Both the position numbers and the translations under genes were made by a program. Of a stretch of DNA of 64,000 nucleotides, positions 1-64,000 are shown one piece after another. The notes beneath the pieces are model-generated. The model made no database searches. It was given only the letters and a program-made list of their open reading frames with translations, and was not told the origin of the DNA. The first letter of the stretch is position 1; every line of letters begins with the position of its first letter. The DNA comes from Malacoraja senta (lineage: Eukaryota): the NCBI GenBank assembly GCA_038087875.1, contig CM075989.1, positions 12,092,001 to 12,156,000 of the forward strand, given 5' to 3'.

Positions 1-229
1 ATTGAAGACACATTAGAGTGCAGTAGCAATCTCCTAGGATACCTCGGCAGCTCACTCTGATCACAGATCGTAATGTCGGTAAAAATAAAACAAAAGGACA
101 ATGTGAGCCCCTGTGCAAGTGGAGGCGATGTTAATAAGATCAAAGTGGAAAAATGAATTTAGATAATCCAATAATCCCTGATGTACTGTACACTCCCATG
201 AGTGTGTACACATGCACATGCATACAGAA

Positions 230-422
230 ATATACACTCAACCAATGGATCAAACCTCTGAGTCCTACCACGTCTAGTCGGGAATGGTAGTGGACAATTA
301 AACAGCTAACCCAGGAGACCCTAGACACATCCCCATCCTCCACAATGGCAGGGACATGCATCTGACTGCTAAATTTAAAAATTGAAGCATTCACAACTAA
401 TGTTCAGCAGAAATAAGCGAGT
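230..422 (+). mobile_element. Old L2/CR1-group LINE ORF2 fragment (left part)
   Basis: Decayed translation TSSREW*WTIKQLT...IPILHNG...EAFTT. Confidence 0.55.
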
Positions 423-795
423 TCGGTATTTAAACTGCGCATGCCCAGGTCATAGGTCACTCGAGATAAACATTCGCGGCACCAGAGCTGCTGCGTTTCA
501 TCCGTAGTCAGGATCGAACCCGGGTCTCCAGCGCTGCAAGCACTGTTGAATTGCCACTGGAGTTAGCGACACTTCTCCCTTCTCCACTGGTCCATGCAGA
601 AATCTCAGCAGTGAAAATCTAATGTGCATAAACTGCATGTGAAAACAACATGTGTGAGAGGGCCAATTTCTCGGCATTAATATCGGAGTTTGGGCGTGGG
701 TCCAGCATCAGGAACGAGCCCGGAGATGAAGTCGGGGCCTGGACTGGATCCCAGGCTGCGGCCGAGCTGAGGGCTGGAGTCGTGGCCAAACCCGG

Positions 796-1031
796 GGCCT
801 GGTCAAGGTGTACCAGCGCCTTGGGTGCCACCCGGTCGCTGCCATCCTGCAGCACAGCCTCTGCTTCCTGCTCTGGCTCAGCCACCGGCCACCCTCACCC
901 TGCCACTGGCACAGCGAGCCCGGCTCCGTCGAGACCCAGGTCCACGAGTGCTTCGGCCGCCTACAGCCAGGGCCAGGCCGAGTACGAGAACCAGGCCGTG
1001 TTCAAGGCCCTGGCGCTGCTCTACTACATGG
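796..1031 (+). pseudogene. Frameshifted exon fragment of an unidentified cellular gene
   Basis: GC3-rich codons give GLVKVYQRLGCHPVAAILQHSLCFLLWLSHR...SVETQVHECF. After one extra G (955/956) the frame reads AAYSQGQAEYENQAVFKALALLYYMG. It ends at donor G|GTAGGT (1031/1032), followed by purine-rich intron-like sequence. Confidence 0.6.
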
Positions 1032-1169
1032 GTAGGTGCTGGGGCAGGGAATGGGAGGAGGATGAGGGAAATGGGGAGGAGGGAGATGGGATGGGTAGAG
1101 GGAGATGGGTGGGGGGGAGGGTTGGGGGGCCTCGCTGTCTACCCACTGGCGAGGGATAACGCACCGCGC

Positions 1170-1440
1170 CGTTATACAGCAGGGGGGGGAGAGGAGAGAA
1201 GGGATGAGGGAGGGAGGGGGAGAGAGGGATGAGAGAGGGAGGGGGGAGAGAGGGATGAGGGAGGGAGAGATGAGGGAGGGAGAGGGGAGAGAGGGATGAG
1301 GGAGGGGGGAAAGAGAGGGAGTGGGGTAGAGGGGAGCTGGAGTCCAGGGGGGTAGCGAGGAGGGTAGAAGGGGTCTGGGGAGATGGGCAAGGTGGGATAG
1401 AGGGGGGGGAGTAGAGGGAGAGGGGGACAGGGAGGGTGGA
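1170..1440 (+). repeat. Purine-rich (GGGA/GAGA) low-complexity tract
   Basis: Direct reading of the sequence. Confidence 0.85.
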
Positions 1441-1602
1441 TTTGATGGGAGCGGGATAGGCGTGAGTGGTGGAATATTACATTGGGGGAATGGGTTGCGT
1501 TGGGGAAACAGGTGAGTGGTGGAATATTGCGTTGGGGAACGGGTTACGTTGGGGGACCAGTCCTCCCTTGTGACAGGGACCCAAGGGTCCCACTTAGTCT
1601 AG

Positions 1603-1760
1603 TTAAATCTAGAAATGGCCAAGAACACTGGATGCAGCAACTATGTGACCCAACCACATCCTGGCTGCAGTACTGAAGAATTGTGCTCCAGAACTAGCTG
1701 CACCTCTAGCCGAGCTATTCCACTACAGTTACAATACTAGTACCTATTCGACAATGTGCT
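1603..1760 (+). mobile_element. Old L2/CR1-group LINE ORF2 fragment (right part)
   Basis: Decayed ...RTLDAA...AVLKNCAPELAAPLAELFHYSYNT, the typical pre-RT motif. Confidence 0.6.
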
Positions 1761-1767
1761 GTCTTTT

Positions 1768-2025
1768 TAGTATTGCTCCTGCAACAGTGCTACGCTGCCT
1801 TCAATAATATAAGCTGATAATAACATTGCCCTCCAATAATATACGCTGACTAAACACTCGCCCTCCAACGTGCAACACTGCCTCAGTACTGTCCTTCCAA
1901 TTGATCAACGTTCCCTAAGTACTGGTGCTCTCACAGGGCAGTGCGCCCTCAGTACTATACCTCCAAAGGTGCTATAGTACCTCAGAACTGCTCCTCTAAT
2001 AGCATAGTGTTCCACTACTGCACCA
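1768..2025 (+). repeat. Decayed ~30-bp minisatellite resembling a DeuSINE motif
   Basis: Recurring AGTACTG...CAGTGC..C.CCCTC units. Confidence 0.55.
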
Positions 2026-3659
2026 TATTTTGCTCTGTTTCTTGTCATAAACAGGTCTGAAACCACTCACCCAAAAGTCACCCAAAAAGCCCTCTATTCC
2101 ATCTGCAGCTGGTGTCACAGAAGAAAGGGAGGGTCACACTAGAGTTGGAACTTCCTGCAGAAGCTGAGTGACATTTGTGCCAATTGGGGACAAAGGTGAG
2201 TGTCCTAGTCAAGTGTTGTCTGCGTAGAACGTGGAGCACCAGCCACATCATGAAACAAAATGTTATTCATTTATACCAAATGATTCCCACAGTGTCAGTA
2301 TTCAGCCACCACACTGACAGGGTTCACTGATCACACCAGCGGCATCATGCCTGAACACAAGAAAGGTATTTAATGCCAGAATATCAATTGCAAAATCCAA
2401 TTGATATTCTTCATAAAATAGCCAAGAGAAAGCAATACTCTAGACATCCAAAGTTTCTCAGACAATGAGATGTTTCTGAATTGCAGTCATTGTTGCAAGG
2501 TTGGAAACTCTAGCAGCTAATTTGTGCATAGGAAGCTCTCACAAAAGCAATTTAATAACATCCTTCCTGTGACATTGAGAGACTATGTTGGTCTTGGAGC
2601 ACAGTGGACAATACCCCATGCTCTTCTTGTCTCATGCTATGGGATCTTATCAATCACAGCGAACAGGCACAGTTTAAATTTAAGGTCATATATAAAGAAC
2701 TGGCTCTTACATTCCTACGCTTTGTAATTGTGTTACCAGGTCATGATGTGACCAGTCAGGATAATTTCTACAGTACATCTTCAGACGTTTGTGAGAGTAT
2801 TTAGTGACATGTCGAATTTCTATAATCTTCTGAGAAAGTGGATGTGCTGGCATGCCTTCCTTTTGATTGCATCTTCTGTACGTGCTGGGCCCAGAACAGG
2901 TCAGTTGAGATGTTAATGTCTAATAATTTGAAGCTGCAAATTCTCTATAGCGCCAATACGCCAATGAAACCTTGTGCAAGGTCTCCCGATTTTCCTTTTC
3001 ATCGGGTCATTTAGAGTTGAGGCCCAATACTGATCCCTGTGGCACACCAATCATTATCACCTCCGACAGTCCTTCAGCACTGTGTTTGAATAGCAGCTGG
3101 AATTTGTGCTCATGTCTCCAGAGTGAGAGTTGAATTCAAAACCTTCTGTCTCTAGGATAAAAACACACACTAAGCTAAGCTAATGGATTGCAATGCAGTA
3201 CATTTGTATGACCCATTAATGCTTGGCTGCAAATAGAGCATTTAAGAAGCAAAATTCTATCGTCCCCACTTTAAGAATTTCTCTCTCTCCCTCTATCTCC
3301 TCAGCCCGATTCCTGCAGGCTCCTCTAATCTCAAGCCCAGCAACTCCCAAAAATTGCCGCGGAACTATTTTTAAACTGACAGTTTCCACAGCAACACAGG
3401 GTCTGGTTCCTTTCTGACACTGCCTATGTGTAGGAGTCTGCATTAATTCACAATCTGCAGCTTGGTCAGAATTAATGAATCTCAGCAGAAAGTAATAGCC
3501 ATGGCAGTACAGATGCAATCTGATTGGATTCTCTATTCTAGCAGAGGAAGGATAGAGCCCAATGTGCGATGGTGCCTGCACAGGGTGAGGCTCCTCAATA
3601 AGAAACTGAATATTGACACTATAATTTCTGCAATGCACAGTGTATGCGTTTATCAAGGA

Positions 3660-4100
3660 GGTGGGAAGTATGATGGTTAGGGGAAGTTTGGCAGGGCAGA
3701 GTTTTGGTGGGGAGGGAGAGGTTTAGAGTGGGGGTGGGGGTTGGTTTGATTGAGAGGGGCTTGGTGGTGGGAAGGTTTAGTGGGGAGGAGATTTGGAGAG
3801 GGGTTGGTGCAGAGGCTAGGTGGGGAGTGGGAGGGAGATATGGTGGGGAATGCATTTGATGGGGGAGGAGGTTTGCTGCAAGGAGGTTTAGTTGGGAGAT
3901 CTGTGGGGTTGGTTTGGTGCGGCATGTTTAGTGGGGGGACATTTGGTTGGGGAAGTTTGGTGCTGGGGATGTGTTTTGGGGGTGAACATTGGGGGGGGCA
4001 GGTTTGGTGGGGGAGGATTGTTGGAGGGCAGGTTTGGTGGAGGGGAACATTGATGGGGTGAGGTTTGGTGGAGGAAGGTTTGGCGAGGGACAGGTTTTCT
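3660..4100 (+). repeat. G-rich low-complexity GGTTTGG repeat
   Basis: Many GGTTTGG/GGTGGGG units. This explains the Pro/Gly-rich spurious ORFs here. Confidence 0.8.
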
Positions 4101-4769
4101 AGAACTGGGCATCGTAGCTCTTGAATGGCTAGATGCAAACAAGCTCCTGGTTAAGTCTATCAAAGTGTGGCCAAGGTCATGACATGTGGAATAGTCTATT
4201 GAAGAGGAAGAGAGCAATGGGTGTGCTGTAGGTGATGTAGCTCATGCGATTGGGATCAAGGAGAATGGAGGATCCTTTGATCCAGTCAACAGATGAATCC
4301 AATGATGCCTAAGTCCATCACCTGGCCAATCCTCACTGCTTCAGAGAAGGAAATCATATCCACAAATGGCTTCGTGTTTCACTGACTTGATCCACAAAAA
4401 TGATTCCATTGGAATGCCCCAAAACCAGATACCAGACTCAGTCATTATCGCAAACAGGGGAACACAGTCTCAAGAACTTTGGGCTGAAGTCTTCACCCTG
4501 GTATATGAATCTTTGGGATTCTCGAGCTCAGAGATCAGCCAATTAATATTCACAGCCGATATGGACAAGTTTTTAGCCACAAATTGAATCAAGTAACTTG
4601 GGTATCGAGCAGGAGGTAGGGCATGTCAGATGAGTTACCATCATTTTATAAATAGTAGAGGAGGCTCAAGAGACCGAATGGTAAACTCCTTCTTCTAACC
4701 CTTATGTTAGGAGGGTGCTTTACTGTCCATAAATCATGTTCCTCTACAATAACAAGAAAGTAAAGGAAG

Positions 4770-5145
4770 AGTGTCCAAATGCACTTTCACAGCGAAGCCA
4801 CGGCTGTAACGTGGGAAACAGATCAGATAATGTTCACACATCAAGCTCCTATGAATAGCTATAACATGGAGACCAGATCATTGTTTCTGTGATCCTGGTT
4901 GAGGAACAGATATTAGTCATGACAGCATGGACGACCCCCCTCCCCCTCTTTGAAACATAATGCAACAAAGAAATCTTTGTTCAAATTAGTGCCCTGGAAT
5001 TTTCTACATTCACTTAAGAGAGGAAACCGGGCCTTAGCTTCACATCACACCTCCAAGAATGAAGCACTCCCTCTGCACTGCAACTGCAATGCCAATTTGA
5101 CTCTCATCTAGAATGAGACTTGAACCCACATCCTTCAGCTCAAAA
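4770..5145 (-). mobile_element. DeuSINE (SacSINE1-like) remnant
   Basis: GCACTCCCTC..CACTGCA and GACTTGAACCCACA (B-box complement), plus a central-domain-like sequence. Confidence 0.55.
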
Positions 5146-5269
5146 ATAATTTTGCAACTCAAGGTTATACATAGATCACCCTGACTCATACAGGGATTAC
5201 AGTTGTATTGTTCTGGAGATGAACCATTGCCTCCTGCTATTTGATGGATGCCCTATGATCCACAATAGA

Positions 5270-6372
5270 AAATATCAAATAATGATGAGTCGGAGTACAG
5301 GAAGGAGATTGAGAACCTCATGTCCTGGTGTCGAGACAGCAACCTTTTTCTCAATGTCAGCAAGACAAAGGAGATAGTGATCTACTTCAGACATACCATA
5401 GTTTGCATTGACGGGGCTGAAGTAGAGATGGTGGAACACTTCAAATGTCTAGGAGTAAATATCACCAACGACTTTTCCTGGACCACCCATATTGATGGAT
5501 TTTTCTCAGAGAGATTGGTGAGTCTGTGGAATTCTCTGCCTCAGAGGGCGGTGGAGGTAGGTTCTCTGGATGCTTTCAAGAGAGAGCTAGATAGGGTTCT
5601 TAAAAATAGCGGAGTCAGGGGATATGGGGAGAAGGCAGGAACGGAGTACTGATTGGGGATGATCAGCCATGTTCACATTGAATGGTGGTGCTGGCTCGAA
5701 GGGCTGAATGGCCTACTCCTGCACCTATTGTCTATTATCTATTGTCTATTGATGTAATACACAAGAAGGCACATCAACCTCTACTTCGTGAGAAGGCTTA
5801 GGATGTTTGGCATGTCCCCAAACAACCCTCACCAACTTTTACAGATGTGCCGCTGAAAGCATTTTATCGGGATGCATCACAGTGTGGTTTGGGAACAGCT
5901 CCATCCAAGACCGTAAGAAATTGCAGCAAATTGTGGATGCAGCCTAAACCATCACACAAACCAACCTTCCTTCCATTGACTCCATTTATACCTCACGCTG
6001 CATCAACAAGGCCAGCAGCATAATCAAGGACGAGTCGCATCCTGGCCACTCCTCCCCTCTCCCGTCGTGCAAAAGGTATAGAAGTGTGAAAACGCACACG
6101 TCCAGATTCAGGGCCAGTTTCTTCCATCTGTTACCAGGCAACTGAACCATCCTACCACAACCAAAGAGCCGTCCTGAACTGCTATCTATCTCATCAGCGA
6201 TCCTCGGACTGTCTTTGATTGGACTTATCTAGCTTTCCTTGCCCTAAACATTATTTCCTTAACATGTTTCTGTACACTGTGACTGGTTGATTGTAATCAT
6301 ATATGGCTGGTTTGCATGCAGCTTTTCACTGTAACTCGGTACACGTGTCAATAAACTAAACTGAACTGAACC
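5270..6372 (+). mobile_element. Rex1/Babar-like LINE 3' portion, interrupted by a CR1 tail
   Basis: SWCRDSNLFLNVSKTKEIVIYFR...VEHFKCLGVNITNDFSWTTHID; 3' end AATAAACTAAACTGAACTGAAC. Confidence 0.75.
5498..5746 (+). mobile_element. 5'-truncated CR1 3' end nested in Rex1
   Basis: FFSERLVSLWNSLPQRAVE...GYGEKAG, a (CTATTGT)n tail, and TATTGATG duplicated at 5490-5497 and 5747-5754. Confidence 0.85.
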
Positions 6373-8394
6373 AAAATATATTGGAGGTTTCTGCTACTCA
6401 TGATATAATTTTCTCCAAATGTGATTCCTTTCTGTTCTGCCTCTGTCTATCTTTGCTTATATCCATTACCATTGGTCTGTTTCTGTATCTTTCGGTATAT
6501 CTAACTGCTTTTCTTTCTCTGGAGAGAAACGGTTGCCGATTTGTATTCATATCCTCAGGAGCTACATTTGAATGTTTAAGTTAAAGAACCTAATTATAGT
6601 TACATTATTCATGCCTTTCAGCAGAAGTCCCAGAGTGTGCGAGCTTGAAATCTTTTTCTAATAACAATAAGTTCAATTATTCCAGTCCATGCTAACTCCA
6701 GACCTCATCCACAACAATCATCCCTCCTCAGAATCATCATCAATGGCTATTTGAAGTTGTGGTGTGCAAAATTACGATCAATATTCAAACAATGATCTTA
6801 TAGATAAATTAGCTGGGTATGAGATAATTTGATTCATCCTGTTAAAAATACCTTTTCAAAGTACAGCCTGAAAAAGAAGCTTGTCAAGCACCAACCAAGA
6901 AAATACAAAACAGAAAATGCTGGAAATACTCATCAGGTCAGGCAGCATCTGTGGTACACCATTACATCTTTCTTTAGATTTTGACAGTGGACATAGCTAT
7001 GGATCAAGCGATTTGGAATGTGTGAAAGATCTGAGTGTTTTAGTAGCACCAGTTGCCAGCTGTGTCTCAGCAGGAGGTGCTCTTGCATCCTACATTCCAA
7101 ATACCACTTCTCAGTTCAAAGAGTAGAGCCCAAGAATTCAGGCTGATACTCTTGTCCAAAACTGGAGCCCAACTCTGTCAAAGATGCTTTTTTTTTAAAC
7201 TGCTTGTAAATCAAGGTTAATGTAAAAGTGGTTATTTTGGAAAAGAGCAGAAGTGTTCCCCTCAATCACACTACTAGTAGTTATTTCTTGATCAAAGCTT
7301 CTAAACACTAATGAATAATCTAATTGTTTCACCATGGTAGGCACTTGCTGACTGCACACTTCCAGTATTACAAAGTAACAATAGAATATTTTAAGAGGTA
7401 GCGAAAGAATCTCAAGCTTTTGCTTTCATCTGCCACTGTTAGCATCATGGAAAACAGTTTAAGCATGACATGATATCAGGCCAGAACCTTGGTCAAAGTG
7501 GAATGTGTAAGCATCCTCGTGGAGGAACGGGAACCAGAGGGATTTTGCAGAAGAATCCAAGAATTCAGCGCATGTAGCTGAATGCACACTTACCAGTGAT
7601 GGAACAATTAAATTCCAGGGAATTGGAAACTTTGCAGAACTAGATGATTCTAAGGGTCTCATAAGGCTAAAGGGCCAGATAAGGCTATAAAAATGGGGAT
7701 GAGCGAGATCAGGAGCCAATGTAAATCATAGAAAAAATGGGTGAACTGATCTTAGTGCGGACAGGTATACCAACATTGGGAAATGGGAGACTGGGAAGAA
7801 AGAATTGGGATATCCAGGCTTGTAGGGAGCAGAGTACAGGACACTGTACCTGAAGTGGCACAGAACAATTGATCAGGAATGCATCGCTGGTTCATGCTTT
7901 ATCCACACTGTGTGGCACCTATTCAAGATTTGGTTTCATTCGTGAAAGGGATGGTGCCAAACGGTGCAGAGTGAGACGGCTAAGTGCCAGTCTATCACCA
8001 TCCTCAGAGGAGCAATAAACTCATGGATGCAACAAAACGTGCAACACCATCGGCACTCTCAGGATCCTTCTCACCACCGACTGATGCACAATCTCTCAGG
8101 TTATTTTACACCTCAGTTGGTAAACAGAAAATAAAAAGTTTCCTTTGTAACTAAGTGCATCTTTCAAAATATAATCCTATTTCAAGTAAGATTACTGGGT
8201 TCTGTTAACATTTGAGCTGTAGTTTCATTGAAAGTCTTTCATTTATATTGAAAGGTTTCCAAGCCCCAAAAACATGCTATATCCAAATTAAAAGATTTTA
8301 CATAATAAGAACGGTGTGTGTGTAAGTGTATGTGAATGTGAGTGACTAAGTGAGCGATGAGTTTGTCTTAAATTAGGAAGAAAAACAATGAATT

Positions 8395-9010
8395 AGGAAG
8401 GGAAATTGTACATTGGCCTTTATTTGCAAGAGGATTTGAGTACAAGAGCAAATACATCTTGCTACAATGGTTTGGGACCCAGTGAAACTTCACCAAGAAC
8501 ACCGTTCATAAGTCTGGCCCCCTGCCTATGTGTGGAATATTGAGAGTTTCACCAGATTGATATCAAGGAAGGAAGGAAGGAAGGAAGGAAGGAAGGAAGG
8601 AAGGAAGGAAGGAAGGAAGGAAGGAAGGAGGGGAGGGAGGGAGGGAGGGAGGGAGGGAGGGAGGGAGGGAGGGAGGGAGGGAGGACGGACACGAGATTAA
8701 GCACATTAAGCCAATGTTCTCTTGAGTGACCCCCATTGACCCCATTTAAATGACCCCATTGAATTATATAATTCTTACATGGCTTGACAGGCTTGATGTG
8801 AAGATGATGTTTCCCTGCACTATGGTGTTTGTAACCAGGGGGTCACGGTTTAAAAATTGGGGGGAGGCTGTTCAGAAAAGGGTTCTTCAACCAGCCAATG
8901 GAAATCTTCTCTCCACAAAGGGATGTGGAGGCTCATTCTCTGAGTATACTCAAATCAAAGATCAATAGATTTGTTTATTTTGGAGATGTCAAGGAGGGCC
9001 ACTAAGAGTG
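8395..9010 (+). mobile_element. Old CR1 fragment containing a microsatellite
   Basis: GGATTTGAGTACAAGAGC and CTTGACAGGCTTGATG similar to the young CR1 copies in this window. Confidence 0.6.
8566..8682 (+). repeat. Compound microsatellite (GGAA)n(GGGA)n
   Basis: Direct reading of the sequence. Confidence 0.95.
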
Positions 9011-9624
9011 GTGCATTAGATGGAGTCCACATGGATTACAGTAAGAATTCTGACAAAATAAATCTCCTGGGATTCAAGAAAGAGTGAAAGAATTCATAAC
9101 TAGTACAGTGACACAAACATTGTAACAGGTGATGGGTGCTTTGTGACTAGAACACTGACAATGGGTTCCACAGGCTCAGTACTTTGTGCCTTACATCTGT
9201 TGCATTTTATATTGACGTTGTTTTACATATAGAAAGCACAATAAAGAGGTTTGCAAATGACCTGAAAGTTGGCCAGGCAGTGAGTTGAGTAAGGAGGAAA
9301 GCTTCAAGCTGCTAGACAATGTTACAGGGAGAGACAAGAGACTGCAGATGGTGGAATCTGGAGCAAACTGGAGTCCTCTCACATGGACCCATTTTTCAAC
9401 CCCTCCACCCCCTCCCCCACCCATATCCTCTGTCCATCCACAACACCCTCTTGCCCCCATTGTTATCATCTCCCCAACTTAATTATATTATTTGGTTCCA
9501 TGTCTCCTTCCTTTCCACCCAGATTCCATCATCTGCAGCGTTATGTTGCCTCCATCCCTCTCCTCTTAGCTTCTGTCACTATTTCCACCCTCCCATCTGA
9601 CTCCACCTGCCAGTCAACTCCTCA

Positions 9625-9910
9625 GGTCGGAATCAAGCCGAGGTCGGAATCTCGAGGTCGCGCCGAAGTGGACGGGTCGCGTTTGCCAAGAACAACGGAG
9701 GACCCAGCGTGGGGGGACCGCCCAGAAATAAGGGGGAGCCGGTGGGGGGGGGGAGGGGGGAGCGAAGAAGGAATTTGTAATTTTTTCACTTTGTTGGCAC
9801 CTTTATGGCGACTCTTTTGTGTACTTTATTTGCAAAAATAAAGAATTTCACTGTATCTAGGTACGTGACAATAAAGTATAATCATCATCATCAGCATCAT
9901 CATCATCATC
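9625..9910 (+). mobile_element. Short retroposon with LINE-type tail and (CAT)n, inserted in a Penelope remnant
   Basis: CpG-rich body, AATTTCACTGT...GTGACAATAAA and (ATC)n tail; pyrimidine-rich PLE-like flanks. Confidence 0.5.
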
Positions 9911-9997
9911 CACAAGCTTGCCAGCTCTTGCTCTTTCCCTTCCCCCTCACCTCTTTATTCTAGCTATTTCCCCTTTACCCTTTCAGTCCAGATGAAG

Positions 9998-12717
9998 ATG
10001 AATATTCAATATTCAATATTCAGGAGGGATAGACAGAAAGGAAAAGGAGGTGGGGTAGCGTTGCTGGTTAGAGAGGAGATTAATGCAACAGAAAGGAAGG
10101 ACATTAGCTTGGAGAATGTGGAATCGATATGGGTAGAACTGCGAAACACTAAGGGGCAGAAAACGCTAGTGGGAGTTGTGTACAGGCCACCTAACAGTAG
10201 TAGTGGAGTTGGGGATGGCATCAAACAGGAAATTAGAAATGCGTGCAACAAAGGTAAAACAGTTATAATGGGTGACTTCAATCTACATATAGATTGGGTG
10301 AATCAAATTGGCAGGGGTGCTGAGGAAGAGGATTTCTTGGAATGTATGCGGGATAGTTTTCTAAACCAACATGTAGAGGAACCAACGAGAGAGCAGGCTA
10401 TTCTAGACTGGGTATTGAGTAATGAGGAAGGGTTAGTTAGCAGTCTTGTTGTGCGTGGCCCCTTGGGCAAGAGTGACCATAATATGGTTGAGTTCTTCAT
10501 TAGGATGGAGAGTGACATAATTAATTCAGAAACAAGGGTTCTGAACTTAAAGAAAGGTAACTTTGAGGGTACGAGACGTCAATTGGCCAAGATAGACTGG
10601 CAATTGATTCTTAAAGGGTTGACGGTGGATGTGCAATGGAAGGCATTTAAAGACTGCATGGATGAACTACAACAATTGTTCATCCCAGTTTGACAAATGA
10701 ATAAATCAGGGAAGGTAGTGCATCCGTAGATAACAAGGGAAATCAGGGATAGTATCAAAACAAAAGATGAAGCATACAAATTAGCCAGAAAAAGCAGCCT
10801 ACCAGAAGACTGGGAGAAATTCAGTCCAGCAGAGGAGGACAAAGGGCTTAATTAGGAAAGGGAAAATAGATTATGAAAGAAAACTGGCAGGGAACATAAA
10901 AACTGACTGCAAAAGTTTTTATAGATATGTGAAGAGAAAAAGATTTGTTAAAACAAATGTAGGTCCCTTGCAGTCCGAAACAGGTGAATTGATCATGGGG
11001 AACAAGGACATGGCAGACCAATTGAATAACTACTTTGGTTCTGTCTTCACTAAAGAAGACATAAATAATCTGCCGGAAATAGCAGGGGACCGGGGGTCAA
11101 ATGAGATGGAGGAACTGAGTGAAATCCAGGTTAGCCGGGAAGTGGTGTTAGGTAAATTGAATGGATTAAAGGCCGATAAATCCCCAGGGCCAGATAGGCT
11201 GCATCCCAGAGTACTTAAGGAAGTAGCCCCAGAAATAGTGGATGCATTAGTGATAATTTTTCAAAACTCTTTAGATTCTGGAGTAGTTCCTGAGGATTGG
11301 AGGGTAGCTAATGTAACCCCGCTTTTCAAAAAGGGAGGGAGAGAGAAAACGGGGAATTACAGACCAGTTAGTCTAACATCTGTAGTGGGGAAACTCCTAG
11401 AGTCAGTTATTAAAGATGGGATAGCAGCACATTTGGAAAGTGGTGAAATCATTGGACAAAGTCAGCATGGATTTACGAAAGGTAAATCATGTCTGACGAA
11501 TCTTATAGAATTTTTCGAGGATGTAACTAGTAGAGTGGATAAGGGAGAACCAGTGGATGTGTTATATTTGGACTTTCAGAAAGCTTTCGACAAGGTCCCA
11601 CATAAGAGATTAATATTCAAACTTAAAGCACATGGTATTGGGGTTTCAGTATTTATGTGGATAGAGAACTGGCTGGCAGACAGGAAGCAAAGAGTAGGAG
11701 TAAACGGGTCCTTTTCAGAATGGCAGGCAGTGACTAGTGGGGGTACCGCAAGGCTCAGTGCTTGGACCCCAGCTATTTACAATATATATTAATGATTTGG
11801 ACGAGGGAATTGAATGCAACATCTCCAAGTTTGCGGATGACACAACGCTGGGGGGCAGTGTTAGTTGTGAGGAGGATGCTAGGAGGCTGCAAGGTGACTT
11901 GGATAGGCTGGGTGAGTGGGCAAATGCATGGCAGATGCAGTATAATGTGGTTAAATGTGAGGTTATCCACTTTGGTGGCAAAAACAGGAAAGTAGACTAT
12001 TATCTGAATGGTGGCCGATTAGAAAAAGGGGAGATGCAACGAGACCTGGGTGTCATGGTACACCAGTCATTGAAAGTAGGCATGCAGGTGCAGCAGGCAG
12101 TGAAGAAAGCGAATGGTATGTTAGCATTCATAGCAAAAGGATTTGAGTATAGGAGCAGGGAGGTTCTACTGCAGTTGTACAGGGTCTTGGTGAGACCACA
12201 CCTGGAGTATTGCGTATAGTTTTGGTCTCCAAATCTGAAGAAAGACATTCTTGCCATAGAGGGAGTACAGAGAAGGTTCACCAGACTGATTCCTGGGATG
12301 TCAGGACTTTCATATGAAGAAAGACTGGATAGACTCGGCTTGTACTCGCTAGAATTTAGAAGATTGAGGGGGGATCTTATAGAAACTTACAAAATTCTTT
12401 AGGGGTTGGACAGGCTAGATGCAGGAAGATTGTTCCTGATGTTGGGGAAGTCCAGAACAAGGGGTCACAGTTTAAGGATAAGGGGGGAAATCTTTTTGGA
12501 CCGAGATGAGAAAAACATTTTTCACACAGAGAGTGATGAATCTCTGGAATTCTCTGCCACAGAAGGTAGTTGAGGCCAGTTCATTGGCTATATTAAAGAG
12601 GGAGTTAGATGTGGCCCTTGTGGCTAAAGGGATCAGGGGGTATGGAGAGAAGGCAGGTACAGGATGCTGAATTGGATGATCAGCCATGATCATATTGAAT
12701 GGCGGTGCAGGCTCGAT
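9998..12717 (+). mobile_element. CR1 LINE, ORF2 (partial APE endonuclease + RT), disrupted
   Basis: VGVVYRPP, IMGDFN, SDHN; KSPGPD, YRPVSLTS, YLDFQKAFDKV, GVPQGSVLGP, KFADD. Contains stops and frameshifts. The extreme 3' tail is missing. Confidence 0.97.
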
Positions 12718-12754
12718 TCCCGGTACATACACTAGCTAAGGACTCCTGACTCTT

Positions 12755-14513
12755 GAAACATAGAAACATAGAAAATAGGTGCAGGAGTAGACCATTGGGC
12801 CCTTCGAGCCAGCACTGCCATTCAATATGATCATGGCTGATCATCCAAAATCAGTACCCCGCTCCTGCTTTTTCCCCATATGCCTTGATTCCGTTAGCCC
12901 TAAAAGCTATATATAATTCTCTATTGAAAACATCCAGTGAATTGGCCTCCACTGCTTTCGGTGGCAGAGAATTCCACAGATTCACAACTCTCTGGATGAA
13001 AAAGTTTTTCCTCATTTCAGTCCTAAATGGACTACCCCTTATTCTTATACTGTGACCCCTGGTTCTGGACTCCCCCAACATGGGGAACATTTTTCCTGCA
13101 TCTAGCCTGTCCAATCCCTTAAGAATTTTATATGTTTCTATAAGATCCCCTCTCATCTTTCTAAATTCCAGCGATTATAAGCCCAGTTGATCCATTCTTT
13201 CATCATATGTCAGTCCAGCCATCCCGGGAATTAACCTGGTGAACCTATGCTGCACTCCCTCAATTGCAATAATGTCCTTCCTCAAATTAGGAGACCAAAA
13301 CTGCACACAATACTTCAGGTATGGTCCCACCTGCAGTTGGACCTCCTTGCTCCTATACTCAAATCCTCTCGCAATGAAGGCCAGCATGCCATTTGTTTTC
13401 TTCACTGCCTGCTGTACATGCATGCTTACTTTCAGTAACTGATGTACAAGGACACCCAAGTCTCGTTGCACCTCCCCATTGGACTGGAGGGTAGCTGAAT
13501 GACACCATTCAGATAATAATCTGCCTTCTTCTTCTTGCCATCTGAGTGGATAACCATACATTTATCCACATTATATTGCATCTGCCATGCATCTGCCCAC
13601 TCACCCAACCTATCCAAGTCACCCTGTAGCCTCATAGCATCCTCCTCGCAGTTCACCCTACCACTCAGCTTTGTGTCATCTGCAAACTTGGAGATGTTAC
13701 ATTTAATTCCTTCATCTAAATTGTTAATATATATTATAAATAACCGGGGGACCAGCACTGAGCCTTGCGGCACCACACTAGTCACTGCCTGCTATTCTGA
13801 AAAGGACCCGTTATTTTCCTTCTCTTTGCTTCCTGTCTGCCATCCAGCTCTCTATCCATGTTAACACCCTACTCCCAATACCATATGCTATAATATTGCA
13901 CACTAATCTCTTGTGTGGGACCTTATCAACGGCTTTTTGAATGTCCAAATACACTACATCCACTGGCTCTCCCTTAGTCAAGCATGATTTCCCCCTCATA
14001 AATCCATGCTGACTTTGACCAACCCTGTCACTGATTTCCAAATGCACTGCTGTTACATCCTTAATAATCGACTCAAGCATCTTCTCCACTACCGATGTAA
14101 GGCTAACTGGGCATTCATTCTCCATTTTCTCTCTCCCTCTTTTCTTAAAAAGTGGGATTATATTAGCTACCCTCCAGTCCACAGGAACTGATCCAGAGTC
14201 TATAGAACATTGGAAAATGATCACCAATGCATCCATGATTTCTAGGGCCACCTCCTTAAGTACTCTGGGATGCAGACCATCAGGCCCTGGGGATTTATCT
14301 GCCTTCAGTCCCAACAGTTTACCTAGCACTATTTCCTGACTAATGTGGATTCCCTTCAGTTCTTCCATCATGCTAGATCCTCGCTCCCCTAGTATTTCTG
14401 GGAGATCGTTTGGGTCTTCTTTAGTGGAGACAGAACCAAAGTACTTGTTTAACTGGTCTGCCATTTCCTTGTTTCCCATTATAAATTCACCTGTTTCTGA
14501 CTGTAAGGTACCT
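12755..14513 (-). mobile_element. CR1 LINE, 5'-truncated, related subfamily, disrupted
   Basis: RT motifs in ORFs 13811-14521, 13432-13785 and 12851-13156; (TTTCTATG)n tail complement at 12755-12774. Confidence 0.95.
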
Positions 14514-14836
14514 GCTACCATCTCACACTTTGTGCACTGAACGTGATGTTACGTGTCTCCCTTCAAGTAAAGTATTGCTGCCATAGGTTTTCAACTCCTC
14601 AGTTACCTTCAATCATCATTGGGAGTACGCCAGGCACCGGGCCCACCGAGTACCACCTCAGTCCCAGTTAGACAGTACTGATGTGCCCCTGGCCTCAAAC
14701 CCTGGCTGCTCGTCTAACTACCCAACTTCAAGCACCGGTCAAGGCCGGTGGCCTGTCATCACACCCTGCAATGTTTTAAGGAGCGACTCCATTTTATTCA
14801 ATACTTTGGATTAAAAAGCATTAAACTCATCTCCAA

Positions 14837-15003
14837 TGAGTCAGCTCAGGATATGTCACCATCAAGAAGGTAACCAGGGTTTCCATGGCAACTTCATGAC
14901 AGCAAAGCCGTTTAGTCATCACTCTGAATACTGTCGGTAGCCAATCAGAAAATGTGCTGACAGCATGCTTCATTAGTTGAACTAATGAATTCCTATCACG
15001 TGA
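14837..15003. promoter_or_regulatory. Transcription-factor motif cluster (AP-1, RFX X-box, NF-Y, palindrome, E-box)
   Basis: TGAGTCA at 14837; GTTTCCATGGCAAC at 14879-14892; AGCCAATCAG at 14939-14948; TTCATTAGTT-G-AACTAATGAA at 14969-14989; TCACGTGA at 14996-15003. Confidence 0.45.
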
Positions 15004-15491
15004 TGCACAATAAGGGGAGAGGGATATGAGGGACAGAGATAGGGAAAGAACAGAGGAGGGGAACAGAAATGTGGGACAGGGATGTGGACGGGAATGAGGA
15101 GAATAAGGAAGAAGATGGTAACAACATAGGGAGAGGATGAAGGTGCTGTGGGAAGGTACATGTCAAGTGTTCATTTGTGGACCGGGAGGGGACAAAGGAG
15201 AGCAACACAACAATGTAAGTTTGGGGGAAGAGGAAGAGGTGGAGGAGAGGTTCAGATGAGGGGGAAACAGGGGCAGGGGAGGTCGAAAGGTTAGATGAAG
15301 GATGGAGGGAAGGATGAAGAGAGAAGCGATATGGGTGTGGGATGGAGGAGGGAGTGTGTGTTTTGGAGTGGAATGGCCTGAATGAGCAGGTGCTATCTCA
15401 GTTCTGAGAACAGTGAGAAACAACCACCAGGAACACTGAGAGGAATTTAAAAAAAACTTGTATCAGTGATGATGGTAATGAAGCTACTGGA

Positions 15492-15681
15492 GCAAAACAC
15501 AAAATGCTGGAGGAGCTCAGTGGGTCAGGGATAATCTATGGATGGAATGGACAGATGATGTTTCAGGTCAGGGCACCTAACGTCACCTGTCCACTCCCTC
15601 CACAGATGCTGCCTGATCTGCCGAGGTTCTCCCGCACTTTGTTTTGCTCAAGATTCCAGCATCTGTAGTTTCGGGTCTCTC
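15492..15681. mobile_element. Fold-back unit of inverted Penelope pLTR tails
   Basis: Arms CAAAATGCTGGAGGAGCTCAGTGGGTCAGG... and ...GCTGCCTGATCTGCCGAGGTTCTCCCGCACTTTG. Confidence 0.65.
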
Positions 15682-15734
15682 CATAAAGTCACTGGATTAT
15701 GCAGAAACTCAAATGGGATCAAACCATGGAAAAG

Positions 15735-16630
15735 AAAAGACACGCTGTGTTGGAGTAACTCAGCAGGTCAGGCAGCAACCCTGGAGAGCGTTTTTTGGTT
15801 ACATTTCAGGTTGGGACCCTTGTTCAGACTGATTGAGGGTGGACAGGGGAGGGAAGAGAGCAGGACAAAGCATGGAAGGTGATAGGTGAACACAGGTAAG
15901 GGGGTGGGGGGGTTGATAGGCAGATGGTTGGATAAAGACCAGAGATGAAAAAACACTAAAAGGATTGAAGAGTTGCGAATTGTGAACCCAGAGAAAGGAA
16001 TGTACATGGAGAGGTAGCGGGGAGGGGGAGGGGGAAAATAGCTGTGAGTCCAATTGGGGCACAGGGGAGGAGTAGGGGTTTAGAAAGTGGGGTGTGGGAG
16101 AGAAAGGGGAGGGGATGGGTTGTTAGATGTTACTGAAAATTCAATGTTCATACCGTTGGGCAGTAAGCTACCCAAGCGGAATATGAGGTTCTGTCCCTCC
16201 AGTTTGAGTGTGGCCTCACTCTGGCAATGGAGGAGGCCCAGGACAGAAAGGTCAGTATGAGAATGGGAAGGAGAGTTAAAATGGTTAGCAACCATCTCAA
16301 TGGGAGATCCAGTAGGCCTTGGCAGACCAAGCACAAGTATTCGGCATAACGTTCGCCAAGTCTTTAGTTGGTCTTGCCGATGTACAGGAGGCCACATCGA
16401 GAACACCAGATGTAGTAGATGAGTTGTGAAGAGGTGCTGGGGTCCTTGGATGGGGGCAAGGGAGGAATAGGTTTTACATCTCCTGAGGTAGTGGGGGGGG
16501 AATATCTGGGGAGGGGATGGTTTGGGTGGGAAGGGATGAAGAACTAAACTATTTCGGAGGGAGCAGAAACTGTGGAAGACAGAAAGAGGTGGAGATAGGA
16601 AGATGTGACTGGTGGTGGGATCACGTTAGA
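15735..16630 (-). mobile_element. Penelope-like element fragment (GIY-YIG + pLTR)
   Basis: VANHFNSPSHSHTDLSVLGLLHCQSEATLKLEGQNLIFRLGSLLPNGMNIEF; degenerate hammerhead at ~15798-15832. Confidence 0.85.
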
Positions 16631-18714
16631 GATTGGACAATATGTTGAACCATGCCGTGGATTAATTGTGCACGGTTTCAGTGGGACCTTTATGTTAACT
16701 ATAAGGCCATTCTCTACATGGTGATGCCTGCCTCTCAGAGTATTAGCTGTTTACAAAGAGCTTTGAAGATAATGTAGAAGCTTATTTATCATAAATGAAG
16801 CTCATTTTTTATTTATCAGGGGATGATCTTTATGTGGCTGCTGGGTTTATCACTTTACAATGCAGGAGTTGTTGAGCATTTTAATCAAATGTGTATCAAG
16901 AAGCAGTAGCTCAGAGTCAATGTACCACAATATTCCAACAAAGGACACTGCATAAACTTGGCCTTTAAGATAATTTTGCTTCAAGGCTGATAAAGAATCC
17001 TCCATTGGAATCAGTACATCCTTTGAAAGCAAGGGGTTCCTGACATTAGAGGTCTCCACTCAAATGGAACACACATAGAATTTTGTGGAACTCCAGTACA
17101 GGTACAGGCCATTCAACCCATTACATCCATGCTTGCCAATGGAGTAGGTGCTCCACCTTCTCAGTTCACTGTCCATAGCCGTACAGGACATCCAAGTTCC
17201 ACTCCAGGGACATAAGGAATGGTGATTTCAAGCCATGAGTTGGAGAGCCAATCTTAATCCTTCTATCTACCTACTGCATGTTTCCATCACATCTACTCCA
17301 ACCCCCTTCCCTCGTCTTAGCATTCCTCTCTGATCTTCTCTCACTTCTTCCTTAATCCTTGTTGCTCCTGAAACTCTTTCAACTATAGATTTACACTTTC
17401 CAATATGTTCTCTTTCCTCGTAAACCCCACACACTTAACACTCGGAAGGTTCTACACCACATCTGTCACACTCCAGCATCTTCAGGCTTAATTCTTCACC
17501 AATTTCAATAAACACCCTATCTTGAACTTTCACACTTATAAAGAAAATTCCCAAACAATTCAATTTTATCCTCCACAGAATATTTTAAGTGAAGAGATAA
17601 CCGCAAACCTTCAAAGGAATATGTCTCCTCTTGACATAGCTATTCATGTACACAGAAAGATGAAAACAGATATTTTGATATTGTTGCTCATTGTGGATGA
17701 CAGTAAAAATTGCTTTGTAACAGATGGGACTGCAATAGTTATCTGGCTGTGTACAATTGCCACATTATCTCCCACCATACACACTGTTCTCTGATCTCAG
17801 CACAGAATGCCCAAATAAATCTGTTATGTAATGAACCCCGAATGATGAGTGTGATACTACATTAACAGACACTTGGTATAAGATTCAACTTAACACTCTC
17901 TGAAGCATAATATGTTACCTTAAATTCTGACCCACGGTGACTATGGTGTGCACCAACATTCCTTTGGATAAATGATATAGTGTGTTTGACTAATTTCAAT
18001 CCACCTGAAACTAAGTAATGATCTATCTTGAGAATCAAGCCTTTTTAATCCCCTAAAATTTAAGTCATAGACTCTGAAAGACACACAGTACAGGAACAGG
18101 CCATTAGGTCCACTGACTCCTCATTAACCATTAGACACCCTTTTCCAATAATCCTACATTAATCCCATTTATTTTAATTCTCCCCACATTCTCATCAACT
18201 ATCTTCAGATTCCAACATTGTGAGCAGCAAATTAGATGTTCACTTCCATAACATTAAGCATCAATATAAGTCTATGGCACATTAATGCTCCCCATGAACT
18301 TCCTCCCACCCTTTCCATCTCCCTCCATTCTGTCCTTCTATTCCTTGTGTTTTGGCAGATTGTCCTTAAATCTGTCTAAACAGGTCACCTTAACTGCTCC
18401 TTGTGGGATTGAGTTCCACGCCCAACACTCTAAGGAAAGAAGTTTGTCCTGACATCTCCGGTAGATTAATTGGTCACTGTTTATGTCTTCTGGTAGTGAA
18501 ACTGCTTGCTCTAAACCTGCTGTTTTGAACCCTTTCATCATTTTAAGATCCTCTATTAGATTACTTTTCACTATCCCCAAATCCAGGTTCCAACTAAGCA
18601 TCGATATTCAAAGGAGGAGTTTCTAAGTCACAAGGCTGCACCTGATCATTGGTTTTCCAACCCAGTGTCTCATCATGATGGGAGCATATAATTGAAGAAA
18701 TCACCCACATGTCA

Positions 18715-19575
18715 AAACCAGGTGGCGGTGCAAATAATGCAGAGAAAGCAGGGACTCTGCAGAAGAACTTGGACAGGTTTGGAGAAGTGGCAGATGAAAT
18801 ATAGTGTAGCAAATTGCAGGGTCATGCATATTGATAGTAGGAATAAAGGTGTAGACTATTTTATAAATTGGGAGAAAATCCAGAAATCGGAGGTGCAAAG
18901 GAACTTGGGAGTGCTGGTGCAGGAGTCCCAAAAAGTAGTATTTGCAAGTCGAATCAGTAGTAAGGAAGGCAAATGCATTGCTAACATGTATTTCAAGTGG
19001 GCTAGAGTACATAAACAGGAATGTAATGCTGTAAAGAGCTGGTCAGGCCGCATTTGGAGTATTGTGAGCCATTTTGGGCACCCTATCTGAGGAAGGATGT
19101 GCTGGCTCTGGAGAGGGTCCAGAGGAGGTTTGCAAGAATGATCCCAGGAATGAGTGGGTTAACATATGATGAGCGTTTGACAGCACTGGGTCTGTACTCG
19201 CTGAAACTTACCGAATAGTGAAAGGCTTAGATAGAGTGGATGTGGAGAGCATGTTTCCACTAGTGGGAAAGCATAGGGCTAGAGGTCATAGCCTCAGAAT
19301 TAAAGGACATTCCTTTAGGAAGGAGATGAGGAGGAATTTCTTTAATAAGAGGGTGGTGAATCTGTGGAATTCTTTGCCATAGAAGGCTGTGGAGGCCAAG
19401 TCAATGGACATGTTTAAGGCAGAGATAGATAGATTCATGATTAGTACAGGTGTGAGGGGTTATGGGGAGAAGGCAGGAGAATGGGGTTTGGAGGGAGAGA
19501 TAGATCAGCCATGATTGAATGGCAGAGCAGACTTGATGGGCCGAATAGCGTAATTCTGCTCCTATCACTTATGAT
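18715..19575 (+). mobile_element. CR1 3' fragment
   Basis: KWQMKYSVANCRVMH, EVQRNLGVLV; CR1 3' UTR GATCAGCCATGATTGAATGG. Confidence 0.9.
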
Positions 19576-19639
19576 CTCTTGACCATGTCCTGTTCTCGTA
19601 TAACTGACATCCAACAGCATAAGAGGAGGGGCACAGCCT

Positions 19640-19935
19640 CATCGCCCCCCCCTGCAACCCCCCCCCCGTACATATCCCCCCTCTCTTCCCTGTGCCCCAC
19701 CTAGATTTGCTCCTATTTCTCCCCTTTGCCCTCATGCTGACCCCTTCCAACTAAGCCTTTCAAAACCCCACTCACATCTATCCACCTATCACTTGCAGGC
19801 TTTGTCCTCAACTCCCCTCTCTTCCAGCTTTCTTCCCCCACCACAATGTCTGAAGATGGGGCCTGACCCGAAACATCACCAATCTATTCCTCCGAGATGC
19901 TTCCGACCTGCTGAGTTACTCCAGTACTTATTTTC
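19640..19935 (+). mobile_element. Penelope pLTR remnant with hammerhead motif
   Basis: CTGAAGATGGGGCCTGACCCGAAACATCACC at 19850-19880, then GACCTGCTGAGTTACTCCAG. Confidence 0.7.
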
Positions 19936-20349
19936 TTATTTTCCTCTTCTGTTGCTGGTATGAAAACCTGTTTACTGAATGAAACTCCAGAGAGGATGAA
20001 TATGAAACAGCACCAGTACAATACAGTAATAAAACACGGAAATCATGCAATAACTGTTGTCAACTGCTCTGCCTCTCCAGTAATTGAAAATCAAAACATG
20101 GCTGATACTAAAATTCTGGAAAACAAATCTGAAAATGCTGAAAATGCTCAACAATTCAGGCAGTATCTGTTGAAAGAGAAAACAAGCTAATGTTTCAATT
20201 CAAAAACCCTCCAGCAGAACTGTCTTTAACAGACCTGAAATATGAATTTCTTTTGTCTACGGACCTGTGCTGCTTGACCTGCCAGGTGCTTTCATCTTTT
20301 CCTGTTCTAATCTTTGCACTCCTGTGTCTTATTCAGAATAGAGTTAAGC

Positions 20350-20655
20350 GTGGAAACAGGCCCTTCAGCCCACTGCGGCTGCAATGTCCATCAACGACTG
20401 ATTAACAAATCATACACTAATCACTTTTTTATTTTCCCCGTGTTCTCCTAAACGCCACCTTCCTTCAATACCTACAGAATTTATAATGGCCGACATCTTT
20501 GGCATGTGGGAGATAACGGAAGAACCCAGAGGAAACCCGTGTCATTTCAGGGAGAATGTACAAACTCCACACCTACAGCATCTGAGATCAAGGATTGAAT
20601 CTGGGTATCTGATTGTGTGAGGCAGAGGCTCTATCAGCTGTGCCACTGTGCTGCT
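20350..20655 (-). mobile_element. V-SINE (HE1-like)
   Basis: V-domain complement GAGGAAACCC...CAGGGAGAATGTACAAACTCCACAC, tRNA B-box complement GGATTGAATC, and a CR1-like tail. Confidence 0.75.
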
Positions 20656-21734
20656 TATTTCCTAGGACTGAGATAATGTTTTCTGATTTTAGCAGAGCCA
20701 TGTGAATTTCCTCTATTTTAACAGGAACGATGGTTAATTGATTTGAAAGTTAGCATCTCCATTAAAACAGCTGGCAGGAGAATTACATATGGATGTGTTA
20801 ATCATCCTAGTGCTAATAATGAAGAGCCTAATATAAGGCACCGTCTTCCAAACCAGAGGCCCATTTACTTGAGTTGTGGCTCCATAACATCTGTCTCCTC
20901 ATTCACATTACAGTATGTCTCCTGACAGCTAAACACACATAACACACACTCACACTACTGCAGAAGGAGTCCAAAGATGGAGAGAGTACAAGAAATATAG
21001 ATTAAATAAAATTAGACTCTAAATTAAGTTATTTTGACTGCAGTGTTCGATAATGTGCTGTCCCCAATGCCTGAATGCTGTACACGACACAGGGCTCAAT
21101 TCAAACCACGTTAAATATTTTATATAACATCTTGAGTGCTTTTGGATTAAAAAATATCAAGTCTTGAGAAACAGATTGTGAGCTGTCATGTGTGAACAGT
21201 AACACATCATACAAATATCATAATAAAACATGTAGCAGGTACACCCAGTACAATGGCAATTTAAATATGACAGAATAACAAAGTAAGTGCCAGGTGATTA
21301 GAATCGCTGCAATGGATGTATTCATCTGCTTGTATGTTTATTTTTATGAATCCACATACACATTGGCAAGGCTATCATTTATTGCCGGTCCCTAACTTCC
21401 CCTTGAGAAGATGGTGGTGATCTGCCTTCTTGAATCACCACAGCTCTTCTGGTGAAGGTACTCCCACAATACTGATGTGGGAGTTCCACAATTTAGAGTA
21501 AGTGAGGGTGAAGAACTGGCAATATATTTCCAAGTGAAATGTGGATAATCAACAGAATCTTCTCTTAAAAGAGATGAATATGATAGCAATATTCCAAATT
21601 CATGAGCCATACTATAATGTAAAGTTGTATAAATAAAAGTCTGGAAATTAATATACATAGGGCAGAGTATGGTAATGTAGAGAATTAACTATCCTGATGA
21701 CAACCTCTCCACACTTCCCCCTCCTCTAACCCCG

Positions 21735-22130
21735 GAGGATGTACCAAGCAGACTCAATAGAGGGAAACCTGTAAATATGGTGTATTTGCATTTCCAGAAC
21801 GTACTTGACAAGATGCCACATAAATGTCTCATAGTCTTTAGAAGAAGTGCGTTAACATGGATGAAGACAGAGAGTCAAATAAACGGGTCTTTGTCATGCT
21901 ATAAAGATGTGACTAGTGCAGTGCCCAAAGATCAGTACTCAGCCTTCAATTATTTACTATTACTTAGGCGGCAGAGTGTAAGGTATCCAAGTTTGCTGAT
22001 ATCATGAAAATAGGTGGGAGAGTATGATATAATTAAGATATTTGGAACTGCTGCAGGATATATAGGCTGAGTTATTGGGTTAAACCTTCTCAAATGGCAA
22101 TCAGAGGAGGAAATCTTTGTCACCTGAGGA
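21735..22130 (+). mobile_element. Old CR1 RT fragment
   Basis: VYLHFQNVLDKMPHK; SKFAD-like motif. Confidence 0.6.
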
Positions 22131-22739
22131 AACCAAAATAAGTTAACTTTTTGAACCTCTTCTTTCTCCATTGATAAAAACTCAGCCATGTCCCAATGGC
22201 ATCATAGTAAATGGCACACTGCATTGCCTTTGTGGAAGTGACCCAGGCAGCTGCAGTGGAAGAGCAATGAGGTTAAGGAGAGAGGAATGTGGAGATGTGT
22301 GGAAATAGCTGGAATGATTTTCACAGCCTAACTACCTAGTTTTCACCATGAAAGTCAGACACAAGCAGCTTACAATAGCAGCAAAAAGCTGCAATCGCAT
22401 TTACTATGTTGGAACCTATATCATCCCACTCACCCACTGATCTGTGATCTCTGACAAAATTCAATCCAAAATAGACAAAACCTCAAATTTGCAATGCTCA
22501 CCTTTGTGTTCAAATTGCTTCATGACTTTGGCTCCCCTCCTCTAGCACTGCAGCTCTCTGAGATCTTGCACTCCTCGAATTCTGGCTGCTTATACATTCT
22601 CAACATCTATTGCTGGAATGCCAAGGTGCTGTTCCGCCAGTTTGCGTGTGGCCTCACACTGACCTCACTGTTGGTGTTAGAGCATAGAGAATGCTGCGTG
22701 ACTTACTACCCGTGGAAACCACAGAAATCACATTTACAC

Positions 22740-23285
22740 GACAGGACAACAGCTCTTAACCTATTTCTGTTCAGGGTCTCCTCCATTGCCAGATAAGCCC
22801 ATGCACAATCTGAAGGAACAGCACCTTATATTCTGCTTGCAGAGCTTACAACCCAAATGGTATGAATATTGAATTCTCCAATTTCAAATAATAACCCCTT
22901 CTCTCTATTTCTTTCCCGAGCCACCCACCATATTTTCCCCACCATCTCCCATCCACCTTCATATTACTTTTTCCTTCTTTGTGCACATCCCCCAACTCCA
23001 AGTCTCCCAATTTCCTTTTATTCCTCCTTTATTCCCTCCCCCTTTCCCTTTCCATCCTTATCCCTCCCTCAGGCTATACAATTCACTCCTCCTCCTTATC
23101 TGATTTTTTTTGGTCACCTTTTCACCCTTAGCCTTTGTCACTTACCCCATGCAATGTCAACCATATCCCCTCCCTTGCCTGTATACACCAATCAGTCTGA
23201 AGAAGACTCCTGACCCGAAATGTCATCTGTGCATTCTATCCACAGATGCTGCTTAACCTGCTAAGTTCCTCCAGCACTTTGTGTT
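22740..23285 (+). mobile_element. Penelope 3' end (endonuclease C-terminus + pLTR)
   Basis: GGAACAGCACCTTATATTCTGC...GGTATGAATATTGAATTC; CTGAAGAAGACTCCTGACCCGAAATGTC at 23197-23224. Confidence 0.75.
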
Positions 23286-23894
23286 ATCATCAACACATAA
23301 CATCAGTACAGAATATCTAGTCATTGCTGTTTGTGGGTGCTTTATGTGCATAATTTGGCTGCTATTTCCTACTGTGCAATAGGAAAGATGGCTGCACATG
23401 AAAAGTCCTTTAATGGCTCAGAATGGTTTGGGATACCCTGAGGCTGTGAAAGTGGTTATATAAATGTAGCTCCTTCGTCTTGCCAGCGCTAGAGAAGAGA
23501 AATTGCTACATGACTTACTATCTGGAGACTTACGTCGAGACTGTGGTAATTACAGGCATATTTATATTACAGGATAATAGCCCCCAACCTAAATCATCCA
23601 TCAAACAAACAGACACTGTCCGATCGTTGCTCTGAGAGGAACTGATATTCAAACATAAATTATCTGGTGACTGTGATTTTATGGACCATAAATGGTGAAA
23701 TTGAGAAGATTAAATAGGAATAATTTCAGTAATAGAAAAGAAAAAGGGCACAATGGAACATAAAAATCACACAATGGAAAATAAAAGATTTATTGCATAA
23801 TAGGAACTCAGCACTATTCTATTTTAAATCAATTCTGACATTATCTAACTTCTTTCCTAATCCTTTTTACAATCTTAACTGGCAATTGCATGTC

Positions 23895-24185
23895 CCATGT
23901 ACATTACAGGATATACATGCCAAACATTTATTAGCGGATGTGCATACTCCATGTATTTACTGATTATAAACACCTCATATATTGCAGGATATACACTCTC
24001 CGTGCTTAATACAGAATATCCATGCTTGTGTACATTCGAGGATGAACAGACCAGTGTTTATTACAGGATATAATAGACAGTGGGACATTCTCCACATATG
24101 TTAGAGAATATAAGTGCTCCATGAATACTTCAAGATATTTATATCTCATTCATATTAAATGTGCACGTACAATTCAGGATATTGA
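23895..24185 (+). repeat. Degenerate ~26-bp minisatellite
   Basis: About ten variants of CATGTACATTACAGGATATACA. Confidence 0.6.
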
Positions 24186-25448
24186 TCTTAATCTATTTGA
24201 TACTCAAAGGCTGATGTAATACATTTTTTTTTTGTTTCATATAATTATTGAATGATACAGTGTAGGATGAGGCTATTTGGTCCCTCTTGCCCACCCCAGC
24301 TCTTTAAAGGAATTCTCTAGTTAGTCCCAGCCCGCGCTTTATCCAGTGCTCCACATTTTACTTTCTAATTGGAATTGCTTCCACCACTTCCCAGCGGAAA
24401 GCAACCTACATAAAAATGTTTCACGCAAATAATTCAAGTAAAATAGAAATGTTTTTCTCAGCTTCCTTTCCATTCTTAGATCATTCAATGTCCTCTGGTG
24501 ACTGATCCCTCTTCACTGGAAACAGTTCATTCTTACTTAATCAAAATGTTTCATGATTTTTAACAACTCTATTAAACATCCCCTAAAAAATGTCTCTATT
24601 CTAAGAAGAACACCTGCATCAATATCAAACACATTGGACAACTGAGATGTGGAAGTTTTTTTAATGTGGACGGACTTCAGTTACCTCCTCGACCTCAGCA
24701 CATGCCGTGTCTGAAAGCCAGTCTGCAGCAATCACTTCGACTTCTTCAACAGACCCAGCCAAGCCCACAATCCCAACCACCTAGGAATAGAAGGCCCACT
24801 GGTACTCTCACAAGTTCCCTTCAAATCGCACACTGCAATGAATCTCTGACAAGATTTTCTTCTGGTTAGAGTAATTGTTGATTCCCACATTCATGAAAGA
24901 GCACCCTGCTCCACGAAATCAAGTTGGACGATTGCATTGGCGTGCTTACAATTCCAGTAAGCTTTGTTTAGCTGTTTCTCAATGATAAATGGCAGGCATA
25001 AATGGTACGGATCAGGAATTTCAAAATAATTCAGCTTTTCAAAATAATTCATAATTACAGAAATCCACATACATCCAATTTACCAAATCTTGATTTTCAA
25101 AGTACAAACTGACTTCAGGTCTAACATTTTCTGTTGTGTGAGGTCTTATATTAGTTACAAGCCAGCAATAAAACACACTTGAAATACTCATCAGATCAGG
25201 CACCTTCCATAGAGAGAGGCACAGAATTAATGTTTCAGATTGGAGACTTTTCATCAGAACTTGAGCAATTAAGGAAACGAGAGAGAGGTGCAGAGATAGA
25301 GACACGAAGGAAATTCCCAAGGTAAAAGACCAGTCAGTTGAAGACATAGCCACCAACAATAGAGCAATAAAATCAGGAGTGCACAAGAATCAGAAATGGT
25401 GAAGGCAGAATTCTCAGAGATTGTTGCTGGTCAGAGAATTTGAACATG

Positions 25449-25598
25449 GGAAAGGGGAGGGGAAGGGGGAGAGGGAGGGGGAGAGGGAGGGAGGGAGAGG
25501 GAGGGAGAGGGAGGGAGAGGGAGGGAGAGGGAGGGGGAGGGAGAGGGAGGGAGAGGGAGGGAGGGAGAGGGAGGGAGAAGGAGAGAGAGAGAGAGAGA
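25449..25598 (+). repeat. (GAGGGA/GAGG)n purine microsatellite
   Basis: Direct reading of the sequence. Confidence 0.9.
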
Positions 25599-26799
25599 TA
25601 AATAAAAATGTGGTGCGGCAATAACTAGCAGTGCTAAGTGGTGGCCAGCACTATCCTATGGCTGACTCTGTACCAATCCCACTTTCCCTCTCAATCTGTA
25701 CACGTCCTGGGAAAGGAATGCTGATCAGCCTCTCAGTGCTATTTTGAATAGAAACAGGTATCTTCAATGTTCAATAAAAGAGAACATGGTCCACACGTTT
25801 CAATCCTTCACCGCCGACCATGTGAAACTCTCGGTACTTCTCCAACATATGCACTGTTGTAACTTTTCTGGAGCAGTTTGATACCTCGCACTGTTACAGT
25901 GAATGTACTGAGCAAAAATCCCACCCATTGAATTCTATGGATATGCTGATGAATGCATAAAGTAATCAAAATTCATGTTATTTATTGTCATTGTGTTATT
26001 TGCATAACCATCAGACACATCCAGGTCTTGTCAGCCTAATTACTCACAAATTCTGCTCACTGCTTGCATCTGACCTCCAGAAATAGAAATAGATGAAGCA
26101 ATAACCATGGTGATCTTTGGCTGTCAGCTCAGAATAAGAACACATCGAAGTCATGCGAAATGGAGCACATCCTAGATTTTCAATTTATTAAAAAGGAAAA
26201 TAAAATGAGATTGAACATGGAAACTGTTTCCCATTGATTAGCCTTCATTATATTTGGCTTTCATAGTCATGGTAACATAAGCAAGTTCAATTCCACCTCC
26301 ACAACCACATAATAAACAAATGCACCTTTACCTTTCACTCAGTCTCAGCCAGTATCTGACAACTGACAAACCAGAGCAACAACAATAACTTGCAATTGTG
26401 TAGAACATTTGGTGCAATGCAACATTCCACACATGTCACCCAAATGTCAGAAGCAATCTTACGATAAGTAAAATGGAACTTAAAGTAAGTAAGTAAGTAA
26501 AATTTATTTATATAGCACATTTTCCAATTGATTTGAATCAAAAGCCAAAGTGCTTTACAGTTAACTAACCATACAAATAATAAAAAGAGGGAGAAAAAAT
26601 GACACAACACACTATAAGAGATATTACACAAACACGAACATCCCCCCACAGTAGAATCTCCACTCTCCACTGTGAGGGAAGGCACCAAAATGTCGCTCTA
26701 AAGGGTCGCTCTTAAAGAAGCAATAGATGGAATCATAGGATTATTATGGAACAAAAGGTGACCATGCAACCCACAAAATCCATGTTGACCATGTGCAGG

Positions 26800-27419
26800 G
26801 TTATCGTCATACGGCACAGAAAAAGGCCCTTCAGCACATCTCACATGCTGACCGAGATGCCTCATCTAAGCTCATCCCGTACATCCCCATTTGACTCAAA
26901 TCCCTCTAAACCTTTCCTATCCATGTCCTGTCCAATTGTCTTTTAAATGTTGTTATTGTACCTGCCTCAACTATTTTGTCTGGCAGCTCCATATTCCCAC
27001 TACACTATGTGTGAAAACATTGTCTGTCAGGTTCTTTCCACTCTCATCTTAAACCTATGCCATCTAGCTTTTGATTCGCCTACTCTGGGGGAAAAAGATT
27101 CACATTCATCCAGTCAATTCCCCTAATGATTTTATACACCTCTATATCCCTAAGCCTCCTGAGCTCCAAGGAATAAAGTCTGGCCTGCTCAATCTCTCAC
27201 TATTGTTCAGGTCCTCGAGTCCTGGTAACATCCTTGTGAATATTCTCTGTGCCCTTTCCAGTTCAATGGCATCTTCCCTATACTAGGGTGACCCAAACTG
27301 AACACAATATTCCAAGTACACCTAACAAACATCTTGTACAGTTGTAACATTAACGTGACAACTTCTATAGTCAATTTCTCGACTGATGAAGGCCAATGTG
27401 CCAAAAGCCTTCATCACCT
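26800..27419 (-). mobile_element. Older CR1 3' part (host of a young CR1; resumes at 29898-29927)
   Basis: LMLQLYKMFVR... The motif GCCTTCATCACC/TCCCTATATACCTGTGACGCCACTTT is split by the insertion. Confidence 0.75.
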
Positions 27420-29897
27420 ATAGATTGGGTGAGTCAAATTGGCAGGGGTGCTGAGGAAGAGGATTTCTTGGAATGTATGCGGGATAGTTATCTAAATCAA
27501 CATGTAGAGGAACCAACGAGAGAGCAGGCTATTTTAGACTGGGTATTGAGTAATGAGGAAGGGTTAGTTAGCAGTCTTGTTGTACGTGCCCCCTTGGGCA
27601 AGAGTGACCATAATATGGTTGAGTTCTTCATTAGGATGTAGAGTGACATTGTTAATTCAGAAACAATGGTTCTGAACTTAAAGAAAGGTAACTTTGAGGG
27701 TATGAGACATGAATTGGCCATGATTGACTGGCAATTAATTCTAAAAGGGTTGACGGTGGACATGCAATGGAAGACATTTAAAGACTGCATGGATGAACTA
27801 CAAAAATTGTTCATCCCAGTTTGGCAAAAGAATAAACCAGGGAAGGTAGTGCATCCGTGGATAACAAGGGAAATTAGGGATGGTATCAAAGCGAAAGATG
27901 ATGCGTACAAATTAGCCAGAAAAAGCAGCATACCAGAGGACTGGGAGAAATTCAGAGACCAGCAGAGGAGGACAAAGGGCTTAATTAGGAAAGGAAAAAT
28001 AGATTATGAAAGAAAACTGGCAGGGAACATAAAAACTGACTGCAAAAGTTTTTATAAATATGTAAAAAGAAAGAGATTAGTTAAAACAAATGTAGGTCCC
28101 TTGCAGTCAGAAACAGGTGAGTTGATCATGGGGAACAAGGATATGGCGGACCAATTGAATAACTACTTTGGTTCCGTCTTCACTAAGGAAGACATAAATA
28201 ATCTGCCGGAAATAGCAGGGGACCGCGGGTCAACGGAGTTGGAGGAATTGAGTGAAATCCAGGTTAGTCGGGAAGTGGTTTTGGGTAAATTGAATGGATT
28301 AAAGGCCGATAAATCCCCAGGGCCAGATAGGCTGCATCCCAGAGTACTTAAGGAAGTAGCTCCAGAAATAGTGGATGCATTAGTAATAATCTTTCAAAAT
28401 TCTTTAGATTCTGGAGTAGTTCCTGAGGATTGGCGGGTAGCAAACGTAACCCCACTTTTTAAGAAGGGAGGGAGAGAGAAAACGGGGAATTACAGACCAG
28501 TTAGTCTAACATCGGTAGTGGGGAAACTGCTAGAGTCAGTTATTAAAGATGGGATAGCAGCACATTTGGAAAGTGGTGAAATCATTGGACAAAGTCAGCA
28601 TGGATTTACGAAAGGTAAATCATGTCTGACGAATCTTATAGAATTTTTCGAGGATGTAACTAGTAGCGTGGATAGGGGAGAACCAGTGGATGTGGTGTAT
28701 CTGGACTTCCAGAAGGCTTTCGACAAGGTCCCACATAAGAGATTAGTATACAAACTTAAAGCACATGGCATTGGGGGTTCAGTATTGATGTGGATAGAGA
28801 ACTGGCTGGCAAACAGGAAGCAAAGAGTAGGAGTAAACGGGTCCTTTTCACAATGGCAGGCAGTGACTAGTGGGGTACCGCAAGGCTCAGTGCTGGGACC
28901 CCAGCTATTTACAATATATATTAATGACCTGGATGAGGGAATTGAAGGCAATATCTCCAAGTTTGCGGATGACACTAAGCTGGGGGGCAGTGTTAGCTGT
29001 GAGGAGGATGCTAGGAGACTGCAAGGTGACTTGGATAGGCTGGGTGAGTGGGCAAATGTTTGGCAGATGCAGTATAATGTGGATAAATGTGAGGTTATCC
29101 ATTTTGGTGGCAAAAACAGGAAAGCAGACTATTTTCTAAATGGTGGCCGACTAGGAAAAGGGGAGATGCAGCGAGACCTGGGTGTCATGGTACACCAGTC
29201 ATTGAAAGTAGGCATGCAGGTGCAGCAGGCAGTGAAGAAAGCGAATGGTATGTTAGCTTTCATAGCAAAAGGATTTGAGTATAGGAGCAGGGAGGTTCTA
29301 CTGCAGTTGTACAGGGTCTTGGTGAGACCACACCTGGAGTATTGCGTACAGTTTTGGTCTCCAAATCTGAGGAAGGACATTATTGCCATAGAGGGAGTGC
29401 AGAGAAGGTTCACCAGACTGATTCCTGGGATGTCAGGACTGTCTTATGAAGAAAGACTGGATAGACTTGGTTTATACTCTCTAGAATTTAGGAGATTGAG
29501 AGGGGATCTTATAGAAACTTACAAAATTCTTAAGGGGTTGGACAGGCTAGATGCAGGAAGATTGCTCCCGATGTTGGGGAAGTCCAGGACAAGGGGTCAC
29601 AGCTTAAGGATAAGGGGGAAATCCTTTAAAACCGAGATGAGAAGAACTTTTTTCACACAGAGAGTGGTGAATCTCTGGAACTCTCTGCCACAGAGGGTAG
29701 TCAAGGCCAGTTCATTGGCTATATTTAAGAGGGAGCTAGATGTGGCCCTTGTGGCTAAAGGGATCAGAGGGTATGGAGAGAAGGCAGGTACAGGATACTG
29801 AGTTGGATGATCAGCCATGATCATATTGAATGGCGGTGCAGGCTCGAAGGGCCGAATGGCCTACTCCTGCACCTAATTTCTATGTTTCTATGTTTCT
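27420..29897 (+). mobile_element. Young 5'-truncated CR1 with open RT and C-terminal frame (27666-29801, 711 aa)
   Basis: All RT motifs are in one frame. Complete 3' UTR with (TTTCTATG)n tail. ACCT is duplicated at 27416-27419 and 29898-29901. One stop in the residual endonuclease. Confidence 0.97.
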
Positions 29898-30479
29898 ACC
29901 TCCCTATATACCTGTGACGCCACTTTTGATTCCTGTTTTGCTGGCCCAGATAAATAAGTAATCCCATTCCTTCTCTATTTCTCCACCATCCTGAAAATGT
30001 TGTACCCTCAAGTATCTCAGTTTCCTTTTGAAAGATTGATCTGTTTGTTAAACCCACCAGTCACATCCAGAGGCAGTGGCTCTATTGCTTGTGTAACAAA
30101 TGCTTTGTCCTCATTCCCTTCCTAAATATTTTGCCCATTGCTTTAAATCTATGCTGTGGTCTTTGAACATCTGCTAATGGGACTTTCCTTTGACTTTCAT
30201 CGCCTCAATCTATCTTGATCACCTCAAGCAAACATCCTCTCAACAACTCAAGATGAACATGGAGAATGTTGGAAATACTCAGCAGTTCATGTAGTATTTG
30301 TGGAGAAAGAAAAACAGAGCTAATGTTTCAAGTCAATGATGGTCCATAGAACAATAATGTCCTTGGCATAAAACATTAATCTGTTTTTCATTCCAGGGAT
30401 GCTGGCTAACTTGCTGAAAATTGACAGCAATTTCTTATTTGACATCAGACGATCAGCATCTGTACTACTTTGTATTTAG

Positions 30480-31119
30480 AAAAAAACTCCAGGTTTTCCA
30501 GTTTCATCTTGGACCTGATATTCCTCATCCTTGAATCATTCCAGTAAATATGTCTGCACCCTCTCTAGATCCTTCATACCCCACTTAAAGTCTGGTGAGG
30601 AAAATAGGATGTAACTGTTCAGCTGTGGCCTAACCAGAATTTTGAACAGGTTCAAGATAATCTCCCTAAAATTGCCATTGTTTATGAATCTCACAATCTC
30701 GAATATTTTGTTAATTGTTCTTTCGACAGGTCATACTACTTTCAAAGACTTTTGAAAGTACAGACGGATTACCTTCTGTTTCAGCATATCTTTTAAACTC
30801 ACATTTACATTATATTGCCCCATCTCAATTATTTTCCCTAACTTATATTATTTCAAGCCTCCCTGCATTAAACGTTATCTGTAAACTGGCTGCTCATTCT
30901 GTCTTCTTGCAGTTACTGCCCTAAATCTTTGCAACGCATCACAATTTAGTATCAACTGAACATTTTGAAATTTTGATCATGTGCATATCCATGTCATTAA
31001 CATTTATCAAATAAGCAGTGGTTCCTGCACTGACCTCTGGTGAACACACGTGACCCTCATTTTTAAGTCTAAAAAATAACCGTTTATCACTACTATCTTC
31101 TGCTGATAAGCTAACCCTT
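30480..31119 (-). mobile_element. Old CR1 fragment
   Basis: GTGGCCTAACCAG and GCAGTGGTTCCTGCACTGACCTCTGG (complement of the PQGSVLGP region). Confidence 0.55.
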
Positions 31120-31123
31120 TATG

Positions 31124-31617
31124 TGTAAATTGCTCGTTTCTAAGCTTCCCCCCAGTCTCGTTTCAGTAAAAACACTGAATCAAGCACTTGAAACAACTAC
31201 ATTTTATTTTAACAAAAGCGCATTACAGTTCAACTACTGTACCTATCCCACCACGGGTTCGATCCTCATATCTGCCTGTTCAAGCCCTCTAGGCCTCGCT
31301 CAGACAGAGACACTCCAGAAGCTCACGCAGTCCCAAGCGCTCTCCCAGAAGATTGACCCTGGACCTTGTGGTAGTGGACTTTTATATTTCTCAGCCATCC
31401 AATCCATTCTATGCATTTTGCACCTAATTGACAGGGTCTGCAGATGTTCTTATTCTTTGGTTGCCAATTGTATCTAGGCTCTAGACACACTGGCACCACT
31501 CCGCAGCTTGTGCCAGCTCTGCAGAGAGCAATTCCAAATTGACCAAATCTCCCAGCAGCCCTGAAGCTTTTACCCCATGTTGAAGTCCTAGCCTCTCCAA
31601 TTTTGCCAGGATTAACA
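31124..31617 (-). repeat. ERV 3' LTR (494 bp, U3-deleted)
   Basis: Colinear with the 5' LTR except ~270 bp is missing at ~31390; adjacent to the PPT. Confidence 0.93.
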
Positions 31618-31630
31618 TTCCTTCCTTTTT
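31618..31630 (-). other. Polypurine tract
   Basis: AAAAAGGAAGGAA immediately before the 3' LTR. Confidence 0.9.
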
Positions 31631-33152
31631 ATCATATATGATAACCCATCCTTTATGATAACCAAATAGTTCAATAATCAGCTAACCAGATATACATAAG
31701 TTTGCTTTACATTTCCCATCTATCAGCAACACAAGATGATGATGTTTATTCCCAGAATCTTGTCAAGCGTCCCGAGTTTTCATGGGCATAATTTCACAAG
31801 TTCCGTCTGAGGAGTCTTCACCTCCCGAGTTTTCATGGGCGTGAATTCCCTCCATCCGTGTTGCTGCCCCAGTCTTCCATCACCTTCCACAGTCGAACTT
31901 AAAACCTAAAAATTCTGAAAAACTTGGGACAAAGCAAGTTACCATCATGCACTCATGCTTCCCCATACATTCTCTATAGTTCTGCAATACTGTCCCTATT
32001 CAAACCTATTATATTACCCTATCATTAGATCCCTATTCCTGTCTGTTCCCTAATATACCCTTTATTATTCTAGTATCGACACTAATCAGCCTTCTTCATA
32101 CTCACATGATGTTATAATATGTATATCTGATGACGGGTAATCATATAAATTTCAACTGGGTCCAGTCCAGATTTCCCTACAGGCGTGACTAATTTAAAGC
32201 AGACCATGATAAATGTTCCAAGTTAACCATGAGATGAGATAATAACAATGTCAGTTAATAATCAAACTCCAATTATTCCTAAGCCAAATTCCACAAGTCT
32301 ATTCTAAATCTCAACATTTTTAAAGTCATCATACAATTTCGAGACTGAATCCAAAATGTATAAATTTATTTCTAATAACCAGAATTTAGATGCAAATTAG
32401 GTATTTTACCCCAAACCACAGAGGAATGTTTTTTATTTGAAGTCAGTCCTTTGAAGTGGGGCTTGTCCCAAAAGTCGTCATAGGTCGTCGGTGTTGTTTC
32501 TTTCAAAGATGATTAAAGTGTCCTTTACTCTCCTTCCTTTTCTTTCTCCAATAGCTAGGTGATATTAAAGTTGGGCACTGGGGTACGTCTTCTTCTTCTT
32601 CTTCTTCTTCTCCGATGGTAGTTTCAATTACAAGGGAGTAGGGATACTGAGGAGCAAATTGCTCTGCCTGCTGGCCTTCCCAAATCTCTTAAAGGGGCAG
32701 GACAGTATCAGTTCCTCCTGCTGGTCACCTGTTTCTAGGGAGCTACATTACCTTTTGCTGTCTTCTTCCCGTTCTTAAGGGGTCTGTGCATTCTTTTACC
32801 TCACTCCCCAGGTAGCGTCTCGTTGATATACTGTCCTGCAGGCACAAACTCAGTAACACATTAATATAATATCTTCTTTCCCCACTCCCGTTCCTCCTGC
32901 ACAGTAAGTTTGTTTCTTCTCTCCTTAGTGCCATTTCCATTCCTTAGTTGCCCATCCTTTCTCATGCTAGCTACCAAGTTTCCCTGTCGTGCTTCTTCCT
33001 TTCAGTGAGGGTTTCTTGAGAAGTGGATTCTATGTATCTCCTCCTACTTGGAAGGGGTGGTGTTCTTTCTGATGTATAGTGCTGTTTCTCAGGCCATGTG
33101 AGGACGCCTTTAATCTTAATAGATGGTATTGCTGTTAACTGGCAGGTTAGGG

Positions 33153-34604
33153 CTACCGAAATGGGTTGGATTGTCAAAATGTCCCTGGCCCCTGATCTTC
33201 CTGCCAGTGTCCTCGTCCTCTACCTTTGGGGTCCCAAGAGTCTCGGTACCCTCTTGGAATCCATCGGTTTCTGTAACCCCGTGGCCTCCTTCTCTGCCCC
33301 CTTCCTTCTTGATAATATTCTCTCATAGGACACGACTGACTCCAGTGTCCCAATCCCCCACAGCTGAAACACTGATCAGGCCGGCTCTATAGCCTCTCCA
33401 GCCAAACCGAGGAAAGGTTGGTTCTCTGAATGGGAGGTCTATCCAGGCCTTGAGGTCTTCTTCCTCCTTATCCTCTTCTGTTCTCATTTCTTTTATTTGA
33501 ACCTTTAATTTCCGAGCTGCGTTGAACCAGGCTGCCTTAAGGTCTGATTGTCTGTGGTCTGGGGGACATCTATACCTAATCCGGGCATCTCCCTACAAAC
33601 ATATTGTCTACGAGGAGTCCGTTCTAAATTCCCTTCATCGGTGAATTGCTCTGACATAATGATATTATCCATGTCAGGATCAATCCATCCATATTCCCCT
33701 CCGATCTCACCCTCTGAAAGGCTATTTGCTCTATCCCGTTACTTCAAGAAGGAGTCCTTCATCCTCCCGCTACTGGAGATCCTAATTAATTTTGGCACCC
33801 ATGTCGATGGAATCTTCCTTCTAGCTCTTGATTTCCCCTACTGTCCTCCGCTTGTGGGGCAATCATAGGAGATAGAGGATCTCTCCCCGATGTCTCTAAT
33901 TCAGATTTAAATTTAGGGGGAGAAGCCAAAGATAACGCCGACTCATCCTGTGTGCCCTGCTCACACGCTGCGCATGGTTTCTCCGAATTGGGAACATGAG
34001 AGTTCTGTGAGGAATACTGTGGCTCTAGCTCCAATCCGAAGAATTATGCACACCCTGGCATATAATAAATATCTCTCCCCTCAAGATATGCAGTCCCTGT
34101 TTCACTCTTACCAAATTTAACCGATTTAGTTTTCGTCGGCACCTCCCCTTTAAGAGCCGTCTCAGTAGCCTCCCTTTCAAAAGATGACACTCTCTCCTGC
34201 TCCTGCTGTTGGCTTACTAGTTCTCCCTGTCCCCGCCCTGGAATGTCCCGAGAAGGATCAGTTCTATCGTGTTCTCCTATTCCCAATTTATAAGCCGCCA
34301 TTCTTAGGGTGGACAGCAAAACAATTTATTTCTTTATTTTTCTTTTAGTGAAGAACATTCTCCACATCCCAATTAACTAATTTCCTTCTTCACTATTCCC
34401 ATATTTTTAAACGATCGTTACTATATAGTTTATTCCTATTACAGATTTTAGTCCACCCAACGGCCAACGTTTGTCTTTCAAAATTGCGTTTAATTTGCTA
34501 GATAATCCTCTTAGTCTATCCACTTCATGCAGAAGCTCCCTGCAAATTATCCTTATCGGGCTTTCTAATCTGTTTGATCGGTCCTTCTCAGTGACATTCC
34601 CCAT
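33153..34604 (-). pseudogene. gag: Decayed gag-like ORF
   Basis: Starts agaATGG, MGNVTEKD (Gly2), and includes a WPLGG motif. CCHC knuckle CFSCGGLGHWSQSC at 33330-33371, then an RG-rich tail ending F*QSNPFR*. Multiple stops and frameshifts. Confidence 0.8.
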
Positions 34605-36595
34605 TCTCGGAACAATGGTCAAAACACAAATTGCAAAATAAAGGTTCCAGACACTAACACCTCTTTCAATCACTCCTTCCTCTCAGACTCCAAGGTCAAT
34701 GGAATCTCTCCCACACAATGGTCAGCGGTCTTTCCGATTCACACTTACACTAGCAATCGCTCCCTTCCAACTGTCTCCCAGTCACTCCTATTCAATCACT
34801 CCTATTCAATTATTCAAACCACTCGCTCCTTTTCAGTCAAACAAAGGATCTCCAAGTCTCTCACGCAGCAATCTCTCTCTCACTCAATCCACTTTAAGTT
34901 TGCACACACAGACAAATCCAAACCAAGCTAACAAAACTATAATTAAGAACGAAAATATTCCCCCGATTATCAATAACCCAAAACACACCCCAATATAAAC
35001 TATAAGCATCCAGTAAACCCCACTCTAATTAATCTTCCTCATGATGCAATCAATCAGCGGGATGACTCCTCCCCCGACGCAGCGATCGAAGGAGTACAAC
35101 CCCTGATCAAACCACCCCGATTCAGATTCTTATAAAACGATCTTAAACAATTACAAATATTTAACTCAAACACACTCTTACTTCAAGTTTCTAATCCGTA
35201 AACACTCGCACAAGCAGCAACACAAATGACAGTCCACGGACTTAACACGATCTAAATCTTAACTTTTAATTCTTAATATACTCTGTTTATTTACATACAT
35301 AGAATATTTACAAAATCCGGATCCTATGACAATACGAAAAGCTAGGTTTTCACAATTTACAAAATGATTTAAAGCACTAACGCACAGTTCACGAACACTC
35401 GATCTCGACGCCGCGTCACGCTGTTATCACGCAGTGAACCTCTCCCTCTGATACCGAAGATTTTCCCCTTCCTAGTTTACTCTTTGCTGAGGGACACTAC
35501 TCCTTAAATGACTACTTTTCCTCCCGAAAGTTACTATCCCTCTGCTAAGACTGGACTTCAAGAGGGGGACCTCTATCCCTCCTCTCTAAGTTCGACAGAA
35601 TTAGGGGTACCCTTCGCTATTCAGATTACTTTTCATCAAGTAAATCAGGTTCCCGTCTCTCAGGTACTCTTCGCTATCAGGTACTAGTCAACAATCGACC
35701 AGAGGGTTACTATTCACTGTTATCAACCGCTATTCGGAATCAATCACGGACATGCACCAACTCCTAAGTTCTATATACAGGACTTTGAATTCCACCTTAC
35801 TGGCAGAACTTCAATATGAAATTCAGTATTTGAAAATTTGGCTTTGCAAATATAGACTCAAACTCGAACTCCTAATTTTAGTGTGTATCTCTTCTACTAC
35901 GCAGGCTCTCGAATCAAACTAAAATTGCCCAGTTGAATTCTTGAAGGGACTGGAGTATTCAAGCCAATCTATACTCTGTCCATCCAAGCCCAGGACCTTT
36001 ACGAGGTTCTTCGTCCGTCACTTCAGGGAGAGACTCAGATACCTTCATGCAGACACTCCTCTCTGCTGGGCACCGAGGATCCAGCGCCTAGCTGCTTCGC
36101 CCTGTGAGTTATCGATGCCGTTTTTCAGAGGGCACCTTTTCAATTCGAGCTCCCGGCAAAGATCCGATCAAAGGTGAGACCTGTATTTTAATACCCCACC
36201 AATTTGGATACCAAGTCTAACCCTGGGCCACCCCTCGCCCGAAGAAGCACGTTTGGCTCTCGTTAAAGCAACTGCAGTCTGCCAACTATGACCAAAGTTT
36301 TGGGCCTCTAACCGAGGAAAGGAACTCTAACCCAACCCCAGCAGGGCCTCTAAACCCACCCTGGTTTTATGGGCCTCCAACCCAAAGGCGTGCTAACCAC
36401 TCTCCCGTGCTCGCTGGACTCTGTTCTAATGATCTCAATTAGACCCTTTCCCAAGCCCGCGAATGATCGATGTGCTCCGACTAACGAAGTGCCGAAAATC
36501 AATGTGAAAACCACACCGTGGGCCCGATTTCTGCACTCGCGATCGAAACAGATCAACACCCTTGATCGCAAACTTGTGTTTGGGGGTCTTTTGAA

Positions 36596-36613
36596 ATCCC
36601 GGACGAGCCCCCA
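36596..36613 (-). other. Primer binding site, tRNA-Pro
   Basis: TGGGGGCTCGTCCGGGAT, identical to the 18-nt MLV-type PBS-Pro, 1 nt from the LTR. Confidence 0.95.
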
Positions 36614-36614
36614 A

Positions 36615-37377
36615 TGTAAATGGCTCATTTCAAAGCTCCTCCCCAGTCTAGTTTCAGTAAAAACACAGAATCAGGCACTTGAAACAACTACATTTTATTT
36701 TAACAAAAGAGCATTACAGTTCAACTACTGTACCTATACCACCGCGGGTTCGATCCTCATATCTGCCTGTTCAAGCCCGCTAGGCCTCGCTCAGACAGAG
36801 ACACACCAGAAGCTCACGCAGTCCCAAGCGCTCTCCCAGAAGATCGACCCTGGACCTCGCGGTAGCGGACTTTTATATGTCCCGGGACCTTGAGGGGCCG
36901 AACCACAGGGAGGTGGTCTCTTAATAATCCAATTACAGATATCGATTAATCCCATACATAACAGACATTTCCCAAACCCAATAATACAGCAGCTCAATAC
37001 ATTGTATTCAAACTGGACTTCGCAAGGAAGCCAACTTAGAAACATTTACCCTGAACTGCAGGAAATCCAGACAAGGCTCAATACCTCATCCAATCAACAC
37101 CCGGCAAAGTTAAATTCTGCAACATTATTTACAAGGTGTATGTCTGGTTTGCAGCCATCCAATCTATTCTATGTATTTTGTACCTAATTGACAGGGTCTG
37201 CAGATGTTCTTATTCTTTGCTTGCAAATTGTATCTAGGCTCTAGACACACTGGCACCACTCTGCAACTTGTCCCAGCTCTGTAGAGAGCAATTCCAAATT
37301 GACCAAATCTCCCAGCAGCCCTGATGCTTTTACCCCATTTTGAAGTCCTAGCCTCTCCAATTTAGCCAGGATTAACA
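36615..37377 (-). repeat. ERV 5' LTR (763 bp)
   Basis: TATAAAAG (complement at ~36870-36877) and AATAAA (complement at ~36694-36699); adjacent to the PBS. Confidence 0.93.
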
Positions 37378-38304
37378 TATGGAGGTAGAAAAGTTTGTGT
37401 TCAGCAAATGGCAGAATCTTCAATTAATATCAGGGAGGAGAGGGAGGTTATGTGCAAAAGTCTACAATTGCTTGAGTGTAAACATTTTGAAGAGTTGTAA
37501 AGTTAGAAGAGGTCAAAGAGAAGGAAGTGATTTGAACACAAGGCTGAGAGTTTTAGAATTGCGATGTCACAAAATGAGTCCTAAGCACATGATATGAGAT
37601 GTTAGGTGAGAAGATTTTTTTGAGAGTTAAAAGTGGATCGGACATCCTGTTGCTGATTACTTTTCTGTTTAACTCTCTCCAATGTCAGGTGCAGCAATTT
37701 TTCTCTCAAATTTTACTTTAGACAGAATCGATCGCAATGGTGCGCTTTCACACATGATGCGCCTAAGTGGAGCTGGGTGCATAGTGCCACAGTGGTTCAG
37801 CACACTGAGTTTTATAGTAGGATTGTGCTCACGATGTCATCAGACAGGAATATGTTACTTGTTGGATTGCTAGTTAAATGACTCGTAGATAAAATGGTAG
37901 CTACTAGATGTGACGAAAATAGCAAAGACCTAGTCATGATCCAGCATTTTTTAAAACATTATTTTAACATCTGCACTCAGTGAGACTTCTGGGAGGCAAA
38001 ATATTTAAAACAGGAAGGAGCATTCACACACTGAGCATCCTGCTATGCATCATTGATTGCTCTGTGCACTTTTCCAAAGATTCCCATTCAACCCTTCTTT
38101 CTCTCTCACTGGGACTCACTATAACTATTTGCTAACCGTAAAGTGATAGCGTGAAATTTGTAATCACAATAGGATGAACCTGAAACCAGCATTTTGATTT
38201 CCACTGTGAACTGTGTAGCATTTAATTAAAGCTTTGAAGGGACAGCATGACACATAACAACACTTCTAGCAGTGACCTGATTGGTTCGAAGAGCTAAGGC
38301 AATA

Positions 38305-38642
38305 AGGTTATAAGGTCTTAAGTGATAGGAGCAGAATTAGGCCATTCAGCCAATCAAGTCTACTCCGCTATTCCATCATGGCTAATCTATCCCTCCCACC
38401 TAACCCCGTTCTCCTGCCTTCTCCCCATAACCCTTGACACCCGCACTAATCAAGAATCAATCTATCTCTGCTTTAAAAATATCAATTGACTTGGTTTTGC
38501 ACCGCCTACTGTGGAAAAGAATTACATAGATTCACCACCATTTGACTAAAGAAATTCCTCCTCATCTCCTTCCTAAAGGAATGTCCTTTAATTCTGAGTA
38601 TGACTTCTAGTTCTAGATTCTCTCACTAGTGGAAACATCCTG
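38305..38642 (-). mobile_element. CR1 3' end
   Basis: TCTCCTGCCTTCTCCCCATAACCC and GAAATTCCTCCTCATCTCC, the complement of the CR1 3' end. Confidence 0.85.
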
Positions 38643-38664
38643 AATTATGTGAATTATGTCAAAA

Positions 38665-38800
38665 TTAAGTCTGGATGAAGGGTCTCGATTCAAAACATTA
38701 ACTGGCCATTTCCCTCCACAGATGCTGCCTGACCCACTGAATTCTTCTAGTGGTTCTCTTTCCTTTGCTACAGATTCCAGCATCTGCAGTCTCTTGTACT
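38665..38800 (+). mobile_element. Penelope pLTR remnant
   Basis: GATGAAGGGTCTCGATTCAAAAC...CAGATGCTGCCTGACCCACTGA. Confidence 0.65.
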
Positions 38801-41244
38801 GTAACAACATTAATTATCCCTGGAATCTTCTCTTTTGCACTGCTGTGCCTGAATAAATAATGACTATCAATACCAGTTGTTCCTATTCATAAGCTATATT
38901 ATTAACTGAAGCTTTAATCATCTAAATGAAGCAACAACTAAAAAACAATCTCAATATCAGCTAATACAGGCAAGGAATGAGTGTAAAATGTAACTGAATC
39001 CAATCCAATTCAGCAGTGTGTGAAACAGGTAACAGACTGTAATCTATGTAGATTCATAACTCTCAATAATCAGCAGCTCCATGTCCATTCCAACATCTGT
39101 CACCTGGTGCCTTATTAGAAGTTTGATCAACAACTTCAATTCAAATACAACGACAGAAGCTTTTATAGGCACTTAGGGCCCTAGCTCAGGTACCAGGGTC
39201 AGGGTTGGAACATGCTTCATCAGCATGGGGAAAATGTCATTGTACTGGGAACGCATTTGAACATTAATACTGCCTATATTATATGACAAAAGTCAGAGTG
39301 ACAATAGATTGATAACATTTTCAGTGGTTAGTGGTTCAGTGTGACAATGTAACACCTACATCCCTGTTCCTTCAGGATGAAGGGAGAAAGAGGGGATTAA
39401 GAATCCTTCAGACTGTTTTACAGGGAGCGGATGGTAGAGAGAACAAGCCCTGAAACCCCCACTATTATAAAACATGAATAGTGACATCAGATAGCTGGAC
39501 ACGCCGGACCGTGGAGCCAGTCTCTAAACTGAGCAGGAAAACACATCAATTGTTGCAAATTTCATATTATAAGAAATCTTGGTGGATTTCAGCTTGGGTT
39601 ATAATAGCCCGCAGTAATGCTTTGGAGGCCAGTGACGACTGCAGTGTTGGTGAACTGCAGACTTTTTCTGAGGACGTGATTGTCACATTGGAGCACAGTG
39701 CAGGTGAGGGTGCGATGGTATAATGGTTAACATGGAGATATTGCAATGTAGGGATTCCATTGATCATGGACCTGACCAAAGGCTCCACAGTGATGATTCC
39801 AAGCTGTATATATTTGTTGACCGAATACATTCTGAAACGAGTTTACAACTTTGATACTAGCACTGCGATAAAGGGGGATAGGCTGAGTACTTTTCTCTAG
39901 AAAAAAACATTGAGGATGATCTGATATAATTTTGCAAATATGAAAAGTATTTTAATCAGCTGGATGAGAGATGTTGCCACATATGATAAACCACAATGGG
40001 GTCGTTAGTGTAGTGACTAATAAATCCCACAAGGCTTTCAGGAACAACTTATTTACGCAGAGTCTGGGGAAAATATGAGTGATTCCCACTGGGAAAGACT
40101 GAGATGAATTGATAGTTACCCCAGAAAACCTAAGAAATGAAATAATGCTTTGCCAATGAAAGGAGGACACCAGTGCAGGAATGTGGACTGTGGGTAACTA
40201 GAGCCTATTCCTGTATCCACGTAAGGCTCTGGCATTCAGTGTTTGATTTTTAGTGTTAAGTAAGGTTGGTGTGTATATTGTTTGAGCTTGAAGGCTGCAG
40301 AATTTTGGTATAAAGGGAGATTATAGATGGTATTGCAACAATGGCAATGGGAACACCAACAGTGCCTCAAGGAGGACCTTGTTCAGCACAACCTTCCTTC
40401 AACACACCTTGGCCTTCTGTCCACCCACCATCCTTGCTTCCAAATGCTGCCCTTTCTTCCACCCACCATATCCTTCCTTCCAAAAGCTGTGTCCTTCCTC
40501 AGTGTGCACTGTGACGTCTGCTTCTTCCCACTACATTCTCCTCTCACAGTATTTATCTATCCATCTTCCTTTCAAGCAGCATGTTCTACATCTCAATATA
40601 CTGTAGGAAACCTTCCTCTTCAGATCTCCTCTGGTTCTATCACCAATAACCCAAAATCTATGCATACCAGTCACTGATCGTCCTGGAAACAATGTCACCC
40701 CCTCTACTGTATGAAACCTATATACTGTACCTCCAAAGTGATTCTTAAACGTTTCCGTGAAGAGCTTCTCAGCCTGTTGAGAATAATAGCTACAAGGACT
40801 CCTACACTTCCCAATACTTCAGTATCAGCTTGATTTAAGCTTCATGGTGTCAGTAACAGACAACAAAATGTAGATGAGCCTCTCCAAGAATAATTATCAA
40901 TATTGTTCACAAGACTTTTTGAGATACTATACACCGTACAGAATTAACATCCCTATATTTGAACTTTAGGTAAGTGACAACCGAACAGCAAAACATATTC
41001 AATGAGTCTATAAATATATTTATATTTACAGTGAGTCACAGAGTGAGATTTAGACTAGCACTGCAACAAACATAAAAAGGATCTATTTTGGGATTTTTAA
41101 CTGCTAGTGAACAAGAGAAGGCTCAATCCATGGCCCAAACAGATTATATTGGTTGATATTCTACATAATTCACGATTGAAGGATAACATTCAAAGGATAG
41201 ATGTATGGTTAATGTATGAATCACATGCGGGATCCATTGTAATC

Positions 41245-41600
41245 TAATAGAACATATAACAGTATAGCACAGAAACAGACCCTTCGGCCCACCATGTCTG
41301 TGTTAATCATAATGCCAGTCCAAACTAATCCCATCTGCATGTACATGGTCTGAATCACTCAATTCCATGACTGTTCATGTATTTGTCTAAATGTCTCTTA
41401 AAAATTACTATCGTAACTGCTTCCCCTATTCCGTCTGGCAGTGCGCTTCAGGAACCCATCCCTGTAAGAAAGACGTGCCTTGCAAATATCCGTTAAACTT
41501 TCCCCCCCTCACTTTAAACCTATGCCCACTGGTTTTTGACTACTTCACCTAGGAAAAAGACTAATTATCTTCCATATCTATGCCTCTCATAATTTTAAAT
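41245..41600 (-). mobile_element. CR1 3' end (old)
   Basis: ACAGTATAGCACAGAAACAGACCCTTCGGCCCAC...CTATGCCTCTCATAATTTT. Confidence 0.7.
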
Positions 41601-42404
41601 AGTTTAATTTATTGTCACGTTTAGTAAAGTACAGTGAAAAGCTTTTTTGTTGCATGCTCTCCAATCAAAGGAAAGACCATACATGATCACAATCAAGCCG
41701 TCCATTGTGTACATTTATTGGATAAAGTGAATAATGTTTAGTGCACGATACAGTTCAGGAAAGTCAGATTAAAGATTAAAGATACTCTGAGGGTCTCCAA
41801 TTAGTAGATGGTTGGTCAGGACCACTCTCTAGTTGGTGATAGAATGGTTCAGTTACCTGTTAACAGCTGGGAAGAAACTGTCACTGAATCAGGAGGAATA
41901 TTTCTATCCCCTCAGCCTTTCAGCATCCAATCCTCCAAAGAAAACAACCCAAGTTTGTCCAGCCTTCCTCACCCTCATCAACTCAATCTACGCTCATGCT
42001 GCCTTTGAATGCAGACCACTCATACTCAGGTCATTCTTCTCCCCTCTCCTGTCGGGCAGAAGATACAAAAACATGATGCACGTACCACCAGATTCATGTT
42101 TTAAACTTCTTATTCAGTGTTACCAGAATCTTGAAAGGACCTCTCATATGCTAAGCATGAACTTCCCTTCTTCCACTTTACCGTGTTGTTGCCCTTGCAC
42201 TGTTTTATAATCTGCATTTTCTCTGAAGCTGCAACACTATATTCTGAACTCTGTTTATTTGTTCTTATGCACTACCCATTGTACTCATGTGGTATGATTT
42301 GCCTGGATAGCACGCAAAACAGTGTTTGTCACAATACATCAGTACACATGACATAATAAACCAGTAGTAATCATAGCTAATACACTCCAAACAAGGCAAC
42401 AAAG

Positions 42405-42615
42405 TAATACATGCTAATCCGGGCAACATCCTTGTGAACCTCTTCTGCACCTTCTCTAAAATCTCCACATCGTTTCTGTAGTGTGATGACCAAAACATGC
42501 ATACACTACTCCAAATATTGCCCAACCAAAGTTTTACACAGCTGCAACATGACCTCCCAACTTTTATACTCAATGCTCCAATCAATGTAGGCAAACATGC
42601 CATACACCTCCTTTA
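42405..42615 (-). mobile_element. CR1 fragment
   Basis: FWSSHYRNDVEILEKVQKRFTRMLPGL. Confidence 0.75.
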
Positions 42616-42619
42616 CAAT

Positions 42620-43033
42620 ACGAGATGACTTTATTTATCCCAGGAGGCAAATTGGTCTGCCAACAGTCATAAAACACAACAAGATACATGAAACATAAAA
42701 TTAAAATGATGAGTGGGAAGTCCAGGATTGGCGATGTGCAAAGATTGAGGAGGGGGAAGGGGAGTCAGTCTACCCCACGACAAAAGGGGGAGGAGTTGTA
42801 CAGTTTGATAGCCACGGGGGAAAAGGATCTCCTGTGGCATTCTGTGCTGCATCTTCATGGAACAAGTCTGTTGCTGAAGGTGCTTCTCAGGTTGACCAGT
42901 GTGTCATGGAGTGTGTGAGCTGTATTGTCCAAGATGCTCTGCAGTTTGAGCATCCTCCCTTCCAAGACCATCTCCAGTGAATCCAACTCCACCCCCAGGA
43001 TGGAGCCAGCCTTCCTGATTTTGTTGCCATCCA
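42620..43033 (-). mobile_element. Rex1-like LINE 3' end
   Basis: KIRKAGSILGVELDSLEMV...ILDNTAHTLHDTL...STFSNRL; AATAAA near the terminus. Confidence 0.7.
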
Positions 43034-43034
43034 C

Positions 43035-43797
43035 GGTGGGAAGGGACGAATTGACCAGAGAGTTATGGAGGGAGCGGTCTCTGCGGAAAGCCAAAAAGGG
43101 AGGAGATGGGATGATCTTCCCAATTCGTCCCTTCCCACCCCCTCCCCCGGTACTTTTCCTTGAAACCACAGGAAATGCTACACTTGTCACTTTACCCCTC
43201 CCCCCTTGACACCATCCAAGGACCCAAGCAGTCTTTCCAGGTGAGGCAGAGGTTCACCTGCACCTCCTCCAACCTCATCTATTGCATCCGCTGCTCTAGG
43301 TGTCAGCTGCTCTACATCGGTGAGACCAAGCGCAGGCTTGGCAATCGCTTCGCCCAACACCTCTGCTCGGTTCGCACTAACCAACCTGATCTCCCAGTGG
43401 CCCAGCACTTCAACTCCCCCACCCATTCCAAATCCGACGTTTCTGTCCTGGGCCTCCTCCATGGCCAGAGTGAGTCCTACTGCAAATTGGAGGAGCAGCA
43501 CCTCATATTTTGCTTGGGCAGTTTACACCCCAGCGGTATGAACATTGACCTCCAATTTCAGGTAGTCCTTGCTTTCTCCCTCCTTCCACTCCCCTTCCCA
43601 GCTCTCCCACGGCCTACTGTCTCTGCCTCTACCTTTCTTCTTCCCCACCCCCACACTTCCACATCACTCTGAAGAAGGGTCTCGACCCGAAACGTCACCT
43701 ATTCCTTCGCTCCATAGACGCTGCCTCACCCGCTGAGTTTCTCCACGATTTTTGTCTATCTTCAATTTTTCCAGCATCTGCAGTTCTTTCTTAAACA
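43035..43797 (+). mobile_element. Penelope-like element: inverted 5' segment, GIY-YIG endonuclease, pLTR
   Basis: FTCTSSNLIYCIRCSRCQLLYIGETKRRLGNRFAQH...PVAQHFN...GMNID. Segment 43035-43120 is inverted, with an 18-bp inverted repeat at 43035-43052 and 43121-43138. Confidence 0.92.
43669..43699 (+). ncRNA. Minimal hammerhead ribozyme motif in PLE pLTR
   Basis: CUGAAGA-A-GGGUCUCGACCC-GAAA-C-GUC-ACC. Confidence 0.65.
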
Positions 43798-43799
43798 CT

Positions 43800-44680
43800 A
43801 CTCATTCCTGGGATCCTTCTTGTAAACCTCCTCTGGACCCTCTCCAGAGCCAGCACATCCTTCCTCAGAAATGATGCTCAAAATTGCTCACAATATTCCA
43901 AATACGGCCTTACCTGCGCCTTATAGAGCCTCAGCATGACAACCCTGTTTTTTGTATACATGCCCTCTTGAAATAAATGCTAGCATTGAGTTTGCTTTCT
44001 TTACTACTGATTTGACTTGCAGTTTAACTTTTTGGGAATCCTGCACCAACACTCCCAATTCCCTGTGCACTTCCGATTTCTGGATTCTCACCACTTTTTA
44101 AAAATAGTCTACGTCTTTATTCCTACTACCAAAATACATGGCCCCACACTTTGCTACACTATATTCCATCTGCCACTTCTCTGTCCACTGGCCCAACCTT
44201 TCCAAGTCCTTCTGCAGAGTCCCTGCTTTCTCTACACTTGCCCTGCCATCTATTTTCGTATAATCCGCAAAAAACTGCCACAAAGCCTTCAATCCCCTCG
44301 TTCAAATCATTAATATACAAAGTGAAGAGTCAAACCTTGCGGAACTCCACTAGTCACTGGCAGCCAACCAGAAAAAGCCCCCTTTATTGCCATTCTGTCT
44401 TCTGCCATCCAGTCAACCTGCTATCCATGCTAATATCTGCCCTTTGATACCATGGGCTCTCATCTTCCTAAGCAGCCTAACTCCTTTGTCTGTCCTGCTA
44501 TTTACTTCTTCAAAGAATTCCAGCAAATTTGTCCAGCAATGCTGACCTCGGCCTATTTTATCGCGAACTTAGTACTCCGTAACCTCATCCTTTATGATGG
44601 ACTCTAAAATCTTACCAACCACCGAACTCATACTTACTGGCCTATAGTTCCACTATTCTGCTTTGCTCCCTTCTTGTGCA
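43800..44680 (-). mobile_element. CR1 RT fragment with deletions
   Basis: QFFADYTKI...LQKDLERLGQWTEKWQMEYSVAKC. Confidence 0.85.
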
Positions 44681-45339
44681 GACTCTTCTCTGGGCTGTAA
44701 GCAGTTGGGGTGGACAGAGAAATGCCCTAAAGGCAACGAGTGTGCATTCCCTCCCAGCCAATCTGTAGAGTGCTTCAGAGACTCTCATAACATGGTCGCA
44801 GACGAAAGAACATCAAATGGGACAATAATCACCCAGGATACTTTGTCTGAACTTCGTCAAATTGTGATTTGGAGATCCTTTCAACGGATCTTAAGAGAAT
44901 GGTTGACATCTGCGCAAGATCCATTTGTAATATCCTACCGGTGTCATCAGATGAACGGAGACGAGAGTTTGCCTCAATGTGACTGCACGCCATAGGCGGG
45001 AGACGATTAAACATCCACCGCCCGGCCAACCTCGCCTCTTGCCCCCTTCACGGCACCACATGCTGACCATCCTGAACTGCCCGGTGCCCCATGAGTGGGA
45101 TAAAAGTGCAGACCTCTCCAGGACCATTCCTTGTTTGAAAAGCAAGCAGTTTCCAGGCAAATTATGTTTAATTGTTCCAAAGTTCTTATCTTAATGACCC
45201 GAATACAGCCCCTCCCTCCAGCAGACACTTCATGACTGATTACGTTTGACAAGGAGGTGATATTTCCACAGAAGAGTAATTTTTAGAAGATGTTAAGAAC
45301 AGAGGGGCAAAAATACTTTCTACACTGGTTACGTGCTTA

Positions 45340-45762
45340 TTTTGGGGATGACGTTCATGACGCGCACGCTATCGTACTTCTTCTGACAAATGAAAGAAAC
45401 GGATATTTATAAACCCCATCTCTCCATCTGAGCTCACCCTAAACACAGCACAAGCCAAAACAACGCTGTCCAGACCCGAGAGGGGCAACGCCACCGGCAG
45501 GTCTCACCTGCAAGATTCCACTGATCACCTCCCGTTTCAACATGTAAATAAAATCCTCTACCTGCAGGAGCTACGATCGTAACTCTGCACACATTGCTTT
45601 CCTCTCCCCGTGCTGCCGCAGTCGGGAAATAAATCGACTTCTTGATGTTTTATTTTTGGATTAAATAGCAACATTGAACAAGGCTCTCAGAGATTTCAAC
45701 AGGCAGAGAGAGACACCATGGTCTGTTCAACGCCTCAGCGATGTCGAGCTCCGTCCCAACGC
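45340..45762 (+). promoter_or_regulatory. Putative ANKRD34C promoter and first exon
   Basis: Start of a CpG-rich, repeat-poor region (~45340-46700). TGACG CRE half-sites at 45349 and 45358, TATA-like TATTTATAAA at 45404-45413, consensus donor GC|GTAAGT at 45762/45763. Confidence 0.55.
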
Positions 45763-46888
45763 GTAAGTCTGCTTATTTTCCACCCTTTAAAACATCATTT
45801 TAAAAACCTGGAATAGAGAGGCAATTTTAAAGGCTATTAAATGAAATCTCTTTCGACGATTTAAGAATGATAATCTGTTACGATCTCTGTGTGAGCAGCC
45901 TAGATAGCTAAATGTAGATTTTTTAATATGTATTTAGTTTTCCAGTTAGCAGTCCCCGCTCCCCCCTCCCTTAGCTCTGTCCCCCGGGGGGAGATATTGC
46001 GGAGTTCGGCAACAGCAAAGCATTTTGGTGTAGGCGTGCTTTTAACTCTGTCTAGTCCGAGAGAGTTGCTTTTCTCGCCTAGGATTACACTTTCAAATGT
46101 CTTCAGGGGGACGACCGGGTGTCCGCGACATTTACCAATTGATACTTCCTTGGCGGGATTTTCCCTCCGATCAAGAGACCTGCAGTTTACTGACCCGGGT
46201 TGAAGCAACAACGAGTCATTCAAACGGGGGGCTCGGGAAACAGCCTGGAGAACGGATCGCTGGAAATATTGGACTTCTGTGCCATTCTCGTCGATTCCCT
46301 CCCCCGGCTCCTGAACACGCCCTTTCTTTACCCGCGAATGCCCACGGGATGAATTCCCCCTCGGCATTGCCCCCGTGGGTCTAGGGAATCAGAGACGAGA
46401 ACCCTTGTCACTGGTTCAAACCCCTTTCCGCTCGCACAAGGCTGGAGGCGAGTGGACCTATCCCCATTGGCGTTGCGCTTGCTGGTTCCCACACTGAAAG
46501 GCAACAGGAGTGAGCGCCTGCACAAGAATTAGAGCGAACACATTAGCGAATGGTAAACAGGCTGCCCGCAGCACAATGCGGGTAGTACACGAGGCGTCCC
46601 CCAGACAGAGGAAGGCAGGAAAGAGATACCAAGGGGATTTGGAAGGAGGCAAACTGCGGGATTGAGGTGGGGGGTAGTGAGAGGCTGCATGGAGCCCAAT
46701 AAATAGAAATAGAATGTGCAGGATATTCTCAGCGGGTCAGACAGCATCTGCGGAGAGAGATGCGGAGTTAAAGTTTCAAGGGTTCTATGTGAGCGGCAAG
46801 ATGTTCGAGAGGGGTGAGCAGGGACGGAAGAAGGGTAATTCGAGACCCAGAGCCTAGTTAATGAAAGGGATAATGGGAAGGTTGTGAA

Positions 46889-46909
46889 ATCAGCACCGTG
46901 GACAGCGAC
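46889..46909 (+). promoter_or_regulatory. RE1/NRSE (REST binding site)
   Basis: ATCAGCACCGTGGACAGCGAC matches the canonical TCAGCACCnnGGACAG with the correct 2-nt spacer. Confidence 0.75.
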
Positions 46910-47559
46910 CATTCCCTAACGATTTATCAACAGCCACAGTTCCTGGTTAGTCTCTGGTATGCGTATCCTCTGTTTCCCCGCCTGTCCGTTTATATTTCTT
47001 CGACGTCTCTGTCTGTCTGTCTCCATCTACCTCGATATCTGTCGGTCCGCACCACAAGATATTTGGTTCCTCTTGTCTTTGCTTTTCACATCCTCACATT
47101 CAAAGGCTCGGTATCTGATGTCCGACACACCCTTCTCAATAACAGGCTGTTAGGGTAAAGATAGTGACTATTTTTTCTTTGGTTTGCATGTTCATTTTGT
47201 AATTCTGAATATCAATTCAAATTAGTGCTAATGTTCTGAATTTAATTAACTAATTTCCATTCCCTATATTTTCCTGTATAAATTAATTCGTTTTTAGCTC
47301 CGGTGGGTTATTATAATGTTAATATTTCTATTTAATTACAATTAAATACTTTAATTGAAATAAAGTGCAGAATGGACCAGAAAATTATTAAGAAAATGAA
47401 GAACATTTTCGTCAATTAATGCCTATCGCAGGATTGGCATTTTACAGGCGACCTTTTCCTTTCACCGATTGGTGTTTCACAGAGTGAGGGCTCAGGAGAT
47501 GGTGACCAAGCGGGAGAAGGGACGGGAGATAGCTGTGCTAAACCAAAGAGGATATGGCG

Positions 47560-47990
47560 ATACAACCACTCTGGGATGAAAGATTTCAGCTCTAAGGTTA
47601 GTCTGGAGAAGCTGTTGTTGTTCCCCATCTTCAGACAAGTTGAGAGGAGACCTGACAGAGGTGCGCCATATCATGATTCTTTTACATGGGACGACTGCAG
47701 AAAATTTGTTCCCAGTGTCAACTGGTTCAAAGAGCAGGAGATACGGATTTAAAGAGACGGCGGAATTAATTTGTGAGCAGTGAGCGGTTCTGGTCTGGAA
47801 CTCGCTGCCTGTCTGGGCGGTGGGAAACAGGCACAGAGGGCCTTCAAAAATCAATTATTTAGGAAATCTGTTGAGGGAAAACGGATAATTTATGGAAAAG
47901 TAAATTTCAAGGCTCCATGAAAAGATTGGGTAACGAGCTGACTGGGTGGCTTGGTGTTATCCTTTGATCATTTAACAGTTCTATGATTCC
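47560..47990 (+). mobile_element. Old CR1 3' end
   Basis: TTGAGAGGAGACCTGACAGAGG...TGGAACTCGCTGCCTG...TTCTATGATTC. Confidence 0.6.
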
Positions 47991-48525
47991 ACTAAACAGA
48001 GTTAAAGAAATGGCGAAGCAGAAAGATTATAAATGAGAACAAGGATTCTGAAATCCACAGAGCCAGCGAACAGGAGGCTGTAACAAGTAAAACTGTCACA
48101 ACTGGTTCATTCTAACCTAACAACATTAATTCCAATTCGATTGGAGAGGTTAAAATTAAGATTGATTATTATGCATTTTGACATTTACTGCACCTGAATT
48201 GATTTACCTAGCGTACTTGACTATTTCCAACAACATTGTTATACTATACTATACACTGTGCCCCTCTAAAGGGTATGGTCCAACACAGTGCAATATTCAA
48301 TATTCTAACATTAGCAGCTGCAGCATCCTTCCACCACCAACCTATGTGAAAGGAAGTTTCGAGCCTAGATTGGTCAAATCAGCCATCTCCGTACTCATCG
48401 CAACATTGTAGACTAGATGTCACGGTCTCACTTGAGAATGAGTAACACGAACAACAACATCAGCAACGGCAACATCCTAAGGGCTAACGCGTGTGCATTT
48501 CCCTAATCTTGCTGCTCACATGAAC

Positions 48526-48545
48526 TGCTGCGCCATCTACTGTCC
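48526..48545 (-). promoter_or_regulatory. Candidate CTCF site
   Basis: Minus strand reads GGACAGTAGATGGCGCAG, one mismatch to the core CCASYAGRKGGCRC. Confidence 0.45.
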
Positions 48546-48925
48546 AAAACATGGAAAGTAGCTTCATCCAAACCATTGGGACTTGACTGATATTCTGTGG
48601 CTTTATACCTGATTGCATCCACTTGAACGTGATCACAGTTTTAATATAATTAGGTTGCACTGAAATGCGATGATGCTTACCCTACCGCTGAAGAAAATAG
48701 TATTTTACTTAACCGTGGCTATCAACTCTATTTAATGAGTGTCAGCACAGGTCAGGATTAACCAGTACAGACAGCCCCAATTGGGCAGAAACAATAAAGG
48801 GAGCCGGCAGCAGACATGCCACTCCAAGAAGAAATGTACAAACACAATTACTAATGAATTTTCTTGTGTCCTCAGTTTGAATCTTTCCAAGATAAGCATG
48901 TAAACTCGTCATTCATCTGTCAAGG

Positions 48926-49100
48926 TCAGCACAGTAGTGCAGGATTTAAAACAAGCAGGGTTCAATCCTGACCTCCCGTGCTGTCTGTGTGAAGTTTGCA
49001 TGTTCTCCCTGTGACCATGTCGGTTTCCTTTCAGCGCTCCATTTTCCTCCCATATCCCAAAGACATTCTGGCACTTATAAATTACCCCTAACGATAGGTA
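48926..49100 (+). mobile_element. V-SINE (HE1-like) fragment
   Basis: GGTTCAATCC B-box followed by GTTTGCATGTTCTCCCTGTG...GGTTTCC V-domain. Confidence 0.75.
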
Positions 49101-49119
49101 AATGGCAAACCATCAAATT

Positions 49120-49177
49120 ATGTGTGTCTGTCTGTGTGTGTGTGTGTGTGTGTGGTGGTGGTGGTGGGGGGGGGGGG
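49120..49177 (+). repeat. (TG)n/(TGG)n/poly-G microsatellite
   Basis: Direct reading of the sequence. Confidence 0.9.
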
Positions 49178-50233
49178 TAGATGAGAGTGAGAGCAAATTG
49201 CAAGATTACAGGGAAATAGGGAGGAAGAATGGTACTGCTGGAATTGCTGCATGGACCTGATGGCTGTATCATCTCCTTCTGTGTTGTAGTATTTCTTGTC
49301 ATTATGCAAGGAAAACAATGGAATTGCTATTGACAATAACTTCCATTTATATTGTGCCTTTAATTGGTTAATTGACCAGAGTAATCTCACAAGGTTATTA
49401 TCAAAGAAAAAATGTCACCAGGCTCTCTCAGGAGATATTAGCACAAGTGGGTTTGAGACAGTCTGAGTGATAGATTGAAATAAATGTGTAAAATGAGAGG
49501 CAGAGAGATTGAGGGAAGGAATTCCAGAGCTCTCGGTCCAAGTAGCTAAAGGGTTGGCTGCCACCGGGTTAAATTTGGGATTATCAAGAGGAGAGTGGAA
49601 AGTCCTGAGGATTGAACACCTGGAGGGGAATATAGACAATGGGAAGATTTTAAATCATAGATGACGGTTTTTGACCCATGAAGTTGCTTAACTGGGATGA
49701 TGAATGGTTTCCCTTGAGAAAGAGTTCAAAGACTTGCGACCACCTGAGATAAAATAATTCACTTTAACTTTAACTCAAATAATGACTTTCTATTTTTAAA
49801 CAGTGAGCCCTAGTTATAGTTTCTCTCTTCACACCAACCTGTCCTGATTCCTCAAGATCTAATGTTTCTGTCATATCCCCTTCACCTTTCTAAACTCCTG
49901 TAGACACAAGCATGACTTGTCTGACCATTCCTTATAAGACATTCATCTGAGAAAATAGACAAGGCATCCATTTAAGCTCTCCCTAATCACTGTACTAGAG
50001 TATCAGCCAACAGTATATAAATAGCAATGAAACTACGTGAGAACAGGAGTGGAAGTGGCCTCGTTCCCTTGTGCTACTCTTCTACTTAGTAAGATCATAG
50101 TTGATCTGGTCTTTGTTTCCTGCCTGATCCCTTGACCCTAATCCAGGAACCCTGTAATTTCTATAATTTGTAACTCTACACAGATAAATGATAAGCATTA
50201 TATACAATTTGTGTGCATCGAAGACAGTATTAG

Positions 50234-51943
<1,710 letters not shown>

Positions 51944-52429
51944 CAACACATTGATCTTATCTTCATTTTATGGATCTTTTGGATAAGTGACTAATTCCAG
52001 TTTAACAAGTACAATGTTTTTCTTTAAAGTGATTCAATGCATCGAATTGGGCTGGCTGGGTCACCTTGATTATATGTGGTGGATACAAACCAATCAAATA
52101 TTGTTCCAAATAGGGATGAAATTCAAATGTATCGGGGTCATGAAATTAACAATAAGGGCTTCTCATATATACCATATGTGACATTCCATTATATTGATTA
52201 CAGAAGACACTGGTCATTTCCCATTACGCACCTCATTGCCTTTTGGTGCTGCAGTTGACAATAATCTCATTAGTTATCATCTGAAAATGAGTGGCAGTCT
52301 CCTGTTACAAACCACATGGGATATTTATTAATAGTCCGCTAGCACTTCCATTCTTTTGCCTGACCTTTACTTCAATTGACTATGGGGTCACCAGACATTC
52401 CTTCCATCGATTGCAAGGGCACTGGTCTC

Positions 52430-52915
52430 TCACTCAATGTAAAAATAAACTGTAGGAGCTTCTACTTATATCCACAAAGCATGAGTATAACAAGGGAAAC
52501 CGTATTGGCAGGGAAGGGAGAATTTATAAAGGACAATAAGAAAATGGCAGAGAAATGTAACAAATACTTTGTGTCTTCCATGAAGATAGTTACAAACAAA
52601 TCTCCTAAAGAACCAGGGGTCCCATGCACATAAGCAAATAAAAAATAGATATGAATGAAGAAATTATTCCAGAGAAGTTAGTGAACTTTAAAATAAATTA
52701 AAAAAATAAGGACCTGCTCATCCACAGCAGAAGTTTGAAAGTGATGACTGAAGAGACAATATAAACTTTGCTTATCATCTTTCAAGATCTGACAAACTCT
52801 GTAATGATTCCTGCAGATTATATAGTAAATGTGATCCTCTTTCTTTAAGAAATCAGAGTGAGAGAAAATAAGGGATTAATGACCTGTCAACCTGATGTCA
52901 GCAGTAGAAAATCTA
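52430..52915 (+). mobile_element. Old CR1 ORF2 fragment
   Basis: GEFIKDNKKMAEKCNKYFVS. Confidence 0.65.
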
Positions 52916-52924
52916 TAATTATGG

Positions 52925-53510
52925 ATATGAGGAGGGGGGAGGGGGAAGAAGAAAGCTAGAAGAGGTGAGAGGCAGGGCAAAGTGCGGCAAGTTATAAATG
53001 GACACAGGTGAGGGGGGATTTTGATAGGCAGATGATTGGAACAAGGGCCAGAGATAAATGCATGGGGTGTGCAACAGGGTTGGAGTTGTGAATTGCAGAG
53101 CTAGATGCAGGAAACTAGCAGAAGGGGAGGGGAGGGGAGGGGAGGGAAGGGGGGGGGTATGTTGGAATCTAGGTGGGGCACAGGGAAGGAGCAAGTGAGA
53201 GGGGAGAAAACAAGGGGGGGACTGTGGGGGGGAGGGGGGGAAGGGGGGGTCGGTGGGAGCCTTTTAGTAGGAGGTTACCTAAAACTGAAGAATTCAATGT
53301 TCATACTGTTGGGTTGTAAGCTACTTAAGTGGAATATGAGGTGCTGTTCATCCAGTTTACATGTGGTCTCCCTCTGGCAATGGAGGAGGCCCTGAGTAAA
53401 ATGGTCAGTATGGGCAAGTGGAGAGGAGTTGACATGGTTAGCAACCAGGAAATCCTGTAGGCCTTGGCTTTAGAAACTAAACAAAGTGTAAGAGTAAACA
53501 GGTCACTCTC
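52925..53510 (-). mobile_element. Penelope fragment
   Basis: AATTCAATGTTCATACTG...AATATGAGGTGCTGTTC...GGCAATGGAGGAGGCC, matching the other PLE copies. Confidence 0.75.
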
Positions 53511-56116
53511 CATTTGGTATTTTGAGATCGATTGGGTACTGCAGCGATTGGTGCTCAGATCCCAACAATAGTATTCACAATTTATGTCACCTATTTAGCT
53601 ATAGGGTCCAAATGTAATATTTCCATTTTTGCTTATGACAAAGGAGGGAATAGGAATATTGATAAAGAAAATGACATGAGGTAGAAACTGTTCATTTAAC
53701 ACATCCCAAGCATGAGGGGCTAAATGGCCTACTTCTCCTACCTATGGTCTATCAACTGCTGGGGCTCTGGGCTCACTCCATGTTCTGTCCATTGACTGTA
53801 GAGGCTGCTGGTTTCGACTTGACTTTCCCCTCCATCAGATATAGAGGTGTTGTACCTTACATCTCCCACCATCAATTAGAGGAGGCACTGGTCACATACT
53901 CAAACGTTTTTCCACTTACTAAAGTGTGTGCTGGTGTTGCAATAAACAATAGGTACAGGAGTAGGCCATTTAGCCCTTCGAGCCATTCAATATGATCATG
54001 GCTGATCATCCATAATCAGAACCCCATTCCTGCCTTCTCGCCATATCCCCTGACTCGATCTAACTCTCTCTTGAAAGCACTAGACATTTCCTACTATCAA
54101 CTGCATTGTCCCACATGTGGTGTTCTCTACTATCAACTACAGGTGGTACTGAACTCTCACCCAACCTCTTTCTATTGACAGCAGGAGTCACTGGTTCCCA
54201 GCCAACATTCCCTATAATTTTCATTCCCTATAATGAACTGCATTGTGATGATTTCACTCAACATTCCATTCTTCCAGCTGCAGCAAGTGCACCAGATATT
54301 CATTACCATCAACTGCAAAAAGGCAATGGGGGTCACACTCAGAATTCCTTCCCATAAACTATACGGGATGTCCGATTACGGAATGCCCGATTTACAGAAA
54401 TCCAACTTTTCACAAATTCTCCCATAAACATTTCAAGAATATTTAGAATAGGAAAGTTGGTTAGAAAAATGGAAATAACTACAGGAGTTATAGAATAATG
54501 ATTAATTCAAAATACAACCAGTCTTCAAAAAATGTTTACATGTAACCTTCCTGCAGTAATCAGGGACCATTGTCTGTTAAGAATGCAGGTGCCAGTTCAT
54601 GGCGGGAGGCAATTTAAGAGATGTGGTTCGGAAACTGACAATGCGATCTCTTCTATTCATCTTGTAAAATACTTTATCAAACAATGTGACATCCATTTAC
54701 AGTTTAAGGCCACTGAAACTAGCCACTAGTCGTGTGACATTCTGATTCTGTACCATTGTAACTATGCAGGGTATGGCAATAAATAAATGTTCATGATAAT
54801 CAACCTTATTGAAATTGTTCATTTCGGACTTATGGAAAAAGCGGTTTATGAACAATTCTCAGGAACAAAACCTTTACAATAACCTGGGGACTGTTCTGCT
54901 TTGGAGCATTGGTCTCCAAGCCAAGGCCACCCTAGGTATCCCTAGGTTAAAGATTATCTCACATACAAATCTTAGTGTATCCCGAGGTTAAAGATGATCT
55001 CACAAACAAATCCCACTCTCTACAAATGCTCCCAAACATTTTTAAAGCAGTTTTCAAGATTGTTTTGCTGCATTCATTCATATATATATATTTCATTAAT
55101 TTAATTATAGGTAGTGTTAGGATGAATAGTCAATGAAATTATAGAATAATAGCATGTGTCTGTAGATACAATTTGGGCTATTATGAAAAAACTGATATTT
55201 GGGATAATTGACTTTGCAGACAGTTCCCAGGAACTGTCATAACCCAGGGACTGTCTATATTGAAAACTAAATAGAACCAGTGTTCTGGAGACACCAAAAA
55301 GATTTCCTAACACTATGCACTGATTTCAAACCTTAGAGATTCCCAATTTTCCTACTGACTCAGAAATGATTACTTGCCAAATGACAGCAGATGGGAAAAT
55401 AATTTTTAACAAGTAGACCTCAACTTATTGTAAACATTAATGTTATCACCATCAGAGTGCCATATTTTCCCAATGAAATCTGTCCAAACGCCAGCTCCAT
55501 ATTGACATAGCTGCATTGTTTTAGTTACGAAATGATGTCAAACCCTCCCAGCCCTTCCAGTCCTATGCTTATGAAACATTTCATTATAATGGAAGTAGAA
55601 TTGGCTTTCTTTTTTTAAGACAATATATTTGTGGGTTAATCCTTGTTGTGAATCAGTATTTCCTTAATTATGATACATCTTGAAATATAATGTTTATATT
55701 AGTAATCTAACATCCTATGTTGTAGAGTTCAAATACCATGGGGTTTTTTGTCCACGCCAGATTTAGATATTATTCTGCATCTAGGGGTTCAAATAAAACC
55801 TGCTTTCACTTCCAAAGCTGTATTATATTAAAAGAAGAGGAAATGACAGAAAATATGTTCTGAGCTTTGGTGTCTCTTGCATGGCTGGTAGAACGCAGTC
55901 ACTGTGGTGTATTTAGCAGATGCAAAGAATGTATATGTATATATAATTTACGATATCAGAAAGGCATGGTTAATCACAAGCTTCACAAGCCACTATTTTG
56001 GCAAGAATTATTATCTGCTATCTGATTTCATACTGTGTTTGCTGGCTTCTTATCTGCTTCTGCTGATATTTTTTTGATAATGCCTCACCTTGATAGTTGT
56101 TACTACCTGTGATCCT

Positions 56117-56362
56117 GGGCCTGTCCCAGTTAGGCAATTTTTTAGGCGACTGCCAGCAACTAGGACAATGGAATTCACAGAAGTAAGCACCAGCGACAAC
56201 CTACATCACCTGGCTACAACCTACGTTAACCTGGCGACAACCTACGTTAACCTGGCGACAACCTACGACAGCACCTACAACGACCTATGAGAGCCCAGAT
56301 TGTCACCACTGTCGCCGAAAATTTTTCAACATGTTGAAAAATCGCCTAAGTGGGACAGACCC
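56117..56362. mobile_element. MITE, possibly PIF/Harbinger-type
   Basis: ~26-bp terminal inverted repeats GGGCCTGTCCCAGTTAGGCAATTTTT and AAAAATCGCCTAAGTGGGACAGACCC; internal 21-bp tandem repeat ACCTGGCGACAACCTACGTTA, about three copies. Confidence 0.75.
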
Positions 56363-57169
56363 ATTAGGACCGATTAAATATTGAAATGCACATATGTAGG
56401 TTGGAGAATGCAGGCACATGTTAACATGTTTTTTTCTGCCAATGATTTCTCTGAATGCCTATGGCAAATACATTCATTAATTTCTTGTAAAAACGAACAG
56501 GTTTCTACGAATATACAAAATAAGCGGAGGATTAGGCTACCTGACTCTCGTCTGCTCAATCAATAACCAAGATCCTGACAGATCTGATTGTATCCTCAAC
56601 TCTGCTTTCCCGTTTCCCTGAGATAACATTTCACATCCCATCCCAGACCTAATCAAGAATTGATCTACCTCTGGCTTAAAAATATTAGGAATCTGCTTCC
56701 ATAAAAGGAAGCAGTCTCTTCAGATCCATGCTTGTTGAAAGTCCTCAGAATCGTTTATGTTTCAATCAGTTCCCCTGTCACTTTTTTAAACTCCTGAGAA
56801 TATGATCTGGACTGTTCAACATTTCCTTGTCAGAAATGTTGAACCCACATTCCAGTTATCAGTCTAGTAAACCTCTGAACTGCATCCAAATGCATTAACA
56901 TCCTTCCGTATAAAGGAGAACAATATTGTGTGTAGCACTCCAAATAGAGTTACAACAATACATACACACTGAAGTATACCCTCCCTATTTTATATTTAAT
57001 TCCCCTTGGCATGTCTGCATTCTAGATTTTTGAGGGCTCAGGGTATTCCAAAGTCCTTTGTAGCCAATGAAGTTCTTCTGAAATATAGTCACTGCTATAA
57101 GTGAAGGAAACAGGTCAGCCACTTTGCACAGAGCACACTCTCTTGCAGAACAAGATTATATTTCAGTAA

Positions 57170-57622
57170 GGTACACAAAAATGCTGGAGAAACTCAGCGG
57201 GTGCAGCAGCATCTATGGAGCGAAGGAAATAGGTAACGTTTCGGGCCGAAACCCTTCTTCAGACTGATAGGGGGTGGGGAGAAGAAAGGAAAAAAGGAAA
57301 AGGCGGAGGAGGAGCCCGAGGGCTGGGGGAGGGGAGGAGACAACAAGATGGCTGATGAAGGGGAGGGGACAGCCAGGGCTAGCTGAATTGGGAGAATTCA
57401 ACGTTCAGGCCACCAGGATGTAGACTGCCCAAGCGGAATATGAGGTGCATTTCCTCCAATTTACGGTGTTGCTCGCTGTGGCCATGGAGGAGACCCAGGA
57501 CAGAGAGGTCAGATACGGAATGGGAGGGGGAGTTGAAGTGCTGAGCCACCGGGAGTTCAGGTTGGTTATTGCGGACCGACCGGAGGTGTTCGGCGAAACG
57601 ATCGCCAAGCCTCCGCCAAGCC
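57170..57622 (-). mobile_element. Young Penelope 3' fragment inserted in a DeuSINE-like remnant
   Basis: GIY-YIG C-terminal coding sequence plus pLTR; TSD TCAGTAA at 57163-57169 and 57623-57629. Confidence 0.88.
57232..57262 (-). ncRNA. Minimal hammerhead ribozyme motif
   Basis: CUGAAGA-A-GGGU(UUCG)GCCC-GAAA-C-GUU-ACC. Confidence 0.6.
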
Positions 57623-57765
57623 TCAGTAACTTTGTTTGAGAGATAATATTGGCTCAGGAAGAGAGGAGTACACCCTTACCGTCTTCAAAATTGTGCCACC
57701 CATCTGACAGGCCTTTTCTGAAAAATGTATCTAGGCAAAGGTGAAGTAGAAAACAACTATTCTCC

Positions 57766-57965
57766 TTTAGATATAAAATGCTGGAATAACTCAGTGGGTC
57801 AGGCAGCAACACTAGAGAAAATGGATAGGTGACACTTTGGGTTGAAACGTCACCTATCCATTTTTTTCAGAGATACCACCTGACCTGCTGAGTTATTTCA
57901 GCACTTTATGTCTATCTTTGGTGTTAACCAGCATCTGGTGTTAACCAACCAATTCATTTTTATTA
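57766..57965. mobile_element. Fold-back PLE-derived unit
   Basis: ~70-bp inverted arms; TSD TATTCTCC at 57758-57765 and 57966-57973. Confidence 0.8.
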
Positions 57966-58481
57966 TATTCTCCATTGGACCTATGTATCACTGTAGACAG
58001 CACATACAACAATAAAAATCAACCCTGTATCAAGGATGGTCAATTTGTTTTGTTATATGTAATCGTTTCAGCACATCATCTTGTTCATAGATATCTTACC
58101 ACCACTTCCATTGAATTCTACCCTCTTTCGCACATGTAGGCACTGAAATCGAATACAATAAATCCTGCTGTTTAATAATAACAAGGCTAATGTGCATTAC
58201 TGGAGGCAGGAAGTTCATCAAATTTAAGTCAGTGGGCTTAAGGAAAAGGTAGCATTTTGCTTTGTTCTATCAAGCCAATTACTCTGTTAATAATTGCAAC
58301 ATCTCAAACTCATTAAAAATGAAAAGTTCAAGCAAATATAATTTACACTAGGAGCATAATTATACGATATAACCTAGGTTGTATTAGTATGTTTCTTTCA
58401 AAGTATTATTTGCGAGTAAATTTAAATTCTGCTCTGTTTAATGAGAAAATATATGTACAAGTAAATACTTCTTTGTCTACC

Positions 58482-58723
58482 AAGGTTGACACAAAATGCT
58501 GTAGTAACTCAGCGGGTCAGGCAGCATCTCTGGAGTAAAGGAATAGGTGAAATTTCAGGTCAGAACCCTTTTCAGACATCTTCACACCCAGTCTGAAGAA
58601 TGGTTCTGACCCGAAACGTCACCTATTCCTCTGCTGCAGTGATGCTGCCTGACCCGCTGAGTTACTAGAGCATTTTGTGCCTATCTTTGGTATACACCAG
58701 TGTCTACAGTTCCTTCCTACACC
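58482..58723. mobile_element. Fold-back PLE-derived unit with central hammerhead motif
   Basis: ~95-bp inverted arms; CTGAAGAATGGTTCTGACCCGAAACGTCACC at 58593-58623; 11-bp TSD CTTTGTCTACC at 58471-58481 and 58724-58734. Confidence 0.85.
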
Positions 58724-59084
58724 CTTTGTCTACCTATGATAGATGACTGAAATAATAATCTTACTTGGCAGTTTGCAGTTTCAAAATACATCAACATGTA
58801 TGGATTTTTCTTTTTAAATCACCTTAAATTCTTGTCTGTGGCAAGATTCCCACAAATCCAGACACATTCTGAAGGATGTTACATTTTTAAGGGAAATTTG
58901 AGAAAGGACAAGCTTTTTGGAAAAGCCAATTTTCGTACAGCTCTAATTTTGTCTGTTGTCCTAAGTGTTTGCCATTGTGTAAATAATGTGATATGTATTT
59001 GCTTAGTTTGTACATTTAATATCTATAAATAAGCAAGTTTCCCCAAGATGGAATCTGCGAATGATGGCCTGCACCAACAAGATG

Positions 59085-59575
59085 AACATCATTTGGAGAG
59101 TCCCTGCAAGGTTTGCAACCAGTCTGAGCAGCAACCTTCCACCATCACCCTCTGCTTCCTTCCATGAAGCCAATGTTCTATCCATTCAGCTTTCTCCTTA
59201 GATCCATGTGATCTAACCTTCCAGAGCGGCCGTCCATGCGGAACCTTGTCGAATGCTTTGCTGAAGTCCATATGCAATATCTACATCTCTGCCCTCATCA
59301 ACCTTTTTGGTCTTGTCTTCAAAAAAGTCAATCAGATTTGTGAGACATGATCTCCCATGTACAAAACCATGCTGACTATCCCTAATCAGCCCTTGCCCAT
59401 CTACAGTAAATGCCTGTATATCCTATCCCTCAGGATACTCTCTAGTAACTTTCCAACTACAGATGTTAAGCGCGCTGACCTATAGTTCCCAGCATTTTCC
59501 CTGCAGAACCTTCTTGAATAGAGGCACAACATTTGCCACCCTCCAGTCTTTCGGTACATCTCCTGTATTTAAAGA
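59085..59575 (-). mobile_element. CR1 RT fragment
   Basis: HMDFSKAFDKVPHGRPLWKVRSHG...WLHGRKQRV. Confidence 0.88.
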
Positions 59576-60514
59576 GTGCAAGGCTTAACTACCAAAGCAG
59601 ACTAAAGTACAAAATCGATTTAAGGGATATTGAAAAGTACAACCTTACTGATGAAAGTCAATTCAAGAAAGTCAAACTTTAGCTAGGCCCACTCAATTTC
59701 AATTTGGGGGTGGGGGAGAGGATGGGTGGAGAGTTGCAGATCTTGTGTGGAAGAACTAAGTTTAGCCTCTATTTGTGTTCTCTGAATATAAATAAAATGG
59801 CATTTTGTAATCTGCCAATATCCTCAAGCTTGAATGGTTCTGATGCTAACAAGAAAAGATATTCACAAATTTATTATGGGTACAAGATGATTTAATGCTT
59901 GAGATGTTTGGAGTTATTATTATGCCTGTGGTGGACAGGAGGCAATATTTTTGAACATATATATTACTCTACAGACTGAAACTGACTGAAATCAACTGGA
60001 GTACATGTTATTTTATAATGATATAATGATATGTCAACGTTTTTGTTTCATTTAGAGATTTTAAGATATCTATGTATTAGTGATCTTTTAGTGAGCATCT
60101 AATCGGTAATTCAATAATTTAAAAAAAACATTTATTCTATTTCTTTAACTCTCAGTTAATTTACAGCTTTCTTGCAACAAAGTAGATTCAGAGGGAATCT
60201 GAAAATGGCTGAAGAACCAGGCACAGAAATATCACTGTTTGACTAACAGCATCACCACCAAGAGTCCCTCATAACTACGGTTATGTTTTCAAAGTCTCCA
60301 GGAAAAAAACAATCTGTCATGAATGCCCGACACCCTGCCTGCTCTCCAAAAATGACTAATTTGCAGAGTGGAGCCTTCATTCTAAAACTAGCTTCTGGGG
60401 TTCAAGAGGCTGCAGATGCTGGAATCTGCTTAACATTTCTGGTAGATGATCCCCTTGCCTCCACAAATGCAACTTGACTAGCTGAGTTCATCCAACAGTT
60501 CTTTTTCCGTTTGT

Positions 60515-61085
60515 TTAAGGATGTAATGCTGGGTCTTTTTCAGGGGCTGATGAGGCCACATTTGCAATATTATGAGCAGTTTTGAGCCCCATGTCTGAGG
60601 AAGGATATGCTGGCTTTGGAGTGTGTCCAGAGGAAGTTTATGAGAAAGGATCCCGAGGATGATTGGGTTAACGTATGAGGAGCGTTTGAAGCTCTGGGCC
60701 TCTATTCAATGGAGTTTAGAAGGATGAGGGGGGAATCTCATTGAAACCTACCTGAAAATAAAAGGCCTAGTAGTGGATGTGGAAAGGACGTTTCCAGTAA
60801 TGGGAGAGTCTAGAAGCAGAGGACACATCCTCAGAATAAAAAGATGTTCCTTTAAAATGGAGACAAGGAGGAATTTCTTTAGCCATAGAGTGGAATTGCC
60901 ACAGACATTGGAGGCCAAGACATTGGGTATTTCTAAGGCAAAGATTGATAGATTCTTGATTAGGAAAGGCATTAAAGGTTAGGGGGAGAAGGCAGAAGAA
61001 TAAGTTTGAGTCAGAAAAATCGATCAGCCATGATTGAATGGACTGAATGGCCTAGTTCTTATCCTGGTTTGATGGTCTTATGGCT
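60515..61085 (+). mobile_element. CR1 3' fragment
   Basis: DVERTFPVMGESRSRGHILRIK...RRNFFS; GATCAGCCATGATTGAATGG. Confidence 0.85.
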
Positions 61086-64000
61086 TAAGACTAACAGTTG
61101 TTGCATTATCACTGACCAGGGAAGCCTTTGCACCAGCCAATGCAGATGTACTAAATACGATTTACAGCATGTTTTCTCCCCTGACTACTGCATGTCATTG
61201 GCATTGGGGGCTTTGAAATGGTTTGTAAAGACTCAACAGGTAGATTAATATTCACAAATTCAGCCAGACCCAATTCATTCTCACTTCTGGATCAGCAGCA
61301 CTACCAAGCAGAATTTGTTATTTAAAAAAACACCAAATACTGATTAGTTTCTTGTGGAATTACATAGGAGTCAAAAGTTAGTTCAATCACTGGATAAAAA
61401 ACAAGACACATTTGCTTGTCCTGAGTTCACTGCTTCAGTACAAATGCGAAGTGACTTACAACAAGCTGGAATTAGTTCAACATGAAACTGTGATTCACTA
61501 GGTTGTAATTGGGGCAGATGTTAACTCATGGAGAGATTTTGGACCACCGGGCATTCGCAGGTTATTGGGGCTAGGCGGGAAATTGAAGATGAGACTAATG
61601 AACAGATCAACTATGACCTTACCAAATGGCAGAGTGGGCATTAGGTAATATGGTCTATTCCTGCTTTGCTCTCTTATCTTCTTAGATGATATAATATTCC
61701 AACTCCACAGTAAATAAGAGCTACTACAAAGAAATAAGGAAACAATGATTGCCTGCAGAATGCTGAGTTTACAGATCTCAACGTTATAGCAGTAACAATG
61801 ATGCAGCTGCTCTCAAAGGGATGTGTCTATGTAAGCAAACAAGGTCATGCCACATTACAAGGTGGGGTCACACTTTGTTCCTATATTCTTAACAGCCTCT
61901 ATGGCAAGGTACGAGTTTCAGATGGAAATTATGGGTATTTGTGAATACGGAACCATATTTTATGCACATTATTCATTCTATTCTTGCAGTTACTGTACAT
62001 TTGGTGAATCCTCAAGGTATACCAAGTAGCATATTCTTGCACTCCAGAACAGGCTCATTTCAATAAGGCAACATGGTACTTAGTGTTAAATGTCAGAACA
62101 GCAACAAATTGAAAGAATTTCACAATTTTAATATTTTTCACAACTTTCAGAAATTTTAAAGCATTGTTACACCAAATGAGGTACTTACAAAGCATAGTCA
62201 CTACTGTAATATAGGAAATAATACAGCAATGTTCACAGATCAAACTATTATTGACAATATCTAGGTATGCATTTTTATTGATGACGATAGGGATAAGTAC
62301 AGTTTAGGGCATAAGGGGAAAACCTGTCTGCTCAACTTCAAAACATGGCTGTTGGGTCGTTCAGATGAGGCCTGGTTAACATTTCACCTAAACCATACCT
62401 ACAACACCTAAAACATAATGGTACAGCACTCATCAATATTGGACATAAACTTTGCCTTATATTTTATGGTCAAGTCTTTAAACTAGAAATCTATTGATAC
62501 AGAGACAAGCGTGGTACCCACTAAGCCAGAACTGATATGTGGGACAGGAGGGAAAAATGGAAAACGATAAGGAGAGCTGGAAGTTGGTAATCAATTCTTT
62601 ATTAAGCATTTCATCAGCCAGTGCATTCACAAGCATGACAATATTGTGAATAACAGGATGATCCTATGTCAAAAAATCAATCCCATCTGAAATACAGGCC
62701 ACCAACATTGAGCATGTGAAAAGATTCAGAGAGAACGCTCTACTAGAAAGGCAGAGTAGAAAAAAAGTGACAGTTCAACTACTCTGAGTGTGTCGAGAAT
62801 TGCTCCTATAACTGAAATATAAACGAAAAGACACATATATAGTGGACTATATCTTTTTTAAACTACTCTGCTGAGGATTGATTCAGAACGAGTTTACAAG
62901 TGGTCAGACACCTAAAATTTAACAAATATGAACAAACTTTTAGACGGCTTAAATTCTGAATTTATATGCCATAATTACACAATAATTAAAAGGAGGTCAA
63001 ATGATGTTTGATGTACCAATCAGAGATTGTGGTTACAAAACATAACCATAATTCAATTTTTTTTTAAATAATTTCCTTGCTGGGAGTATGTAAATGTTAA
63101 AACAACACAATCCATATCCTACTAGACATCTCTCAATTTCACTATGAGAGATTGCCAAAAAGGAAAAAGCCTTTGAACTGTTAAAGCTAACAAGAATCAT
63201 AATGACAATCCTCCAGCAGTTTCATCCCGACAATTGGCCTATTTAGCAACAATTATTGAAGAAGCAAGTTACCCTGAAGTCTCTTCAAGCTCTACAAATT
63301 ATTTATAGCTCCAAAACAGGTCAATGTAGTCAAGTGGTCTATGTCAGTATTTATTTTGGAAATTATTATTTTTATTATGTTTTTATACATGGGTATGAGA
63401 GAATCAAGGAGATCACATATTCTACTCTGAACTGCACAAAAAGATAAAACATCCTCATCTACTTGTTCATACTCCAACAATTAGATGTCTCCTCTCTCTA
63501 GTCAACACAAAAGTTGGATAATTGTAATTGAATACTTAATTCTGGCTTTCAAGTTTTTATCTGACCAGTTAAAGCTGCTGGTTAATCTTAAGGATACAAG
63601 ACAATGCATTTGTTTTGTTACTAGATGCCAAAATAACATATGAATACAAGAGGAGAGATTGTAACTGTAGCCAGGCTACCAGGTAAGTTCTTTTATTTTA
63701 AAATAAGCAGATCAAGTGAAATTTCTAAGGAGGAAAAACGCCAATTAACACGAACAGAGAAATAAGACGATGGCTTATCGACCTCACCTCTACTTTCCTA
63801 TCCATTCCCATATCCTATAATTCAATTAGTATCTAAAGCTTTAATAATCTCTCCTGGGTGTACTATGTATCTGAGTAATATCCAATAACCCATTCACTGA
63901 CCCCTTATCCTGAGACCTATGCCAACTCACTACCAGAGCAACTCACTAGATCTCAATTTTTCATCCGAGATGTACTTTCTTCTGTAAACATGCCTCTCCC

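What the first reader, a model, noticed from the sequence alone, without database searches (positions are those of the whole stretch)
423..1602. Helitron-type element apparently carrying a captured host exon plus intron
Seen: a canonical Helitron 3' end (16-nt hairpin, then CTAG|T). Inside are a SINE scrap (~505-545), a GC3-rich coding-like segment ending at a splice donor, and purine-rich intron-like DNA. The whole block splits an old LINE whose reading frame resumes at 1603. Established: Helitrons capture genomic gene fragments with introns and leave no TSD, best known from maize and vesper bats. Inference: this is DNA-level gene-fragment transduction in a cartilaginous fish, which I do not recall being described. 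The 5' A|TC boundary is not clean, and some of the host LINE seems deleted.
Basis: partly seen in the sequence, partly recalled or inferred. Interest (0 to 1): 0.72.

Follow-up and report, generated by a model that had tools for sequence, protein, structure and literature searches.

The report
Skate Helitron carrying a SAC3D1 exon
This is one old, broken copy of a skate jumping-gene family, most likely a Helitron, that picked up part of the host gene SAC3D1 with its splice site and copied it around the genome; such gene capture is known from bats, a frog and maize, but we found no report of it in sharks or rays.

Summary
Window 686-1031 is a decayed piece of skate SAC3D1 (E 7.9e-11, 71% identity). 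It has two frameshifts, and homology stops exactly at a GT donor (1032). No other SAC3D1 part lies in the 64 kb. It includes a repeat found only in the skate proteins among 10 cartilaginous-fish orthologues.

Contigs of this species and two relatives show both ends at very high depth. At least five separate cargo contigs overlap in each of two species, 13-16% different from this copy. One contig joins cargo to the 3' subterminal repeat. The family's 5' edge is near 412, not 423.

The 3' hairpin and CTAG|T are as described, and there is no target-site duplication. Not shown: a 5' TC, that other copies end at CTAG|T, the parent intron, a RepHel partner, and true copy numbers. The LINE identity of the flanks has only weak tool support.

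Verdict: probable non-autonomous Helitron1 family that captured an exon and splice donor at DNA level. The mechanism is known (bat NUBPL capture); eight literature searches found no report for this lineage.

The parts
243..411 (+). Left flank: decayed moderately repetitive element, probably a LINE ORF2 fragment (family identity recalled, start approximate)
   Evidence: Summed depth 4-12 times single-copy in 262-342; joint 307->1664 in X1 and X4; no significant alignment to the in-window LINE
412..501 (+). 5' terminal module of the element, high copy; family edge at about 412 (412-414 possible); no TC at the edge in this copy
   Evidence: Loose ends before 412 in 179/214/179 contigs, agreement 0.33-0.34; implied depth over 412-423 about 1,900-5,000 times the flank
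502..546 (-). Scrap of a very high-copy SINE; antisense orientation and tRNA-like B box are my reading from recall
   Evidence: Highest depth bin; loose ends before 502-505 and behind 536-546 with agreement 0.5-0.7 in the three large runs
547..685 (.). Internal segment of unknown origin, multi-copy at lower level
   Evidence: Depth 7-15 times flank at 629, 107-179 times as bin mean 586-666; no SAC3D1 match above noise
686..1031 (+). Captured SAC3D1 exon fragment, pseudogenised: one unit of the skate-specific repeat (686-793); 16 codons missing and a 1-nt frameshift near 800; 4 codons missing near 872; an 11-nt frameshifting gap near 955-961
   Evidence: 35/49 and 20/26 identities to Rhinoraja SAC3D1; 20/34 to the Amblyraja repeat; GC3 0.92 and 1.0; other copies have an extra G behind 800
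1032..1037 (+). Splice donor GTAGGT (phase 1) exactly where protein homology stops
   Evidence: alignments to 7 of 10 orthologues end at nt 1033 (Rhinoraja, Pristis, Hemitrygon, Narcine and the sharks reach it; Amblyraja stops at 1024, the Mobula isoform lacks the stretch)
1038..1439 (+). Purine-rich tract with tandem array 1183-1321; its first part is probably the start of the captured intron (inferred)
   Evidence: X1 record 7 runs 908-1089 across the donor; depth 232-380 times flank in 1072-1152, near zero in 1153-1233 (repeat letters skipped there)
1440..1575 (+). 3' subterminal region with degenerate 50-bp and 17-bp repeats, very high copy
   Evidence: depth 16,000-30,000 times flank in 1477-1557; joint 825->1514 links cargo to it in another copy
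1576..1602 (+). Helitron1-type 3' end: 16-nt hairpin, 7-nt spacer, CTAG; next base T
   Evidence: depth at 1584 about 1,900-2,500 times flank; many copies carry one more loop base
1603..1770 (+). Right flank: continuation of the decayed LINE-like element (end approximate)
   Evidence: 33% over 30 aa to in-window LINE ORF2, E 0.15; depth 16-37 times flank in 1639-1719; Atlas RVT_1 lead at 0.83 only

Best explanation
Window 412-1602 is one old, dead copy of a non-autonomous Helitron1-type family of skates. An ancestor of the family copied genomic DNA of the skate SAC3D1 gene (end of an exon, its splice donor and probably the start of the intron) between its ends. The likely route is rolling-circle read-through past a 3' terminator to a new one. 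The composite was then amplified in trans by a RepHel and gave internally deleted derivatives. This copy inserted into an old LINE, probably before the three sampled species split, and has since decayed. Shown: cargo identity, skate origin of the cargo, pseudogene state, many copies of both ends, several diverged cargo copies, one cargo-to-3' link, no TSD. Inferred: the rolling-circle mechanism, read-through capture, intron origin of the purine tract, and one deletion removing host LINE sequence with the first base or two of the element.
For: Cargo is SAC3D1 and has the repeat seen only in the 2 skate proteins of 10. No further SAC3D1 sequence in 64 kb. Homology ends at a GT donor. Five contigs in X1 (covering 855-875) and six in X3 (870-978), each at about single-copy depth and 13-16% different from this copy (table 8). 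Sharp shared 5' edge with unrelated flanks in 179/214/179 contigs; both ends at about 2,000-5,000 times flank depth. Joint 825->1514 with 36 letters between (X1, one contig). Deletion variant 780->961 in 3 of 3 large runs. The 16-codon gap also appears in P0022 from another data set. Hairpin plus CTAG|T, no direct duplication of 3 nt or more at the junctions, no terminal inverted repeat. Read-through capture is shown experimentally for Helraiser (PMC4778049, passages).
Against: No 5' TC at the family edge in this copy; the loose-letter consensus before 412 ends in TC in only 1 of 3 runs. The junction is not a clean A|T site and host sequence seems lost. 3' loose ends were among 1,785 rows not shown. 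No listed contig spans the whole element, so 5' end, cargo and 3' end are seen together only in this window. Depth is not copy number (tool caveat; overlapping contigs inflate it). One cargo contig per species may be the parent gene. The fragment starts mid-exon, which simple read-through does not explain without later deletion. No RepHel examined.
Confidence: 0.78

Rival explanations
1. Same captured cargo, but the carrier is not a canonical Helitron1: a rolling-circle variant with a non-TC 5' end, or another TSD-less DNA element.
For: Family edge at 412 reads AATAAG in this copy; the loose consensus ends in C in 3 of 3 runs but in TC in only 1. No transposase was seen.
Against: The 3' end has the HLE1 layout (hairpin, then CTRR, then T) as defined in PMC11417382 (passages). 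No inverted repeats between the ends: best 10 of 20 over 13 offsets. A deletion across the left junction would explain the missing TC in this copy.
Confidence: 0.1
2. The block is a patchwork: a SAC3D1 fragment spread by segmental duplication or by another element, with unrelated repeats (5' module, SINE, Helitron 3' piece) inserted beside it.
For: Depth differs by more than 100-fold between modules, and no listed contig spans 5' end to cargo or the whole element.
Against: A second copy joins cargo directly to the 3' subterminal repeat (825->1514). Depth falls to the single-copy level within about 150-200 nt outside both ends, so copies do not share flanks. The two flanks appear in order in other contigs (307->1664), as for one inserted block.
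Confidence: 0.08
3. The cargo is a retroposed SAC3D1 mRNA fragment that landed inside a Helitron, as in some bat elements.
For: It is 5'-truncated mid-exon; this route is documented in bats (PMC4224331, passages). The intron position in skate SAC3D1 was not read from genomic DNA.
Against: Homology stops at a GT donor 160 codons before the end of the protein; no poly-A follows. A retrocopy should keep the 3' part and cross the junction.
Confidence: 0.03
4. It is an exon of a functional local gene.
For: High GC3 and an intact donor.
Against: Two frameshifts, three deletions in the conserved SAC3 domain, no other exon in 64 kb, many copies.
Confidence: 0.01

Closest known systems
HelibatN3 (NUBPL) and HelibatN217.1 (TMBIM4) of vesper bats (PMC4224331, passages; PMC4778049, passages)
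   Same: Non-autonomous Helitron carrying a host exon plus partial intron, amplified to many copies and shared by related species
   Different: Host is a skate; cargo is a SAC3D1 coding fragment that starts mid-exon, with no promoter or 5' UTR detected; 5' TC and autonomous partner not shown here
Heli1Xen1 of Xenopus laevis (PMC12001565, passages and section 20)
   Same: Non-mammalian vertebrate Helitron1 family with captured coding fragments
   Different: There 19 fragments in 64 insertions, at most 17 copies each; here one capture may be far more amplified (depth suggests tens to hundreds or more, not counted). The listed hosts include no cartilaginous fish
Maize gene-capturing Helitrons (via PMC4778049 and PMC12001565 passages)
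   Same: DNA-level capture of gene fragments, decay to pseudo-exons
   Different: Only one donor gene identified here

Membership tests
Helitron1 (HLE1), non-autonomous | 3' hairpin about 11 nt before a terminal CTRR | tested here: met
   1576-1591 hairpin, CTAG 1599-1602; high depth at the hairpin in three species
Helitron1 (HLE1), non-autonomous | Copies end consistently at CTRR followed by T | tested here: inconclusive
   True for this copy; depth falls within bin 1558-1638, but the 3' loose-end rows were not shown
Helitron1 (HLE1), non-autonomous | 5' TC | tested here: inconclusive
   The TC at 423 is internal. The family edge is near 412, where this copy has no TC; loose consensus ends in C in 3 of 3 runs, TC in 1 of 3. 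This junction may be deleted
Helitron1 (HLE1), non-autonomous | Insertion between A and T | tested here: inconclusive
   T follows CTAG; A precedes 412-414; no empty site seen; host sequence appears lost
Helitron1 (HLE1), non-autonomous | No target-site duplication | tested here: met
   No direct duplication of 3-14 nt at offsets -3 to +3 of the left junction
Helitron1 (HLE1), non-autonomous | Dispersed copies with shared ends and unrelated flanks | tested here: met
   5' end: 179/214/179 contigs, flank agreement 0.33-0.34; shown directly for the 5' end only
Helitron1 (HLE1), non-autonomous | Ends shared with a RepHel-coding autonomous element | not testable with these tools
   No genome held
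Helitron2 / Helentron (HLE2) | Short terminal or subterminal inverted repeats | tested here: not met
   Best 10 of 20 between the two ends over 13 offsets; none linking the ends
DNA-level gene-fragment capture (transduplication) | Host-gene fragment between the element ends, in several copies | tested here: met
   several cargo contigs and one cargo-to-3' joint
DNA-level gene-fragment capture (transduplication) | Intron sequence matching the donor gene | tested here: inconclusive
   GT donor at the end of homology; parent intron not available; human intron at the same place is recalled only
Retrocopy | Joined exons, poly-A tail, TSD | tested here: not met

The most novel reading that the evidence does not exclude
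A skate-wide rolling-circle family amplified one SAC3D1 exon-plus-donor capture to about a thousand copies, on the scale of bat NUBPL, in a vertebrate group described as poor in DNA transposons. Some copies also feed back on the parent gene: P0022 has a cargo-type start and a true SAC3D1 remainder, which would be a real chimeric transcript or gene conversion and not an assembly artefact.
Probability: 0.12. Interest if true: 0.65.

Novelty: new member of a known kind. Interest (0 to 1): 0.42.

Why it matters
It would add cartilaginous fishes to bats and Xenopus as vertebrates with Helitron exon capture, and it points to a large rolling-circle burst in skates, although a review describes non-LTR retroelements as dominating the one chondrichthyan genome then known (PMC5381603, passages). 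Many dispersed copies of a splice donor could create new exons, and they can mislead SAC3D1 annotation and assembly. Shared insertions and deletion variants could serve as phylogenetic markers for skates. The mechanism itself is not new.

Tried and rejected
No whole genome is held, so no genome-wide BLAST, end alignment or RepHel search was possible.

Exact-pattern scans found nothing: 3' motif in viral, metagenome and prokaryote collections, 5' motif in metagenome and viral collections. These collections are not expected to hold skate DNA.

Cargo searches that failed: word-index search (0 of 303 candidates), PDB, Atlas (best 0.79), Pfam on the window fragments, shorter SAC3D1 fragments (0 of 145). 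Of the 4 hits, three (P0003-P0005) are repetitive or low-scoring and were set aside as chance. Rfam gave only a sub-threshold hit.

No RNA holder was listed; X24 gave 8 SINE-only records. Expression is untested.

No second copy of either end lies in the window. The in-window CR1-type ORF2 was too distant to measure the LINE deletion. The ANKRD34-like protein was not in the collection, so synteny with SAC3D1 was not tested.

Rejected: 423 as the 5' end; terminal inverted repeats; TSD; retrocopy; local functional exon. Six look-ups of earlier findings returned nothing on this family (one search gave five loosely related notes).

Full report
Observation. The 3' end is as described: hairpin 1576-1591, 7-nt spacer, CTAG 1599-1602, then T. 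By itself the motif is weak: 30 shuffled windows gave a mean of 0.7 such sites against 2 real ones. The coding-like segment has GC3 0.92 (811-960) and 1.0 (959-1030) in two different frames. The TC at 423 follows T, not A. No whole genome is held, so copy evidence comes from one laying of public contigs.

The cargo is SAC3D1. A search of 1.84 billion representatives with window 766-966 gave 4 hits. The best was P0002 (E 7.9e-11, 71%), named SAC3 domain-containing protein 1-like of the skate Rhinoraja longicauda, with Pfam SAC3_GANP; the other three look like chance. Against 10 cartilaginous-fish orthologues the window aligns in three pieces: 686-793 to a repeat insertion present only in the 2 skate proteins (20/34 to Amblyraja), 808-954 (35/49 to Rhinoraja) and 956-1033 (20/26). 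Scores fall from skates to other rays to sharks. Relative to the parent, 16 codons are missing near 800, 4 near 872 and 11 nt near 955-961, with two frameshifts. Homology ends at the glycine whose codon is split by the GT at 1032, and what follows does not match the next residues of the protein. A profile of the 10 proteins finds nothing else in six frames of the 64 kb. So this is a skate-derived pseudo-exon away from its gene. That the window is from a skate is inferred from this; organism names were coded.

It is a multi-copy family. I laid 4 of the 24 listed runs on 100-2500 at 80% likeness: X1 (same species; possibly the source sample), X3 and X4 (two relatives), X24 (small; 8 SINE-only records). 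Outer flanks sit at depth about 27-40. Relative to that, summed depth is about 1,900-5,000 at 412-423, 260-960 at 667-747, 39-145 at 829-909 (21-37 at base 882), 1,000-3,000 at 991-1071 and 1,900-2,500 at 1584. The tool warns that this is not copy number; overlapping short contigs inflate it. Direct counts are safer. 179, 214 and 179 contigs have unrelated flanks before 412. Among the 8 pieces shown per run (of 21,584, 18,888 and 16,258 laid), five X1 contigs cover 855-875 and six X3 contigs cover 870-978, each near single-copy depth and 13-16% different from this copy; X4 shows three over 874-995 (11-15%). One per species could be the parent gene. A joint 780->961 occurs in 3, 5 and 8 contigs; table 5c shows a true deletion for X4. 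One X1 contig joins 825 to 1514 with 36 letters between, tying cargo to the 3' subterminal repeat in another copy. One contig (X1 record 7, 908-1089) crosses the donor by more than 31 letters; three others cross it by 24-26. Against this, no listed piece spans the element, and the 3' loose ends were among 1,785 rows not shown.

Boundaries and age. The loose-letter consensus ends in C in all three runs but in TC in one, so a canonical 5' TC is neither shown nor excluded. There is no TSD and no terminal inverted repeat. The flanks are moderately repetitive and appear in order in other contigs (307->1664 in X1 and X4). Their LINE identity has only weak tool support. The loss of about 80-90 nt of LINE is from my recall of that family. 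One deletion across the left junction would explain both that loss and the missing TC (inference). In X3 and X4 the left-flank contigs run 28-29 letters into the element and end there, just under the tool's 31-letter rule, so a shared insertion is likely but not proven. Flanks differ from those species by 3-6%, less than cargo copies differ from this one, which fits amplification before their split.

Mechanism. Most likely (0.78) a non-autonomous Helitron1 took up genomic SAC3D1 sequence by read-through to a new terminator and was then copied in trans. Helraiser experiments show such 3' transduction and an AT target (PMC4778049, passages). Bats show a composite of one copy's 5' end and another's 3' end, and exon-plus-partial-intron captures such as NUBPL at about a thousand copies (PMC4224331, passages). 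The mid-exon start needs later internal deletion, which the joints show is common in this family. A single capture is supported by P0022, a Logan protein from another data set that lacks the same 16 codons. The intron origin of the purine tract is inferred; a human intron at this position is recalled only.

Comparison and novelty. HLE1 is defined by 5' TC, 3' hairpin with CTRR and A|T insertion (PMC11417382, passages). The 3' layout, absence of TSD and dispersal are met; the 5' TC, the target site and consistent 3' ends are inconclusive; RepHel was not testable. It works like a Helitron1, and membership is probable but not established. Gene capture is known in maize, bats and Xenopus laevis (PMC12001565, passages and section 20). 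Eight searches of the paper library (listings only, except for the papers named here) showed no report of Helitron gene capture in cartilaginous fishes or of SAC3D1 capture. The little skate genome paper has no 'helitron' in its text (listing) or in 3 supplementary files searched (one scanned file was unreadable). The dogfish genome paper has it only in references. Subscription journals, Repbase and Dfam were not searchable, so the family may already be catalogued.

Verdict. A real feature, a new member of a known kind. Interest 0.42. The open upside is the scale of amplification and the chimeric-looking P0022, which could equally be an assembly artefact.

Noticed in passing
P0022 (Logan protein, 1,029-nt contig): Its first 25 residues resemble the captured copy (same 16-codon gap; 6 of 18 anchored sites side with the window against 2 with the parent), while the remaining 228 are 226/228 identical to Leucoraja SAC3D1, across the presumed intron. 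Assembly chimera, real chimeric transcript or gene conversion.
   Followed up: partly
P0002, P0009, P0019: Skate SAC3D1 proteins carry a lineage-specific tandem repeat insertion of variable length that is absent from 8 other ray and shark proteins; Rhinoraja has an annotated copy on a 6.6-kb contig as well as the chromosomal one.
   Followed up: partly
window 50234-51943 (+): Intact 537-aa ankyrin-repeat ORF from ATG 50330; ANKRD34-like by my recall.
   Followed up: partly
window 27642-29801 (+) and about 9875-12219 (+): A 719-aa open LINE ORF2 with RVT_1 domain, and a second, frameshifted copy of the same family; CR1-type by recall.
   Followed up: partly
window 3660-4100: Degenerate G-rich tandem array, loosely similar to the element's subterminal repeat (71% over 49 nt); no terminal hairpin found.
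   Followed up: partly
window 56714-56685 (-): A second hairpin followed by CTAA|T; within chance expectation. A 21-bp tandem repeat lies nearby at 56193-56287.
   Followed up: no
window 31115-31477 and 36354-36893: Two similar open frames, apparently copies of one repeat about 5 kb apart.
   Followed up: no
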